IMG/VR virus record: IMGVR_UViG_3300021168_000013
DNA length: 64,000 nt
Direction: 5' to 3' (one strand)
Source of the DNA: a virus
Position 1 is the stretch's first letter. Every line of letters begins with the position of its first letter. Made by a program: the position numbers and the translations under genes. The notes below the pieces were generated by a model. It was not told the origin of the DNA. It did no database searches and saw only the letters and a list, made by a program, of their open reading frames with translations. Of the stretch, positions 1-64,000 are shown in pieces.

Positions 1-24
1 AATTAAACTATAAAGGAAAAATAT

Positions 25-1770
25 ATGAGTGATATTAAGTCATTATTGACAAATAATCAAAACCCTCAGACCCGTTTGATGGAAGAAACCCGTCAATTGC
101 GTGGTAAGTGGGAAAAGACTGGCTTGCTTGAAGGTCTTAAAGGGATTGATCAAGCTAACATGTCTATCTTGCTTGAAAATCAAGCACAACAACTATTAGG
201 TGAATCTACCGCTACCGGTACTTCCGCAAACAGTGAACAATGGGCTGGCGTAGCTCTCCCACTCGTTCGTCGTGTGTTTGCTGAAATCGCTGCGAAGGAA
301 TTCGTCAGTGTTCAGCCTATGAACCTCCCATCTGGTCTTATTTTCTACTTGGATTTCAAGTATGGTAATACCGTTGAAGGTAAAGTATCGAACAACTCGT
401 TGTTCGGTGGTAACGGCATCAAATATGGTTCTACCGACGCAGCCGTTGGTGGTCTTTATGGTGCTGGTTCTGGTTACTACACAGTTAACCAATACACAAG
501 TTCTGCTTACAGTGTAACTTCTTCTGCTGCTATCGCCACAACGGTAACACCAGATGCATATTATTCTGCTAGTGCCAATGACTTGCAATATGACAGTACC
601 TACACAAGTGGTAGTGTTGTCACAACGGCAAATCTTTGGAGAATCGACGTGAATCTTAGTGCGAACTTCTCAAGTTCTGATTTCGCAATCAATGATTCGT
701 CCCTCCCATTAAGTAACATCTTCAATGCTGACTTAAACAGTGTTCGTGGATGGTTCTTGTCAGGCAGTTCTTATACAACTCTCGGACAATTCAATCAAGC
801 TAGAAACATTGGAACGCTCTCCGCTCCACAATATGTTGCTACCTTAGTTGTTTCTGGTGCTATCAATGGTGGTACTGGTTCAAATGCCTTCGGTTACATC
901 GCTTATCAGAAGCAGCCGAATGACAATAGTCGTGGTGATTTCGAAGATGCAAATCCAGCGTCATCCAACGTATTGAACAGTATTGGTATTCCTGAAGTCA
1001 ATTTGCAACTCAATAGTGAACCTATTGTTGCTAAGACTCGTAAGTTGAAAGCCGTTTGGACACCTGAATTGGCCCAAGACTTGAACGCCTATCACAGTAT
1101 TGATGCAGAAGCTGAATTGACTGCATTATTGAGTGAATATGTATCGATGGAAATCGACCTCGAAATCCTCGACATGTTAATCACTGCTGCTCCAGCTTCC
1201 ACAACGGATGCATGGTCTGCATTTATCGGACGTGAACTTGTTAAGAACCCTGTCGTTACTGGACAACCAGCTAACTTCACTGTTCAGCAAGATAACAGTT
1301 ACAAGACTGCTTACGTCAAATCCACATGGTTCCAAACTCTTGGTAACAAGATTCAAAAAGTAAGTAACACTATTCACCAGTTGACTCTCCGTGGTGGTGC
1401 TAACTTCTTAGTTTGTTCTCCATCTGTCGCAACGGTCTTGGAATCGATCCCGGGCTATGTTGTTAACACTGACGGTGATAGTGCCAAGTTCGCAATGGGC
1501 GTGTCTCGTGTTGGTAGCTTCGCAAGTCGCTTCCAAGTCTACAAGAACCCATACATGACTGAAAACGTCATCTTGGTTGGTTTCCGTGGAAATAACTTCC
1601 TCGAAACTGGTGCAGTATATGCTCCATACATCCCACTCGTTCAGACTCCATTGGTGTACGATCCAATTAACTTCACGCCAAGACGTGGTGTATTGACCCG
1701 TTATGCTAAAAAGGTGGTCCGCCCCGAATTTTACGGAAAAATCTATGTTGCGGACTTGAACCAAGTCTAA
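25..1770 (+). CDS. gp23: Major capsid protein, T4 gp23-like (precursor)
   Basis: Hallmark motifs ALPLVRRVF, VSVQPMNLPSGLIFYLDFKY, AKTRKLKAVWTPELAQDLNAYHSIDAEAEL, YAPYIPL, PRRGVLTRYA; 581 aa. Confidence 0.97.
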   Translation: MSDIKSLLTNNQNPQTRLMEETRQLRGKWEKTGLLEGLKGIDQANMSILLENQAQQLLGESTATGTSANSEQWAGVALPLVRRVFAEIAAKEFVSVQPMNLPSGLIFYLDFKYGNTVEGKVSNNSLFGGNGIKYGSTDAAVGGLYGAGSGYYTVNQYTSSAYSVTSSAAIATTVTPDAYYSASANDLQYDSTYTSGSVVTTANLWRIDVNLSANFSSSDFAINDSSLPLSNIFNADLNSVRGWFLSGSSYTTLGQFNQARNIGTLSAPQYVATLVVSGAINGGTGSNAFGYIAYQKQPNDNSRGDFEDANPASSNVLNSIGIPEVNLQLNSEPIVAKTRKLKAVWTPELAQDLNAYHSIDAEAELTALLSEYVSMEIDLEILDMLITAAPASTTDAWSAFIGRELVKNPVVTGQPANFTVQQDNSYKTAYVKSTWFQTLGNKIQKVSNTIHQLTLRGGANFLVCSPSVATVLESIPGYVVNTDGDSAKFAMGVSRVGSFASRFQVYKNPYMTENVILVGFRGNNFLETGAVYAPYIPLVQTPLVYDPINFTPRRGVLTRYAKKVVRPEFYGKIYVADLNQV

Positions 1771-1795
1771 TCATAAACGTAAATATAATAATCAC

Positions 1796-1826
1796 AAAAC
1801 CCCTGTAAACACAGGGGTTTTTCTTT
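1796..1826 (+). terminator. Rho-independent terminator after the major capsid gene
   Basis: aaaacccctgt-aaac-acaggggtttt perfect stem followed by a T-rich tract. Confidence 0.85.
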
Positions 1827-1875
1827 GTCTTAAAATAAAATTAAACTTTACCATAAATGTCCAATATGTATATAC

Positions 1876-2640
1876 ATGAGCACGAATATTGGGATATATA
1901 AAATAACAAACAAACAAAATGGAAAGTTCTATATCGGTTCATCTAAACAGATTGATCGTCGATGGTGGGAACACAAAAATGATTTAATTAAAAATAAACA
2001 TCATAATATTAAACTACAACATGCGTGGAATTATTATGGGTCAGATGCGTTCGATTTTATAATAATTGAAGAGGTAACTGCTGATAAATTATTAGAGCGG
2101 GAAGATTTCTATTTAAACACATTTAGACCATATATACGAGATATAGGTTATAATATAAATGATGTCGCTTCCGGTGGTGATTGGTTCACTAATCATCCAG
2201 ATAAAGAAAAATATAGATTAATATATTCACAAATGTCTTCGGGTAAGAACAATGCAATGTATGGCAAATCTCATTCAGAAGAATCGATTAATTTACAGAA
2301 GACACAGGCAATTGGTAGATATACATTGGAATGGTTTAAGAAGAAATGTGGTGATATTGATGGTGAGATTAAATATAAAGAACGAAACGAGAAATTAAAA
2401 AATAGGAAAATGAATTATAGTTACGACAATGGTTTGACTGGAACAACTAGAGAACCAATGTCACAAGATAACAAAAATAAAATATCAAGTAATAAAGCTA
2501 GATTAAAGTTATTAAAGCCTCAAATATTTGATGATATTAGGAGTGAATTATATACAATCAGTTTTTTGGCTGATAAGTATAAAACATCAACCACAATGAT
2601 AAAATACTATAAAAAACAAATTAAAAAGGGTATTGTTTAA
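1876..2640 (+). CDS. Free-standing GIY-YIG homing endonuclease with NUMOD3-like DNA-binding motif
   Basis: N-terminal IGIYKITNKQNGKFYIGSS...RWWEH...LQHAWNYYG...E; later MYGKSHSEES (NUMOD3-like). Confidence 0.9.
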   Translation: MSTNIGIYKITNKQNGKFYIGSSKQIDRRWWEHKNDLIKNKHHNIKLQHAWNYYGSDAFDFIIIEEVTADKLLEREDFYLNTFRPYIRDIGYNINDVASGGDWFTNHPDKEKYRLIYSQMSSGKNNAMYGKSHSEESINLQKTQAIGRYTLEWFKKKCGDIDGEIKYKERNEKLKNRKMNYSYDNGLTGTTREPMSQDNKNKISSNKARLKLLKPQIFDDIRSELYTISFLADKYKTSTTMIKYYKKQIKKGIV

Positions 2641-2648
2641 ATTACGTA

Positions 2649-2657
2649 ATATTTATA
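2649..2657 (+). promoter_or_regulatory. Representative late-promoter-like motif ATATTTAT(A/T)
   Basis: Same 9-mer 4 nt before ATG at 2662, 4402, 17620, 17892 and 47365, and upstream of other structural genes. Confidence 0.6.
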
Positions 2658-2661
2658 CTAT

Positions 2662-3876
2662 ATGCCACAACAACAATTTAACAATTCATTGATTAGATGG
2701 CCGGGCAGCGGCAGTGCAGTAAACCTATCAACTGTGCCATATGGATACTACCTTAACGAATCTGGCGTCAATACGTCTAGTTTGGGGTCATTTGAGTACG
2801 ATTGCTATACATCAGCGATTTGGGCGGGCAAACGACTAGGCTATCCTATTGTTGATATAGAAATGATAGATGTTAATTTTTACAGTTGTTTTGAAGAAGC
2901 CGTCAACGAATATGGTTCTCAAGTAAATCAATTTAACATAATAAACAATCTATTAAATCTTCAAGGAATGAACATCAGTCAGAATCCTAACATTAGTGGA
3001 TTAAACGTTGTTGGTTCAGGATTGCCACAAATAGTTAGAATTGCCCAAGATTATGGTAGTTTAATTGGGGTTGGTGGTAATGTTGATGTGAAAAGAGTTC
3101 CTGTCCCAGTTAATCCTGCTCAACAAGAATATGATCTACAAGCATTAATCGGTGACGTTTATGAATCGGGGAGTGCAATTGAATTACGTAGATTGTTCCA
3201 TACAGACTTTTCTCCGGCATTTGCTCGTATTTATGACCCATTTTCCATGACGGGAATGAGTTATAGTAACGTATTGAATGAAATGGGTTTTGCTGGATAT
3301 TCTCCTGCAACACAATTCTTGATGACTCCGTTATTTGAGGACTTATTAAGAGGACAAGCTATTCAATTTAATGATTTAATAAGAAAGAGTGCCTTTACAT
3401 TTGAGTTGGTCAACAATAAATTAAGGTTATTCCCTATCCCAACATATCCCATGAATATATATGTTGATTACGTGGTAGTAAGTGATTATGTGAGTAGTGC
3501 TAATTTGTTTACATCTGGAAGCAATTATGCCGTAGTTAGTGATTACAGTAATGTGCCTTATCAAGAAGTTAAATATAGCAAATTAAACTCAGTTGCTAGA
3601 CAGTGGATTAGAAAGTTTTTCTTGGCATTATGTAAAGAGAATCTTGGAAGAATATTACAGAAATACAGTACCGTTCCTATTCCGGGAGGTGAAGTAACCT
3701 TAGATGGTAGTGAATTAAGAAGTGAAGCTACTGCTGAAAAAGAAGTTTTAATGTCACAATTGAGAGAAAATTTGGAAGCCAGTGGGCGTTCAGCATTAAT
3801 GGATGCAAAAGCCAACGAAGCTGAAAAGATGCAGGATACCTTAAAAATGGTTCCTCTTGGGATCTATATATATTAA
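2662..3876 (+). CDS. Neck / head-completion protein, T4 gp13-like
   Basis: RLGYPIVDIEM...FEEAVNEY and C-terminal WIRKFFLALCKENLGRILQKYSTVPIPGGEVTLDGSELRSEA; position after capsid. Confidence 0.8.
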   Translation: MPQQQFNNSLIRWPGSGSAVNLSTVPYGYYLNESGVNTSSLGSFEYDCYTSAIWAGKRLGYPIVDIEMIDVNFYSCFEEAVNEYGSQVNQFNIINNLLNLQGMNISQNPNISGLNVVGSGLPQIVRIAQDYGSLIGVGGNVDVKRVPVPVNPAQQEYDLQALIGDVYESGSAIELRRLFHTDFSPAFARIYDPFSMTGMSYSNVLNEMGFAGYSPATQFLMTPLFEDLLRGQAIQFNDLIRKSAFTFELVNNKLRLFPIPTYPMNIYVDYVVVSDYVSSANLFTSGSNYAVVSDYSNVPYQEVKYSKLNSVARQWIRKFFLALCKENLGRILQKYSTVPIPGGEVTLDGSELRSEATAEKEVLMSQLRENLEASGRSALMDAKANEAEKMQDTLKMVPLGIYIY

Positions 3877-3879
3877 ATT

Positions 3880-4359
3880 ATGAGTGATTATTTTGGTAGA
3901 TATTTCAGTGATCGTGATAGGAATCTTGTTAGTGCATTAAATAATGAACTAAAGAATAATATAGTTGAGGTATATATTACCGCATTCACTATTGCTCCTA
4001 ATCAGACAAAGACGAATATCTATGGTGAATCGGTTGCTGCCACAGGTAAGAGTTTTTATCCCGGTATTGATATTTATTGTTGGATCGAACGTGCTGATTT
4101 AACTAATAGAAATGAAGGTTTCGGTAGCGACAAAACTCAAGATTTAGAGTTTAGATTTACCGAAGAAGATTTGCGTAATGCAAGTTATTATCCACAAAGC
4201 GGTGATGTATTTTTCTTCAATCAGCGTTATTATGAGATAGAGAATATTTTTAATGATAAACAATTATTGGGTGGGCAACCAGACAAAAACCTATCAATTA
4301 TAGCCAAATCTCATTACACCAAGATATCTTCGCTCAATGTTATATCCAGACAAGTGTAA
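3880..4359 (+). CDS. Neck / head-closure protein, T4 gp14-like
   Basis: TKTNIYGES...F...YPQSGDVFFFNQRYYEIEN pattern; synteny between gp13-like and gp15-like genes. Confidence 0.7.
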   Translation: MSDYFGRYFSDRDRNLVSALNNELKNNIVEVYITAFTIAPNQTKTNIYGESVAATGKSFYPGIDIYCWIERADLTNRNEGFGSDKTQDLEFRFTEEDLRNASYYPQSGDVFFFNQRYYEIENIFNDKQLLGGQPDKNLSIIAKSHYTKISSLNVISRQV

Positions 4360-4401
4360 TAAAAATTGTATAATGATATCACTTATGCATATTTATTATA
4401 T

Positions 4402-5556
4402 ATGAGTTGGCAAGGAAATCCTAATAATAATCCACCTAATAATGTAGAATTACCTGACAGTGTCAGTGAATTAAACATAGGTGAAAATCGCGCTTTTAAT
4501 ACAAGACGTGATACCGATACTGTAAAAAACCCAACGGTTACATTGGAGGATATAGATTCCACAATCATAACACATCTCAGAGATTACATAAGTCCAACGG
4601 TCGTTACTAATGGTGACACTCGTGTAAAAGTTCCTGTAATATACGGTAGTCCAGAAAGATGGAAATCTGCCCAAATCGATGGGGTTTTCAAGGATTATAA
4701 CGGAAAAATTCAAGCACCAGTGATTGTTATAAAAAGAAGTAGTTTTACAAAAAATGAAAATTTAATGACTTTGAATAGACATCTACAATTCCCTGTGATG
4801 ACCAGATATACAGAGAAAAATAAATATGATAAGTTCAGCTTACTAACAAAAGCGGTGGTACCTGTCAATTCTATTTACATGGTTACGTTGCCAGATCATA
4901 TTAAAATCACTTACGATATCATGGTGTGGACAGATTTAGTTGAACAATTAAATGGAATCATTGAAAAGATTAACTTTGCTACGGAAGATTATTGGGGAGA
5001 TAAGAAACGTTATCAATTCCGTGTATATGCTAATGATTATTCAACTCCTATTGAGGTTGAGGATGGTGATGATAGATTAGTTCGTTGTGAATTATCATTA
5101 ACTGTTATGGGATATCTATTACCAGATAGTTTCGAAGATAGAAAACTTACAACACAAAAGATGTTGACTCCTAGACAGGTTATAGTTACTAGCGAGGTTG
5201 ATAGTAAAAATCCAAATGGGAATGGTAATGATAAGAAAAACAAAACTGTGTATAAAGATAATTTTATTGAGTTAGCTGAAGAAGCTCCACATTTAAATCC
5301 TCCTAAGATATCTTTTGGTGGAGATGTTGCTCCTGTTGTTACATTACAGAAGATACAGAATGCATATTCTAATTTGATTTCGGTGACAGATATAGGAAAC
5401 AGCGGTGGAACTTCTACCGTATGGCATTTTCCTCCTCCTGTGAACGCAACTGACCCGGGACAGGAAGGATGGATGTCGTATGATTCAAATTTTCATTATA
5501 TTTATGTTAACGGAGTTTGGAAGAGACAAGCTTTAACTGGATTTACACAATTTTAA
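4402..5556 (+). CDS. Tail terminator / tail-completion protein, T4 gp15-like, with C-terminal extension
   Basis: VPVIYGSPERWKSAQ...APVIVIKR, YDIMVWTDLVEQLNGIIE motifs; ATG at 4402 follows the late-type motif (track start 4366 is TTG). Confidence 0.75.
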   Translation: MSWQGNPNNNPPNNVELPDSVSELNIGENRAFNTRRDTDTVKNPTVTLEDIDSTIITHLRDYISPTVVTNGDTRVKVPVIYGSPERWKSAQIDGVFKDYNGKIQAPVIVIKRSSFTKNENLMTLNRHLQFPVMTRYTEKNKYDKFSLLTKAVVPVNSIYMVTLPDHIKITYDIMVWTDLVEQLNGIIEKINFATEDYWGDKKRYQFRVYANDYSTPIEVEDGDDRLVRCELSLTVMGYLLPDSFEDRKLTTQKMLTPRQVIVTSEVDSKNPNGNGNDKKNKTVYKDNFIELAEEAPHLNPPKISFGGDVAPVVTLQKIQNAYSNLISVTDIGNSGGTSTVWHFPPPVNATDPGQEGWMSYDSNFHYIYVNGVWKRQALTGFTQF

Positions 5557-5557
5557 A

Positions 5558-8500
5558 ATGATTCTTACACCATATACAATTCTTGTGGCACAAGTTGATG
5601 ATTCCGGCAGCCAGATCAATGAAGTTCATATATCTGGAAGCAATTTAACATTGCAGACAGACAACACTGGATTATTAATCGGATCAACAGTTTCTGGAAT
5701 ATCAAGTTCATACGCGTTGTCAGCAAGTTATACGCCAAACTCTGATACAGCGAGTTATTATAATGGGAATATAATAAATAATCAATTACCAATTGAAATC
5801 AATATATTGGGTGTTACTGCATCATTTCTAGGCAATTTGATCGGAACTAGTAGTTTAAGTAATAATTCAATAAATAGTATATCAGCATCATATGTACCTA
5901 ATTTATATCCAGTAACTAGTGTTCCTACTGCATCATTTTCATCAGCTAGTATAAGTTCCAGCTATGCGACAACTGCTGGTATATCTATTTCCTTTACTAG
6001 TAGTATTTTAAACAATCAATTACCAAATCAGATAAATGTCACAGGAATAACTGCATCATTTTCTGGTTCTATGTTAGGTACGTCTAGTTGGTCTAATAAT
6101 AGTTCGACATCTTCTTATATAAATGCAAGCGGTGTAAATGGAACTATATTGAGTGCGAGTTATTCCATAAGTTCGTCATATTCATCAACACAATTACCTG
6201 ATATTACAGATAATACATCCATTCACTACATTGGGGTTAATCAACCAAATCCACAATATCAATTGGATGTTAATGGTATAATAGGAAATAGTCATAATTC
6301 TACATGGCTGGCATTGGGAGGGAATAAAACACTATCTATCGGAGACGTATTAAACGTTTCAAATGATGCTACATTAAATACTGATGGTACGAATTTTTGG
6401 TTTAGTCCAAGTGGAATAAGAGTTGGTGTGGGTGGAATAACAGCTCCAGTAAATACTTTGGATGTAGTAGGTAACATTTCATGTTCTGTATTAACTGCAA
6501 GTTTACTTTATGGTACGGCTAGTTTGAGTAATAATTCTTTAACGGCTTCATATGTATCCTCTGGAAATGTCGTCGGAACAGTAACAAGTGCATCATACTC
6601 ATTGAGTGCATCTTATGTGCCAAATTTATATCCCGTGATCAATGTTCCTACTGCTTCTTTTGCATCATCCAGTATAAGTTCCAGTTACTCAACGTTGGCC
6701 GGAACAGCTACTATATACAATGGAAATATAATAAATAGTCAATTACCTACACAAATTAATGTAATCGGAATAACAGCATCATTTACAGGAAGTTTACTTG
6801 GTACGTCAAGTTGGAGTAGTAATAGTTTAACAGCGTCATATATATTAGCATCAAATATTGTAGGAACTGTAAATAGTGCATCATATAGTCTAAGTTCATC
6901 ATATACTATAAATACACTATCAGCATCTCATGCATTAATATCAGATTCAGCAAGTTATATCGATGCAAGTGGCATTAACACTGGAACATTAAATAATTTA
7001 AGATTGCCATCACAAATAAATGTTACAGGAATAACATCTAGTCAGTATGGTACATCGAGTTGGAGCAATAATAGTTTGACTTCTTCTTATATGAATGCTG
7101 GAGGAATTTTCGGCACAGTTAATAGCGCATCATACTCTTTAAGTTCTAGTTATTCAATAGTTGCTGGTACAGCTAATTTATTTAACGGAAATATAACAAA
7201 TGGCCAGCTTCCATCTCAAATTAACGTTACTGGTATAACAGCCAGTCATCTTGGTACTTCTAGCTGGAGTAGTAATTCTATATCAGCATCATATGCTCCA
7301 GTAACGTTGATATCTGGAAATACCTATACAATTACATCCTCATGGAGTAATAATAGTTTGACTTCCTCATATTTAATAGGATCTGTGACAAGTGCATCAT
7401 ATGCATTAAACTCCACGACTGCATCTGTATATATAGGTAATATAATTAACGGACAATTACCATCCCAAATCAGTGTTACTGGTATTACTGCATCATTCAC
7501 TGGAAGTTTAGTGGGATCGTTAACTGGTACATCCAGTTGGAGTAATAACTCTTTGACATCTTCATATTTGATAGGATCAATTACCAGTGCATCATATGCA
7601 TTAAGTTCATCTTATTCTACAACGGCTGGAACTGCTAGTAATTTTCTTGGGGCTATAACGAATGGTCAATTACCGTCACAAATAAATATTACTGGAATCA
7701 CTGCATCGGTCGTTGGTACATCTAGTTGGAGTAGTAATTCATTAACGGCTTCATATGTGTCCTCTGCAAACATCATTGGGACAGTAACGAGTGCATCATA
7801 TTCATTGAGCGCATCATATGCGCCAACCATATTAATTACAGGAAACACATATCCAATAACTTCTAGTTGGTCAAACAACACTATTTCATCAAGTTATATT
7901 GATGGAGGTAATATAGGTACTGGTACAATAAATAACTCAAGACTTCCTTCTCAGATAAATGTGACTGGTGTAACAGCTTCACTTTTAGGAACTTCTAGTT
8001 GGAGTAGTAATTCAATTTCATCTAGTTACATAGATGCGGGTAATATCAGTACAGGAACATTAAGTAATTCAAGATTACCGTCCCAAATTAATGTCACTGG
8101 TATCACATCAAGTCATTTTGGTACATCCAGTTGGAGCAATAACTCTATTTCATCCAGTTATTTGAGTGGTGGCGCGGTTGTTCCATTTATAAATGTATCT
8201 CCTATATTAATTCCTACTGGTTCGTTTGTTAATAGCGCGGCTGCCATATTCAATATAACAAGTAGTGTTGGTTCGGGATCAAATATATTTGGTAATATCA
8301 ATGTATTGGTTGCAACTGGCAGTGCTTATGGATTAGTTATAGCCGCTAGTGGAAGTGTTACATCATATGCTATTAGTGCTAGTAATGGATCAATAATAGC
8401 TAATGGTTTTTCTGGTAGTCTTTTAGGAACAGCAAGTTTATCAACAAATTCTGTTACGGCATCATATGGAGTAAGTTCAAGTTATTCAACCAACGCTTTT

Positions 8501-9967
8501 TCTGCATCTTATGCGCCGACAATACTAATCACTGGAAACACTTATACTGTCACATCAAGTTGGGCTAATAACTCAATATCGACAAGTTATATTGATGCAG
8601 GAAATATAAGCACAGGAACTTTGAATAATTCAAGGTTACCATCACAGATCAATGTTACTGGTGTTACTGCATCATTTGTTGGCAACTTAACAGGAACATC
8701 TAGTTGGAGTAGTAATTCTATAAATAGTACATCTGCATCATATGTATCCGCTGGAAACGTTGTTGGTACAGTATCAAGTGCATCTTATTCGTTAAATTCG
8801 ACTACAGCCGCAATTTATAATGGAAATATAATAAATGGTCAGTTGCCGTCACAAATTAATATTACTGGTATTACAGCTTCCTTGGTTGGAACATCTAGTT
8901 GGAGTAGTAATTGTTTAACCTCGAACACAGCCTCATATGTATTGGCATCAAATATCACAGGTACTGTAACTAGTGCGTCATATAGTATAAGTTCAAGTTA
9001 TGCCTCAATTGCTGGAACGGCAAATAATTTTAATGGTAATATAACTAACGGACAACTACCATCACAGATCAATGTCACAGGAATTACTGCATCATTATTG
9101 GGGACTTCAAGCTGGAGTACAAACTCAATTAACAGTACATCTGCTTCATATGCTCCAGCTATTTTAATTACTGGAAATACTTATAATATAACATCAAGCT
9201 GGAGCAATAATAGTTTAACGGCATCATATTTAAATGGATTTATTACTAGTGCATCATATGCTCTCACTGCATCGTATGCTTCAAATGGTGGAAGTGGCGG
9301 AACCAATTTAACAACTGGATCAACGTATCCAATAACATCATCTTGGAGTAATTACTCAATAACATCCAGTTATGTGACTGGAAGTAATGCGCTAGTTACA
9401 ACTTACAGTGGATCATATGTGTCACTTACAGGAAACAAATATAATTCATTTGAGAGTTATCAAAGTTTTGAGGGATACACTGAGTTTAATATAATCAACA
9501 CGACCAGCAGTGTATCGGCTTCCAGTGATTTAATTGCGACTAATAATTCAGGATCATCAACCACATACTATATTGATGTTGGTATAAATGGAACTAATTA
9601 TAACCAAGGATTTATAGGAAGCAATAATGATTCATATGTATATAACACCGGCAGCAATTTATATATTGGTACAATAACTCCTAATACTAGTCTTTATTTG
9701 TTTGCAGGTGGATACATTAACACTAGTTCAGTGGTATTAACTTCTACTGGGAAATTTGGTATTGGTTTAATAAACCCCGCAAATTCTTTAGACGTTATCG
9801 GTAATATAAGTTGTTCAACGATTACAGCAAGTATGTTTGGCACATCAAGTTACGCAAATACTTCATCGTTTTTAAGACTGTTTAATCAACAGACTGGTAA
9901 ATGGTATGCCATAATAATTTCTGGTTCTTTAGGCAATGAAACGTTGCAGATAAGTGGATCAATGTAA
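5558..9967 (+). CDS. Very large Ser/Thr/Gly-rich repetitive fibre-like virion protein (1469 aa)
   Basis: 12 copies of (Q/R)LP-x-(Q/E)I(N/S)-x-x-G-x-T plus many GTSSWSxNS / SASY repeats; very few charged residues; in structural operon. Confidence 0.75.
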   Translation: MILTPYTILVAQVDDSGSQINEVHISGSNLTLQTDNTGLLIGSTVSGISSSYALSASYTPNSDTASYYNGNIINNQLPIEINILGVTASFLGNLIGTSSLSNNSINSISASYVPNLYPVTSVPTASFSSASISSSYATTAGISISFTSSILNNQLPNQINVTGITASFSGSMLGTSSWSNNSSTSSYINASGVNGTILSASYSISSSYSSTQLPDITDNTSIHYIGVNQPNPQYQLDVNGIIGNSHNSTWLALGGNKTLSIGDVLNVSNDATLNTDGTNFWFSPSGIRVGVGGITAPVNTLDVVGNISCSVLTASLLYGTASLSNNSLTASYVSSGNVVGTVTSASYSLSASYVPNLYPVINVPTASFASSSISSSYSTLAGTATIYNGNIINSQLPTQINVIGITASFTGSLLGTSSWSSNSLTASYILASNIVGTVNSASYSLSSSYTINTLSASHALISDSASYIDASGINTGTLNNLRLPSQINVTGITSSQYGTSSWSNNSLTSSYMNAGGIFGTVNSASYSLSSSYSIVAGTANLFNGNITNGQLPSQINVTGITASHLGTSSWSSNSISASYAPVTLISGNTYTITSSWSNNSLTSSYLIGSVTSASYALNSTTASVYIGNIINGQLPSQISVTGITASFTGSLVGSLTGTSSWSNNSLTSSYLIGSITSASYALSSSYSTTAGTASNFLGAITNGQLPSQINITGITASVVGTSSWSSNSLTASYVSSANIIGTVTSASYSLSASYAPTILITGNTYPITSSWSNNTISSSYIDGGNIGTGTINNSRLPSQINVTGVTASLLGTSSWSSNSISSSYIDAGNISTGTLSNSRLPSQINVTGITSSHFGTSSWSNNSISSSYLSGGAVVPFINVSPILIPTGSFVNSAAAIFNITSSVGSGSNIFGNINVLVATGSAYGLVIAASGSVTSYAISASNGSIIANGFSGSLLGTASLSTNSVTASYGVSSSYSTNAFSASYAPTILITGNTYTVTSSWANNSISTSYIDAGNISTGTLNNSRLPSQINVTGVTASFVGNLTGTSSWSSNSINSTSASYVSAGNVVGTVSSASYSLNSTTAAIYNGNIINGQLPSQINITGITASLVGTSSWSSNCLTSNTASYVLASNITGTVTSASYSISSSYASIAGTANNFNGNITNGQLPSQINVTGITASLLGTSSWSTNSINSTSASYAPAILITGNTYNITSSWSNNSLTASYLNGFITSASYALTASYASNGGSGGTNLTTGSTYPITSSWSNYSITSSYVTGSNALVTTYSGSYVSLTGNKYNSFESYQSFEGYTEFNIINTTSSVSASSDLIATNNSGSSTTYYIDVGINGTNYNQGFIGSNNDSYVYNTGSNLYIGTITPNTSLYLFAGGYINTSSVVLTSTGKFGIGLINPANSLDVIGNISCSTITASMFGTSSYANTSSFLRLFNQQTGKWYAIIISGSLGNETLQISGSM
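6191..6487 (+). repeat. 99-codon module duplicated at 12405-12701
   Basis: QLPDITDNTSIHYIGVNQ...GNISCS vs QLSDITDNTSVHYIGINQ...GNISCS. Confidence 0.85.
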
Positions 9968-9980
9968 TATGTATATGTGT

Positions 9981-12161
9981 ATGAAAAATAAACTAATAAG
10001 TGTAATATTGACGATTTTTGTTATGGTCTGCCTTAATGTATCGGCGGGATCAAGTTCGGTCATGGTTGATAATAACAATAATATAACTTATCCAACGTCT
10101 CCACTTATAGGTAGTGGGGCGGGATTTACGAATTTAAATATACCTGCGACTCCTATCCCCGTTTTAGTATTAGAATCTCAAGGTGGTGATATTGGACAGG
10201 CAATGAATGCACAATTCGCTGCTGGTATGGCATTAAAAGGTTATATTAATATTATTGGCTATGAAAATATTGAGGGACCTAATGCTCCATATAGTACTCC
10301 AGTATTAGATTCGATATTGAATTATATGGGAATTAGTCCAGAAATAGGATCATCCACAAATCAGTCAGTCAATTATGCAATTTCGTACACCAATTATAGC
10401 CAATATATTTCTCGTTATCAAAATAATGCATCATATCCCAATATGACCCTTTCTATGCGAAAATTATTGGCACAGCAACAGACTAATAGCGTTGTTCTAT
10501 ATATAGCTGGTCCGTCAGCGGCATTAAGTGATTTCCTAAATAGTCCAGCAGATCAATACTATAATGGAACGGGAACTCAAGAAATAAGTAATTTTTGTTC
10601 ATATGCAGTTATAATGGCAGGTGGGTATCCTAGTAACTTTTTTGAGTTTAACTTGACCACTTCACCATCTACAGATAATTCATATGGTGCTCCACTATGG
10701 CCAACCAATGTTCCTCAATTTTGGGTTGATTATCAGGAAGGAACGAACATATATCTAATGACCACTAATTTCTCTCAATATCTTGAGGCACAGAGTCCTT
10801 TGGTTACATATGTGACTCAGGCTGGACAAACATATGTACAAAACGGAAGATGGAGTTGGGATTCTATGGCATTTTTGGCAACTGTTCCGCAGTTCATGAC
10901 AAACTATTATGGGATACCATTAGGTCACATTGATACTGGTCTTACTAATAATATTAGTTTATCAACAGGAACTAATTGGTGGTTACCAAGTGCTACTTGT
11001 AAGTTCCAGAATCACGTATCTTATACCAATTTTAACGCGTTGACTCTCATTCTTAACACGCTGTGTTTAGTGTCTCCAAACTCGGCTGCGGCAGATCATG
11101 TGATGTTTTCAAGTGGTATTACTAACCAAAATGAATGGCCTAAAACTTATCAAATGATGCCTGAAATAAATCCAGCTACTGGAACCATAATGACAAATCT
11201 TATTCATGAGGAATTTGAGACTGGTTGTCAGCCATGGAACAATAATTACGGATATTGGACAAATAACTTTGGTGGGTATCCTCAGAATTTTAATTTTTTA
11301 CTAAGCACAATAAATTGGGATGTGACTGGAAACAATGCCATTGCTGGCAATTCATCATCTGAGTTTTTTGGAACTGCTGGAACAGTATATGAAGGATTTT
11401 GTTTCACAAATGCCACAGTGACAAATACATATGTTCACATAAAATTATCAATGACGGCATTACCGGGAGGAACTGATAGTGCATTTCAATTATGTGCACA
11501 ACCATTCATTTTAGGTAATTCTGGACAAGCTGCCAATGTTAACATTACTACTGGTGGTAATATACAATTATATAACGGATCAACTACAGCATCGTCGGTG
11601 GGAACAATGGCTATAAACACAGTATACGATATATGGATGTTTTATTCTACATCGGCTACTTGTTGGGCCGCATTTTCCACAGATGGAACAATTCCGGTGG
11701 CTGGTAATAATTTCGTTAGTGAGGCGGCTAACCATAATTTGGGAATATCAGGATTCAACTTAACATCACCATTTAATGCCAATTTTATAATTGATAATAT
11801 AATTGTGTCAACGAATCCAATACCAGTACAATTTCCGGGAAATAAGTATCCATATTTTAAATTATTAAATCCTTTAACCATAACCACTCCATATGTAAAT
11901 CTAACTGGTCGTAATTTGGACTTTACAGCGGTTATGACAGTTACTAACATAGCTGGGTCGAAATCAGCATGTTATATAACAAACATTGGGACAGCCGATT
12001 CCCGCACATATAGTTTTTCCGTTAATACCGCTGTGACAAATTTCTTATATACACTAGGACCTTTAACAGTAGCAACGAATGAATCTGTAGAAGTAATAGC
12101 ACCAAATGGAACATGGACAATTGTTTCTAGTTATGCGGTTAGTTCCACAAGACAACGTTAA
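9981..12161 (+). CDS. Signal-peptide-bearing protein with degenerate nucleoside-hydrolase-like N-terminal domain and C-terminal beta-sandwich region
   Basis: MKNKLISVILTIFVMVCLNVSAG leader; RKLLAQQQTNSVVLYIAGP...LNSPAD...IMAGGYP...EFN...WPT...SWD pattern of IU-NH-like proteins. Confidence 0.5.
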   Translation: MKNKLISVILTIFVMVCLNVSAGSSSVMVDNNNNITYPTSPLIGSGAGFTNLNIPATPIPVLVLESQGGDIGQAMNAQFAAGMALKGYINIIGYENIEGPNAPYSTPVLDSILNYMGISPEIGSSTNQSVNYAISYTNYSQYISRYQNNASYPNMTLSMRKLLAQQQTNSVVLYIAGPSAALSDFLNSPADQYYNGTGTQEISNFCSYAVIMAGGYPSNFFEFNLTTSPSTDNSYGAPLWPTNVPQFWVDYQEGTNIYLMTTNFSQYLEAQSPLVTYVTQAGQTYVQNGRWSWDSMAFLATVPQFMTNYYGIPLGHIDTGLTNNISLSTGTNWWLPSATCKFQNHVSYTNFNALTLILNTLCLVSPNSAAADHVMFSSGITNQNEWPKTYQMMPEINPATGTIMTNLIHEEFETGCQPWNNNYGYWTNNFGGYPQNFNFLLSTINWDVTGNNAIAGNSSSEFFGTAGTVYEGFCFTNATVTNTYVHIKLSMTALPGGTDSAFQLCAQPFILGNSGQAANVNITTGGNIQLYNGSTTASSVGTMAINTVYDIWMFYSTSATCWAAFSTDGTIPVAGNNFVSEAANHNLGISGFNLTSPFNANFIIDNIIVSTNPIPVQFPGNKYPYFKLLNPLTITTPYVNLTGRNLDFTAVMTVTNIAGSKSACYITNIGTADSRTYSFSVNTAVTNFLYTLGPLTVATNESVEVIAPNGTWTIVSSYAVSSTRQR

Positions 12162-12167
12162 TTTAAT

Positions 12168-12875
12168 ATGAGTAATGAGTTAACTGTAAAAAACGGATTA
12201 ATATCACAAGGAAATGTTTCTATATTTGGGAATATTTCATGTTCCGTAATTACCGCTAGTAGTGTGACAGCATCATTATTGGGAACAAGTAGTTACGCCA
12301 ATAATTCAATGATGGCAAATACGGCATCATATATTACAGCAAATAACATTACAGGAGTTATTTCAAGTGCTTCATATAGTGTGAGTGCCAGTTACTACCC
12401 AATTCAATTGTCTGATATAACTGATAACACATCTGTACATTATATTGGTATCAATCAGACGAATCCACAGTATACTTTAGATGTTAATGGCACAATAGGT
12501 AATAGTCACAATTCTACATGGATTTCCATTGGCGGTAACAACATATTATCTATAGGTGATGTATTAAATGTTGCAAATAATGCAATTTTAAATTGTGATG
12601 GAACTAATTTTTGGTTTAGTCCAAACACAGTAAGAGTAGGTATTGGTGGTATAACATCACCGCGTAATGCGTTGGATATAATTGGTAACATTTCATGTTC
12701 AATCATCACTGCAAGTATATTCAATCCAACATTTATAGATTTACCATATTCAAGTAGCGGACATTCAATTACACCAACTATAAATACAGGAAGTTCATAT
12801 TTATATACAACTGGTTCCACCAATTTACTATATATATATAATGGAAATGTATGGTGTTCTTCCAGTTTATCATAA
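12168..12875 (+). CDS. Short fibre-like virion protein paralogous to part of the 1469-aa protein
   Basis: Contains the same 99-aa DITDNTS...GNISCS module and SASY repeats; ends in LLYIYNGNVW. Confidence 0.65.
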   Translation: MSNELTVKNGLISQGNVSIFGNISCSVITASSVTASLLGTSSYANNSMMANTASYITANNITGVISSASYSVSASYYPIQLSDITDNTSVHYIGINQTNPQYTLDVNGTIGNSHNSTWISIGGNNILSIGDVLNVANNAILNCDGTNFWFSPNTVRVGIGGITSPRNALDIIGNISCSIITASIFNPTFIDLPYSSSGHSITPTINTGSSYLYTTGSTNLLYIYNGNVWCSSSLS

Positions 12876-12903
12876 AGATAGGTAATATAAAAAAAGAATA
12901 AAT

Positions 12904-15900
12904 ATGGCAATAATATTAAAACGTCAAGAACTTTTTGATCCAAAGTATAATGGAGGAATTACAACTTATTCTGGAAGCAATTCTGGTAGTTTTGATTGGG
13001 TTAGCGGATCATTGTATTTGGGGTGTGTCGGGCCACAAAGTAGTGTAACCGCATCTTCAAGTGGTTCTTATGGATGGAGCGCAAAAAATTTGAGCGGTAG
13101 TGGTAATCCGAATATTGCTTATTTTAAAAATTTTGATAGTAATACTCAAGCGTGTGGTATGATTTCAGCATGGATTAATACCACTGGTGAGCTAGTTTAT
13201 CCAAGTGGTCTACAGGATGAATTAATTACATTGAGCAGTAATGGTGGACCTTATGGTATTAATTTTTATAATTATGCAAATGGAGGTCCTGATTTATTGA
13301 ATTGGGTTGCACAACAGGGAGATGTAATGTCACAAAATTTACATACACCACATAATCAATGGTTTTGGGTTGGAATAGCTTGGTATCATACTGGTGGAAA
13401 TTATGATTATGCGAAAGTGTTCATGATGACTGGTAGTCAAGCCACACCAAGTCTAATATTTGATGGACAGTATCAAGCATATGGTAATAGTATAAATTAT
13501 GTTTCTTTTGGTGATAACGTAATATTGGGGCCAAGTAATCTTCTTTCAAGATTTGGAATTCCGTCTGTATATTCAGTGGATTCCGCATCATACTCAGCAT
13601 TAGGATATACATTAAGCGCCTATCAACCTGATCAAATTGCACCATCAACAGGGTCTAACACATGGTATGTTAATACAGTTAGTGGAAGTGATACAAATAA
13701 TGGTTTAAGTACATCCACAGCATGGTCGTCTTCTGCCAAATTATTGCAGGAATTAATAGACATGAATGGTATATTAGGAAATGCTAATACTTCATCAAAT
13801 TATCCTGCTGGTATGGGAGACAAAATAGTATTAAACACTACTGGTGCGCCGTTGGATGTATATAGATCATTTAATATCTATAAGCCGGGCATATATATAA
13901 CATCAGCACAAAGTTCTAGTTTTGTATTTGGTTCTACTGCAAGTTATGCGGAAATAAAAATGTGGGAAGCAATTCCATCTTCATCATGGGCCTTGGTTCC
14001 GGGAAGAAGTTTTACATATTTCACAACAGCATCGGGGACTATAACAGCAAGTCAAACGGCTTATGCTGATCCGGGACAATGTGCCTTATGGGAAAATGAT
14101 AAATGGACAAATTGGGTGTATGGAGCAACATATAATTCAGTTTCAGCAAGTATTGATTCAGTCGCAGGTTCTTTTTATTATGGTAATGGGTCAATTTATT
14201 ATCATCCATTTGGTAATACCAATCCTATAACCGATGGAAAAATATATACAAGAAGTAGAGTTCCTGCTGATGGTGTTGGCTCTTATGTTATAAATGTCAA
14301 TGCAGATAAGTTGATGATAGATCAATTAAAAATAAGAAAATCTTCATGTAAATATACGAACACATCTACAGATACACCAGCAAGTTTAGCAATAAATATT
14401 GGGGATGTTTATCCAGTGACATATCCTAGTTTAACAGGACCTATTATAGTCAAAAATTGTTATTGTGATTATGCTGGTAAACATGTGGTAGGGGCTATAA
14501 TGTCTGGAAATGCTAACAATTTACCTGTTACATTTAGTAATGTGCAAGCAGAACAATGCTCTCCGGGATCATGGGGGGCAAATGGATTTATTGTATTTAA
14601 TGGTGGTAGTGTGACCGGAAATTCAATATTATTTGATTCATGTACATGTATATCTGCATCTGGATTGGTTGGTAGTACAACTGGTCAATCTAATAACAGT
14701 TATTTTTCACATAATTCTAGTGGTCAAAATCAATTTTCATCTGTCACTATTCATAATTGTAATTTGGGTTATAACACAGTCATTCCCGGATTTTCGACGA
14801 AAATATTTAATGTAATTAGTTCATCTGTGGGACAAATACAATCTATTTATAGCACGGCTTCGATTGATATGAGTATATTACAAAATATATTTACAAGCAA
14901 TGCGGGGGCTTCTGTTAACGTAAAGAATTCCATTATTACACTTCCAACTCAATTTTATGTAGATGGAAACTTTATTAACGGACAAGTATCCATGTCAAAT
15001 TGTACAGTGGATTTTAGAAATAATTTAGCAACCAGTTTTCCAACAACGATTCCGCCAATATTTTCTATCACACCTAATTCAACTTCATCATTGTATTTTT
15101 ATAATAATATTGTGGCATTAAATCAGCCATTTACAATTTTTGGTGGATACTCTGCAAGTTTATTAAGTGATTATAATTTATATGTTACTACTGCATCATA
15201 TATTGGTAGTTCTTCGTTTGGTCTATCAGGAACTCAAAGTTTTGTGACATTCCAATCAAATGGAAGAGATTTACATTCACAAGTTATTTCTTCATACAAT
15301 TCATTATTATTAAATCCAAATTATTCATTAATATCTGGTTCTCCTGCAATTAATGCTGGTATAACCCAAAATTACTATTATGACATTACTGGTCAATTAT
15401 TTCCATATCGTAATTCTATTGGGGCATATGATTTTTATATTCTAAGAAATACTCCATCTGGAGAAATACAATGTTGGGGAGCAATAATATCAAGTGATAA
15501 TGGTGGTAGTGGAAATGTACCATCTAATGTATTTGATGGTAATTTCGGTACATTTTTCGATTCAACTAACTCTCAAGGTGGTTGGGTTGGATTGGATTTT
15601 GGAATAGGTAATAATGTAACATTAACCTCTTATAAATTGGCACCCAGAGCTAGTGATTCCAATGGATTTTATGAAAATAGAGTAAATGGGTCGCAGATAC
15701 AAGGTTGTGGTGATCCATCATTTAGTGCCTCGGTAGTTATTATTGATACAATACCAAATCCTGCAACATCATCTAATCAACCATCATTTCCAATGTTTGG
15801 TAGAGGATATTATACTGAACGATTTGTTCCAAATAATACAAGTAGTTTTAGATGTTTAAGATATTATGCATCAGCAAGTAATTCATATTGTGATATTAGT

Positions 15901-17205
15901 GAATTGCGGTTTATAGCATCAGCTTCAGGATTTGGTGGATCAAATTGTCAACCAGTAACTCCAACATTGAGTTTTGCAGGAGGATTATATCCTAATCAAG
16001 CCGCATTAATTTCTATTACCAGCCGAACAACTTCTGCGACCATTTATTACACAATTAACGGAACAACTCCCACAACTAGTTCATTAATATATGGAGGACC
16101 GTTTACATTAAATTGTTCAAACATGGTTACAATGTCTGCTATTGCGTATGATACCACATGTGCTACGGCATCCTCTGAAATATCAGCACCAGCATATTTT
16201 CAAGGAACTGGATTTGTTCAAGGGACTAGATTTTATGATAATAGGGGTATAGTAATGAATAACTACAGTGGCCATATTTATGATAATACATCCATTGATG
16301 GTAAATATTATTGGTTTGGTATGTTTGTAGATGTGTATCAAAATCCAGCCAATTCTGAACCACCATACACAGAGGGATTATGGTTATATTCATCACACAA
16401 TCTTTATAACTGGACATTAGTTGGTAATATTCTCGGTAATGGTGTTAGCAATGAATGGGCATATCTTGAAAGGCCGCATGTAATTTATAATAACAGTACA
16501 AATAAATATGTTTTATGGGCACATGCTGCGAATGGTGCAGGAAATGCTAATAGTGCATCGATTGCTACAGCTTCTGCGATAATTGGTCCTTGGGGATGGG
16601 CAAATGACATTTATAATCCTCTGGGAAATACTGGATTTCTTGATTGTAATTTATTTAAAGACACAAATAATATTGGCTATGCAATTTATTCATTTGGAAC
16701 AACAGGAAGTGGTTTATCAGCAGGAGTAAAAATTGTACAATTGACAAATGATTATCTTAGTATGACAACCGCCAGTTTTACACATTCTATTGGAAATAGA
16801 GAATCACCAGTAATGTTTAAATATAATAATCTATATTATGTTATCACATCACAGGGTAATTTTTACGATTCAACTAATACGTTTGCTGTAACATCAAGTT
16901 GGGCAACTTCACCTACAGGTTCTTATACAAGTCAAAGTTTATATAAAGGACAAGCATTTGGTGATCCAATAGGTACTGTATATAATGCACAACCATCATT
17001 TGCATTACCAATAAATAATGGTGTATTACTTGGGATGGACTTCTGGTACTCTTCATCACTAAGTTCATCAAAACAAGTATGGATGCCATTACAATTTAAT
17101 GCTGATAATTCAGTATCTTTACCAGTACCTTTACCAGCAACATGGTCATTTGCACAATATTTCCAATCCAATGTTTGGAGTAACTTAAACAACAATACAA
17201 TATAA
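12904..17205 (+). CDS. Multidomain glycan-binding/degrading virion protein (LamG-like, beta-helix, F5/8 discoidin, CHB/Fn3-like, GH43-like propeller)
   Basis: TWYVNTVSGSDTNNG (beta-helix start); NVFDGNFGTFFDS..GWVGLDFG (F5/8); ATIYYTINGTTPTTSSLIYGGPF (CHB_HEX_C-like); ERPHVIYN, DCNLFKD, RESPVMFKYNNLYY, AQPSF (GH43). Confidence 0.75.
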   Translation: MAIILKRQELFDPKYNGGITTYSGSNSGSFDWVSGSLYLGCVGPQSSVTASSSGSYGWSAKNLSGSGNPNIAYFKNFDSNTQACGMISAWINTTGELVYPSGLQDELITLSSNGGPYGINFYNYANGGPDLLNWVAQQGDVMSQNLHTPHNQWFWVGIAWYHTGGNYDYAKVFMMTGSQATPSLIFDGQYQAYGNSINYVSFGDNVILGPSNLLSRFGIPSVYSVDSASYSALGYTLSAYQPDQIAPSTGSNTWYVNTVSGSDTNNGLSTSTAWSSSAKLLQELIDMNGILGNANTSSNYPAGMGDKIVLNTTGAPLDVYRSFNIYKPGIYITSAQSSSFVFGSTASYAEIKMWEAIPSSSWALVPGRSFTYFTTASGTITASQTAYADPGQCALWENDKWTNWVYGATYNSVSASIDSVAGSFYYGNGSIYYHPFGNTNPITDGKIYTRSRVPADGVGSYVINVNADKLMIDQLKIRKSSCKYTNTSTDTPASLAINIGDVYPVTYPSLTGPIIVKNCYCDYAGKHVVGAIMSGNANNLPVTFSNVQAEQCSPGSWGANGFIVFNGGSVTGNSILFDSCTCISASGLVGSTTGQSNNSYFSHNSSGQNQFSSVTIHNCNLGYNTVIPGFSTKIFNVISSSVGQIQSIYSTASIDMSILQNIFTSNAGASVNVKNSIITLPTQFYVDGNFINGQVSMSNCTVDFRNNLATSFPTTIPPIFSITPNSTSSLYFYNNIVALNQPFTIFGGYSASLLSDYNLYVTTASYIGSSSFGLSGTQSFVTFQSNGRDLHSQVISSYNSLLLNPNYSLISGSPAINAGITQNYYYDITGQLFPYRNSIGAYDFYILRNTPSGEIQCWGAIISSDNGGSGNVPSNVFDGNFGTFFDSTNSQGGWVGLDFGIGNNVTLTSYKLAPRASDSNGFYENRVNGSQIQGCGDPSFSASVVIIDTIPNPATSSNQPSFPMFGRGYYTERFVPNNTSSFRCLRYYASASNSYCDISELRFIASASGFGGSNCQPVTPTLSFAGGLYPNQAALISITSRTTSATIYYTINGTTPTTSSLIYGGPFTLNCSNMVTMSAIAYDTTCATASSEISAPAYFQGTGFVQGTRFYDNRGIVMNNYSGHIYDNTSIDGKYYWFGMFVDVYQNPANSEPPYTEGLWLYSSHNLYNWTLVGNILGNGVSNEWAYLERPHVIYNNSTNKYVLWAHAANGAGNANSASIATASAIIGPWGWANDIYNPLGNTGFLDCNLFKDTNNIGYAIYSFGTTGSGLSAGVKIVQLTNDYLSMTTASFTHSIGNRESPVMFKYNNLYYVITSQGNFYDSTNTFAVTSSWATSPTGSYTSQSLYKGQAFGDPIGTVYNAQPSFALPINNGVLLGMDFWYSSSLSSSKQVWMPLQFNADNSVSLPVPLPATWSFAQYFQSNVWSNLNNNTI

Positions 17206-17256
17206 TAAATCTAAACAAATATTGATACATATTTATTAACGAATACTAAAATTGTT

Positions 17257-17535
17257 ATGGCAGATACTATAAAACTCACAGTGGACGAATTAGGAGAATT
17301 GAGATCAATACAAACCTCTTATCAAGAAAAAACCTATTCATTTGGTCAATTATATATTGACAAATTAAATATTGATGAAAAACAGAAGGAAGTTGATTCA
17401 GCCGAAGTAAAGTTGAGACAAGAATTACTTGATGTTCAACAACGTGAACAGCAATGGATGGCAAAAATTAGTGAGAAATATGGAGAAGGTAATTTATCTC
17501 TAAAGGATGGAACTTTTACAAAAACCGTAAAATAA
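17257..17535 (+). CDS. Small coiled-coil protein, possible fibre-assembly chaperone
   Basis: 92 aa, helical and charged, ends ISEKYGEGNLSLKDGTF; directly after the fibre genes with its own late-type motif. Confidence 0.5.
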   Translation: MADTIKLTVDELGELRSIQTSYQEKTYSFGQLYIDKLNIDEKQKEVDSAEVKLRQELLDVQQREQQWMAKISEKYGEGNLSLKDGTFTKTVK

Positions 17536-17555
17536 TTTAATCCATTGAATATATT

Positions 17556-17590
17556 AACCGTAAAACAAAAATTTTACGGTTTTTTTATTT
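17556..17590 (+). terminator. Rho-independent terminator ending the fibre operon
   Basis: aaccgtaaaa-caaaaa-ttttacggtt stem followed by ttttttattt. Confidence 0.75.
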
Positions 17591-17619
17591 ATCATTTTCT
17601 GGTAATATATTTATAAGAA

Positions 17620-17799
17620 ATGAAAGAAACAAAACCGATTTTTGTAGAATATGATGATACAAATATACATCATACTCAATCAGTTTTTTCTGTTGAAAAC
17701 TTATCCTATAACAGTAAGTGGACCAACTGGACCTTAAGATGTTATTTACCGTTAAGTTTCATACATAAGACTTATAACATACTTAATATAAGTAATTAG
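17620..17799 (+). CDS. Small hypothetical protein (59 aa), below the ORF-track cutoff
   Basis: ATG 17620 to TAG 17799, MKETKPIFVEYDDTNIHH...NISN; preceded by atatttata at the same 4-nt spacing as clear structural genes. Confidence 0.5.
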   Translation: MKETKPIFVEYDDTNIHHTQSVFSVENLSYNSKWTNWTLRCYLPLSFIHKTYNILNISN

Positions 17800-17809
17800 T
17801 AATATTGGT

Positions 17810-17837
17810 ATTATACTTTCTATATTAGAAATGTCAA
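17810..17837 (-). promoter_or_regulatory. Sigma70-type promoter pointing leftwards (antisense)
   Basis: Minus strand TTGACA-N16-TATAAT, perfect hexamers; spacer contains the inverted repeat tttcta-tat-tagaaa. Confidence 0.55.
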
Positions 17838-17891
17838 GTATTTATATTTAAATTGTGTTATTTTGTTGTCTAAATACGATATTTATATTAA

Positions 17892-18455
17892 ATGATAAAG
17901 CTTAAAACCATATTATCTGAAGTTTATGACATCAATCTCTTAGAGACTGGTGTTGAGAAATTTAAGTTATTCTGTGATTTAGATGGAGTATTGGTTGGTT
18001 TTGATGAGGCCGTTAAGAAATTAACGGGCGGTTTAACCTTCAAAGAATACGTTGAAAAATATGGACACTCGGCTATGTGGAAATTAATCAATGCTAAGGG
18101 TAGTGATTGGTGGGCAAATTTGACATGGAGTAATGATGGTAAGGTGTTATGGGAATTTATAAAACCATTTAATCCTACCATATTAACCGCTGGAAGTAAG
18201 AGAAATTCTGGTGAAATAGCAGTAATCGGTAAAAAAGAGTGGTGTGGTAAGAATTTGGGAACAAATATACCAGTTATAGTTACTGATAATTCAAGAGCTA
18301 AACAACAGTATTCTAAATTAAATAATATACTTATAGATGATTTACCATCTAATATCGATGAATGGAATGCTAAGGGTGGTATAGGTGTATTATATATAAA
18401 TTCTAATGATACTATAACTAAATTAAAATACATTTTCAACAATGCGAGTCTATAA
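17892..18455 (+). CDS. HAD-superfamily 5'(3')-nucleotidase (NT5C-like)
   Basis: Motif I FCDLDGVLVGF, motif II ILTAG, K in AKQQYS, motif IV LIDDLPSNIDEW. Confidence 0.88.
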   Translation: MIKLKTILSEVYDINLLETGVEKFKLFCDLDGVLVGFDEAVKKLTGGLTFKEYVEKYGHSAMWKLINAKGSDWWANLTWSNDGKVLWEFIKPFNPTILTAGSKRNSGEIAVIGKKEWCGKNLGTNIPVIVTDNSRAKQQYSKLNNILIDDLPSNIDEWNAKGGIGVLYINSNDTITKLKYIFNNASL

Positions 18456-19119
18456 TTCCATATTAAACCCCGATATTTGGGTAAATGAGAGTGAAATTAA
18501 CCCGAATATTAGAATAAAGCTACTTGAGGTTGCCAATGATTTTTATAAAAACAGCAAGCTTACTGCTCCAATTAAGGATGTTTTACTCTTAGGAAGCAAC
18601 GCTAATTACAACTGGACACCAACCAGTGATTTAGATACTCATATTTTAATTGACTTTTCAATGTTAGAAATGCCAATGGCTGCGGCTAAAGAGCTTACTG
18701 GATTAATAAAGAATCAATGGAATACTGAGCATGATATCCATATTAAGTCTTACAACGTTGAATTGTACATCCAAGATGCTACATCAGTTAATGCTGCTAC
18801 TGGCATATTTAGCCTATTAAACAACGTTTGGATCAAAAAACCAGCTAAAGAAAACATTGTATTGGATATGGAATTGATAAAACAGAAATATCAGGATTTT
18901 GTGTTGAAAATCAAGAATGCTATGGCCGATAACAACTTAGAGAGAATGAAGAATGTCTTAAAAGACGTGTATGATTTGAGACAGTCAGGGTTAGATAGGG
19001 CTGGGGAGTTTTCTACGGAAAATATAGTATTTAAGCTATTAAGAAACAAGAAATACATGGATGATCTTAGGGATGCCGTAAATCAGGAATACGACAAAGA
19101 AATTAGTGTAAATCAGTAA
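18442..19119 (+). CDS. DNA polymerase beta-superfamily nucleotidyltransferase
   Basis: LLGSNANYNWTPTSDLDTHILID (GS...DxD) and third carboxylate in VELYIQD; overlaps the HAD gene by 14 nt. Confidence 0.82.
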   Translation: MRVYNSILNPDIWVNESEINPNIRIKLLEVANDFYKNSKLTAPIKDVLLLGSNANYNWTPTSDLDTHILIDFSMLEMPMAAAKELTGLIKNQWNTEHDIHIKSYNVELYIQDATSVNAATGIFSLLNNVWIKKPAKENIVLDMELIKQKYQDFVLKIKNAMADNNLERMKNVLKDVYDLRQSGLDRAGEFSTENIVFKLLRNKKYMDDLRDAVNQEYDKEISVNQ

Positions 19120-20605
19120 ATATAAATTTACTATTACCACAATCCCATATTCTATCATATCCATTATTTTTCATATTTTCCCATTCCGATAAATCACTCC
19201 GATATTCTTTCAATAATTTAAACAGTTTATGTTTTTGGAAACTCATTCTATGTTTTAAATCCTTATATTTATTTACTATGTAATAATAACTAACTGGAGT
19301 AAACCCCACGAATTTAAATCCAAGCTTATTATATATCTCTCCATTAAAATATCTACGATCACTATAGCTCACTATTTGTTTATATTTATAATTATTAATG
19401 AAGTAACTGAATAATTTACTGGCTCCTCCAATTACAACAGTGTTTAATTCATTGGAGAATCTCATTAGTTCCCAATCACTACTTTTATCAAACCTTGAAG
19501 TTTTTCGAAAAGACATTAATGATACCAATTTATTTTCATAATACAATCCCAATTTTATGGTGGATTTATCTTCGCCCTGTAAGTGGGTTCTATTTAAAAA
19601 AGCATTTTTATCCTTTATATCAACTTTTCTAATTTCACATTCTCTTGCATAAATTCTAGCAATACCTGTATTTATTCCTAATACGTTAGTTATTACAGAT
19701 TTAACTATTTCTTCCTTATCTCGCAATTCATTCTCAAATATATGAATCAGTCTAATTCCATGACAGGCACAAGACTTTGTTTTATTTAAATGGTATGTTT
19801 TATTAGTTCCTTTGCCATTTTCACTATGCCAATATAACCCATTCAATTCAATTGCAATATTTTTCGATGGTATATAAAAATCCAATTCTTTACCCACTAA
19901 TACTGTTCTATCACGTTGTTTAATTATTACATCTTTTGGTAATATATTCTGTAAGAATTTTAGAAATCTATCTTCCAATGTATTGCGTTTATCTGGATTA
20001 CAACTTTTACAGAAAACGTCGTTTGGTTTATATACATTATCCTCAAACTGCCTGTTACATATTAAACATTGAAACTTATAATCAATATCAAAATGATATC
20101 CTTTATATTCATCTAACGAGCATAACATCTTTATCTTATTATTAATAAATAAGTCATTGAGATATTCATAGTGTTTTTTGAACTTTGTAACTTTAGTTTT
20201 CTCAATGATGTCATCATTAAATGCTTTATTGCGACTTGATCTAGTAGATTTTATCTTATCAATATTATTGTAATGCTCAATTCCATGTTTTATTAAATTG
20301 TTATTTTTTACGGTATTAAACCATCCTTCTTTTTTACTTATCCAATCCACACCATATTTTGCCATTACGGAATTTTTTAGATTTTCTTTACCAGCAACAG
20401 TTTTCATCGGATGACATCCATATTTATCATCGAATGTTTTTTTTACTCCTTTTCGATTTTTATCTTTAATCTCATCATTATTACTACTACATTTCTTACC
20501 ACAAAATATTCTCTTATTTCTAAGATAATAACTTATATCAAATTCATTTTTACATGTCGGACAAGTCTTTTTTATTGTGTCAGGGTTTAATTTTGGTCTG
20601 GACAT
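19103..20605 (-). CDS. Hef-like / DUF559-type homing endonuclease-like protein with zinc ribbons and GNAT-like C-terminus
   Basis: CPTC/CGKKC and CLIC/CKSC zinc motifs; KELDFYIPSKNIAIELNGLYWHS; HLQG...WELMRF...GGASKLF...SYSDRRY...RIWDCGN. Confidence 0.8.
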   Translation of the reverse strand: MSRPKLNPDTIKKTCPTCKNEFDISYYLRNKRIFCGKKCSSNNDEIKDKNRKGVKKTFDDKYGCHPMKTVAGKENLKNSVMAKYGVDWISKKEGWFNTVKNNNLIKHGIEHYNNIDKIKSTRSSRNKAFNDDIIEKTKVTKFKKHYEYLNDLFINNKIKMLCSLDEYKGYHFDIDYKFQCLICNRQFEDNVYKPNDVFCKSCNPDKRNTLEDRFLKFLQNILPKDVIIKQRDRTVLVGKELDFYIPSKNIAIELNGLYWHSENGKGTNKTYHLNKTKSCACHGIRLIHIFENELRDKEEIVKSVITNVLGINTGIARIYARECEIRKVDIKDKNAFLNRTHLQGEDKSTIKLGLYYENKLVSLMSFRKTSRFDKSSDWELMRFSNELNTVVIGGASKLFSYFINNYKYKQIVSYSDRRYFNGEIYNKLGFKFVGFTPVSYYYIVNKYKDLKHRMSFQKHKLFKLLKEYRSDLSEWENMKNNGYDRIWDCGNSKFIFTDLH

Positions 20606-20625
20606 AATTATGTATTGGTTCCTAT

Positions 20626-20654
20626 ATTGTATAAGTATTACTCAAATTTGTCAA
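20626..20654 (-). promoter_or_regulatory. Sigma70-type promoter for the Hef-like endonuclease
   Basis: Minus strand TTGACA-N17-TACAAT about 20 nt upstream of the ATG at 20605. Confidence 0.65.
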
Positions 20655-20764
20655 ATTATATATAAAACTCAAGTTTTAAAATATTTATTATTAGTAACAT
20701 GATTTATATCATACTCCGTGTGATATTGATTGTGTCAAATTAACTAACAACAACATGTAAATTT

Positions 20765-21256
20765 ATGGCTGATTTATTAAACAGTAATGAAATATTCTAT
20801 ACGAATTGGGAACCCAAGACAAAGAATCGTATAATTCTCTATGCTGATGGTATCCCATCTTTCATCGTTAAGAAATGCAAGAGGCCAACAGTGAAAAGCG
20901 AAAAGAAGAACCTTGACTATATCAATACCCAAAGATATTACAAGGGAAAAACTACATGGGAAGATATTACCATGGAATTGTACGATCCAATTGTTCCTGC
21001 TGGCTCACAAGCTGTTATGGAATGGATTCGTTTATCTCACGAATCTGTCACAGGTCGTGATGGATATCAAGACTTTTATAAAAAAGATTTAACTCTTAAT
21101 ACCTTGGGACCAGTTGGTGATAAGGTAGAAGAATGGACACTTAAAGGTGCTTGGGTTAGTCAAGCTGATTTTGGTGAAGGTGATTGGTCAGACAGTGGGG
21201 AAGCATTTACGATTGCTCTTACCGTCAGTGTTGACTACTGTATACTTCAATATTAA
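20765..21256 (+). CDS. Tail tube protein, T4 gp19-like
   Basis: EPKTKNRIILYADGIPSF, KGKTTWEDITMELYDPIVPAGSQAVMEWIRL, GPVGDKVEEWTLKGAW, DY near C-terminus. Confidence 0.9.
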   Translation: MADLLNSNEIFYTNWEPKTKNRIILYADGIPSFIVKKCKRPTVKSEKKNLDYINTQRYYKGKTTWEDITMELYDPIVPAGSQAVMEWIRLSHESVTGRDGYQDFYKKDLTLNTLGPVGDKVEEWTLKGAWVSQADFGEGDWSDSGEAFTIALTVSVDYCILQY

Positions 21257-21273
21257 AATTAAATTTTTTCACG

Positions 21274-21308
21274 ATCTCCTTCTATTTATTTAGTAGGAGA
21301 TTTTTTAT
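21274..21308 (+). terminator. Hairpin/terminator after tail tube with late-type motif at its apex
   Basis: atctcct...aggagat stem enclosing tctatttatttagt, followed by tttttattt. Confidence 0.55.
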
Positions 21309-21310
21309 TT

Positions 21311-21562
21311 ATGGACACAAATACACCAACACAGCCAAATACACCAGATTCAGTGAATACGGTGCCTACAAAAACTATATCAGAATCGTCAACCATATTC
21401 GGGGTAAGTCTTCGTGGTATCATCACTATTATGGTAATTGGTACTGTATGTATTATGTCAGTTATGAAAAACGATATAAAAGAACCATTATATACATTAG
21501 CTGGTATGGTTGTGGCATTCTATTTTGGTCACCAACAGGGATTGGTCAGTAATAAAAAATGA
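21311..21562 (+). CDS. Small two-TM membrane protein, holin-like
   Basis: Hydrophobic SLRGIITIMVIGTVCIMSV and LYTLAGMVVAFYFG segments, short polar C-tail. Confidence 0.55.
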   Translation: MDTNTPTQPNTPDSVNTVPTKTISESSTIFGVSLRGIITIMVIGTVCIMSVMKNDIKEPLYTLAGMVVAFYFGHQQGLVSNKK

Positions 21563-21608
21563 GTTTAGACGTTTTTGAAACTATTTATAGGAGTAACTCA
21601 GTTTAAAT

Positions 21609-22181
21609 ATGATTAAGAAATTAATGGCGGTAGTTTTGTTAGTTGGGTTTATGTGTATAGCACATGCCCAGACGAATGTTCCCGTATTTAAATTTTTACA
21701 TGATTACCGTGTTCAAAACTCAACTCCCACAAACTTTTACAATGCTGGCGAAACCGTTGCGGAATTTGCCCCAACCATTACATCGGATAGTCTTTTCAAT
21801 ACTAAATTACCTCATACCTATGGTTATTCACTTGAGTTAGAACATTGGACTGCCACTTATATGGGTACAGGATTGGAATTCGGAAGTTATAATTATCATG
21901 AAGCAAATTACGGAGCACTTATTGATCATATTGCTATCATGCAAGATTTTAGAATGGTGCCATTTCAGGGTAACCCACTTTTTAGTAGATTTGCTGTCGG
22001 AATTAAAACAGGAGCAGAAACATTCTTCCTAGATGGATCAAAGGATGTTGAACTCGGTGGTGAATTATATTGGACATTTACAGACAATTGCAGACTAGAA
22101 ACTGATATAGTTCAACATATAAGAACTAACTCAAATGAAGATGGGCAAACTGCAAGATTAGCATTACAATGGGTATTTTAA
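21609..22181 (+). CDS. Putative outer-membrane beta-barrel protein
   Basis: Sec signal MIKKLMAVVLLVGFMCIAHA/Q; alternating amphipathic strands; ends RLALQWVF (beta-signal with terminal Phe). Confidence 0.55.
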   Translation: MIKKLMAVVLLVGFMCIAHAQTNVPVFKFLHDYRVQNSTPTNFYNAGETVAEFAPTITSDSLFNTKLPHTYGYSLELEHWTATYMGTGLEFGSYNYHEANYGALIDHIAIMQDFRMVPFQGNPLFSRFAVGIKTGAETFFLDGSKDVELGGELYWTFTDNCRLETDIVQHIRTNSNEDGQTARLALQWVF

Positions 22182-22205
22182 TCCAAAACTATAGAAAATA
22201 AAAAT

Positions 22206-22652
22206 ATGAAAAAACTTATCACAACATTATCAATCGCAACAGTATCAGCATTAATTTTAGCTGGATGTGCGAACACACCCCAAACTAATACTGCTGAATT
22301 AGCAGCAATTACGTTGGCCGCTACTACTGGTACGGAACTAGACCTTCAATCTAGACCACAAGACACAATTTATTTTGTCGGTGCCGAACAGGTATTAAAA
22401 ACTCTATCAACTGGAACCGATTCCGTTTCTATTAGCACAATTGAGGTTGCATTGCAATCCGCTGGCGTAACAAACGTAATTGTGGCATCGTCTATTTCGG
22501 AGGCAATTACACTTGGTGACAGTTTAATTGGGCAAAATACTACCAATACATCTGCTCAATTGATTGCATTTCAACAAGTTGATGGTGCTATTGCTACTGG
22601 TATCAGTAACGGTTTGTCGGCAATGGGCAAAGCAACATTGAAGAGAAAATAA
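22206..22652 (+). CDS. Lipoprotein
   Basis: MKKLITTLSIATVSALILAG-C lipobox (LAGC). Confidence 0.8.
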   Translation: MKKLITTLSIATVSALILAGCANTPQTNTAELAAITLAATTGTELDLQSRPQDTIYFVGAEQVLKTLSTGTDSVSISTIEVALQSAGVTNVIVASSISEAITLGDSLIGQNTTNTSAQLIAFQQVDGAIATGISNGLSAMGKATLKRK

Positions 22653-22678
22653 TTTAACGATTCGTGTAAATCATAATT

Positions 22679-22709
22679 AAGCTCTTAATTTAATATTAAG
22701 GGCTTTTTT
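22679..22709 (+). terminator. Rho-independent terminator after lipoprotein
   Basis: aagctcttaat-ttaat-attaagggctt stem (one G-T) followed by tttt. Confidence 0.6.
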
Positions 22710-22734
22710 GTTTGTGTTTTATATATTTATATAC

Positions 22735-23634
22735 ATGAAAAAGAATACGAAAATTATACTAAGTTTGGATGGTGGTGGAATGAAAGGTTATATTACTTGT
22801 GTTATTTTAGCCGAATTAGAGAAGAAATCCCAGAAAAAATGTAGTGATATATTTGATTTAATTGCTGGAACAAGTATTGGTGGTATAGTAGCGGCTTTAT
22901 TGAGTTGTGGTGTATCCGCAACAGATGCATTGACATTCTTTACAGAAGATGGCCCTAATATATTCAAAAAAACATTTTTTAACACAATTGGAGGAGTATT
23001 TGGGCCAAAATATTCTTCATCGGTAATAGAGAAGGTATTGACTGATAAGTTTAATGGATTGTTTCCAAAAACTTATTTATTAATGACCTCATATGATTTG
23101 GTAACACAGACTCCACATTTCTTTAAATTTGATACCGAAAAGTACCCATGTCAATTATGGCAAGCATCCAGAGCAACAAGTTCTGCTCAAATATTCTTTC
23201 CCGGATTTAAAGTTAATATTGCTGGCACGGATTATGTATTTTGGGATGGTGGAAATGTAGCAAATAATCCAGCAATTTGTGCCTATGCAGAATGTTATAA
23301 TTTATGGAAGAGTGACCCTATAATCCTATCTATAGGGACAGGAATTTTTAAGACAAAACTTAATGCTGATTCCATGGTGAACAGTGGATTTATTAGCAAT
23401 GCTATCACAACTGTAAGTAGTTTATTTTCTGCTGGAAGTGAAGAAGTGGATTATCAATTAGAACAGTTTATTGGTAATAATTATATCAGAATCCAACCAC
23501 AATTAGATTCTGATTTGGCTATGGATGGTGTGAGTTCAGATGATCTCAAAAAATTATCCGATTTCTCAAATACATACGTTCAATCAAAAGAATGCCAAAC
23601 GATCTTAAACAATTTTGTAAAAAATTATGTCTAA
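22735..23634 (+). CDS. Patatin-like phospholipase
   Basis: LSLDGGGMKG oxyanion motif, GTSIG nucleophile elbow, WDGGNVANNP catalytic Asp; ATG at 22735 preferred over track TTG 22708. Confidence 0.93.
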   Translation: MKKNTKIILSLDGGGMKGYITCVILAELEKKSQKKCSDIFDLIAGTSIGGIVAALLSCGVSATDALTFFTEDGPNIFKKTFFNTIGGVFGPKYSSSVIEKVLTDKFNGLFPKTYLLMTSYDLVTQTPHFFKFDTEKYPCQLWQASRATSSAQIFFPGFKVNIAGTDYVFWDGGNVANNPAICAYAECYNLWKSDPIILSIGTGIFKTKLNADSMVNSGFISNAITTVSSLFSAGSEEVDYQLEQFIGNNYIRIQPQLDSDLAMDGVSSDDLKKLSDFSNTYVQSKECQTILNNFVKNYV

Positions 23635-24502
23635 ACATGTATCATTTGCTTTCGGTAGATTTCAACCACCAACGATTGGACATTCAGCTTTAATTAACAA
23701 GGTTGCAGAAACATCCAAAGGAGGAGATTATTATATCTTTACAAGTCAATCTCAAGATATTGAAAAAAATCCATTGGATTATGGAACCAAAGTAAGTTTC
23801 TTGCGATTACTATTTCCACAACAAGCTGGTCACATTGTACAAGACCCTAAAATTAAAACGGTATTAGATGCTGCTGATTTTCTTGAATCTAAGGGATTCA
23901 CTGACGCCACATTTGTATGCGGTGGTGATAGAATAAATGAATTTAAAAGATTATTGGAAAAATGGAATCAGATACATCATGCATCAGGAAAAGGTTTTAG
24001 AACTCTTAATATAGTAAGTTGTGGTGATCGTGAAGATGGTGCAGAAGGTCTTTCTGGAGTCAGTGCTAGTTTAGCAAGACAATATGCTGTCAAAAACGAT
24101 TTTGAGTCATTTAGGAAGATTATACCAAAAGACCCTAAATTAGCCCAACAGATTTTCATGGCAATACGTAAGGCTATGAACTTGAGTGAGATTAAAAGAC
24201 ATATTAGAAATATATTAAATGAAATGTTAGATTCAGACGCCACTGATCCAAATGACCAACGTAATATAGCTAATTCAGAAAGACGTATAGTAAAAGACAA
24301 ATATCAAGCAGCCAAGCTTAAATCTGATGTATCTAAAAAAGAATTAAAATCCGCTAAAGAGAGATTAAATACCCAAAAGAGTGTTATTAGTAAGAATCCT
24401 GACGACATCAAAGCTGCTAAAGATGCTGTAAAAACTGCCGAAGAGAAAGTTAAGACTGCTCGTAACATGGAAGATGCCGCTCGCCGAGAGTCAGGTATAT
24501 AA
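23627..24502 (+). CDS. Cytidylyltransferase-like (HIGH-type nucleotidylyltransferase) domain fused to a charged coiled-coil tail
   Basis: FAFGRFQPPTIGH, FVCGGDR, VSASLARQYA; last ~100 aa Lys/Ala-rich helix. Confidence 0.75.
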   Translation: MSKHVSFAFGRFQPPTIGHSALINKVAETSKGGDYYIFTSQSQDIEKNPLDYGTKVSFLRLLFPQQAGHIVQDPKIKTVLDAADFLESKGFTDATFVCGGDRINEFKRLLEKWNQIHHASGKGFRTLNIVSCGDREDGAEGLSGVSASLARQYAVKNDFESFRKIIPKDPKLAQQIFMAIRKAMNLSEIKRHIRNILNEMLDSDATDPNDQRNIANSERRIVKDKYQAAKLKSDVSKKELKSAKERLNTQKSVISKNPDDIKAAKDAVKTAEEKVKTARNMEDAARRESGI

Positions 24503-24557
24503 ATAAAATAAAGTAAAATTATGGTAATGATCTATATATTAATATAGATTAAACGTT

Positions 24558-25385
24558 ATGAATGATGAAACAATTGCAATAGTAAAACCACAACCTGTTA
24601 CCAAACCAGATATCAAAGTTGAGAGTAAATACCCAACTGAAGTAATCGATTTACCAAGTAATGGTTATTTTTATAATGAAGATAACATATTGAGTAATGG
24701 TAAGGTTGAGTTGAAGATGATGTCTGCAAGGGAAGAAGATATCTTAGCCAACGAAAATCTCATAAAAAAAGGTGAAGTATTAAACAAAATGTTGTCATCG
24801 TTGATTATTGATAAAACAATTGATGCTGATGATTTATTAGTTGGTGATAAAAATGCTTTGTTTATCGCGTCTCGTCGATTAGCTTACGGAGATGAGTATG
24901 GTCCAGTGAAGATTTCTTGTAAGAAATGTGGTGAAGAAAATAATACCAGTATAGATTTAAGCTCCATTAAAACACGTCCTTTTGATTTTAGCGGTCATGA
25001 AAAGGGAAAGAACCGTATTAAGTATACTTTACCATATAGTAAACGTGTATTAGAATACAAATTACCAACTGGTAAGGATGAAAGACTTATTGATGAAGAA
25101 TTGAAAGCATTGACCAAGATCAATAAAAATGCCAGTGGTGAAGTAACCACACGTTTGAGAAATATCATCATATCCGTAGATGGTAACACTGACAAAGGAT
25201 TCATTAGAAAATTTGTAGACAATGATTTACTATCAAGAGATAGTGTCTCATTGAGAAGTGATATAGCCAAAAATTCTCCAGACTTAGATTTAAGTTTTGA
25301 ATTTGTCTGCGAGCATTGCGATAATACGGAAAGGATGGGTGTGCCGATGACGGTCCAGTTTTTTTGGCCTAGTACCAGAGTATAA
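24558..25385 (+). CDS. Baseplate-hub / tail assembly chaperone, T4 gp26-like
   Basis: PTEVIDLPSNGYFY...MSAREEDIL, DLLVGDKNALFIASRRLAYG, CKKC and CEHC zinc sites, ends FFWP. Confidence 0.8.
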   Translation: MNDETIAIVKPQPVTKPDIKVESKYPTEVIDLPSNGYFYNEDNILSNGKVELKMMSAREEDILANENLIKKGEVLNKMLSSLIIDKTIDADDLLVGDKNALFIASRRLAYGDEYGPVKISCKKCGEENNTSIDLSSIKTRPFDFSGHEKGKNRIKYTLPYSKRVLEYKLPTGKDERLIDEELKALTKINKNASGEVTTRLRNIIISVDGNTDKGFIRKFVDNDLLSRDSVSLRSDIAKNSPDLDLSFEFVCEHCDNTERMGVPMTVQFFWPSTRV

Positions 25386-25593
25386 GGTAGCACTCCATAA
25401 ACAAATTTTTGAATTATCTTATTACACTAATGGTGGATTTAACCAAGATATTGTGTATAGTTTACCTGTTCCACTTAGAAATTTCTATTATAACTGTTTA
25501 ATCGCAGCAAAGAAGCAAGAATCTGATGCATCTAAAGGTAATAACGCACAATCAGAAAAAAACTTAGTCGCTCATCCTCCAAAAGTCAAATAA
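25360..25593 (+). CDS. Start-codon-less ORF, probable +1-frameshift extension of the tail assembly chaperone (gp51-like / lambda T-like)
   Basis: Open +1 frame 25351-25593 (FFGLVPEYKVALHKQIFELSYYTNGGF...LPVPLRNFYY) begins on a T7 tract; no ATG, first GTG only at 25453. Confidence 0.65.
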   Translation, partial: FFGLVPEYKVALHKQIFELSYYTNGGFNQDIVYSLPVPLRNFYYNCLIAAKKQESDASKGNNAQSEKNLVAHPPKVK

Positions 25594-25625
25594 TTGTATA
25601 TTTATATATAAGAATATAAATTATT

Positions 25626-28112
25626 ATGGCTGTACCAACCACTGATGTAAAACAATTGGCTGAAAGTCTTAAGCTCGCTCAAGAATTGAATGAGGCTAAG
25701 ACTAAAGAAGTGTCAGAGTTAAATGAACAATTTAACATAGAGAAGCGCATCAATAATCTATTGGATATCAGGCTTGATAAAAATCAAAAACTTGAGTCGG
25801 AAATCAATAAAGCTCAGAAATTAGCTGCTGCATACCAAGACCAGTTAGCCAAATCAATAGTAAATAAAACAACACTTTCTCAAGTTATTAATCAAAAACA
25901 GCAATTACTCAATGTAATGCAGAAAGAAGGGATAGCAAATCAACAAGCTGGTATTGATCTAACTGAGAAGTTGATTAAATTAAGGAAGGAGTTGGGCAAA
26001 CAGGAAGGTAATATATCCGATATCACCGATTCAGCCAAGAAAGAATTGGTAATTGCTAAACAGAAGACTGAAGAACTACATAAACAAGGAAAGTTAACGA
26101 GATTGTATGAGACTGCTTTAGATGCATTACCCGGTTCTACTGGTAAACTACTAAAGTTAATGGTAGAAGAAGATGGAATATTATTATCATGGATCGCCAT
26201 AGTGGAACAGGCATTTCATTATTTCAATAAATTAGAAGAATCCGCTTTTTCCATGAGGAAGTCTCTTGGATTAATGAGAGAAGATGGTGATAAGGTAAAC
26301 GTTGCAGCAAATACGTTAAGAAACAATATATTATCAATTGTATCGGAAACTAGAAATTTGGGAGTAAACTTTGAGGATGTGCAGAAAACTATAACTGCCA
26401 TAAGTAATAAATTTAATTCGTTGGTAGCAATGGATAATAATTTGGTAAAAGTAACTACGTTGTTATCAACTCAATTAGGTATAGCTGGTGATGAAACCAC
26501 TGGATTTTTAAATGTAATGGCGGGAATTTCCAGAACTACAGCCGCTTCTAACATAAACATGATTGGATTCACTAAGACTTTGGCAAATGCTGCCGGAATT
26601 CCACTTGGGAAGGTTATGCATGATATAGCAAATGCCAGTGATAGTGTAAGACTTTATACGGATGGAACAGCAGCCTCTTTAGCTAAGGCTTCAGTATTTG
26701 CTTATGAAATGGGAACTTCTCTTGATAAGATAGCTGAAACATCCCACCAGTTATTAGATTTCCAAACCAGTATAGAAAATGAAATGGAAGCAAGTGTCCT
26801 TATTGGAAAGAATATAAATTTCCAAAGAGCGAGAGAGTTGGCTTTTCATAAAGATATCATCGGAGCAACTCAAGAAATATTGAGGATCACCAAGGAAACG
26901 GATTTCAATCGAATGAATCCTTTCCAGATGGAAGCGTTTGCTAAGGCTACTGGAAAATCTGTGGCTGAATTACAAGACATGTTGGTCGCCGATAAAAATA
27001 TCCAGTGGATTCGACAACATGGTACACAAGAACAACGTGAACAGTTATCCAATCTTCAGAAAATGAAGAGAATGAGGCAGGATGAAGCTAATGATATAGG
27101 AAAGAGAGCAATCCTTGATTTACAAACACAGGCAAATCAAGAAAGAATGGCAATATTACAAAACAAGTTCAATCAATTGATATTACAATTGGTAGACCCT
27201 TTAGTAGAAATACTTGATCCCTTATTATCCATTGCAACATATGTTTTACCTTTGATATTAAAAGATATATTACCGTTAATTGGAGTGTTTAAATTTATCT
27301 CTAGATTCGGAGTTGATATTATAAAGATAATTTCCTCTGTTGGTAAAATGGGAGCAAGCATTGGGTCAGCAATTTCTAAACTATCTGGAATATTTAAAAT
27401 TGGAAGAGTTGGATTGAAAGCCATTCCTGTACTGGGAGAAATGATAATTGCTCTTGAGGTTATTGGTTCATTATTTGGTACTGTGAAATCAGCAATAAAA
27501 GACTTTCAAACCGGACATTTTGGGTCTGGTATAGCAAAATTAATTTTCGGAGTTCCAAAGGCTATAATAGACGTAACACTTGGATCAATATATGATATAT
27601 TCCAAACTGTACTAGGTTGGTTTGGAGTTCAATTACCAAGAGGGATATGGAATGGTATAAAATCATTAGGTGATGTAATAGCTTCCGCAATAGGCGAACC
27701 ATTTAAAAAAGCTTGGAATTGGATTGAGGATTTGTTCGTAGGACATTCACCATCCAAACTAGCATTAGGTATTCTAAGAGGAATGGTATCGATAGGTGGA
27801 CTTTTATTGGATGCTATAACTTCTCCTTTTATCCATTCATTTAATTTTATTAGCGATTTGTTTGGAGGTACTAAAATACCTAAACCAAGTACATTAATTA
27901 GTGATATAGTTAATGGTAACACACCAACAACAACGGCCACAACCAAATCTACTAAAGCTGATGCAACGAATAATCAAATAGTACAGAAACTTGAAGAATT
28001 GATTGGATTGATGAAGGCTGGCGGAATTGCTGTTAATATTGATGGAAATAGGGCTAGTTATCTATTAGCTGAGAATACCAGAAAACGTGGGGGATTAGGA
28101 GCAACTACTTAA
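25626..28112 (+). CDS. Tape measure protein
   Basis: 828 aa, long helical, FQTSIENEMEASVLIGKNINFQRARELA region, Gly/Ile-rich C-terminal repeats; between chaperone and baseplate genes. Confidence 0.85.
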   Translation: MAVPTTDVKQLAESLKLAQELNEAKTKEVSELNEQFNIEKRINNLLDIRLDKNQKLESEINKAQKLAAAYQDQLAKSIVNKTTLSQVINQKQQLLNVMQKEGIANQQAGIDLTEKLIKLRKELGKQEGNISDITDSAKKELVIAKQKTEELHKQGKLTRLYETALDALPGSTGKLLKLMVEEDGILLSWIAIVEQAFHYFNKLEESAFSMRKSLGLMREDGDKVNVAANTLRNNILSIVSETRNLGVNFEDVQKTITAISNKFNSLVAMDNNLVKVTTLLSTQLGIAGDETTGFLNVMAGISRTTAASNINMIGFTKTLANAAGIPLGKVMHDIANASDSVRLYTDGTAASLAKASVFAYEMGTSLDKIAETSHQLLDFQTSIENEMEASVLIGKNINFQRARELAFHKDIIGATQEILRITKETDFNRMNPFQMEAFAKATGKSVAELQDMLVADKNIQWIRQHGTQEQREQLSNLQKMKRMRQDEANDIGKRAILDLQTQANQERMAILQNKFNQLILQLVDPLVEILDPLLSIATYVLPLILKDILPLIGVFKFISRFGVDIIKIISSVGKMGASIGSAISKLSGIFKIGRVGLKAIPVLGEMIIALEVIGSLFGTVKSAIKDFQTGHFGSGIAKLIFGVPKAIIDVTLGSIYDIFQTVLGWFGVQLPRGIWNGIKSLGDVIASAIGEPFKKAWNWIEDLFVGHSPSKLALGILRGMVSIGGLLLDAITSPFIHSFNFISDLFGGTKIPKPSTLISDIVNGNTPTTTATTKSTKADATNNQIVQKLEELIGLMKAGGIAVNIDGNRASYLLAENTRKRGGLGATT

Positions 28113-28116
28113 CATT

Positions 28117-30246
28117 ATGGGAAATAGTAATAACATAGGAGGTCTTTTAAGAACATCAAACAGTCAGATATTGGCTGCTGGATTAAATATACCACCCAAT
28201 TTCAACAATTCACCTCAACCGGGTAAATTGGTTGTGTTATACAATAATAGCAATAACGCTAAGGTCATATATAATACAAATGCCTATAAGACATTACCAT
28301 ATAATCAACAGTTATTAGACCCATTGGCTATCGGCAGTCATGTCAACATAGTTCAGGATGGTATTCAAGATGTATCATTAATTAGTAAATGGTCTGTATC
28401 CAATGCTGGAATAAAATTTGCCATCAAACAAGCTGTACTCCAAGGATTGAATGTCTTTAATGAAACCAAAATTTATAATCCTGTTATGCCAATAGTGGGG
28501 GCATCAGCCGATGCAAGTTTTGGATTAATTGATCCACCTATACGATTCATTGAACCTGATTTGGGAGGAGTTCTTGGAGCAATTGGACTATCAAGTGTAT
28601 CGAGTTTATTTGGAGGAAACATTCCAGTTGCTCCCGCTGGAACCGTTGGTAGTAATGCTTTACCACAAATTGCTACGGATGGTGCGAAAGGATTAAGTCG
28701 TGGTCAGAGTGCCACAACCGCATTTAAAACATTTACAAATAAGTGGCCAGCAAATAGTACCTTTGGTGGTAGTTTTTTAAGTAATGCAATAACCGCTGGA
28801 GTCAATTTCTTAAAGGCTAATACTCCATTGGGAACATTCCTTCCAGTTGGTCAACCAGCAGGAACACGTTATAAAGCCGCCGATACTAAAATTTATGGAT
28901 TAATGCTTAATAACACCAGTAATGGATTGTTTAGCATGGCGGCATTGGATTTTAGTGATGGGGATTCATCTTATAATAATGGAGGAGTGTATGTCCAAAA
29001 ATACAGTGCTGGGTCGGGCATTGGAGGAAACGCATCAACCACTTATTCAGATGCAATAATCCATGATGAATTTAATAATACGGACACAAGTGCTTTAACC
29101 GCAGAGTTGGGAGCATTCACAACAAGTAGTGACGGTAGTTATCCAAGTAATTTTAATAATCCAAATAATCAGAACATAACTAGTAAGATAGCCCAACTTA
29201 CAAGTTTATTAAATGTTGCTCAAAAGAATGGATACACAACTACACCTGCTGATTATATAGCAACTGACTATCAAGAGTTAGTGGGGATAAAATCTCAACA
29301 AGATGGTGATGGAAATGTTTCCCCACAGAATTACAACAACTCTACTAGTGTAGTATCCTATGCCAAGTCATTGAAAAATAATAAAAATCTATTGACTAAT
29401 AAGGGGATAGACACCAACGTTGCTGATCTAATAAATTTAAAAGGCATTATCAGTGGAAGTTCTGATTTCTTTGGGGGAAAGAGTTTGGCTCCATCAACTG
29501 GATATCCTAATATATACAGTCCATATGCCGATGATATAATCGCATTCTATTTCCACGATTTAGTAAATAATAAGTATATTCCATTTAGAGCAACAGTAAA
29601 AGGCATACAAGAAAGTGCTCAGGCTGAATGGACTGATGTAAAATATATTAATAGAGCCGATAAACTTTATACATATGGTGGATTCACAAGAACCCTTAAT
29701 TTCTCATTCACCGTAAATATTTCATCTATAAAAGAATTGTTACCAACGTGGAGGCGTGTTAATTACTTCATGGGATTGGTAAAGCCAGCCAATTACACGG
29801 ATGGATCAATATTCTCAAGATTTATAATACCACCATTAATAAAATTCACCATCGGTGATATGTATAAAAATCAACCAGCCGTTATAACCCAAATAGGTAT
29901 GAGCATACCAGATGATGCAACATGGGAAACATTGTCTGAAACATATGCATTAGTAAGTAAAGAAGACTGGTCATATTTAAACGGAAGAATATCATTTTTA
30001 AAATCTAATAATCAATACGCACAATTTCCAAACCAGTGTGAAATAAGTGTTAATTTGAACTTGTTGGAAAAAGAATTACCAAAGACTGGTGGATCAAACT
30101 ACGGAGATTATTACTTTGATAAGAACTTTAACGCTATTGGGAGTTCTGGTCAGAATTCATTCTCGTCAAATATGTACACATCACAAGTTAGTCAAAATAT
30201 AACAGCGAGTAACACGACAATTTCATCAGTCGGTAACGTTAATTAA
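28117..30246 (+). CDS. Baseplate tail-tube initiator/cap-like protein
   Basis: C-terminal YIPFRATVKGIQES..AEWTDVKYINRADKLYTYGGFTRTLNFSF...PPLIKFTIGDMY...PDDATWE tube-fold pattern. Confidence 0.7.
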   Translation: MGNSNNIGGLLRTSNSQILAAGLNIPPNFNNSPQPGKLVVLYNNSNNAKVIYNTNAYKTLPYNQQLLDPLAIGSHVNIVQDGIQDVSLISKWSVSNAGIKFAIKQAVLQGLNVFNETKIYNPVMPIVGASADASFGLIDPPIRFIEPDLGGVLGAIGLSSVSSLFGGNIPVAPAGTVGSNALPQIATDGAKGLSRGQSATTAFKTFTNKWPANSTFGGSFLSNAITAGVNFLKANTPLGTFLPVGQPAGTRYKAADTKIYGLMLNNTSNGLFSMAALDFSDGDSSYNNGGVYVQKYSAGSGIGGNASTTYSDAIIHDEFNNTDTSALTAELGAFTTSSDGSYPSNFNNPNNQNITSKIAQLTSLLNVAQKNGYTTTPADYIATDYQELVGIKSQQDGDGNVSPQNYNNSTSVVSYAKSLKNNKNLLTNKGIDTNVADLINLKGIISGSSDFFGGKSLAPSTGYPNIYSPYADDIIAFYFHDLVNNKYIPFRATVKGIQESAQAEWTDVKYINRADKLYTYGGFTRTLNFSFTVNISSIKELLPTWRRVNYFMGLVKPANYTDGSIFSRFIIPPLIKFTIGDMYKNQPAVITQIGMSIPDDATWETLSETYALVSKEDWSYLNGRISFLKSNNQYAQFPNQCEISVNLNLLEKELPKTGGSNYGDYYFDKNFNAIGSSGQNSFSSNMYTSQVSQNITASNTTISSVGNVN

Positions 30247-30251
30247 AAGTT

Positions 30252-30548
30252 ATGAATCGATATAATTATACAGGAACAGAAGCTAGATGGGATGGAAAAC
30301 AGGTATATACCACGTTGACTATGCCGAGTATACCATATTTACCCAACGACATATATATAATAAGTCAGGATAATATGTATTTGGATCAATTGGCGTATAT
30401 ATACTATTCCGATCCAACACTTTGGTGGATTATTGCTCAAGCGAATAGTTTAGGTAAAGGACGACTTAGTGTACCAGCAGGTATCCAATTAAGAATACCA
30501 GCAAATCCAACAAATGTTATCAACAATTTAAAAACGGTAAATAGTTAA
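30252..30548 (+). CDS. LysM-like baseplate wedge protein (gp53-like)
   Basis: LDQLAYIYYSDPTLWWIIAQAN...GIQLRIP. Confidence 0.8.
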   Translation: MNRYNYTGTEARWDGKQVYTTLTMPSIPYLPNDIYIISQDNMYLDQLAYIYYSDPTLWWIIAQANSLGKGRLSVPAGIQLRIPANPTNVINNLKTVNS

Positions 30549-30553
30549 TAGTT

Positions 30554-33304
30554 ATGTCGACAGATATTGCTCCATTAGACAATAGACCATGGATTCCTAG
30601 ACCATTCCCAAGTTGGCTTATAACTGAATTGGCCAGAAGGAAAAATGATCTTGGTATAGATTATGAATCCAATAAGAACTCTAGTTGGGATTCTAAAGGC
30701 AATTGGAATAAATACAAAGGTCCTATGACTCCATGGGCAAGAGTGTGTTCTAATGGAAACGGTATTAATACATTTTTACCTTCTTATAGAACTGGCAACA
30801 CTGAAAAGAATTTTCCAAAAAAAGGATTTGTTTTCACCACTGGGATGGGATTCATGGATTCTTATGGATTAAATCAAAACCAAACGGTGATGGGATATGA
30901 AGTTGATGGTACTCCTCACATAATACCAATGGATAAAGTTGGTATGTTCAATTATACCATAAATAACTCAAATAGTGGAAACAATGGTAGACCAACTCAG
31001 TTGTACCTTCCACCGCCCGGGATAGAGAGTATTGAAGCTATTATTCAGAAACAGTTTTTAAGGGAATTGACCATTAAATGGTCGTGTCATGGATTTGCTC
31101 AATTAGAGTATATGACTCCTTATTTTCTTACACCGAAAATAAGTGTCATAGTTGAGTATGGGTGGAATCACTTTAATCAGGACAGTCTATTGGATTTGAC
31201 AAATTCTCCTCATAGATATGAAGTATTACAAAGTGGTAGTTCCAATTTGATGGATTTTGAATATATCTCGGATAATGGTGTATCAACAACTGCATTGACA
31301 TTAAAGGAATTGTGGAATGATGGTCAACCATTGTATGACTGCAATATGAGAATATCAAGAGGAATGTATGATGTTGCATTTGGTATAATTAAGAATTTTG
31401 AATTCTCTACGTCAGATGGAATAAAGTACGAATGCACCACCACCATAGCTTCAAAAAATACAACATGGGGAGGAATAAATCTACATGATCCCGATGTTAA
31501 AAATAAAAATATAGGAAGTTCGGATGAAGTTAAATCACAGGCAATGTCGTTTTCTGATTTTCTAGAAAAACGTTTAAAGAAAATCAAGAATTGTATAGAT
31601 AAGGGGTTGAATTTCATGAGTCCCCTTGATGATACTGAAAAGAATTTGAATATTTTTAAAGATACATCAGTATCAAATTATTTCTATGGAGGAGCCGCAG
31701 AGAACAGAGTGTTTATTGGTAGAAATGAAGTGAGTCACACATATGGAGGAACTCCGGCAGATAATGACTGGGATAAATCAAATACGGACTCGATGTGGGT
31801 AAAAATGGATTTCTTGATTGAAGTATTCAATTTTTTTACAACAAAGCCTAGTAGTTTAAATGATTTTGATAACACAACTTTTCAATTTTATAAACTGACT
31901 ACAGGAGCTAAAACTATCATTGGGGCACATCCAAATTTAATATCCACGGATGGTACTACCATGTTAATACCAAATGCTCAATCACCAAAATATAATAATG
32001 GAGTGTTATATAATCACGCTAATGTATTTAGTGGAAGCGTTGGTATTGGAGCCATAGATGGCCAATCACTATCTTCTGGTAAAAATGATAAAATATTTTT
32101 ATCATCGTATGAGACTTATCAGAAAAATTGGGCAACAAGTTCCTTGGCAAACAATGAATTATACGCAACATTTAAAACCGGCATATATTCTACGGCACAA
32201 GCCGATATAATAGAGGTTGGAGCAAGAGGTAGAAAAGTATTTGTAAAAAATCCTGATTACGGATTTGGTGCAACTAATAATGGTGTGGCAAGAGATAATT
32301 TGGATGCATTAATAAATTATTACGTCTACAATCCACAGGTCCCCGCACACAATGTCAAACCACCACAGAAATCCAACAATCTGGAACATTCATTTCCACA
32401 GTATCAAGATGATGTTCTTACTGGAAAGAAAGCGGGATATTATGGATATCTTGAGGATTTGTATATTAATGCCGACTTCGTTATAAACATAGTTAAATCA
32501 GCGACATCAACGGAAGAATTTTTCAATGCGTTATTACAAGGAATAAATGATAGTGTAAATGGATTTTGGGATTTACAATTAATTTCAGGAGCACCGAAAG
32601 ATATGGTTTTCGTTGATCAGAAGCTTTTCCCTGATTTGGCAAAACAACCAATATTTCAGTTTGATGTGGCAAGTTCCAGAAATATTGTAAAAAATATAGT
32701 ATTCACATCAACGATATCAAACATACAAGCCAATCAAATTATAGCATCCAGTACTAATAATCAGAATGGTGACGGTGAAGAATCCACATCTAACCCACAA
32801 AATTTTGTATTTGGTGATAGATTATTCACAGATATTCCCTCAAATAAGCAATCATTGGATATTGATAATGGGAGTATAATATCACAATTACAACAATATG
32901 GTGCCAACAAAGATGCGTATTTCATGACATTTAGAGACATCAATGGGAATAAGAACATAGTTAATCTGGTGTTACCAAATAAATCTTTATTAACGTCTAT
33001 ATTAAATGACATGGATTTGATTAACAATGTAAACGTTTATGGTGGGCAACAACCAAACTTTGTATTGGAGATAACATTGCAAGGTATAGCTGGATTGAAT
33101 ACATTTCAATGTTTCAGTATTAAGAATTTTCCAAAACCTTATAGTGAGGAAGATGTGATATTTCAGATTATTGATGTCAAACATTCCATAAATAACGAAA
33201 ATTGGGAGACTACCATTAAAGCTGGTCTAAGACCATTCGGAGCAAATCGTAGTTTGAAAGGAACTCCTAAGTTCGTGGACGGAAGTGAACAGGAATATAA
33301 TTAA
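30554..33304 (+). CDS. Baseplate hub protein (gp27-like)
   Basis: PPPGIESIE, RELTIKWSCHGFAQLE, C-terminal LEITLQGIAGL..FQCF...FQIIDVKHSINNENWETTIKA; synteny. Confidence 0.65.
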   Translation: MSTDIAPLDNRPWIPRPFPSWLITELARRKNDLGIDYESNKNSSWDSKGNWNKYKGPMTPWARVCSNGNGINTFLPSYRTGNTEKNFPKKGFVFTTGMGFMDSYGLNQNQTVMGYEVDGTPHIIPMDKVGMFNYTINNSNSGNNGRPTQLYLPPPGIESIEAIIQKQFLRELTIKWSCHGFAQLEYMTPYFLTPKISVIVEYGWNHFNQDSLLDLTNSPHRYEVLQSGSSNLMDFEYISDNGVSTTALTLKELWNDGQPLYDCNMRISRGMYDVAFGIIKNFEFSTSDGIKYECTTTIASKNTTWGGINLHDPDVKNKNIGSSDEVKSQAMSFSDFLEKRLKKIKNCIDKGLNFMSPLDDTEKNLNIFKDTSVSNYFYGGAAENRVFIGRNEVSHTYGGTPADNDWDKSNTDSMWVKMDFLIEVFNFFTTKPSSLNDFDNTTFQFYKLTTGAKTIIGAHPNLISTDGTTMLIPNAQSPKYNNGVLYNHANVFSGSVGIGAIDGQSLSSGKNDKIFLSSYETYQKNWATSSLANNELYATFKTGIYSTAQADIIEVGARGRKVFVKNPDYGFGATNNGVARDNLDALINYYVYNPQVPAHNVKPPQKSNNLEHSFPQYQDDVLTGKKAGYYGYLEDLYINADFVINIVKSATSTEEFFNALLQGINDSVNGFWDLQLISGAPKDMVFVDQKLFPDLAKQPIFQFDVASSRNIVKNIVFTSTISNIQANQIIASSTNNQNGDGEESTSNPQNFVFGDRLFTDIPSNKQSLDIDNGSIISQLQQYGANKDAYFMTFRDINGNKNIVNLVLPNKSLLTSILNDMDLINNVNVYGGQQPNFVLEITLQGIAGLNTFQCFSIKNFPKPYSEEDVIFQIIDVKHSINNENWETTIKAGLRPFGANRSLKGTPKFVDGSEQEYN

Positions 33305-33306
33305 AT

Positions 33307-33687
33307 ATGTTAGATATATCAACATACAATTCATTGGTTTCATCGGATATCAACTCTATAGTTTATCCTGAAAACCACATACCCACTCCACAGCCATCCG
33401 ATTACACTAATGGGTTTATCGTTAGATATTTTGCGCAGAGGATAAACACTGGACAAATTTACGAAGTGTCATCTGACAATTACAATCAAATTTCAATGTT
33501 ATTGTTTGGATTGACTTCTCTTAATTGGTACATAACTGGATCATTGAATGTTGTAAAACAAAATAATATAATAATGCAACCCGGAGTAATATCGTTGAAT
33601 AAAACCTCCGTTAATACTGCCAATCAAGCTATGGAAGGATTAACCCAATTCTTACCAAATCTATCCCAGTTTTATAAAAACGTTTGA
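33307..33687 (+). CDS. Conserved baseplate-region hypothetical protein
   Basis: PTPQPSDYTNGFIVRYFAQRIN..IYEVS; last gene of the tail operon. Confidence 0.6.
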   Translation: MLDISTYNSLVSSDINSIVYPENHIPTPQPSDYTNGFIVRYFAQRINTGQIYEVSSDNYNQISMLLFGLTSLNWYITGSLNVVKQNNIIMQPGVISLNKTSVNTANQAMEGLTQFLPNLSQFYKNV

Positions 33688-33712
33688 CATTTCACCTGTT
33701 CTATGATATGAT
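33684..33712 (+). promoter_or_regulatory. Sigma70-type early promoter for the polA-like gene
   Basis: TTGACA(33684)-N17-TATGAT(33707); ATG 10 nt downstream. Confidence 0.65.
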
Positions 33713-33721
33713 TAATGTTGA

Positions 33722-35065
33722 ATGATCATATCCAGTGATGCAGAATATAATAAGTTCTTGATTGAAAACACAAATGGGCGTTGTATTGTCCATATTGTGA
33801 CCAATAACGATAATATTCACTCGGCCATCGCTAAACCCCTCTTAATATTCGTTAAAAACATAGATATTGATAAATTATATATAATTAATATAAACCATTA
33901 TGATATAGACTATAGGGTAGACCAAGAACTCTTCATAAAAGATTTTAATAACTTATACTGTATTAAATTTGTATTAGATAAGAAGAGGTTCATGCATCTC
34001 TTACCAATCATAAATTTGAAGGATTTACAGCTAATAGACTTCATGTTGTATGGAAAGCCTGATGAAACTAATTATATACCTAACGAATATAGGTTTTATT
34101 ATAATAGGTTTGAAGATTATGATGATATTAATAATGCCATACCATTGACCATTCATAGTAGGGTATTTGATAATATTTGCAATGTTTATGAGGAAACCAT
34201 TGAATCTTTCGTGGAGGATAGTGGATATATCGGAGTTAATGACAATATTTTGGATAACTTGCAACAAATTGAGAAAAATGGATTATATGTAGATAAGAGT
34301 GTGTTCTCCAAACATTTTGATGCAAAAGTGTCAAATAACTTGGTACATACCGAGTATAACATTTATACTGCTACTGGTCGTCCAAGTAATAGATTTGGAG
34401 GAGTCAATTATGCTGCTTTAAATAAAGATGACGGTTGCCGATCAAGTTTCGTATCAAGACATGGGGATGATGGAATATTGTTTCTAATTGACTACAGTGC
34501 TTACCATCCACATATTGTTGGTAAACTTATTAATTATAGTTTACCAACTGATGTCTATTCATATCTTGGTAAGTATTATTTTACCAAAGAAGAATTGTCG
34601 CCAGAAGAGATTAAATCGGCGAAGAATATGACATTTCAATGTATGTATGGTAATAACATTCCTACGGAGTTTTTGACTATACCATATTACGCTAAGATGA
34701 ATGAATATATCAATCATCGATGGGAATTTTTTAATGATAATGGATATGTCGAGACTCCCATTTATAAGCGAAAGATAACATCAAAACATATAATCGATCC
34801 AAACCCAAATAAGTTGTTCAATTACATATTACAGGCATCGGAAACTGAATTCGGTATGACCGTTGCAAATGATGTAAATCGATATCTACGGAATAAACAG
34901 ACAAAAGTAGTATTATACACTTACGATAGCTTATTATATGATGTACATAAGGATGATGGTAAACAGACTTTGGTTGATATCAAGGGTATAATGAGTAATA
35001 CTGGATTCCCCGTAAAGTGTTATATTGGGTATGATTACAATAAAATGATAACGGTTAATATTTGA
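33722..35065 (+). CDS. Short, divergent family A DNA polymerase
   Basis: TATGRPS, motif A IDYSAYHP, motif B AKNMTFQCMYG, NYILQASE, motif C YTYDSLL; only 447 aa. Confidence 0.85.
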   Translation: MIISSDAEYNKFLIENTNGRCIVHIVTNNDNIHSAIAKPLLIFVKNIDIDKLYIININHYDIDYRVDQELFIKDFNNLYCIKFVLDKKRFMHLLPIINLKDLQLIDFMLYGKPDETNYIPNEYRFYYNRFEDYDDINNAIPLTIHSRVFDNICNVYEETIESFVEDSGYIGVNDNILDNLQQIEKNGLYVDKSVFSKHFDAKVSNNLVHTEYNIYTATGRPSNRFGGVNYAALNKDDGCRSSFVSRHGDDGILFLIDYSAYHPHIVGKLINYSLPTDVYSYLGKYYFTKEELSPEEIKSAKNMTFQCMYGNNIPTEFLTIPYYAKMNEYINHRWEFFNDNGYVETPIYKRKITSKHIIDPNPNKLFNYILQASETEFGMTVANDVNRYLRNKQTKVVLYTYDSLLYDVHKDDGKQTLVDIKGIMSNTGFPVKCYIGYDYNKMITVNI

Positions 35066-35104
35066 GTATTTGGTCAATCTTTTATATATTTATTGATATA
35101 TAAA

Positions 35105-36607
35105 ATGAAGAATTTAGACCGTATTTTATTAGAGTATTTCACAAAAAGAGAAGATGGTGGGGCAAATTTCAATTCAAAAAGTTATGACGATTTGCAACAT
35201 TTTGAGACATTTTTGATCGAATGTGGATATATTCATAGTTTCGATAGAGCCAAATTGAACGAATTATTTGGTTCTTCCACGTTGTCTAAAACCATAAGTA
35301 CTGGTGTTGGTAAAGTTACATCGAAATTAAAGTCTTTTTGGCGTAAAATATTAGATATCGTAAAGTCTGGATATTCTCAAATAGTTAGACGATTCCATAG
35401 TGAATGCGGAAGAATTGAAAGTGATATCAAAAATTACGATTTAGGTGAAGAAATACTTATACCATTACCACGAGTTACCGAGCCAAACCTATCAGAATTC
35501 TCAGATGCAGTAAATAATGTCACATCATTACAAAGTGGGGTTGCTCCAGAAGGAGAAGCTGAGATAGGTGAAGCAAAAGAGGGTGCTACAGCATTTAAAG
35601 GATATTATAATGAATATCTTACTTGTGAATATATTTTAGCCATGGATAGTGGTAAATTGAATGAGGATTTTTCATTACTTCATGGTGTCTCTCCCGATCC
35701 AACCGTTAGACTAACTGATCCAAATAGAACTACCACACAATTTATCCGTAGCAAATCCCGTGAATATTATCAAAAATTGAAAGAAGTTTGTGGTGATGAA
35801 TTTGATGACACCAATAGAGTAGTAAATTTAGGCAGTAAACAAATGGCTGATTATCTCATTGATGCTGCTAAAAAATCAGGGGCGTTTATTTACGACATTC
35901 AAGCAGTCGGAGAAGATAAAGAAGGTGTGGCCGATATTTTGGTTAAAATGACTAGAACCGAGGGTGATTTCTCCAATGCTTATTCATTAAAAATATCAGA
36001 AGGAAAGAATATAAATTTGGCCAATAGAACATTCGGTACTCAAGTTGAACAATTATGTGGCAACGCCCAAGTCAAAGAAGAACTTAAGAAACGTTTAATG
36101 TCAGACCCAGAATATAAAAAAGCATTTGATCAAGGAAAAATATTGAATGCTGAATTACAGGCACAAAAGAGAGCTAAGAATACTAGTAAATTAGCTGATC
36201 TCAGAAAAGGAAGAGGATTGGCTAGACAAAAACTGAATTTGATTGCAGCAAAAGTCCTTTATGGATTCTTGAAAGATTTCAATGATAAGAATAAACTAGC
36301 ATTCAGTCAGAATTTACAAAAATTACTTGGTTTTTCGGATAAGGATATAGGAATTTTAACGGCGATAGTAAAGAAATCCAAAAAAGAAGGTGGTTATATG
36401 TCTGAACTATTAGCAAAAAAACCAGAATTTGATTTTTCTAATTTAAAGGTCACATATGACAACGGAGTATCTATTAAAATTATTAATGAAAAAGCAAAAC
36501 AAGTAATTGTCACAATATCTCTTAAAGAAGGTGTTGCCGCAGCAAACTGGGTAGACTTTTCATCCGTCACTCCATTCGATCAAGGATTCGTTCCATTTGA
36601 GGTATAA
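35105..36607 (+). CDS. Hypothetical late protein with possible PD-(D/E)xK nuclease-like core
   Basis: GYYNEYL...EGVADILV...YSLKIS spacing; late-type motif upstream; N-terminus LDRILLE. Confidence 0.4.
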   Translation: MKNLDRILLEYFTKREDGGANFNSKSYDDLQHFETFLIECGYIHSFDRAKLNELFGSSTLSKTISTGVGKVTSKLKSFWRKILDIVKSGYSQIVRRFHSECGRIESDIKNYDLGEEILIPLPRVTEPNLSEFSDAVNNVTSLQSGVAPEGEAEIGEAKEGATAFKGYYNEYLTCEYILAMDSGKLNEDFSLLHGVSPDPTVRLTDPNRTTTQFIRSKSREYYQKLKEVCGDEFDDTNRVVNLGSKQMADYLIDAAKKSGAFIYDIQAVGEDKEGVADILVKMTRTEGDFSNAYSLKISEGKNINLANRTFGTQVEQLCGNAQVKEELKKRLMSDPEYKKAFDQGKILNAELQAQKRAKNTSKLADLRKGRGLARQKLNLIAAKVLYGFLKDFNDKNKLAFSQNLQKLLGFSDKDIGILTAIVKKSKKEGGYMSELLAKKPEFDFSNLKVTYDNGVSIKIINEKAKQVIVTISLKEGVAAANWVDFSSVTPFDQGFVPFEV

Positions 36608-36609
36608 TT

Positions 36610-37386
36610 ATGATAGATAAAATATTAAATGCAATATGTTTAGACGAGAGAGTTACAGATGGAACCTTTCGTATGGATAATAATGAGCACATGGATATTC
36701 TTCAAGAGTATTTGGAAAAGAGCGGAACAACAAAAGCCAATAGTGTAGTATACCGAAATAAAATGATCGAGGGTAAGTTTCCAGAACGTCAAGCATATAA
36801 TACTAATGGTATATTGGTAACGTTTCCTACACCAGAATATAAACAGAAAGCTATAGCTAGAGGTACTCATTTTGAGGCCAATCCAAAAAAAGGACAGGCC
36901 AATGTATTTCAAACACCGCCAGCATCAGGGACAGCACCAGAGGCTCCAGCAGCATCCGGATCAGCATCAACTCCTCCTGCAACTCCTGCTAGCGGAACTC
37001 CACCACCCGCACCCACAACTTCTCCTGCTCCTCCAGCACCCGACACAAAGCTTGGCCCTGAAGATTTGGCAACACCAACTACTCCGCCGCCAACGGAACC
37101 TACCGACGGAAAAGAATTAACTGCTAACGCTGTGGAAAAGGACACAAGAACTCCAGCAGAAAAGGCTGAAGACGCAAAAGCAATACAAAACATACTTTCA
37201 TCCGCTCCAGCATCTATTGATATCACGAAAAATTATCCAAACTTGGAATCTTTGACTTATACTTTAAAGGAAGCAAAACAGAATAATTTTTACGAAAAAA
37301 ATGGTAAGTGGTATACAGACGGCGGCGAATATATTGGAGAAAAATGGTATAACGAAACACTTGGTAAGATTTTAATATCCAAATGA
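36610..37386 (+). CDS. Hypothetical protein with Pro/Ala/Thr-rich linker
   Basis: Central PPASGTAPEAPAASG...TPPPTEP low-complexity segment between two globular parts. Confidence 0.6.
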   Translation: MIDKILNAICLDERVTDGTFRMDNNEHMDILQEYLEKSGTTKANSVVYRNKMIEGKFPERQAYNTNGILVTFPTPEYKQKAIARGTHFEANPKKGQANVFQTPPASGTAPEAPAASGSASTPPATPASGTPPPAPTTSPAPPAPDTKLGPEDLATPTTPPPTEPTDGKELTANAVEKDTRTPAEKAEDAKAIQNILSSAPASIDITKNYPNLESLTYTLKEAKQNNFYEKNGKWYTDGGEYIGEKWYNETLGKILISK

Positions 37387-37769
37387 GTTATCATCAATTG
37401 TTTTGCACTTTCAGTAATGATGTATCTTACAAAGAGGACGTAAGAAATATACGCAATTTTTATTCAACGAGTATTATAAAATTTTTTGTGTTTGAGTCTA
37501 CAAAGGTTAAAAAGGATACATATATTACATATAATATATCGGCTGTAAGCAGTTTTGATCGTTATCGATCCACTATCAACATTCATCGTAAAAAAGAAAC
37601 TAATACATTGTATACACTTAATGCAATGAATAGATTAATTACCGAGGAAAACAATGGGGTATTTGATAAGACCCATAACTTGGATTGGACTCTATATAAG
37701 GATTGTCTTATTCTGACTAATGACGTAGGAGTAAGAATAATTGACTTAAAACTCATAGTCATATTATAA
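37383..37769 (+). CDS. Conserved phage hypothetical protein upstream of ssb
   Basis: QLFCTFS...IHRKKETNTLYTLNAMN..I...NNGVFD...LDW; ATGA overlap with the upstream gene. Confidence 0.6.
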   Translation: MSYHQLFCTFSNDVSYKEDVRNIRNFYSTSIIKFFVFESTKVKKDTYITYNISAVSSFDRYRSTINIHRKKETNTLYTLNAMNRLITEENNGVFDKTHNLDWTLYKDCLILTNDVGVRIIDLKLIVIL

Positions 37770-37821
37770 TTAACTTTCTTGGATATAATAAATTGACCTA
37801 ATCACTTTTTTGGTATATTCT
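37741..37821 (+). promoter_or_regulatory. Tandem sigma70-type promoters upstream of ssb
   Basis: TTGACT(37741)-N18-TATAAT and TTGACC(37793)-N17-TATTCT. Confidence 0.45.
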
Positions 37822-37906
37822 ATGTCTATGTTAATACTTATATATAGAGCATAGTTAAGTGATTATGTTCTATAATTAACTAATTAAAAATAACACATTA
37901 AAACAT

Positions 37907-38704
37907 ATGGCATTAAACCTAGATATAATAAAAGCAAGACGTAATACATTGAGTAACCAAGACGCAAACAAAAAGTTGTTTTGGAAACCAGTAAAAGGTA
38001 AGCAAGTAGTTCGAATCATTCCTTATAAGTTCTGTCCCGAAAATCCATTCATTGAATTAAAGTTTCATTATGGCCTTGGTGGCAAGACTTATATTTCTCC
38101 TGACACATTTAACCGTCCCGACCCAATTTTGGAATTCGCTAACAAGTTGAAAAAGACTGGCGATAAAGAAGATTGGAAGAGAGGTCGCGCACTCGAACCT
38201 AAATTGAGAACGTATGTTCCAATCATTGTTCGTGGTCAAGAAACCGAGGGTGTTAAATTTTGGGGGTTTGGAAAACAAGTCTACGAAGAAATCCTCAGTA
38301 TTATTGACGATCCTGAATATGGTGATATCACCGAGTTAACATCTGGTAGAGATGTTACGGTAGAGTTCAAGGAAGCCGTTGAGACTGGAAAGAATTTCCC
38401 TGAAACGTCTATCCGCGTCAAGCCAAATAAGTCTCCAGCAGTTGATCCCAATAATAAGGAACAGGTAGCATTATTGGCAAAACAAGTTGACATTGTAACG
38501 TTGTACGAAGAAAAGACGTATGATGAATTAAAGGAAGTACTCAAGAGTCACCTTAATCCATCAAGTTCATCGGATAACAGTGGTGACAGTAATTCTACTG
38601 GCCCAGTTGATACCGAAGCACAGCCAGAGGCAGCAAGCGTAACTAAGGCTCCAAGTTCTAACAAGGACATTGAAGCAGCGTTTGATAACCTCTTTAACAA
38701 CTAA
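37907..38704 (+). CDS. Single-stranded DNA-binding protein, T4 gp32-like
   Basis: FWKPVKGKQVVRIIPY...FHYGL...DPI, VKFWGFGKQVY, YGDITELTSGRDV, acidic tail ending AFDNLFNN. Confidence 0.88.
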   Translation: MALNLDIIKARRNTLSNQDANKKLFWKPVKGKQVVRIIPYKFCPENPFIELKFHYGLGGKTYISPDTFNRPDPILEFANKLKKTGDKEDWKRGRALEPKLRTYVPIIVRGQETEGVKFWGFGKQVYEEILSIIDDPEYGDITELTSGRDVTVEFKEAVETGKNFPETSIRVKPNKSPAVDPNNKEQVALLAKQVDIVTLYEEKTYDELKEVLKSHLNPSSSSDNSGDSNSTGPVDTEAQPEAASVTKAPSSNKDIEAAFDNLFNN

Positions 38705-38710
38705 AAAATA

Positions 38711-38751
38711 AAAGAGAGTGATGGTTATATCACATAGCCATCACTCTCTTT
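38711..38751 (+). terminator. Long 18-bp hairpin terminator between ssb and recA
   Basis: aaagagagtgatggttat-atcac-atagccatcactctcttt (one G-T pair). Confidence 0.75.
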
Positions 38752-38767
38752 ACAGTTATATATTATT

Positions 38768-39952
38768 ATGGCAAAAGAAAAAACAAAAGGAAAGTCCGTT
38801 CATTTAGATACAGAACCAACCGCAGAAAGAGATGAATTATTATCTTCACTTGCCGATGAATTAAATAAAAATGACAAGGGTGGAGATAAATCAGCATTCT
38901 TCTTGGACACCAAGGAAGACGCATCGGCAATTAGTGATTGGATCACTACTGGAGCATCTACTCTGGATTTAGCAATTTGTAATAGACCACATGCTGGATT
39001 ACCAGTGGGAAGAATGGTTGAATTAACTGGGTTGGAAGGAACGGGAAAGAGTATGATGGCTGCACATATTATTGCTGCCACACAGAAAAAGGGCGGCAAG
39101 GCGATTATGATCGATACAGAAAATTCTTCTGCGCCAGAATTCTGGGAAAGTTTGGGAGTGAATATTTCCAAATTATTGTACATTCAGAAAGAGACAGTCG
39201 AAGAAATTTTTGACACTATTGAATCCGCAATTGCATATATTCGCAAAAATGAAAAAGACCCATTGGTAACGATTATTGTTGACAGTGTGGCAGGAGCATC
39301 AACCAAAGCTGAATTAGAGAGTGATCATGGTAAAGATGGATATGCTACTGGTAAGGCTATTATTATTAGTAAAGCTATGCGTAAAATCACCAATATGATT
39401 GGTAAACAAAGAGTATTAATTGTTTACACAAATCAATTGCGTCAAAATTTGAAAGCTATGGCATTTTCCGATCCATGGGTTGTTTCTGGTGGAAAAGCAC
39501 TGGCATATCATTGTAGTGTGCGTGTCAGATTAAGTAACTTAGGTAAGATCAAAGATAAAAATAACGAAGTTATCGGTGTTAAATGTAAAGCCGAAGTTAA
39601 GAAAACTCGTTTTGGCCCCGGAAATAGATCGGCTGAATTTGAAATCTATTACGATAGTGGTATCGCAGATTATGTAAGTTGGTTGAGTGTATTGAAAAAG
39701 AAAAGCTTAATCAAACAAGGTGGTGCATATTATACATTCACCAAGAAATCTGGAGAAGAAGTAAAATTCTCATCAAGAGAGTTCGTGGAAAGTATGCACT
39801 CAAATCCTGAACTTAGAGAAGAGATATATAGTACTATATGTGATGCGGTTATCATGGAATACAAGAAACCAAATAGCGTAGTATTTGAAGATGTCACAGT
39901 TGATACGGAAGAAGAGGAAGAATCCGTCGAGGTCATCGAAGATAATGGATAA
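38768..39952 (+). CDS. recA: RecA/UvsX-like recombinase
   Basis: ITTGASTLDLAI, Walker A GLEGTGKS, IIVDSVAG, NQLR, SGGKALAYHCSVR, KTRFGP. Confidence 0.95.
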   Translation: MAKEKTKGKSVHLDTEPTAERDELLSSLADELNKNDKGGDKSAFFLDTKEDASAISDWITTGASTLDLAICNRPHAGLPVGRMVELTGLEGTGKSMMAAHIIAATQKKGGKAIMIDTENSSAPEFWESLGVNISKLLYIQKETVEEIFDTIESAIAYIRKNEKDPLVTIIVDSVAGASTKAELESDHGKDGYATGKAIIISKAMRKITNMIGKQRVLIVYTNQLRQNLKAMAFSDPWVVSGGKALAYHCSVRVRLSNLGKIKDKNNEVIGVKCKAEVKKTRFGPGNRSAEFEIYYDSGIADYVSWLSVLKKKSLIKQGGAYYTFTKKSGEEVKFSSREFVESMHSNPELREEIYSTICDAVIMEYKKPNSVVFEDVTVDTEEEEESVEVIEDNG

Positions 39953-41012
39953 TCTAACAAACACTGATAAGAGTCATTTATTCTCGTTGTTTGAGAATAT
40001 GGACAAGGAAAACGGTTTCACTGGACTTCAAAAATCCAGTGATTCCGACATTTTACTGATTGATTTCTATAATTTATTTATAAGATCATTCATGGCAATA
40101 CCAACATTGAATGACAATGGAATCCATGTCGGTGGTATTGCTGGATTTCTTAAAACATTGGGAGCGGCAATCAAATTATTGACTCCATCAAAGGTTATCA
40201 TTGTTGTGGACGGTAAGGGTGGCAGTCTAAAACGTAGAAGTATTTATCCCGAATATAAATCCAATAGAAAAACAAGTGTCAGATTTAATAGAAGTTATGA
40301 GGAATTATCAAGTGCGGAGTTAGAAGAACAAGGATTAAAGAAGCAATTATTTAGAGCGGTATCTTATTTAAATACATTACCTGTAAAGATTATAGCCATA
40401 GACAATGTAGAAGCCGATGACGTTATTGCATATCTTGCTGTTGACTATTATAAAACCAAGAATGTATATATAGCATCATGCGATAAAGACTTCCTTCAAC
40501 TTGTCAATGATAGAATTAAAGTGTGGAGTCCAAGTAAGAAAAAATTATATGGATGTGCTGAAATTTTTGGAGAATATGGTGTATCATGCCAAAACTTCAT
40601 ATTTTATAGAACATTGGAAGGGGATGCCAGTGATAATATTGACGGTATTAGAGGAGCGGGATTGAAAACTGTATTAAAATGTTATCCGTTCCTTGCTGAT
40701 GCAAAGAGGTCTACATTAGAAGAGATATTCAATTACAGTGATAATCATAAAGGAAAACTCAAGTTATATGACACGGTATTAGCCAATAAAAATATAGTAG
40801 AGCGTAATTATAAATTAATGCAGTTAACAGAATCGATAATACAAGATTTTAGTCAATTGCGTATTAACGATGTTATGAATACTCCTGTCAACAGACTTAA
40901 TAAATTACAATTCTTTAAATTGGTTGGGGAAGATAAGATGCGAAACAATCTTGAGAACAGTACAGTATGGCTTACGGAGTGTTTTGGTAAGCTTGATTTC
41001 ATGCAAAAGTAA
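39945..41012 (+). CDS. 5'-3' exonuclease / flap endonuclease (T4 RNase H-like)
   Basis: IDFYNLFIR, DGKGGS..R...YPEYKSNR, EADDVIA, DKDFLQL, GDASDNIDGIRGAG; ATG at 39945 overlaps the recA end. Confidence 0.93.
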   Translation: MDNLTNTDKSHLFSLFENMDKENGFTGLQKSSDSDILLIDFYNLFIRSFMAIPTLNDNGIHVGGIAGFLKTLGAAIKLLTPSKVIIVVDGKGGSLKRRSIYPEYKSNRKTSVRFNRSYEELSSAELEEQGLKKQLFRAVSYLNTLPVKIIAIDNVEADDVIAYLAVDYYKTKNVYIASCDKDFLQLVNDRIKVWSPSKKKLYGCAEIFGEYGVSCQNFIFYRTLEGDASDNIDGIRGAGLKTVLKCYPFLADAKRSTLEEIFNYSDNHKGKLKLYDTVLANKNIVERNYKLMQLTESIIQDFSQLRINDVMNTPVNRLNKLQFFKLVGEDKMRNNLENSTVWLTECFGKLDFMQK

Positions 41013-41132
41013 AACGGAAGAAGTGATTATATGTTCGACGAATTTTAATCATCTACTTCAGTTATAATACTTCTACCGTCTAATAATAAATATATAAAAC
41101 ACACATCAAATTACAAAATATATTTCATAAAA

Positions 41133-41166
41133 AAATCCCGATAATTACCTTATCGGGATTTCGTTT
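41133..41166. terminator. Bidirectional terminator between convergent genes
   Basis: aaatcccgataa-ttacc-ttatcgggattt perfect 12-bp stem with A-run on the left and T-rich sequence on the right. Confidence 0.8.
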
Positions 41167-41186
41167 TAATATTTATATATTACGCA

Positions 41187-42062
41187 TTAACCTCTCCAAT
41201 CTCTTGGCGGATTAGCATATTTCTTGGTAAAACTTGATGGAAAGGAAACCTTACTCTCGTTACCAAGAGGAACTCCCATTTCCAATAAAGATTCACGACT
41301 GGCATAATAAATGTCATGGGAGAATAATGGAATGCCTTTCTTGAATTCAACTTCCTTGACTTTACTTTCTTTTGCTTTTCCCCATTCTGTTCCCATATCA
41401 AATCCACGAGACTTAACATCTGCGGTCAAGTTGGAACTTCTTAGACACTGACTAAAATCCATTGATGTATCACATATATTACTGTTATTACTGCAATAAT
41501 ATGAAGCATTCACAACATTATTACATATATTACCCATAGAATTTACAGAATGCATTGCTGCGTTATATCCAGTATTATATGTTCCCCCACTATTGGATGT
41601 GAATGTATTGAAGTAATCAATATTTGGATTTCTGGTAGTATATGATGGATAGTTATACACTGTAATAGGGATTGGTGGAAGTATTTCTGAAAACAATCTA
41701 ATACCAATTACTCCGACATTTTCTCCTTGACCTTTACCATCAGCATATGATTTGTTTTTGGCAGCAAATTTGAATGCCCCAACCTTTTCATCACTATATC
41801 TGAATCCCTTAATTCTCAATGAATCATATCCATTTATGACATAGCCGTTGCTATCTTCCGTAGCAGTTTCTCCAGTTAATACATCTAATCCATCTACAGA
41901 TGATACAGCTAAAATTCTTGTCCATGAACCATTATTTATTTTAATTTCGTATTCAGAATTATCTTTAGCTTCGATGAATTTCTTACCCTCGTGGGTGTAT
42001 TGTTTGCAAGTGTTTCCATTGACTAATACATCAACGGAATACAAAGTATTGTTTATACTCAT
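41187..42062 (-). CDS. Hypothetical protein on the opposite strand within the replication module
   Basis: 291 aa; YEIKINN..RILAVSSVDGLDVLTG...GYVI...NVGVIGIRLFSE...MGTEWG; flanked by a terminator and its own leader. Confidence 0.75.
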   Translation of the reverse strand: MSINNTLYSVDVLVNGNTCKQYTHEGKKFIEAKDNSEYEIKINNGSWTRILAVSSVDGLDVLTGETATEDSNGYVINGYDSLRIKGFRYSDEKVGAFKFAAKNKSYADGKGQGENVGVIGIRLFSEILPPIPITVYNYPSYTTRNPNIDYFNTFTSNSGGTYNTGYNAAMHSVNSMGNICNNVVNASYYCSNNSNICDTSMDFSQCLRSSNLTADVKSRGFDMGTEWGKAKESKVKEVEFKKGIPLFSHDIYYASRESLLEMGVPLGNESKVSFPSSFTKKYANPPRDWRG

Positions 42063-42223
42063 ATTTTTATCTTTCTTTAATTTAGTAGTTATTAAAAAAG
42101 CCGCTCATACTGCGGATTTCTTACCTATACATATAACTCAAATAATAAAAAAAATCGAAAATAAACAATATATTAACTTTTTTATATCTCTATATAGTGT
42201 ATAATATGATATCTATTGAAATT

Positions 42224-43603
42224 ATGAATGACAAAATTATTGACTCCTTGAAAAAATACGGTAATGAATTCCAAGTAAAATGTATCTCCGGCCTCCTAAG
42301 TGATAAATCCTTTATAGAAAGATTGAGTGATATTCTCGATCCCGAAGCTTTTGAAAGTGACGCCCATAAATGGATTGTTAAGAATATATTAACTTACTTT
42401 ATGGAATTTAAACAGATTCCGACACTTACCGCATTTAAAGTTGGATTTGAATCTATTGAAAATCCATTATTAAAAGAAGCAGTTAAAGGACAACTATTCT
42501 TGGTATATCAAAAACTTTCGGAAACTGATTTGGCGTTTGTTAAAGAACAATTTCTTGAATTTTGTAAGAACCAAAAAATTAAGGCGGCATTAATTGAAGG
42601 TGTGGAATTAATGAAATTAGGACAATACGATAAAATCAAAAAGTCTTTTGATGACGCCCTCAAAGCTGGTATGGAAAGAAATGTTGGTCATGATTACTTA
42701 AATGAAATTGACGCACGTATGAGTGTCATGGCTAGAAGCAGTGTTAAAACCAATTGGCTTGAAATTGATACTTTGTTGGACGGTGGATTAGCCAAAGGAG
42801 AATTAGGTATTATTGTTGCTCCAGCGGGGATTGGTAAGAGTTGGCTGTTAGCAAAAATTGGAGCAGAAGGTATGAGACAAGGATTGAACGTGTTACACGT
42901 CACTCTTGAGTTGAATGAAAACTATGTGGGTTTGCGTTATGATAGTTGTTTTACTGGAATAGATTTCCAAAAGATCAGAAATAACGTTGACTTGGTTAAG
43001 AACAAAATTGCCACTATTACTGGTAAACTATTCATTAAATATTTTCCAATCAAAACTGTATCCGCTAATAGTCTCAAATTACATGCCGAGAGATTACAGT
43101 TGCTTGGAACCAAAATTGATTTGATGATTGTGGATTATGCCGATATCTTGCGTCCAGCAGCTTCTGATAAGAATAGCAATAGTTATAGTGAAGCTGGCGG
43201 TATATATGAGGAATTGAGAGCAGTTGCTGGAGAACTACAAATTCCTATATGGAGTGCATCTCAAGCTAACAGAAGTGCGGCAGAGGAAGATATTGTTATG
43301 GCACATCATGCCGCTGATAGTTATAGAAAAATCATGACAGCGGACTTCGTTATGAGTTTGTCAAGAAAAACCGCAGACAAAGTAGCAAATACCGCACGAG
43401 TTCATGTAATCAAGAACAGATTTGGTGCAGATGGTATTACATTCCCTTGTAGAATGAATGCAAGTTGTGGTGATATTCAAATATTCAGTGAAGCTTCTAG
43501 AGAAGGAGCGGCTGTTTTAAATGAAATGAGTCAGGAAGAAAATATAGTCAAAAAAATGATGTTCAATAAGTATAAAGATTTGATGGAACCGACAGACGAA
43601 TGA
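42224..43603 (+). CDS. dnaB: Replicative DNA helicase, DnaB / T4 gp41-like
   Basis: Walker A APAGIGKS, VTLEL, IVDYADIL, SQANR, ADSY..IMTAD, IKNRFG. Confidence 0.95.
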   Translation: MNDKIIDSLKKYGNEFQVKCISGLLSDKSFIERLSDILDPEAFESDAHKWIVKNILTYFMEFKQIPTLTAFKVGFESIENPLLKEAVKGQLFLVYQKLSETDLAFVKEQFLEFCKNQKIKAALIEGVELMKLGQYDKIKKSFDDALKAGMERNVGHDYLNEIDARMSVMARSSVKTNWLEIDTLLDGGLAKGELGIIVAPAGIGKSWLLAKIGAEGMRQGLNVLHVTLELNENYVGLRYDSCFTGIDFQKIRNNVDLVKNKIATITGKLFIKYFPIKTVSANSLKLHAERLQLLGTKIDLMIVDYADILRPAASDKNSNSYSEAGGIYEELRAVAGELQIPIWSASQANRSAAEEDIVMAHHAADSYRKIMTADFVMSLSRKTADKVANTARVHVIKNRFGADGITFPCRMNASCGDIQIFSEASREGAAVLNEMSQEENIVKKMMFNKYKDLMEPTDE

Positions 43604-43719
43604 TGTATAGTTTTAAAAATTCAAAAGTGATAATTTTTTTAAAAAAAGTTTCACACATTTGGTATTTTTGACATAACTAAAATATAGTTATTTCTTGCCT
43701 ACATTGGAGAAGAAAAAAT

Positions 43720-46635
43720 ATGATTATAACAGATAAATTTGCAAACAAATATAAAAATAAACAGCCTAATTGGGGATTTAATGGACTAGGATATATAGTA
43801 TACAAAAGAACTTATTCAAGATTGAAAGAAAACGGGGAAACCGAGGAATGGTATGAAACGGTACAAAGATGTATAAATGGAGCACAAGATATTGGTGCGG
43901 ATTATACACAAGAGGAAGCGGAAAAATTATATGATTTAATCTTCAATTTTAAATGTAATTTTGCTGGAAGAATGTTATGGCAACTTGGTACACCTACCGT
44001 TAAACGTTGGGGGGCCAATAGTTTACTTAACTGTCTACGAGGAACAACAAGAGTACTAACCAGACAAGGATGGAAAGAAATTCATACATTGGTTGATAAA
44101 ACAGTTGAAATTGTTACTAAAAATGGAAAATGGGTAAATGCTCCATTTAAATCTTATGGAAAACAAAATTTAATGAAAGTTGTTTTCGAAGATCGGTATG
44201 GTAATATTGAGGAAGTATACGCCACTAAAAATCACAGATGGTTTTATTTGGATAAGAATCATAATTCTATAGAAACCACAACAGAAGAATTGCAGACGGG
44301 AGTTAAAATACCAGTAATACGAGGAAAAAATTCATCAAAAGGATTAAGCCCACAAGGAATCCAACATGGTTTGGTTTTTGGTGATGGATCATGTAACGGA
44401 TATGAATCCTTCGTTGATTTGATAGATAATACTTATGATGAATGTGCTAATTATTTTAATTTGAATAGGATAAGTTGGACAAATCCCGATAATAGCAGAC
44501 ATGTTAGATATGGTGGAATGCCAAATTACTATAAATCCCTTCCGAATATCAATGAAAATAAACAATATTTGTCTGGATTCTTGGCGGGATGGATAGCCGC
44601 TGATGGAAGTGTGAACAAAAGTAATGGTAGGATTAGATTATTTAATCGTGATAAAGAAGTTTTAATGTTTGCTAAAGATGTTGCTGCTGTGTTGGGATAT
44701 AGAACATCGGAGCCATATTTAGAAAGGGATCATAATCCGTTTGATTTGGATGATGAATCTTGTGAATTATGGTCGATAACTTTTTATACATCCGATAACC
44801 CACATCATTTGATTATAAGAAAAGATCATCTATCTAAATTAAATGATTTTGATAGGGATTATAATAATTGGACAAAGGTTATAAAGGTTGAAACTACGGA
44901 TTTAAATGAAGAAGTTTTCTGTGCCGAAGTTCCCGAAACACATTCTTTTGTTATTCAAGGTAATATTTTAACAGGAAACTGTTGGGCAGTCGCTATGAGA
45001 GAACCAAAAGCCTTTTTATTCTTATTTGAGAATTTAATGCTTGGTGGTGGAGTGGGATATAGCATTCGTCGTGAAGATGTTCATGAATTACCAAAGATTA
45101 AAGTGGATGTAACAGTATCACATCAATATACAAAGGATGCCGATTTGATAGTTCCTGATAGTAGAGAAGGATGGGTTAAATTACTGGAAAATGTTTTAAA
45201 TGCGTATTATGTAACTGGCAAATCATTCTCTTATTCAACCATATTGATAAGAGGAGCAGGAGAGCCAATTCACGGTTTTGGTGGTAAGGCAAGTGGTCCA
45301 GCAATCTTGGTAGAGGGTATATCAAAAATTGGTTCTATCTTTAAATCCAGAGAGGGAAAGAAACTACGTAGTATTGATGTGCTTGATATCTGTAACATTA
45401 TTGGAAGTGTAGTCGTTGCTGGTAATGTCAGAAGAAGTGCTGAAATTGCATTAGGTGATCCCGATGATATTCTTTATCTCAGAGCAAAAAATTGGAGCAG
45501 TGGCAATGTTCCAAATTGGAGAGGTATGAGTAACAATACTATATATGCCGATGATTTTGATCATATTATGAATGAAATCTGGGAAAATGGATACATATTG
45601 GATAAAGAAACAGGAATGGCCAAAGGTGAACCTTATGGATTTTTCAATCTTCCATTATCTCAAAAGTTTGGTAGAATTAAAGATGGCCCAATTAAAGATA
45701 ATAAGATGTACCCAACAAATGTTGATAATTGTGAAATGACAAATCCCTGTGCCGAGATTAGTCTAAGCAATTATGAATGTTGTAATCTTTGTGAATTATA
45801 TCTTAATAATATAGAAAACAAGGAAGAATTGATTGACTGTGCCAAATTGTTGTATAAGACACAAAAGGCTATATCCGCACTTCCATTTATTCACGAAGAA
45901 ACCAATAAGATTGTTCATAAGAATATGAGACTTGGTTTAGGTGTCACAGGAATCTGTCAATCACTTGACAAGGTTGATTGGTTGGATGATTGTTATGTTG
46001 CATTGAGAAAACTTGACAAACAATGGAGTAAGGAAAAAGGTCATCCTGAGAGTATCAAGCTTACCACAATTAAACCTAGTGGAACATTGAGTCTATTAGG
46101 TGGAGCAACACCCGGTGTGCATCCAGCTTATAGTCAGTATTATTTTCGAACGGTTCGCATGGCAAGCAGTGATAAATTAGTACAGATTTGTAAGGATTTG
46201 GGATACCATACTGAATATTTATTGAATTTTGATGGTAGTGAGGATAGAGGCACCGTTGTAGTATATTTTCCATGCGAAACTCCATCTAATGCAATCTTGG
46301 CAAAGGATATGGATGTTATCAAACAATTGGATATGGTAAAGAAGTTACAGAACATATGGAGTGATAATGCCGTAAGTGTTACAGCATATTACAAGGAAGC
46401 CGAACTTCCTGCGTTAAAAAACTGGTTATCAGATAATTATAAGAACCATGTAAAGAGTGTAAGTTTTCTTTTGCATAAAAAACATGGATTTAAACAGGCT
46501 CCTTATCAAGAAATCGATAAAGAAACATATGATAAAGCCAAAAGTCTAGTAAAATCACTTAATAACATAAAAATTGGTGGAGGAGAAATTATTCAAGGGT
46601 TAGAATGTGAAGGTGGAGCCTGTCCTATTCGATAA
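43720..46635 (+). CDS. nrdJ: Class II (AdoCbl-dependent, monomeric RTPR-type) ribonucleotide reductase with intein
   Basis: KRTYSR, SLLN|CW, GNVRRSAEI, TNPCAEI, ECCNL, TTIKPSGT, C-terminal ECEGGACPIR. Confidence 0.95.
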   Translation: MIITDKFANKYKNKQPNWGFNGLGYIVYKRTYSRLKENGETEEWYETVQRCINGAQDIGADYTQEEAEKLYDLIFNFKCNFAGRMLWQLGTPTVKRWGANSLLNCLRGTTRVLTRQGWKEIHTLVDKTVEIVTKNGKWVNAPFKSYGKQNLMKVVFEDRYGNIEEVYATKNHRWFYLDKNHNSIETTTEELQTGVKIPVIRGKNSSKGLSPQGIQHGLVFGDGSCNGYESFVDLIDNTYDECANYFNLNRISWTNPDNSRHVRYGGMPNYYKSLPNINENKQYLSGFLAGWIAADGSVNKSNGRIRLFNRDKEVLMFAKDVAAVLGYRTSEPYLERDHNPFDLDDESCELWSITFYTSDNPHHLIIRKDHLSKLNDFDRDYNNWTKVIKVETTDLNEEVFCAEVPETHSFVIQGNILTGNCWAVAMREPKAFLFLFENLMLGGGVGYSIRREDVHELPKIKVDVTVSHQYTKDADLIVPDSREGWVKLLENVLNAYYVTGKSFSYSTILIRGAGEPIHGFGGKASGPAILVEGISKIGSIFKSREGKKLRSIDVLDICNIIGSVVVAGNVRRSAEIALGDPDDILYLRAKNWSSGNVPNWRGMSNNTIYADDFDHIMNEIWENGYILDKETGMAKGEPYGFFNLPLSQKFGRIKDGPIKDNKMYPTNVDNCEMTNPCAEISLSNYECCNLCELYLNNIENKEELIDCAKLLYKTQKAISALPFIHEETNKIVHKNMRLGLGVTGICQSLDKVDWLDDCYVALRKLDKQWSKEKGHPESIKLTTIKPSGTLSLLGGATPGVHPAYSQYYFRTVRMASSDKLVQICKDLGYHTEYLLNFDGSEDRGTVVVYFPCETPSNAILAKDMDVIKQLDMVKKLQNIWSDNAVSVTAYYKEAELPALKNWLSDNYKNHVKSVSFLLHKKHGFKQAPYQEIDKETYDKAKSLVKSLNNIKIGGGEIIQGLECEGGACPIR
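44032..44979 (+). mobile_element. Intein with LAGLIDADG homing endonuclease (316 aa, codons 105-420)
   Basis: Starts CLRGTTRVLTRQG, ends VFCAEVPETHSFVIQGNILTGN followed by Cys; GLVFGDGS and GFLAGWIAADGS motifs. Confidence 0.95.
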
Positions 46636-46700
46636 AATTAACAAAACATAGTTATTATGTATGTTTCGATTAATTTAATAATATTTATTGTTACATTTGT

Positions 46701-47327
46701 ATGAATATTACCCCTGATGTATTGCAACATACTCAGCAAGTTACGGAATATATTGCCGCCATAGTCACAGCAGCAGTCACCATTCTTGCTTTTTTAGTGA
46801 AGTATGGACCCAAAATCATCAACCCAATAATTGCGCACATTAAAGAGCGAATTAAAATGGTTGAGACGTTAAAGATTATCCATGCCGAATTAACTCCTAA
46901 TCACGGCACATCCTTAAAAGACAAAATCACCAATATGCAGAGGGAATTGGTGGTTAACACAGAACTAACTCAAGAAAACACTGACATGTTAAAAGTTTTG
47001 AGCGCGAGGCAACAATGGATACTTGACATGCAAAAGGCTCCTATATTTGAGTCAGACTCCGAAGGATATTGTACATGGGTTAATGATGCATATGCTGAAT
47101 TGGTAGGTAGGGATAAAGATGATATATTGGGTAATGGATGGAAGAACTTAATACATGAGGATGATAGATATAGGGTAATAGCTGAGTGGGATAGGGCTGT
47201 AACAGAAGAAAGAAGTAGTCAATCCACATATAGAATCATGTCTAAAAACGGAAGAGTTCATGAAGTTGAATGTTATGCTACTAAACATAAAAATAACGGA
47301 TATTCAGGTAGGCTTAAACTAAAATAA
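46701..47327 (+). CDS. Membrane-anchored PAS-domain protein
   Basis: TM IAAIVTAAVTILAFLV, coiled coil with PNHGTSLKD, then FESDSEGYCTWVNDAY..LVG....ILGNGWKNLIHEDD (PAS_3-like). Confidence 0.82.
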   Translation: MNITPDVLQHTQQVTEYIAAIVTAAVTILAFLVKYGPKIINPIIAHIKERIKMVETLKIIHAELTPNHGTSLKDKITNMQRELVVNTELTQENTDMLKVLSARQQWILDMQKAPIFESDSEGYCTWVNDAYAELVGRDKDDILGNGWKNLIHEDDRYRVIAEWDRAVTEERSSQSTYRIMSKNGRVHEVECYATKHKNNGYSGRLKLK

Positions 47328-47364
47328 TGTGTATATTTCATTATTTTCATGATATTTATATTAT

Positions 47365-48069
47365 ATGAACAAGGCACAGTTACAGGGATTAATTAAAGAA
47401 GTAATGGAAGATATGTCAAAACAAGCTTTAAAAGCCAAACTTAAAAAGCTTGTTGTTGAGTCTATGGAAGAGATCAAGTATGAAAAGGAAGATACTGTTG
47501 TCGAAGACATGGAAGCCATCGAAAAAATTGCCAAAGAATATAATAAAGATGCAACTGTTAAATTAGGTGATGACAAAAATTATTGGATTAACGAAACTGT
47601 ACCGCATAAATTTCACATCAGACCACAAAGCGAAGGCGTGTATGACGTACAATATTTTAAAGATGACACGGACAGAACCAAAAAATTGAATTTAAAATTT
47701 GAAGAATTAAAGAAATTTATCAAAGACACATTATCAAACAAAGACCTCAATTACGTCAAAACCGCATATAACAAAACCGCAGGAAACAGTGAAGATCAAA
47801 TTGAAAAAGGCGAAATCCCAACACATCACAAATTCGTAAAGAAAGAAGTTAAAGACACAAAGAACGATAATAAAGATTATACTGAACCAATGGTTAAAAA
47901 CGAAAAAGACTTACAAGATAAACCAATGTATGCCGTTGAAAAATTTGAAAAACAATCCGATCATTCAATCAAAGGCACAAAACCAGATTACACATATCCA
48001 AAACAAAAAGACAAAAAACTCTTAATCAAATTAAAAGCGTACAGAAACAAAACAAGAAAAAAAGACTAA
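47365..48069 (+). CDS. Highly charged hypothetical late protein
   Basis: 234 aa, Lys/Glu/Asp-rich; late-type motif 4 nt upstream. Confidence 0.7.
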   Translation: MNKAQLQGLIKEVMEDMSKQALKAKLKKLVVESMEEIKYEKEDTVVEDMEAIEKIAKEYNKDATVKLGDDKNYWINETVPHKFHIRPQSEGVYDVQYFKDDTDRTKKLNLKFEELKKFIKDTLSNKDLNYVKTAYNKTAGNSEDQIEKGEIPTHHKFVKKEVKDTKNDNKDYTEPMVKNEKDLQDKPMYAVEKFEKQSDHSIKGTKPDYTYPKQKDKKLLIKLKAYRNKTRKKD

Positions 48070-48085
48070 TATACCCTTTAACCCG

Positions 48086-48117
48086 AAGGCTGAATGTAAA
48101 AAATTCAGCCTTTTTTT
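48086..48117 (+). terminator. Rho-independent terminator
   Basis: aaggctgaat-gtaaaaa-attcagcctt followed by a T-run. Confidence 0.82.
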
Positions 48118-48126
48118 ATTTTATGC

Positions 48127-48155
48127 TTGACTTTGTATATATTATAATATAGAAT
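48127..48155 (+). promoter_or_regulatory. Sigma70-type promoter giving a probably leaderless AAA transcript
   Basis: TTGACT-N17-TAGAAT with ATG 7 nt after the -10 box. Confidence 0.6.
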
Positions 48156-48161
48156 ATTAGT

Positions 48162-48470
48162 ATGACGTTACAGCAGAAAAATACTGTCCCAAATATAGAC
48201 ATCCAAACCCAATTGGATAATTGCGTAAAACTGAAGCCAGATGACTTGGTTATCAGTGATATTAAGTGGAAATACTTGGTTCGCAGTGTTTTACGAGGAA
48301 AGAATGTTTTATTGACTGGCCCTACTGGATGTGCTAAAACGTTGGCAGCAGTTTCTTCCAGAGAAGCACTATATTCTGAGTATACCGAAGAAATGGATGA
48401 TACCCAATTATCTTTGTTAAAATTGGATAATAATATAAAAATTATAAAAATGGAAAAAATTGAGGGTTGA
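48162..48470 (+). CDS. MoxR/CbbQ-type AAA+ ATPase, N-terminal half (Walker A) with 31-aa C-terminal tail
   Basis: KWKYLVRSVLRGKNVLLTGPTGCAKTLAA; ATPase similarity stops at REALY. Confidence 0.82.
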   Translation: MTLQQKNTVPNIDIQTQLDNCVKLKPDDLVISDIKWKYLVRSVLRGKNVLLTGPTGCAKTLAAVSSREALYSEYTEEMDDTQLSLLKLDNNIKIIKMEKIEG

Positions 48471-48528
48471 GAATAAATTATAAAAAAGCACTAAGTGGAA
48501 ATTATAATTTTATAAAAATAATAAATAA

Positions 48529-49284
48529 ATGAAACATAAAATAACATATAGAAAATATAGACCATTATTTATATTTAATTGTGGTAGTTCACAAGATGCG
48601 CGATCAACATTAATCGGAAATACATCTTTCAAAAAAGATGAAGGAACCGTATATAATCCGTCTGAATTTGTCAAAGCTATACAAACTGAAAATGCCATAA
48701 TTGTATTGGATGAATTGAGTAGAGGAAATCATGATTTTTTTAATATTATTATGTCAGTATTGGACCCAATTCAGCGTTATTTGAGACTTGATGAACGTGA
48801 TAATAGTGTATTGGTCAAAGTGGCAAATAATGTCACTTTTATGGCTACAGCTAATATTGGTAATGGATATACGGCAACCAGAGTCATGGATAAAGCATTG
48901 CTTGACAGATTCTCGGTTAAAATAGAAATGTCACCTTTGGATCAAGAAGAAGAATATGAGTTAATGATCCGAAAGTTTAAGATTACAGATGATGACATCA
49001 AGTTTACATTGAAAAGTATAGTGGCGATTGCTGCTCACACAAGACAACAGATTAAGATAGAAGATGGTAAATTAACCAATTTCTTATCAACGCGTAGTGT
49101 GGTTGAAATGACTGAATTATTATTGGATAAGTTCACACTCGAAGAAATAGCCGAAAATGCCATTTATCCAAATTTTCCCACAGAAGGTGGTGCCGATAGT
49201 GAACGAGTTTATATAAAACAACTTGTTCAAAAATATGTGTCCGTTGAACCAGACCCCGAAGATGCTAATATTGCTCCATTTTAA
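48529..49284 (+). CDS. MoxR/CbbQ-type AAA+ ATPase, C-terminal half (Walker B, sensor, Arg finger) with 10-aa N-terminal head
   Basis: RPLFIFNCGSSQDARSTLIG, IVLDELSR, FMATANIG, MDKALLDRF, STRSVVE. Confidence 0.85.
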   Translation: MKHKITYRKYRPLFIFNCGSSQDARSTLIGNTSFKKDEGTVYNPSEFVKAIQTENAIIVLDELSRGNHDFFNIIMSVLDPIQRYLRLDERDNSVLVKVANNVTFMATANIGNGYTATRVMDKALLDRFSVKIEMSPLDQEEEYELMIRKFKITDDDIKFTLKSIVAIAAHTRQQIKIEDGKLTNFLSTRSVVEMTELLLDKFTLEEIAENAIYPNFPTEGGADSERVYIKQLVQKYVSVEPDPEDANIAPF

Positions 49285-49286
49285 AT

Positions 49287-51320
49287 ATGAGTAATGTCTC
49301 ACATAGTGATTATTGGTCAAATGACATTGAGGAATTCAATACTAGGTTGACCGATAATAATCCACTATTGGATTTTAATATGATTCGATTAGCCAGTGCT
49401 AGACGAGCAATATCTAATTTTGTGAGGATTTTGACAAACAAAAGCATTCCAGTAACCTTTAATGGTAAGGAAAGTTTTACGGATGGTGAAAATGTAGTAT
49501 TGGGTGCCAGTATCATAGGCAAGGAAGATTTTGACTCGGCAGTGGGATTGGCATTACATGAAGGCAGTCATATATTATTAACTGATTTTTCATTAGTTAG
49601 AACAATTTGGATGAAAGTTCCACGAGAAATATATGATATAACCGATGCAAAAAACATCAGTAAAGATGTCGTTGGAACTACAGTTAAATATATATGGAAT
49701 ATCATAGAAGATCGTTTCATAGACAATTACATTTATAGGAACGCACCCGGCTATCGGGGATATTATATTGCATTGTATAAAAAATACTTTCATAGTGATT
49801 CCGTGAATGAAATGTTGCGGTCAAAAATGTATAGGGAACCAAGTATTGAGGCATACAAACGTCGTATTTGTAATTTAATGAATATCAATACTGATTTGAA
49901 AGCATTGCCTGAATTACAATTAATATCACAAATGATAGATATTAAGAATATTAACAGACTGGCTAATCCTATTGATCGAATTAATTTGGCATATGAAGTA
50001 AGTCTAGTAATATTTCGTAACGTGTGTGCTGATCCAATTGATCAGTCTGCACCAGACCCTACCGCAGTTCCGCTGCCCGTCTCTGGTTCTGCCAAAGATG
50101 ATCCCGCAACTGTTATAGGGGGTACAGAAACATCAGCCATTAGTTCTCCACCAGAAAAACAAAACGATATAGAATTTGATTTAGGAAATACCACCGATAT
50201 GTCTAAATCAAAATTAACCAAGATTAAGAATGCCTTGGATAAACAAGATGATTTCTTGAATGGAACCACAAAAAAGAAAAAGATATCACCATATCAAAAA
50301 ACGATGTTGGACGCGATTGATAAGAGTGGAATGACAATTGAAAGAGTTGGTAAAGAGGCAATCGAAGGACAAGCTATATCAGGAATTGATTGTGTTGTGG
50401 TCAGGAATTTAACAAAAGAACTGCTTTTATCGGATGGATTCCCATTAAAATCCAATAGTTACAGTAACAAGCCTTCTGATGAAATGGAAGCAGCTATTAA
50501 AACTGGTATCATAATGGGAAATTTGTTAGGTAAGAAACTTTTGTTGCGAAATGAAAACAATGTAGCCAAGTACATGAGAAGAAGTGAAGGAAACATTGAT
50601 TCTCGTATTATCGCTGAACTTGGATTTAACAACGACAGAATATTTTATACAAATCAAACGGAGAAGTATAATGATGCGTATATACACATTTGTATAGATG
50701 CCAGTGCAAGTATGGGTGGAATGAAATGGTATAAAACTATGTCTACCGTGGTAGCCATATGTAAAGCATGTAGTATGATTGAGAATATCAGGGTGGAAGT
50801 AAGTTTTAGGACTACTATATCAACAAAACGTTGTACCCAAAACCCATATATTATATTTGCATACGATAGTGCCAAGGATAAATTCTCAAAAATCTCCAAT
50901 CTATTTAAATATATTGAACCAAATGGATTCACTCCCGAAGGATTATTGTTCGAAATAGTCACCAAGATATGTCAAGAGAAGTTGACTGATCAGAATTGTT
51001 ATTTTTTGAATTTTAGTGATGGGGAACCATGTCTTCCATATGAAGCTGAAGATGGCAAAATATGTCACTATACTGGTGAGAAGGCAACCCTTCATACTCG
51101 AAAACAGGTAAACAGTATTAAAGACAAAGGATATAGAGTATTAAGTTATTTTATACAATCAAATGGAACCAGACATGATAGGCAAGTGTCATTAGAGAAC
51201 AGACTGGCCTATAAAAACTTTAAGACTATGTATGGTAAAGACGCTTCATTTATTGACGTTAAGAACGTAAATGCCGTGGCCAATACCATTAATGAATTGT
51301 TTCTAAAAAAAGTTGAATAA
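49287..51320 (+). CDS. vWA-domain protein with N-terminal HExxH metallopeptidase-like domain (MoxR partner)
   Basis: SFTDGE...GLALHEGSH, WNIIEDRFID, MIDAS motif ICIDASASM, GFTPE, FSDGEP. Confidence 0.88.
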   Translation: MSNVSHSDYWSNDIEEFNTRLTDNNPLLDFNMIRLASARRAISNFVRILTNKSIPVTFNGKESFTDGENVVLGASIIGKEDFDSAVGLALHEGSHILLTDFSLVRTIWMKVPREIYDITDAKNISKDVVGTTVKYIWNIIEDRFIDNYIYRNAPGYRGYYIALYKKYFHSDSVNEMLRSKMYREPSIEAYKRRICNLMNINTDLKALPELQLISQMIDIKNINRLANPIDRINLAYEVSLVIFRNVCADPIDQSAPDPTAVPLPVSGSAKDDPATVIGGTETSAISSPPEKQNDIEFDLGNTTDMSKSKLTKIKNALDKQDDFLNGTTKKKKISPYQKTMLDAIDKSGMTIERVGKEAIEGQAISGIDCVVVRNLTKELLLSDGFPLKSNSYSNKPSDEMEAAIKTGIIMGNLLGKKLLLRNENNVAKYMRRSEGNIDSRIIAELGFNNDRIFYTNQTEKYNDAYIHICIDASASMGGMKWYKTMSTVVAICKACSMIENIRVEVSFRTTISTKRCTQNPYIIFAYDSAKDKFSKISNLFKYIEPNGFTPEGLLFEIVTKICQEKLTDQNCYFLNFSDGEPCLPYEAEDGKICHYTGEKATLHTRKQVNSIKDKGYRVLSYFIQSNGTRHDRQVSLENRLAYKNFKTMYGKDASFIDVKNVNAVANTINELFLKKVE

Positions 51321-51325
51321 TTTAA

Positions 51326-51354
51326 TTGACTTTATATCAAATATGAGATATAAT
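51326..51354 (+). promoter_or_regulatory. Sigma70-type promoter
   Basis: TTGACT-N17-TATAAT. Confidence 0.7.
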
Positions 51355-51371
51355 AATACAAAGGATCAAAT

Positions 51372-51773
51372 ATGAATAAAAATATACAAACAAAAAACAA
51401 GACTGGTAGAAAGAATAATACGGGCCAATTATTAACGTGGCCATCCGTTGAATTTTTCACCCAGAAAGATTTGGAAAAGACTAACCCAACCATGGTGAGG
51501 ATTACTCTCAGAACCAAATATAAAAAGCAGATAGGTAGCAAGATTAAGGAAATCGGAGTATTACATAATGGCAAGGGTCGTCCAACCAATGTATATGCTA
51601 TGATTCCAGTCAATGCCTCAACTATTGATAAGGCCAAGACTGCTGGCGTAATTCTTCACACTGAATATTTAGCCAAGAAGGTTGCTGATATCACTAGTAA
51701 CGCACCGACTGTAACAACTCCTGCCCCAACTATCCCAGTAGTTGCACCTGTTACCGAAGAAGTAGCGGTATAA
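51372..51773 (+). CDS. Hypothetical protein, possible winged-helix DNA-binding protein
   Basis: Basic; FFTQKDL..TNP..VRITLR...IKEIGVLHNGKGRPTNVY wing-like motif. Confidence 0.45.
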   Translation: MNKNIQTKNKTGRKNNTGQLLTWPSVEFFTQKDLEKTNPTMVRITLRTKYKKQIGSKIKEIGVLHNGKGRPTNVYAMIPVNASTIDKAKTAGVILHTEYLAKKVADITSNAPTVTTPAPTIPVVAPVTEEVAV

Positions 51774-51786
51774 TCAATTTAATTGA

Positions 51787-51826
51787 TTGACAATGTGTTC
51801 CGTATGTAGTAATATACATACGGAAC
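51787..51826 (+). promoter_or_regulatory. Sigma70-type promoter overlapping a perfect 12-bp inverted repeat (also a terminator candidate)
   Basis: TTGACA(51787)-N17-TAATAT(51810); gttccgtatgta-gtaata-tacatacggaac at 51797-51826. Confidence 0.6.
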
Positions 51827-51835
51827 TTTCCATTT

Positions 51836-52108
51836 ATGAAACATATCTTAATATATTTAATCCAACATACCAAGAAATACGCCGTTTGGTTTACCGATGA
51901 AACTAGGTTACTTAATTTAAAAGACTTGGTTAAAGATATTCAGGATGATCAATATATTGGTAATGGGTTTGTGATAAATAGTGATCAGATCGGTGAAAAA
52001 TGGGAAGTGAAATCCGCCAAAGTTAAGAAAATTTCAAAGAATAGAAATCAATTAAAAGCCACAATTGAGGTTGAGTGTAAACTACTCTTAAGAAAAACAC
52101 AAGAATAA
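51836..52108 (+). CDS. Hypothetical protein
   Basis: 90-aa ORF with its own promoter. Confidence 0.55.
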   Translation: MKHILIYLIQHTKKYAVWFTDETRLLNLKDLVKDIQDDQYIGNGFVINSDQIGEKWEVKSAKVKKISKNRNQLKATIEVECKLLLRKTQE

Positions 52109-52122
52109 AATAATAAAACTTG

Positions 52123-52151
52123 TTGACATTATATCAACAATGTTGTATAAT
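52123..52151 (+). promoter_or_regulatory. Consensus sigma70 promoter
   Basis: TTGACA-N17-TATAAT, perfect hexamers. Confidence 0.8.
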
Positions 52152-52208
52152 CATACATAATACGTTGAGTTACTAAACTTTAACGAAATATAAAAAAGGA
52201 AAAAACAT

Positions 52209-52424
52209 ATGATGATAATCAAAAATAACAATAAGAACAAGACCCATTTTGTCTATGACAAGTGTGGACAATTAGAGACGTTTATCTCTACACCGTTCAA
52301 GAACTCTAAGCGTGGTACACGATTGACCGTCCGTGAAGGCGCAAATCGATTGGACTTGAACGGTCGTGAAGTTAAGCTTCTCGCCTCTGTTTTGAATAAA
52401 GCACTCGAATTGAGCAACAGTTAA
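52209..52424 (+). CDS. Hypothetical protein
   Basis: 71 aa, SD-like aaagga upstream, downstream of a consensus promoter. Confidence 0.6.
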   Translation: MMIIKNNNKNKTHFVYDKCGQLETFISTPFKNSKRGTRLTVREGANRLDLNGREVKLLASVLNKALELSNS

Positions 52425-52429
52425 GCATC

Positions 52430-52807
52430 ATGTGGAAAACAATTATAAAATATATAATTGGTATTTCCGTGATCATTGGACTGCTCGTTCTTGACTATAG
52501 TACTCCATTAGCCATACCACCCACTATTACGTTGGTGGTATGTCTCTTTATATATCAGGAACGAAAAATACGTTCCTTGACCAAGGAAACCCAAATCAAT
52601 GTTAATTACATTGAAGCACTGATGAAAAATATAAAAACCATAAATGATAATTTGAAGTCCTTGGACAAGGATTATCGTGTCATTTTTAAGAAATTGGAAA
52701 AGTGCGAATCAATTATAGATAAAGTTAAAGTAGAAAAAAAGCTTGAAATTAACCGAGTATATGGTAAAATAGGAAATGCGAACCAAGTCTCAAGAACCAA
52801 AACCTAA
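52430..52807 (+). CDS. Membrane-anchored coiled-coil protein
   Basis: Two N-terminal hydrophobic segments then heptad-rich helix. Confidence 0.6.
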   Translation: MWKTIIKYIIGISVIIGLLVLDYSTPLAIPPTITLVVCLFIYQERKIRSLTKETQINVNYIEALMKNIKTINDNLKSLDKDYRVIFKKLEKCESIIDKVKVEKKLEINRVYGKIGNANQVSRTKT

Positions 52808-53237
52808 ATCTTTATTTGATCATTTGAATGAAATAAAGCTTGGTAAGTCTCCTGACTATTACCACGATCTTACTGAGCAAGAAAAGAAGAACTTTAATCA
52901 ATATGTGATATTGATGGGATTAGGAATGGATGAAAATTGTTTAGATGTAGTAGCGATTATATCCAAATATCTAAACATTATACCAGATGAACAATTTTAC
53001 GAAGTGTGTAGAACATTGGTTCCATCAACTAGAAAATTCACTAAATGGATAAAAAGCGGTAAATCAAAGGTAAATAAAGAAATTCTACAGAGAATTGCGG
53101 AATATTACGAAATAGGAATAAGTGAGGCAGCGGAAGCCTGTGAAGTATATAGTGATGATGAATTGAAATATGTCATTAATGGAATATTAGGGAGATATGG
53201 TTATTCCGAGAAAGAAATTAAGGAATTAATGAAATGA
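52776..53237 (+). CDS. Clamp-loader small subunit, T4 gp62-like
   Basis: SLFDHLNEIK...KNFNQYVI..GLGM...KFTKWIK...IAEYYEIG..EA. Confidence 0.7.
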   Translation: MRTKSQEPKPKSLFDHLNEIKLGKSPDYYHDLTEQEKKNFNQYVILMGLGMDENCLDVVAIISKYLNIIPDEQFYEVCRTLVPSTRKFTKWIKSGKSKVNKEILQRIAEYYEIGISEAAEACEVYSDDELKYVINGILGRYGYSEKEIKELMK

Positions 53238-53851
53238 GCGATATTAAATACATAGGTGTGACTGGTTTGGCTAGATCGGGTAAAAATCTATATTGTGACA
53301 TTTTATCCAACCAATTGAAGACTAAACATGGATTATCTTCTAAAACTTATGCTCTTGCTTATGAATTAAAAAAAGACTGCGAGGATTTCGTTAATAATAA
53401 GCTTGGATTGGATGTGTTTACCGAAGTAACAGACCAAAAATCAATATTTCGAGAAATGCTTGTGTGGTTTGCCGCCATTAAACGTAAACAGACAAAGGGT
53501 AGATACTGGTTGGAACTCTTAAATAAGCGATTGCTTCGTGATATAAACCCACCAGACGTTATTATCATATCCGATATAAGATTTGCTGAATTCCCAACAG
53601 ACGAAGTATTCTGGCTTAAAAATGAATTAAAGGGCAAACTTATTCATGTCAGTAAATATACCCACCCACTTTTGGATAAAACTCGTAGAATCTACATGGA
53701 ACCACCCAATGCAGCAGAAGCCAAAAATGATCCTATGGTTAAAGAATTGGCGGATTATAAACTCGAATGGGAAGATGTGGGTGGTGACGATCTTCTAAAT
53801 AATCAATATTTGAATTCGGTAGTAGAGAAAACCCTAGAAATCATCTTGTAA
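53234..53851 (+). CDS. Deoxynucleoside monophosphate kinase (T4 gp1-like)
   Basis: P-loop IGVTGLARSGKN, ALAYELK, IISDIRF..E. Confidence 0.85.
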   Translation: MSDIKYIGVTGLARSGKNLYCDILSNQLKTKHGLSSKTYALAYELKKDCEDFVNNKLGLDVFTEVTDQKSIFREMLVWFAAIKRKQTKGRYWLELLNKRLLRDINPPDVIIISDIRFAEFPTDEVFWLKNELKGKLIHVSKYTHPLLDKTRRIYMEPPNAAEAKNDPMVKELADYKLEWEDVGGDDLLNNQYLNSVVEKTLEIIL

Positions 53852-54113
53852 TAGTGGCCAAAGTGTGGTTATTCTGCTTGAATTCAATGTGACTTTCTCT
53901 AATCTTATTGAACAAGGTTGATTTATTAGCCATTATGGTTGAAATAGACTGGGAATAGATTCTATCACATTCTTGTAATTTGTTTTGCTTATCATGTGGT
54001 TTACAGGAACAAATCACACCATATTCCCTCACACAGTTCCCAATAGAGGATAAATTACTCAGTCCCGCTGAATTTAAGAGATTATTGAATTCCGTAAAGT
54101 TGTTTATGGTCAT
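53841..54113 (-). CDS. Hypothetical protein (Cys-containing)
   Basis: 90-aa ORF, ATGA overlap with upstream minus-strand gene. Confidence 0.55.
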   Translation of the reverse strand: MTINNFTEFNNLLNSAGLSNLSSIGNCVREYGVICSCKPHDKQNKLQECDRIYSQSISTIMANKSTLFNKIRESHIEFKQNNHTLATITR

Positions 54114-54436
54114 AAAAGTCTAACTAATAAATAGTAAAACACTAATGACACAACGCAGACTATCGGAATATCAATATAATTAAATAACAATAAACAGCTA
54201 ATAATACAAAGCCATATATTAAGGCATATTGGACATGTGATCAGCCTCACAAGAAATGTATTATAATTGTATAGTATAAACGCATGATATTCTATAGTAA
54301 CGTCGTTGGTTTTAGCCACCTTATAGGCATTGATTTTGAATACATCGAATGGAACCCACCCAAAGTATTCAATAAACGCATCGGTGTTGAACCACACCAA
54401 TAATACCATAATATGTAAGCATATAAGCGAGATCAT
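54110..54436 (-). CDS. Membrane protein with CPIC motif (DUF1360-like)
   Basis: Hydrophobic segments flanking RLITCPICLNIWL; ATG 54436 preferred because the track start overlaps rfbH. Confidence 0.55.
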   Translation of the reverse strand: MISLICLHIMVLLVWFNTDAFIEYFGWVPFDVFKINAYKVAKTNDVTIEYHAFILYNYNTFLVRLITCPICLNIWLCIISCLLLFNYIDIPIVCVVSLVFYYLLVRLL

Positions 54437-54461
54437 ATTGCTTAATATATATTGAATTCTA

Positions 54462-54490
54462 TTGACAATTCCATTATTATAATCTATAAT
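54462..54490 (+). promoter_or_regulatory. Consensus sigma70 promoter for rfbH-like operon
   Basis: TTGACA(54462)-N17-TATAAT(54485), perfect hexamers. Confidence 0.8.
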
Positions 54491-54511
54491 GTGTGGGTAT
54501 AACCAATAATT

Positions 54512-55840
54512 ATGAATAGACGTGAACTGATTGAAGAATTCCTCGAAAAAGTAAAAAAACAAGAAGGTAATATACCAAAATTTTGTCATAATTTAAACGC
54601 TCCACCAAATAAAGTATATTACTCAGGAGCATATTTTGACAATAATGAACTAATCGCGGCTATTGATGCATTATTATTTGGCAAATGGTCTAGTTCAGGA
54701 GAGATATGTGCTAAATTTGAGAAGGAATTCAGCAAACATATAAACCAAAAATCTTCATTTTTCACCAATAGTGGTAGTTCCGCCAATCTACTATTAATCG
54801 CCGCGTGTAAAGAATACTTTAAATGGAATGATGGGGATGAGATTATTGTATCGGCAGTGGGTTTTCCGACTACAGTATCATCCATAGTTCAGAATGGATT
54901 AAAACCTGTATTTACTGATATTGAATGGAATACTCTAAATTTTGACTTGGATAAGGTTGAGTCTGCATATTGTAGTGAAATTATCAAATCTTCTCCGGGA
55001 CATCACGTTAGAGCCATATTTCTATCCCCAGTTTTGGGTAATCCTCCTGATATGAATAGATTAGTTGAGTTTTGTAGACACAACGAAATAGTATTACTGT
55101 TGGACAATTGTGATTCATTGGGGTCTAAATGGAGAGGTAAATATCTGAATGAATATGTTACGGCATCATCTTGTTCTTTCTATCCCGCTCATGAAATAAC
55201 CACATTGGAAGGCGGAATGGTTTCTTCCAATGTGGAGGAAATTGTTCAATTGGCCAGAAGCTATGCTACATGGGGTAGAGATTGTTGGTGTGTTGGTACT
55301 GCTAATTTATTGGCTAACGGTTCATGTACCAAGCGGTTCTCTAATTGGTTGACGGACTTCCCCGACACTATTATTGATCACAAGTACGTATTTAATAGAA
55401 TAGGCTATAATTTGAAGCCATTGGATTTACAGGGGGCAATCGGATTAGAACAATTAAAGAAACTTGATTATATATGTGAAACCAGAGCTAAGAATCAAGC
55501 CTTGATACAGAGTTTATTCGATACCTATATTAAAAAATTGAGATTCCCGTTGGTTCTAACAGAAACTTGGTGGGTTCCGTTTGGAGTGCCCATTATATGC
55601 GATTCAAAAGAACAGAAAAATAAGCTAGTCGCGTACTTAGAAAAGAATGGTATTCAGACTAGAAATTATTTCGCAGGAAACCTATTGATGCATAATGGTT
55701 ATAAACATTTGGGAGATTTTAAAGATTTCCCAGAATCCAATAAAGTATTGGATTTGGTATTCTTTGTCGGTTGTTCACCCACCATATCTCCCGATAACAT
55801 TAATTATATAAAAGAGGTATTATCTAAATATGAAAATTGA
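54512..55840 (+). CDS. rfbH: CDP-4-keto-6-deoxyglucose 3-dehydratase (E1; DegT/DnrJ fold, RfbH/DdhC-like)
   Basis: NSGSSANLL, SFYPAHEITTLEGG (His in place of the PLP Lys), WGRDCWC...SC.KRF Fe-S motif, GYNLKPLDLQGAIG, TRNYFAGN. Confidence 0.88.
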   Translation: MNRRELIEEFLEKVKKQEGNIPKFCHNLNAPPNKVYYSGAYFDNNELIAAIDALLFGKWSSSGEICAKFEKEFSKHINQKSSFFTNSGSSANLLLIAACKEYFKWNDGDEIIVSAVGFPTTVSSIVQNGLKPVFTDIEWNTLNFDLDKVESAYCSEIIKSSPGHHVRAIFLSPVLGNPPDMNRLVEFCRHNEIVLLLDNCDSLGSKWRGKYLNEYVTASSCSFYPAHEITTLEGGMVSSNVEEIVQLARSYATWGRDCWCVGTANLLANGSCTKRFSNWLTDFPDTIIDHKYVFNRIGYNLKPLDLQGAIGLEQLKKLDYICETRAKNQALIQSLFDTYIKKLRFPLVLTETWWVPFGVPIICDSKEQKNKLVAYLEKNGIQTRNYFAGNLLMHNGYKHLGDFKDFPESNKVLDLVFFVGCSPTISPDNINYIKEVLSKYEN

Positions 55841-56645
55841 TTTATTTGGAGGCACTGGATTCATTGGTAGTAATTTTAAACAATTATACGGTGAGGATGT
55901 GTTTGTTCATCCACGGGAAGATAACGTTCCCACAACAGATAATGTACTTTACATGATAAGTACCACACACAATTATCATGTATTTGATGATATTCATAAA
56001 GACGTGGACACCAATCTTACTAAATTATTGAGCGTGTTACAGCATTGTAAGGATAAATCTCTAACGTTTAACTTCGTAAGTAGTTGGTTTGTGTACGGGA
56101 AATGTCATTTACCAGCACGAGAAGAAACTACGTGTAATCCAAAAGGTTTTTATAGTATAACCAAGAAATGTGCGGAGGATTTAATTATAAGTTACTGCAA
56201 AACATTTGGAATAAAATATCGCATTTTGAGACTATGCAATGTATATGGCAAAGATGACGCGAATGTATCTAAACAAAAAAATGCTTTACAATATCTAATT
56301 GATGAAATAAAAAAAGGAAACACAATCAATTTATATTATAATGGAGATTTTTTTAGAGACTATATGCATGTCATGGATGTATGTAAAGCAATTTATTTGT
56401 GTATCATCATGTCACAACCAAATCAAATTATAAATATCGGGAGTGGCAGACCTCAGAATTTCAGAGAATTGATAGATTTTACTATAAAGGAAACTGGGAA
56501 CAATGTTATCATTAACAATGTTGATGCTTCCGATTTTCATAAATTGGTTCAGACAGAAAGCATGTATCTGGAGGTATCCAAATTAGAATCACTTGGATTT
56601 AAACAAGAAATTGACATTTATAGTGGTATAAGAAGCTTACTGTAA
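55830..56645 (+). CDS. NAD-dependent epimerase/dehydratase (extended SDR)
   Basis: GGTGFIG, VSSWFVYG, YSITK (YxxxK), RLCNVYG, RDYMHV. Confidence 0.9.
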   Translation: MKIDLFGGTGFIGSNFKQLYGEDVFVHPREDNVPTTDNVLYMISTTHNYHVFDDIHKDVDTNLTKLLSVLQHCKDKSLTFNFVSSWFVYGKCHLPAREETTCNPKGFYSITKKCAEDLIISYCKTFGIKYRILRLCNVYGKDDANVSKQKNALQYLIDEIKKGNTINLYYNGDFFRDYMHVMDVCKAIYLCIIMSQPNQIINIGSGRPQNFRELIDFTIKETGNNVIINNVDASDFHKLVQTESMYLEVSKLESLGFKQEIDIYSGIRSLL

Positions 56646-57431
56646 TGATTTCTCATTAGTGTTAGAGTCGTGTTTCGGCAATCTTCCCCATTTATACTTG
56701 AAGTATTCAAAACATGCATTTTCAGTTTCTTGATTTGATTTGATTTTATCAGGAGTTCTAGTTCCAAGAGACACAAAATGATAAAAATGGCAATTATATG
56801 TTCTAAGCATTTTCATTCCAGCCATCTTACATTTCATGAAGAATTCCCAATCAACAACCCATGGTCCCGGATAATTTTCATCAAATCCACCGATTCTTAG
56901 ATAATCATTCTTGTGTATCAAGAAAGGAAATGTCGATCCACACTCGTCTTTAATATGTTGTTTTTTTAGGATATATTCTAATCGTATAGCACGTTCGGAT
57001 TTCAAAAATTCATCCAAGTTAAACACACTTGGATCAGTACCTAGATTTTTAATATAGAACTGTTTAAACATACTAGAATTTGGTTCTATTTGATTGGCTG
57101 TCAAAACACTGTTTGGTTCATAGTGGCCTTGTAATTTATCATCCCAACCATTAGGGAATACGTTATCATCCTGCACATGAAATACCAAATCATTTGAGGC
57201 ATTACAATGTCCATAGTTCATGGCTCTTATCATACCAACGTTATCCTCTAGATTTAAAACGTCTATGTTATTTTTATATTTATCGAGAATGGCTTTATTA
57301 ATATCGTAAAATCCATCAACCACAACTATTATTTGATTCTTGTTAGTCTGACCAGTTATGGCTGACCGTAAACATAAATCTAAAGCTTCTGGTTCTTTGT
57401 ATGTTGGTATGATAACCGATATTTTATTCAT
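56637..57431 (-). CDS. Glycosyltransferase family 2
   Basis: SVIIPTYKE, VVVDG, HVQDDN, IGGFDENY, DWEF; ATG 57431 in ATGA overlap. Confidence 0.9.
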   Translation of the reverse strand: MNKISVIIPTYKEPEALDLCLRSAITGQTNKNQIIVVVDGFYDINKAILDKYKNNIDVLNLEDNVGMIRAMNYGHCNASNDLVFHVQDDNVFPNGWDDKLQGHYEPNSVLTANQIEPNSSMFKQFYIKNLGTDPSVFNLDEFLKSERAIRLEYILKKQHIKDECGSTFPFLIHKNDYLRIGGFDENYPGPWVVDWEFFMKCKMAGMKMLRTYNCHFYHFVSLGTRTPDKIKSNQETENACFEYFKYKWGRLPKHDSNTNEKSLQ

Positions 57432-58129
57432 ATTTTGGCCCAATCAACCAATGGAGTTAGCCAAGGTATTTCACTATGTGTGGATTTACCGGGAATACAT
57501 GATACTATGGAACGATTATATATTTGAACTAATTCACAACATGCTTCATAGTCTCTTGGATAAGAAGTCAATAAGTATTTTTCCCATATATCTTTATCTT
57601 TCTTAATAACATCACCATTTACGGCAAACGTCATTGTTACTGAATTTGTAAGTTTCCAGTGTATTGATTTGGTTAATACCACCCTAGTAATCTCGCCACC
57701 CCCATCGATCTGTGGATTTCCACCCATGTTGGCATCTATATATTTATCAGGATGATCATATAGAGTAGCATAATTACTAACTGATAATCCTTCTTTAAGA
57801 AGTTTAAACGAATTCGGTAGATGAAAATAATCATCTTCCACGAAATATGCAGTATCTTTATCACCAATGGTTTCACAGCACTTTCTCATACAATGTCTAA
57901 ACGTGTGAGCATTGTTTAATTTGGTTTCTTCTATTTTAATGTTAGATTTTTCTTTCGATCTAATAAATGACATTAATGCTGGTTCAGTTACATTGTCAGC
58001 GGCAATAAGTATATCATTTTCGGGAAAATCAAATTCGGCAAGGAAATTGTCCAGACAATGTTGTTTGGTAGCATTGGACAGTCTGTTCTTTTTATAAGAA
58101 TTATTGCTGATTCTGTAATATATCTTCAT
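57428..58129 (-). CDS. GT-A fold glycosyltransferase-like protein
   Basis: IAADN, YFVEDDYFH (DxD), TLYDHPDKY. Confidence 0.7.
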   Translation of the reverse strand: MKIYYRISNNSYKKNRLSNATKQHCLDNFLAEFDFPENDILIAADNVTEPALMSFIRSKEKSNIKIEETKLNNAHTFRHCMRKCCETIGDKDTAYFVEDDYFHLPNSFKLLKEGLSVSNYATLYDHPDKYIDANMGGNPQIDGGGEITRVVLTKSIHWKLTNSVTMTFAVNGDVIKKDKDIWEKYLLTSYPRDYEACCELVQIYNRSIVSCIPGKSTHSEIPWLTPLVDWAKI

Positions 58130-58334
58130 TTTGTTCCTTAAATACTTCTATACATAATACGTTCTTATCATTCACCATTACCATAGTTCCATCTTTCTTA
58201 AGAAACTTAGTAAATTGACCTTGTGATATAGATGATGACACTATTCCACTAAATGTTCGCTTTTCTCCACCAACAAAATGGATTATTTGGGTAACGGTAT
58301 CTCCCTGACTATTAACTGATGATTTTAGATTCAT
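58101..58334 (-). CDS. Small conserved phage hypothetical protein
   Basis: QIIHFVGGEKRTF...QGQFTKF...DG.MVMVNDKNVLCIEVF; ATGA overlap. Confidence 0.6.
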   Translation of the reverse strand: MNLKSSVNSQGDTVTQIIHFVGGEKRTFSGIVSSSISQGQFTKFLKKDGTMVMVNDKNVLCIEVFKEQNEDILQNQQ

Positions 58335-59134
58335 ATACTTATACATTCCTGATTTATATTATGATAATGACATACACCAATCTCTTCTAGAAATATATTT
58401 TTATGACTACAATCGCATACTTTATAATTCTCCACTAAGTTTAACAATTCATTGAATGCAGCATCTGATATTAAATGTTTACATTTGAATTTGTTTCTAA
58501 TCACACATTTTGCCAACAATTTCTCACAACTGAAGTTTGGAATATATTCCCATACTTTACCATTAAAATTACGAACCGAATTGCAATAATTGTATGCGTC
58601 GTCCACATCCTTTTCATTATTGATATAATCCACTGTGTTTTTTATTATATAAAAATTGGTTTGGGGATATAAATAATCATCGGTCATGTAGTTAGCCATA
58701 TAATTTTGAATATTGTGATCGAATTTATTTAATCCTGAATATCCTATTGCTTGAAGGAAATAAAAATCATATTCATCCGTAACAGGATACTTTAGCAATC
58801 TATCTCCCAATAATATATCATTTACTCCCTTGTATATAAAGTTTATAGGTAACATCTTAGCATAATTAACCACGGCATTATCGCTATCCATGTATCCAAT
58901 GGTATGTCCTCTGTTTTTTTTGGGCGGAAGGATTATAACATCTTTGCCAAATACTGTCCTCCATACGGCATCATAATCAGATAGATATGGTTCTGCCACA
59001 TCTGAGCAATTTTGATGAACTACTATATAATTAAATTGGGACATGATTGAATAGTTATGTAACAACATACGATTCAATGTCTCTATGTCTTCTTTTTTAC
59101 TTAAATGTCCTATACTACAATAACAGTTATTCAT
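58331..59134 (-). CDS. Hypothetical, probable glycosyltransferase-like protein
   Basis: NRGHTIGYMDSD, YPQTNFYI; embedded in the translationally coupled GT operon. Confidence 0.5.
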   Translation of the reverse strand: MNNCYCSIGHLSKKEDIETLNRMLLHNYSIMSQFNYIVVHQNCSDVAEPYLSDYDAVWRTVFGKDVIILPPKKNRGHTIGYMDSDNAVVNYAKMLPINFIYKGVNDILLGDRLLKYPVTDEYDFYFLQAIGYSGLNKFDHNIQNYMANYMTDDYLYPQTNFYIIKNTVDYINNEKDVDDAYNYCNSVRNFNGKVWEYIPNFSCEKLLAKCVIRNKFKCKHLISDAAFNELLNLVENYKVCDCSHKNIFLEEIGVCHYHNINQECISI

Positions 59135-60018
59135 GCAATCTTATTTAAAATATATCTAGCCATTTCCTTGGTGGTACAGTGTTGTTTAAAATGTAAAAAA
59201 CATTCATCCATTATATCATAATATTTAGTAATGTCAAAGTCTTTGTTTATTAACTCATTACCACGCTTAATTGCATCTTTCGGTAAAGTAGTCAATGTAT
59301 GTTCCGGACATTTATCTATGTCTAAGAAATAAGGCATACAGTAATTACCCATTATCTCATAATGTCTCATGCAATCCCATCCTGCTTTTTTCATTGTAAC
59401 TCCATAATATGAGTTATTATAATCTTTGAAATAATCAGTTTCATTACTGAAAATATACGTTGATTTTTCTCCGGGAATCACAGTACCATAGGATTGAATC
59501 TTCTCTTTATTAGGAGTGGATATCTTACATGTTGGATATGAAAATGATATTGGAAATACATTAGAATGATATGAATAACACTCTCTTTTGAAATACGGAT
59601 GAATATCAGATAAAGAATGAACATAACAATCATCATTGCCATCTAATAATACTATTTTCTTAGGATCGTATACTTTTTTTACAAGTTCAAAATAATCAAG
59701 ACATCTTCTGGAAGCACCATACACTATTAAATCATAATATTTATTCTCGATTTTAGATTGTATATTAATTCTATTAGGATTGTCACCATCAATTAACCAA
59801 AAAGCCGTCATTCCTCCCCACAAACATTGTTTTGGTATTTTGGATTGATTTTCTTTATATAATGATATGATCGGGGTGGAATCCACTATTTCATCTATAA
59901 CACCATCTTTAAACAATTCATAGAAACCATAGTAGGTTAAGTCATTTAAATAATCAGATATATAACCACCACTACATGCTGCAATAGAATTGTGATTTGT
60001 AATATACAATACTTTCAT
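59131..60018 (-). CDS. GT-B-like glycosyltransferase
   Basis: LLDGNDD, YFKREC, YGVTMKKAGWDCMRHYEIMGNYCMPYF. Confidence 0.6.
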   Translation of the reverse strand: MKVLYITNHNSIAACSGGYISDYLNDLTYYGFYELFKDGVIDEIVDSTPIISLYKENQSKIPKQCLWGGMTAFWLIDGDNPNRINIQSKIENKYYDLIVYGASRRCLDYFELVKKVYDPKKIVLLDGNDDCYVHSLSDIHPYFKRECYSYHSNVFPISFSYPTCKISTPNKEKIQSYGTVIPGEKSTYIFSNETDYFKDYNNSYYGVTMKKAGWDCMRHYEIMGNYCMPYFLDIDKCPEHTLTTLPKDAIKRGNELINKDFDITKYYDIMDECFLHFKQHCTTKEMARYILNKIA

Positions 60019-60019
60019 A

Positions 60020-60844
60020 TTATAATGTTATCCATCCTTCTGGGAATAGAGTATCTATATTGGTTATATGAGTGACCGATTTACCGAACCAATGACTTTT
60101 TGGTGCCACTGTCATAGTGTCTTTGTTTTTGTTAAGATAAGCCGCCCACCAGCTAAATGTACTGTTACCTAATATATTATGATTGCATAGACTCATGAAC
60201 ACCAAATCGGATATGTTAGTTTCATTTTCTATAAAATTGACATTGTCTGGAAACATTCCCTTAGCAAAGGCGATATTGTCTGAAAAAACATTTATGTTTT
60301 GTATATCACGTAAATCGCATATCATATTGATAGCTTCTTGATAATACTCGGATGGCACAATAGGAAACGAATCTCTTAAAAGATGTCTATCTCCGCCTAC
60401 TCGTACATGGACAGCTATTGAATCGGGTATTATATTCTTATATTTATCCCGAACATAATTAACATGACTATCTCTGAACTTGTAATAATCATTCACAATT
60501 TTATATTTAATGTCGTTAAAATAACGATCACTCTGGAAATAACCAGATATCAACATGTTGTCTTTGGCTTTAACCGGTTGATATGAAAAATTATATTCTG
60601 GATTAGTGGGATGAACTGCATCATTATGATGATATGTATCATATCGCTGTGAAAACTCATTAACAAAATTGAATTTATGAGAAAATAGGTTAGGAATCTC
60701 TAATGGTCTATGATCGTTTGATATATAACAATCACGAATCTTTAAGATTTCATAATTTGTTCCTAGTTTTTCCGTAAGAGACAAACAGTTGGCCAGTTGG
60801 AATAAGTTATTACCCAATTCTCCAGAAAACATGCATGATATCAT
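60020..60844 (-). CDS. GT11 alpha-1,2-fucosyltransferase-like protein
   Basis: GELGNNLFQ, GYFQS..YF, AVHVR.GGD, VFSD, NHNILGNSTFSWWAAYL. Confidence 0.88.
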   Translation of the reverse strand: MISCMFSGELGNNLFQLANCLSLTEKLGTNYEILKIRDCYISNDHRPLEIPNLFSHKFNFVNEFSQRYDTYHHNDAVHPTNPEYNFSYQPVKAKDNMLISGYFQSDRYFNDIKYKIVNDYYKFRDSHVNYVRDKYKNIIPDSIAVHVRVGGDRHLLRDSFPIVPSEYYQEAINMICDLRDIQNINVFSDNIAFAKGMFPDNVNFIENETNISDLVFMSLCNHNILGNSTFSWWAAYLNKNKDTMTVAPKSHWFGKSVTHITNIDTLFPEGWITL

Positions 60845-61662
60845 AGACTATCATTATAAAGTATCGAAATACCTTTGTCGAGAGAAATCTTTGGTTCCCA
60901 GTAGTTTAATATATATGGATCAGGATCATTTACCATGCCCATTTGAACATTATCTACCTTATCACCTTTTATAATTTCGCAACCAGATAGACCACTTATT
61001 ACATTGGCAATATCCATGATGGAATTCCATTGAAAACTGGTGATATGATAATTTTTAGCTCTATCCAATGTGAAATAATTTTTAGCCAAGATTAATAGTG
61101 CTCTAGCACAATCCTCACCAAATAAGAATTGACGGACTTCATCTCCAGTAGTTCTCATTTTTATACTCTTATCTTTGATAGACATATTAATGAAATCGGT
61201 AATTACATGGGATTTCTCTTCATTGGTTTCATAACCATAAACATTCCAAAATTTAACGTTAATACCATTTAACGCGTCAGTGTGTCTCTCACCAATGGAT
61301 TTTAATATACCATAAGTAGAGTGATGCATGTTTGACATCTGAGAGGACGCGAATATAAACGGTTTGTTTAAGGATTTGAGTAATTCAAATGTATTACTCA
61401 TTATTCTCATGTTATTGTCTATGAATTCATAGGTATTTTGGTATTTGGCCATATACTTTGATCCACCGATATCAAATGCCAGAAAATGAACGAAATCCGA
61501 CTTAATTATCATGTCCGTAAGCAATAGATTGTTTCGAACTCGTAGATCATATAATCCATTATCCTCTATATCAAAGGTGAGTACCTCTTCATTTACAGAT
61601 TTTAAATATTGAACCAAATATTGGCCAACTTGTCCTGACGATCCTAATACTAGATGTTTCAT
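60841..61662 (-). CDS. NAD-dependent epimerase/dehydratase (extended SDR)
   Basis: GSSGQVG, FASS, YGILK (YxxxK), NVYG, RQFL. Confidence 0.88.
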   Translation of the reverse strand: MKHLVLGSSGQVGQYLVQYLKSVNEEVLTFDIEDNGLYDLRVRNNLLLTDMIIKSDFVHFLAFDIGGSKYMAKYQNTYEFIDNNMRIMSNTFELLKSLNKPFIFASSQMSNMHHSTYGILKSIGERHTDALNGINVKFWNVYGYETNEEKSHVITDFINMSIKDKSIKMRTTGDEVRQFLFGEDCARALLILAKNYFTLDRAKNYHITSFQWNSIMDIANVISGLSGCEIIKGDKVDNVQMGMVNDPDPYILNYWEPKISLDKGISILYNDSL

Positions 61663-62474
61663 ATTATTTTTGGGGTCTTATAGTAGTTTTTTAACGTTTC
61701 GATATTCTCATTCTTTAGTTTAACATATAACCTTTGATTTCTATCGGTGTATTCCTTGTATTTATTTTGTAATACTCTCTCATGCTGCACATGGAATACT
61801 GGCCCGTATACTCTTGTCATTTTGATATTAAATAGATTCATCTTAAAGATGTATTCAGAATCCTCATATCCCCAACCATTAAATTCTTCATTGAAATATA
61901 CTAGATCACCAAGCAATCTCTTATTAACTATCATACAAAATCCCGTAGCATAAGCAATTGGTGGATATCCATCCTCGATATGACGATGTAACATCATTTT
62001 TGGAGCAATCTTAAATTGAAGATTGTAAAAGTCATAATCCGTCTCAAATTCCTTAAAGTAATCACGCTCAATGTGATATTCTGGATTGGTATAAGGAAAT
62101 ACCAAAGGAAATTTATCCTGACACAATTCCACACCTAATTCAATCTGTTCTTTTGGTAATAGAATATCACAGTCATATATTACACATATATCATTACTAG
62201 CAATCTTCAATCCTTCGTTGATTATCTTTGATCTATAATATGGGTCAGGCAAATCACAGGAAAATATGCGTATATTGCTCAATTCATATTCATGAAATAA
62301 TTTAGTCAGATATTGTACGCAATTAACCTCTTCGATTGGTGTGTTATTTTGTAATATCACTAAGTATTCAGCTTCATCTTTAAATTGGTAGGTGAGATAA
62401 ATCAACGATCTCAATAGGTTCGTTAGTCTATCAACACTGTCGTATTTAAACTGAATTATAAACGTAAACTTCAT
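61659..62474 (-). CDS. GT2/GT7-C galactosyltransferase-like protein
   Basis: RSKIINEG, IYDCDILL, FNEEFNGWGYEDSE. Confidence 0.82.
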   Translation of the reverse strand: MKFTFIIQFKYDSVDRLTNLLRSLIYLTYQFKDEAEYLVILQNNTPIEEVNCVQYLTKLFHEYELSNIRIFSCDLPDPYYRSKIINEGLKIASNDICVIYDCDILLPKEQIELGVELCQDKFPLVFPYTNPEYHIERDYFKEFETDYDFYNLQFKIAPKMMLHRHIEDGYPPIAYATGFCMIVNKRLLGDLVYFNEEFNGWGYEDSEYIFKMNLFNIKMTRVYGPVFHVQHERVLQNKYKEYTDRNQRLYVKLKNENIETLKNYYKTPKII

Positions 62475-63298
62475 AATAAGTAATTTTCGGCGATGTAATC
62501 ATCAGCAACTGGAAATTCACAGGCGATTTTAAAATTTTCTTCTATATATGGCATCATGGAATTATACAAATCATCAGTACAATCATTTAGATTGAAATTA
62601 TCTGAGAATATTACACCTTTCGGATTGAAATACTGTTCCACAACTGATTTACTGCCCCTATATATTGGAACTGTATATGTTGTCATTGGACTGGTCAATC
62701 TCTCCGTAAAATATGCATCACTAACATCATTTTCCATAGATACCGTGAAATTGTAGTTCTTATAGGCATCATCAGTTATTTTAGGTTCGTTTTCTTGTCC
62801 TCTCCCATATAAATTGAGTTTATTTTTATTATCAACCGCATATTCTACACGATATTTGTGTCCAGCCAACGTATAATTCTTAGAAACCAACATACTTATC
62901 ATTCGGTACTTAGTGTGGCGTTTTCTATTTTCGGATAATGTCCATGGCGCGGCATTGGATATAGCATAGTAAAATGGATGCCCAATCTGAACCAAATCCA
63001 TCTGACAGGTGAATATAAATTTATAATTATTCTGAAATTGTTGTAAATTTTTTAATATAACATCTATTACTCCCTGATTGTATCCTCGGGATTCCAATAA
63101 CCACCCGTATTTGTTAGGGTTATTATTCAACCCACTCAATATATTTCCGTCTATATACATATCAAAATCATAGTCACCGACATAATTTTTTGGTAACCAT
63201 TGAATATGTTTAGATGTATTCATATGAGAAGAACACACTGAATCATTTTCATTTGGGGAAATACATCCCCCAATTGGTTTCATTTTTAGCTTACTCAT
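62471..63298 (-). CDS. GT10-like (alpha-1,3/4-fucosyltransferase-like) glycosyltransferase
   Basis: YNFTVSMEND....YFTERL....VPIYRG. Confidence 0.72.
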   Translation of the reverse strand: MSKLKMKPIGGCISPNENDSVCSSHMNTSKHIQWLPKNYVGDYDFDMYIDGNILSGLNNNPNKYGWLLESRGYNQGVIDVILKNLQQFQNNYKFIFTCQMDLVQIGHPFYYAISNAAPWTLSENRKRHTKYRMISMLVSKNYTLAGHKYRVEYAVDNKNKLNLYGRGQENEPKITDDAYKNYNFTVSMENDVSDAYFTERLTSPMTTYTVPIYRGSKSVVEQYFNPKGVIFSDNFNLNDCTDDLYNSMMPYIEENFKIACEFPVADDYIAENYLL

Positions 63299-64000
63299 AA
63301 TTTAATCCATTCATCTAAAAACAAATCTTTTATATCCAATTTCTTAAGTGATCCACCGAACCAATAGTTGGCTGGAGCAACGGTTATATGACCTTTATGT
63401 TTATTGAGATAAGCTGACCACCAACTAAATGTACTGTTACCTAATATATTGTGATTACACATACTCATAAATGTTAAATCTGTTATATTAGATTCATTCT
63501 CTATGAAGTTTACTGATTCTGGAAATATTTCTTTAGCTATGGACATTTTATCGGAAAATACATTAATATTCTGTATATTAGATGAATCATACACAATGGC
63601 CAATGCTCTTTCATAGTATTCACTAGGCACTAATGGAAATATATCAGAACACAGTGATCTATCGCCTCCACCTCTAAAATGAATAGCAATTGAATTAGGT
63701 AATATGGATTTATACTTATCATTTATGTAATCAATGGTATCAGGATTAAAAGCGAAATAGTCATTGACAAGTTTATCTTTTATGTTCTCAAAGTATTTAC
63801 CGCTCTGAAAATAACCATTCAATTTTACGTTATCTTCATGGGGAATTGGTGAGTATGCAAATGTATAATAAGGACTATCTTGCTCGAATAGATCAGGGTG
63901 ACGATAATGACCATACTCTTGAGAATAACTATTAACGAAATTGAATTTATGAGAAAACAATTTACTTACCTCAATGGGACGGTCTTCATTGGAAATCCAA
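63295..64000 (-). CDS. Second GT11-like fucosyltransferase, 5' end truncated by the window edge
   Basis: Frame stays open to 63999 (WISNEDRPIEVSKLFSHKFNFV); NHNILGNSTFSWWSAYL; close paralogue of 60020-60844. Confidence 0.85.
   Translation of the reverse strand, partial: WISNEDRPIEVSKLFSHKFNFVNSYSQEYGHYRHPDLFEQDSPYYTFAYSPIPHEDNVKLNGYFQSGKYFENIKDKLVNDYFAFNPDTIDYINDKYKSILPNSIAIHFRGGGDRSLCSDIFPLVPSEYYERALAIVYDSSNIQNINVFSDKMSIAKEIFPESVNFIENESNITDLTFMSMCNHNILGNSTFSWWSAYLNKHKGHITVAPANYWFGGSLKKLDIKDLFLDEWIKL

What the first reader, a model, noticed from the sequence alone, without database searches (positions are those of the whole stretch)
48162..49284. MoxR AAA+ ATPase split in two by a 184-nt insert whose coding ends look like two halves of one mini-domain
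SEEN: Walker A (GPTGCAKT) is in ORF 48162-48470 and Walker B/sensor/Arg finger are in ORF 48529-49284, in different frames. ATPase-like sequence stops at REAL-Y (TAT 48372-74) and resumes at Y-RPLFIFNCG (TAT 48556-58). Deleting the 184 nt between the matching TAT codons (shared atat) gives a seamless 312-aa ALYRPLFIFN protein. The insert adds a 31-aa tail (SEYTEEMDDTQLSLLKLDNNIKIIKMEKIEG) to the N-half and a 10-aa head (MKHKITYRKY) to the C-half. The halves are separated by a 58-nt AT-rich spacer with no endonuclease or transposase. Joined, head plus tail read as a 41-aa strand-strand-helix-strand peptide with a basic strand (KHKITYRK) next to an acidic strand (SEYTEE). The in-frame join follows automatically from the shared codon; the fold-like patterning does not. 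KNOWN: MoxR ATPases are normally single chains partnered with vWA proteins (intact partner at 49287), and split phage genes usually involve a homing endonuclease or a split intein. INFERENCE: the tails are a natural non-covalent tag/catcher pair that re-associates the halves by beta-strand complementation, or the insert is an integrated or excisable minicircle acting as a switch.
Basis: partly seen in the sequence, partly recalled or inferred. Interest (0 to 1): 0.85.

Follow-up and report, generated by a model that had tools for sequence, protein, structure and literature searches.

The report
Endonuclease-split phage ATPase, endonuclease since lost
A phage ATPase gene is encoded in two pieces because a selfish DNA-cutting (homing endonuclease) gene once sat between them; that gene has since been deleted, but the pieces keep matching end-peptides that are predicted to fold into one small domain and probably hold the enzyme together.

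Summary
A NorQ/CbbQ-type MoxR ATPase is encoded by two ORFs (48162-48470, 48529-49284) in different frames, 58 nt apart, and four independent contigs show the same layout.

It holds the last 18 codons of a SegE-like GIY-YIG homing endonuclease gene (HEG). At least ten related phage loci carry that HEG intact (250-266 aa) between the same two halves. A second, independent HEG-less relic exists (L024).

The 31-aa tail and 10-aa head occur in at least 20 clusters of split relatives and evolve under purifying selection. In three rare single-chain relatives they form one contiguous insert. AlphaFold2 models it as a strand-helix-strand-strand mini-domain (block-mean pLDDT about 83-97), and the split falls in its last hairpin turn.

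Insert-bearing genes are polyphyletic on the ATPase tree (AU p = 2e-8). The 70 aa next to the insert share a separate history, as expected from homing with co-conversion.

This is a new variant of the "genes-in-pieces with assembly tails" arrangement shown experimentally for Aeromonas phage Aeh1 NrdA (PMC3045599). This scan had already noted an NrdA case of that kind on other DNA. No evidence supports an intron, intein, ribosomal bypass or excisable switch.

The parts
48085..48113 (+). Intrinsic terminator of the upstream gene
   Evidence: 11-bp stem followed by a T run.
48127..48155 (+). Sigma-70-like promoter of the operon (N-half, C-half, partner)
   Evidence: TTGACT-N17-TAGAAT. A TTGACT-N17-TATAxT box lies at the same place in L003 and L004. 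No terminator-like site lies between the two halves; the scan does list two short weak terminator-like sites further on, at 49746-49758 (+, inside the partner gene) and 49254-49239 (-). The next promoter-like site of this strength is at 51326.
48162..48371 (+). N-half, ATPase core (aa 1-70): N-terminal helices, strand beta1, Walker A, helix alpha1
   Evidence: Aligns to residues 1-70 of intact homologues.
48372..48467 (+). Tail of the N-half (aa 71-102), predicted strand-helix-strand; net charge -4
   Evidence: Homologous tails of 27-37 aa occur in 20 clusters of split N-halves. The equivalent part of P0014 (E73-80, H82-90, E94-102) has block-mean pLDDT 94-97. pN 0.14-0.42 against pS 0.68-0.82.
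48476..48532 (+). Relic of the GIY-YIG homing endonuclease gene: its last 18 codons plus the stop, with TGA overlapping the ATG of the C-half
   Evidence: NYKKALSGNYNFIKIINK* is the best of 127,894 six-frame positions against the C-end of the L008 HEG (score 53, next best 35). DNA alignment A1. The 5' bases 48465-48481 resemble the N-half/HEG intergenic sequence of L004.
48529..48558 (+). Head of the C-half (aa 1-10), predicted beta-strand; net charge +4
   Evidence: Conserved as M-K-(K)-Y-K-V/I-T-Y-K/R-K-Y in P0090, P0109, L012, L013, L015, L018 and L024. pN 0-0.14. Corresponds to strand E105-113 of the P0014 model.
48568..48780 (+). Exon stretch next to the insert with a separate history (probable co-conversion tract)
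   Evidence: 73-74% identical to the HEG-bearing P0090 and P0109, against 52-53% for the rest of the gene; insert-less relatives show the reverse. On these columns the insert-bearing rows form one clade (SH-aLRT 98).
48781..49284 (+). Rest of the C-half: sensor 1, Arg finger, lid domain, sensor 2 (Walker B lies just upstream, at about 48700-48720, inside the preceding stretch)
   Evidence: Pfam AAA_5. Motifs match the family consensus. This part groups with insert-less relatives such as P0005 (78% identity).
49287..51320 (+). 677-aa partner protein, vWA-like by motif only
   Evidence: Always adjacent to the ATPase in relatives. A DxSxS (MIDAS-like) motif is conserved, but there is no Pfam, NCBIfam or PDB sequence hit; only phrog_1576, of unknown function.

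Best explanation
The window carries a NorQ/CbbQ-type MoxR AAA+ ATPase gene in two pieces. The arrangement descends from an allele in which a free-standing SegE-like GIY-YIG homing endonuclease gene (HEG) sat between the pieces. In this phage lineage about 0.7 kb of the HEG was deleted. What remains is its last 18 codons, whose stop overlaps the start codon of the C-half. (Shown.) Both halves are transcribed from one promoter and translated separately. (Inferred from intact ORFs, conserved motifs, the conserved ATG and the absence of a terminator between the halves.) The N-half ends in a 31-aa strand-helix-strand tail and the C-half begins with a 10-aa strand. Together they make a small strand-helix-strand-strand domain at the alpha1-to-beta2 connection of the AAA+ core, and the break lies in its last hairpin turn. 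(Predicted from single-chain relatives.) The two chains most likely co-fold: beta1 and alpha1 of the N-half slot into the sheet of the C-half, and the tail/head sheet acts as an extra clamp. This would make the interruption phenotypically neutral, as the tails of Aeh1 NrdA-a/NrdA-b do. (Inferred.) The unit tail-HEG-head behaves as a mobile cassette that moves between divergent ATPase genes by homing and drags about 70 codons of downstream exon with it. (Supported by phylogenetic incongruence.)
For: HEG relic: (top of 127,894 positions, score 53 against 35). An intact HEG of 250-266 aa lies between homologous halves in L004/5, L006/7, L008, L012, L013/14, the P0124 contig, L021, L022, L027, L030 and L036. 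It matches NUMOD3 (43.4 bits), SegE_GIY-YIG (28.9 bits) and phrog_314 homing endonuclease (2e-38). An independent second relic exists: L024 has a 34-nt spacer keeping GEYEFIKVIPK* with the same ATGA overlap, and its ATPase is 72% identical to L006 but only 56% to the window. Function is retained: the layout is on 4 contigs; the motifs are intact; 20 clusters of split N-halves carry tails; tail+head pN is 0.10-0.34 against saturated pS of 0.6-0.8, similar to the enzyme core. Mini-domain: the fused relatives P0003, P0004 and P0014 were modelled for P0014 (mean pLDDT 87, blocks covering the insert 89-97) and P0003 (mean 89, blocks covering the insert 83-94). Both give the same strand-helix-strand-strand unit, with a loop of 2 or 9 residues at the split point. 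Mobility: the insert-bearing rows are one clade on the 70 columns next to the insert (SH-aLRT 98), need 4-6 changes on the distal 153 columns, and their monophyly is rejected there (AU p = 0.002 with 38 rows, 2.3e-8 with 52 rows). Family: Foldseek places the model nearest NorQ and CbbQ (E about 1e-15); the sequence profile finds midasin, CobS and NorQ. Experimental precedent for the mechanism: Crona et al. 2011, PMC3045599.
Against: No direct evidence that the two chains associate or that the ATPase is active; no co-fold of two chains could be run. HEG-less splits are rare (the window and L024 against at least 13 HEG-bearing loci), so the state could be short-lived. Tail charge is not uniformly acidic across the family. 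A tail-only profile recovers 2 of the 18 more distant tails above all 3,600 shuffles and a third (P0135) level with the best shuffle; several more are borderline. No clear co-conversion signal is seen on the 5' side. The distribution also fits an old split domain whose gap is simply a landing pad for HEGs, because two unrelated GIY-YIG families occupy it in opposite orientations.
Confidence: 0.75

Rival explanations
1. The mini-domain is an ordinary, older insertion domain of one ATPase subfamily, with a job of its own such as contacting the partner. HEGs merely landed in its tolerant hairpin loop, so the tail and head are not adaptors brought or shaped by the mobile element. The single-chain forms with the insert would then be the ancestral state.
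For: Single-chain forms with a well-folded insert exist. Two unrelated GIY-YIG families, in opposite orientations, use the same gap, which suggests the gap predates at least one of them. The similarity between the P0003 linker and the HEG C-end is not significant, so there is no proof that the fused forms are re-fusions.
Against: Among the 150 best 50%-identity clusters there are 20 split-with-tail clusters, about 75 intact insert-less clusters and none intact with the insert. The only three fused forms are close relatives of the window. None of the 72 intact genes among the 80 metagenome loci carries the insert. P0014 keeps a Met exactly where the split forms have their start codon. The insert is polyphyletic on the ATPase tree.
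Confidence: 0.3
2. The gene is a decaying pseudogene: the stop and spacer inactivate the ATPase and the peptides at the break are noise.
For: The halves are in different frames with stops in all frames between them. The HEG-less split state is rare.
Against: Both ORFs are full length with all catalytic motifs. The same break with the same tail and head occurs in at least 20 diverged clusters. pN is well below pS in tail and head. The layout is on 4 contigs. A second lineage reached the same HEG-less state and is also intact.
Confidence: 0.06
3. One chain is restored at the RNA or ribosome level: a small group I intron, or T4 gene-60-style bypassing between the matching TAT codons.
For: Matching TAT codons flank the 184 nt. 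The phage carries other selfish elements.
Against: No Rfam family matches even at E up to 10. None of the five equivalent 184-nt excisions ends in G (read). No stop follows the take-off codon. The 'insert' is translated and conserved as protein in split and fused relatives. In relatives the gap is 0.8-0.9 kb and holds a whole gene, yet the C-half keeps the same ATG.
Confidence: 0.03
4. The tail and head are the halves of a split intein that ligates the two ATPase pieces (a 'fractured gene' in the sense of Dassa et al. 2009).
For: The layout N-piece / free-standing endonuclease gene / C-piece is that of fractured genes (PMC2677866, listed). The same phage has an intein in its ribonucleotide reductase.
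Against: Tail plus head total only 41 aa. There is no Cys/Ser at the N-junction and no His-Asn followed by Cys/Ser/Thr at the C-junction. Neither half hits an intein family in Pfam, whereas the reductase intein does. In fused relatives the segment is modelled as a small sheet-plus-helix unit, not a Hint fold.
Confidence: 0.02
5. The 184 nt is an integrated or excisable DNA minicircle that acts as a genetic switch.
For: A 4-nt direct repeat (atat) lies at both ends.
Against: No longer direct or inverted terminal repeats. No recombinase is nearby. Four contigs all carry the insert. The repeat is not conserved in relatives. The origin of the sequence is explained by the HEG relic and the conserved tail and head.
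Confidence: 0.01

Closest known systems
Aeromonas phage Aeh1 nrdA-a / mobE / nrdA-b (Friedrich et al. 2007; Crona et al. 2011, PMC3045599)
   Same: An essential-type enzyme gene is cut inside a domain by a free-standing homing endonuclease gene. The halves are translated separately from one operon. Unique C- and N-terminal tails that are absent from unsplit homologues sit at the break, carry opposite charges, and were shown there to be required for activity.
   Different: The host gene here is a MoxR-type AAA+ ATPase and the endonuclease is GIY-YIG, not HNH. The tails are predicted to form one discrete folded mini-domain. The arrangement is spread over many diverged phage lineages and involves two endonuclease families. 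In the window the endonuclease gene has been deleted. Single-chain forms that keep the tails as an insert exist. Nothing has been tested biochemically.
T4 gene 39 / mobA / gene 60 split topoisomerase
   Same: A phage enzyme split by a mobile endonuclease insertion, with tail-like extensions on the products (discussed in PMC3045599).
   Different: T4 gene 60 also needs 50-nt ribosomal bypassing; there is no sign of bypassing here.
Fractured genes with split inteins and a free-standing endonuclease gene (Dassa et al. 2009, PMC2677866)
   Same: The same gene order: N-piece, endonuclease gene, C-piece. The pieces carry matching extra peptides.
   Different: Those peptides are split-intein halves that ligate the pieces covalently. 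Here the peptides total 41 aa and lack all intein motifs.
NorQ/NorD, CbbQ/CbbO and CobS/CobT: MoxR-type AAA+ ATPases with vWA partners
   Same: Closest folds (NorQ 9qh4/9qhd, CbbQ 6l1q/5c3c) and sequence relatives (midasin, CobS, NorQ), with a large partner gene adjacent.
   Different: All of these are single chains without the insert between alpha1 and beta2. The phage partner is vWA-like only by a DxSxS motif. The cellular target is unknown.

Membership tests
MoxR-type AAA+ ATPase (Pfam AAA_5; NorQ/CbbQ/CobS branch) | Walker A, Walker B, sensor 1, Arg finger and sensor 2 in AAA+ order | tested here: met
   GPTGCAKT is in the N-half; the hhhhDE motif, the ATAN sensor 1, the DRF Arg finger and the STRS sensor 2 are in the C-half, and all align with the family consensus.
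MoxR-type AAA+ ATPase (Pfam AAA_5; NorQ/CbbQ/CobS branch) | Profile match above the curated threshold | tested here: met
   C-half matches AAA_5 at 43.4 bits (cut-off 22). The fused relatives also hit CbbQ_C: P0014 at 24.3 bits (cut-off 20.6), P0003 at 19.2 bits, just below it.
MoxR-type AAA+ ATPase (Pfam AAA_5; NorQ/CbbQ/CobS branch) | Fold closest to solved MoxR-class ATPases | tested here: met
   The model of the fused relative P0014 is nearest NorQ (E 8e-16, TM 0.83 by target) and CbbQ. This was tested on a relative, not on the two window chains.
MoxR-type AAA+ ATPase (Pfam AAA_5; NorQ/CbbQ/CobS branch) | Adjacent vWA-domain partner | tested here: inconclusive
   A conserved 613-753-aa neighbour with a DxSxS motif is always adjacent, but no vWA profile or PDB sequence hit was found.
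Gene fragmented by a homing endonuclease, with assembly tails (Aeh1 NrdA type) | Gene is a single chain in most relatives and is broken at an internal, conserved position here | tested here: met
   About 100 of the top 120 relatives, and 72 of 80 metagenome loci, are intact and insert-less. The break lies between alpha1 and beta2.
Gene fragmented by a homing endonuclease, with assembly tails (Aeh1 NrdA type) | Free-standing homing endonuclease gene between the pieces | tested here: met
   Intact in at least 10 related loci. In the window only the last 18 codons remain.
Gene fragmented by a homing endonuclease, with assembly tails (Aeh1 NrdA type) | Tails at the break that unsplit homologues lack | tested here: met
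   Insert-less homologues go straight from alpha1 to beta2, with 20-23 residues from Walker A to TQDAR; the split forms add 27-37 aa and about 10 aa. Caveat: three single-chain forms keep the tails as an insert.
Gene fragmented by a homing endonuclease, with assembly tails (Aeh1 NrdA type) | Tails needed for assembly or activity | not testable with these tools
   Only indirect support: purifying selection and a confident joint fold in fused relatives.
Split intein / fractured gene | N-intein starting with Cys/Ser; C-intein ending His-Asn followed by Cys/Ser/Thr; Hint-domain blocks | tested here: not met
   The tail starts Tyr-Ser-Glu and the head ends Lys-Tyr followed by Arg. The two total 41 aa, with no intein Pfam hit.
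Group I intron | Covariance-model match; 5' exon ending in U and intron ending in G at a junction that restores the frame | tested here: not met
   No Rfam hit at E up to 10. None of the seamless junctions ends in G. The segment is conserved as protein.
Programmed translational bypass (T4 gene 60 type) | Matched take-off and landing codons, a stop right after take-off, and a coding gap of about 50 nt | tested here: not met
   The codons match (TAT/TAT), but TCT follows the take-off codon and the gap is 184 nt. In relatives the gap is 0.8-0.9 kb with the same C-half start.
GIY-YIG homing endonuclease (SegE-like, with NUMOD3) | GIY-YIG catalytic domain and NUMOD3 DNA-binding motif | tested here: not met
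   Present in the relatives' genes (NUMOD3 43.4 bits, SegE_GIY-YIG 28.9 bits, phrog_314 2e-38). In the window only the C-terminal 18 codons survive, so no endonuclease is encoded at this site.

The most novel reading that the evidence does not exclude
Tail-HEG-head is a self-contained mobile cassette that carries its own antidote. This is a portable, split strand-helix-strand-strand clamp of about 41 aa that re-joins the interrupted host protein non-covalently. It does at the protein-assembly level what introns do for RNA and inteins for protein. It can move between divergent ATPase genes, can be used by two unrelated endonuclease families, and can outlive the endonuclease, leaving either a permanent two-piece enzyme (the window, L024) or, after re-fusion, a new inserted domain (P0003, P0004, P0014).
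Probability: 0.35. Interest if true: 0.75.

Novelty: new variant of a known kind. Interest (0 to 1): 0.55.

Why it matters
The tail mechanism has been tested experimentally in only one case, Aeh1 NrdA, and its authors predicted that similar tails were being overlooked elsewhere. This locus is a second enzyme family with much richer natural variation. Public data hold HEG-bearing, HEG-relic, re-fused or unsplit-with-insert, and naive insert-less alleles side by side. The life cycle of such an element (invasion, co-conversion, endonuclease loss, fixation of a split or of a new domain) can therefore be reconstructed. The predicted 31+10-aa split mini-domain is also a candidate natural complementation tag. 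It further shows how a selfish element can leave a new folded insert in a protein family.

Tried and rejected
- Rfam scans of the region at E up to 10 and of the whole window at gathering scores found nothing relevant.
- Nucleotide search of the phage collection found no match. The phage has no close sequenced relative, and no whole genome is held for the window.
- I worked through group I intron junction geometry by hand. No seamless junction ends in G; the alternatives REAL|PLF and REAL-KY-RPLF are possible on paper but have no support.
- A word-based search with the insert region of P0014 returned only P0014 itself, so it says nothing about how common fused forms are.
- The linker of fused P0003 looked similar to the C-end of the L006 endonuclease, which would mark it as a re-fusion scar. 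The similarity is no better than chance, so the direction fused-to-split or split-to-fused stays open.
- The N-terminal exon shows no clear co-conversion signal.
- A tail-only HMM had limited power: two distant tails scored above all shuffles.
- The partner protein could not be confirmed as vWA by Pfam, NCBIfam or PDB sequence search.
- Literature searches for a split MoxR or CobS gene in phages found nothing.
Full report
**1.

- ORF 48162-48470 encodes 102 aa with the Walker A motif. ORF 48529-49284 encodes 251 aa with Walker B, sensor 1, the Arg finger and sensor 2. They are in different frames and 58 nt apart.
- Pfam calls the C-half AAA_5 (43.4 bits, cut-off 22). The N-half gets only a weak P-loop match.
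- Intact homologues show that ATPase sequence breaks off at ...REAL-Y and resumes at Y-RPLF. Microcystis phage Mel-JY01 and an uncultured 484-kb phage have exactly one residue between the equivalent positions. A 69%-identical, fully syntenic IMG/VR relative (L003) has a few more.
- The same gene layout (102 aa, 58-nt gap, 251 aa, 677 aa) is recorded on four contigs, one of 111 kb from a different sample. Assembly error is therefore excluded.

**2. The region is not an intron, intein, bypass or switch**

- Rfam finds nothing in the region at E up to 10, and nothing in the whole window at gathering scores.
- None of the five equivalent 184-nt excisions ends in G.
- There are no intein motifs or Pfam intein hits in either half, while the intein in the neighbouring ribonucleotide reductase is detected.
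- There are no terminal repeats beyond the 4-nt atat. That repeat falls in two conserved Tyr/Phe codons of the peptide, and relatives use other codons there.

**3. The spacer is an endonuclease relic**

- Searching the large protein collection with each half and looking up contexts showed other split copies of this ATPase with the same kind of tail and head.
- In those copies a 250-266-aa gene lies between the halves. It matches NUMOD3 (43.4 bits), SegE_GIY-YIG (28.9 bits) and the homing endonuclease family phrog_314 (2e-38).
- IMG/VR and metagenome scans added more such loci. In all there are at least ten distinct loci with this forward-strand endonuclease gene (L004/5, L006/7, L008, L012, L013/14, the P0124 contig, L021, L022, L027, L030, L036).
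- The window's spacer, read in the third frame, gives NYKKALSGNYNFIKIINK followed by a stop. Against the C-terminal 18 residues of the L008 endonuclease this is the best of 127,894 six-frame positions in the window (score 53, next best 35). The DNA aligns as well.
- Its TGA overlaps the ATG of the C-half, as the endonuclease stop does or nearly does in the relatives.
- The first bases after the N-half stop resemble the N-half/endonuclease intergenic sequence of L004.
- The window therefore descends from an endonuclease-bearing allele that lost about 0.7 kb of the endonuclease gene.
- A second, independent loss exists. L024 has a 34-nt spacer that keeps GEYEFIKVIPK plus a stop, again overlapping the C-half ATG. 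Its ATPase is 72% identical to the endonuclease-bearing L006 but only 56% to the window.

**4. Tail and head are one folded unit**

- Three single-chain relatives (P0003, P0004, P0014; 351-361 aa) carry tail and head as one in-frame insert between helix alpha1 and strand beta2.
- AlphaFold2 models used an alignment that includes split halves, fused forms and insert-less forms. They give mean pLDDT 87 for P0014 and 89 for P0003.
- In both models the insert is strand-helix-strand-strand. The 10-residue blocks covering it average pLDDT 89-97 in P0014 and 83-94 in P0003, the lowest value being at the linker. The insert runs straight into core strand beta2.
- The position that is broken in the window is the turn of the last hairpin, which is 2 residues long in P0014 and 9 in P0003.
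- The model is closest to NorQ and CbbQ. The sequence profile finds midasin, CobS and NorQ.

**5. The split state is old, common and selected**

- Among the 150 best 50%-identity clusters matching the N-half, 20 are short proteins that end in a 27-37-aa tail right after alpha1. About 75 are intact with the short insert-less spacing, and none is intact with the insert.
- Heads are strongly conserved.
- Nonsynonymous divergence of tail plus head (pN 0.10-0.34) is like that of the ATPase core, while synonymous sites are saturated.
- In the window the tail has net charge -4 and the head +4. Heads are basic in six of the seven loci examined (+4 or +5; +1 in L016). Tails are usually, but not always, acidic.
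- One promoter (48127-48155) precedes the N-half and no terminator-like site lies between the two halves.

**6. The insert moves**

- On the first 70 columns after the insert, the six insert-bearing sequences form one clade (SH-aLRT 98).
- On the remaining 153 columns they scatter among insert-less relatives, and their monophyly is rejected (AU p = 0.002; with 52 rows, 6 changes and p = 2.3e-8).
- The window's proximal stretch is 73-74% identical to the endonuclease-bearing P0090 and P0109, but its distal part is only 52-53% identical. For insert-less relatives the pattern is reversed.
- This is the signature expected from homing with co-conversion of flanking exon, here on the 3' side only.

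**7. Open points**

- Other split lineages (L015, L016/17, L018/19) carry a different GIY-YIG gene on the opposite strand in the same gap. These genes are related to each other (48% identity between L015 and L016; partial match to L018) but not to the forward type. One lineage (L020) has yet another gene after the N-half.
- So the gap may predate some of its occupants.
- Whether the mini-domain came with a mobile element or existed first cannot be decided. The rarity and narrow distribution of the single-chain insert forms, and the Met that P0014 retains at the split forms' start position, favour re-fusion. The apparent similarity of the P0003 linker to an endonuclease C-end is not significant.

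**8. Comparison with known cases**

- The mechanism I propose is non-covalent reassembly helped by tails at the break. It was demonstrated for Aeh1 NrdA-a/NrdA-b, split by mobE (PMC3045599). That paper predicted that similar tails exist elsewhere.
- This scan had already noted an NrdA split by a GIY-YIG gene, with tails, on other DNA.
- I found no paper describing a split MoxR or CobS-type ATPase in phages.
- The new elements here are the enzyme family, a tail pair predicted to be a discrete fold, use of the same gap by two endonuclease families, and natural alleles that show endonuclease loss both with the split retained and, possibly, with re-fusion.

**Verdict**

The "no endonuclease" premise and the minicircle idea are wrong. 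I rate this a new variant of a known kind, of moderate interest.

Noticed in passing
window 43720-46635: The class II (B12-dependent) ribonucleotide reductase gene carries an intein with a LAGLIDADG endonuclease domain (Pfam Intein_splicing, LAGLIDADG_3, RNR_Alpha, RNR-II_ins_dom). It is a second selfish element 1.5 kb upstream of the split ATPase.
   Followed up: partly
window 1876-2640: A free-standing 254-aa GIY-YIG endonuclease gene (TIGR01453 'group I intron endonuclease', 5e-28 for the 1894-2421 portion scanned) lies between a capsid-like gene (25-1770) and the next structural gene (2662-3876). Its middle motif (GGD.F.NHPDKE) resembles the reverse-strand endonucleases of L015 and L018. 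No Rfam intron surrounds it.
   Followed up: partly
window 48467-48532: The endonuclease relic can be read as a 21-codon mini-ORF. It starts at a TTG that overlaps the N-half stop (TTGA) and ends at a TGA that overlaps the C-half start (ATGA). This could chain translation of the two halves by termination-reinitiation.
   Followed up: no
L015 2748-3413 (-), L016 3048-3692 (-), L018 975-1724 (-): A second GIY-YIG family, unrelated to the forward type, sits on the opposite strand in the same gap of split ATPase genes of very different phages. In L015 and L016 the partner gene is upstream of the ATPase, and L016 lies in a T4-like context.
   Followed up: partly
L020 795-950: In the P0151 lineage the gene after the tailed N-half is neither the C-half nor a recognisable GIY-YIG gene. 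The contig ends after 52 codons.
   Followed up: no
L001 2041-3723 (Microcystis phage Mel-JY01): The intact homologue is 560 aa, with an N-terminal extension of about 240 aa of unknown nature before the ATPase. Many relatives of about 400 aa carry a shorter extension of 80-100 aa.
   Followed up: no
window 46701-47327: A membrane-anchored PAS-domain protein and a Lys-rich 234-aa protein (47365-48069) are conserved just upstream of the ATPase operon in L003, L009 and L011, and in the other contigs of this phage.
   Followed up: no
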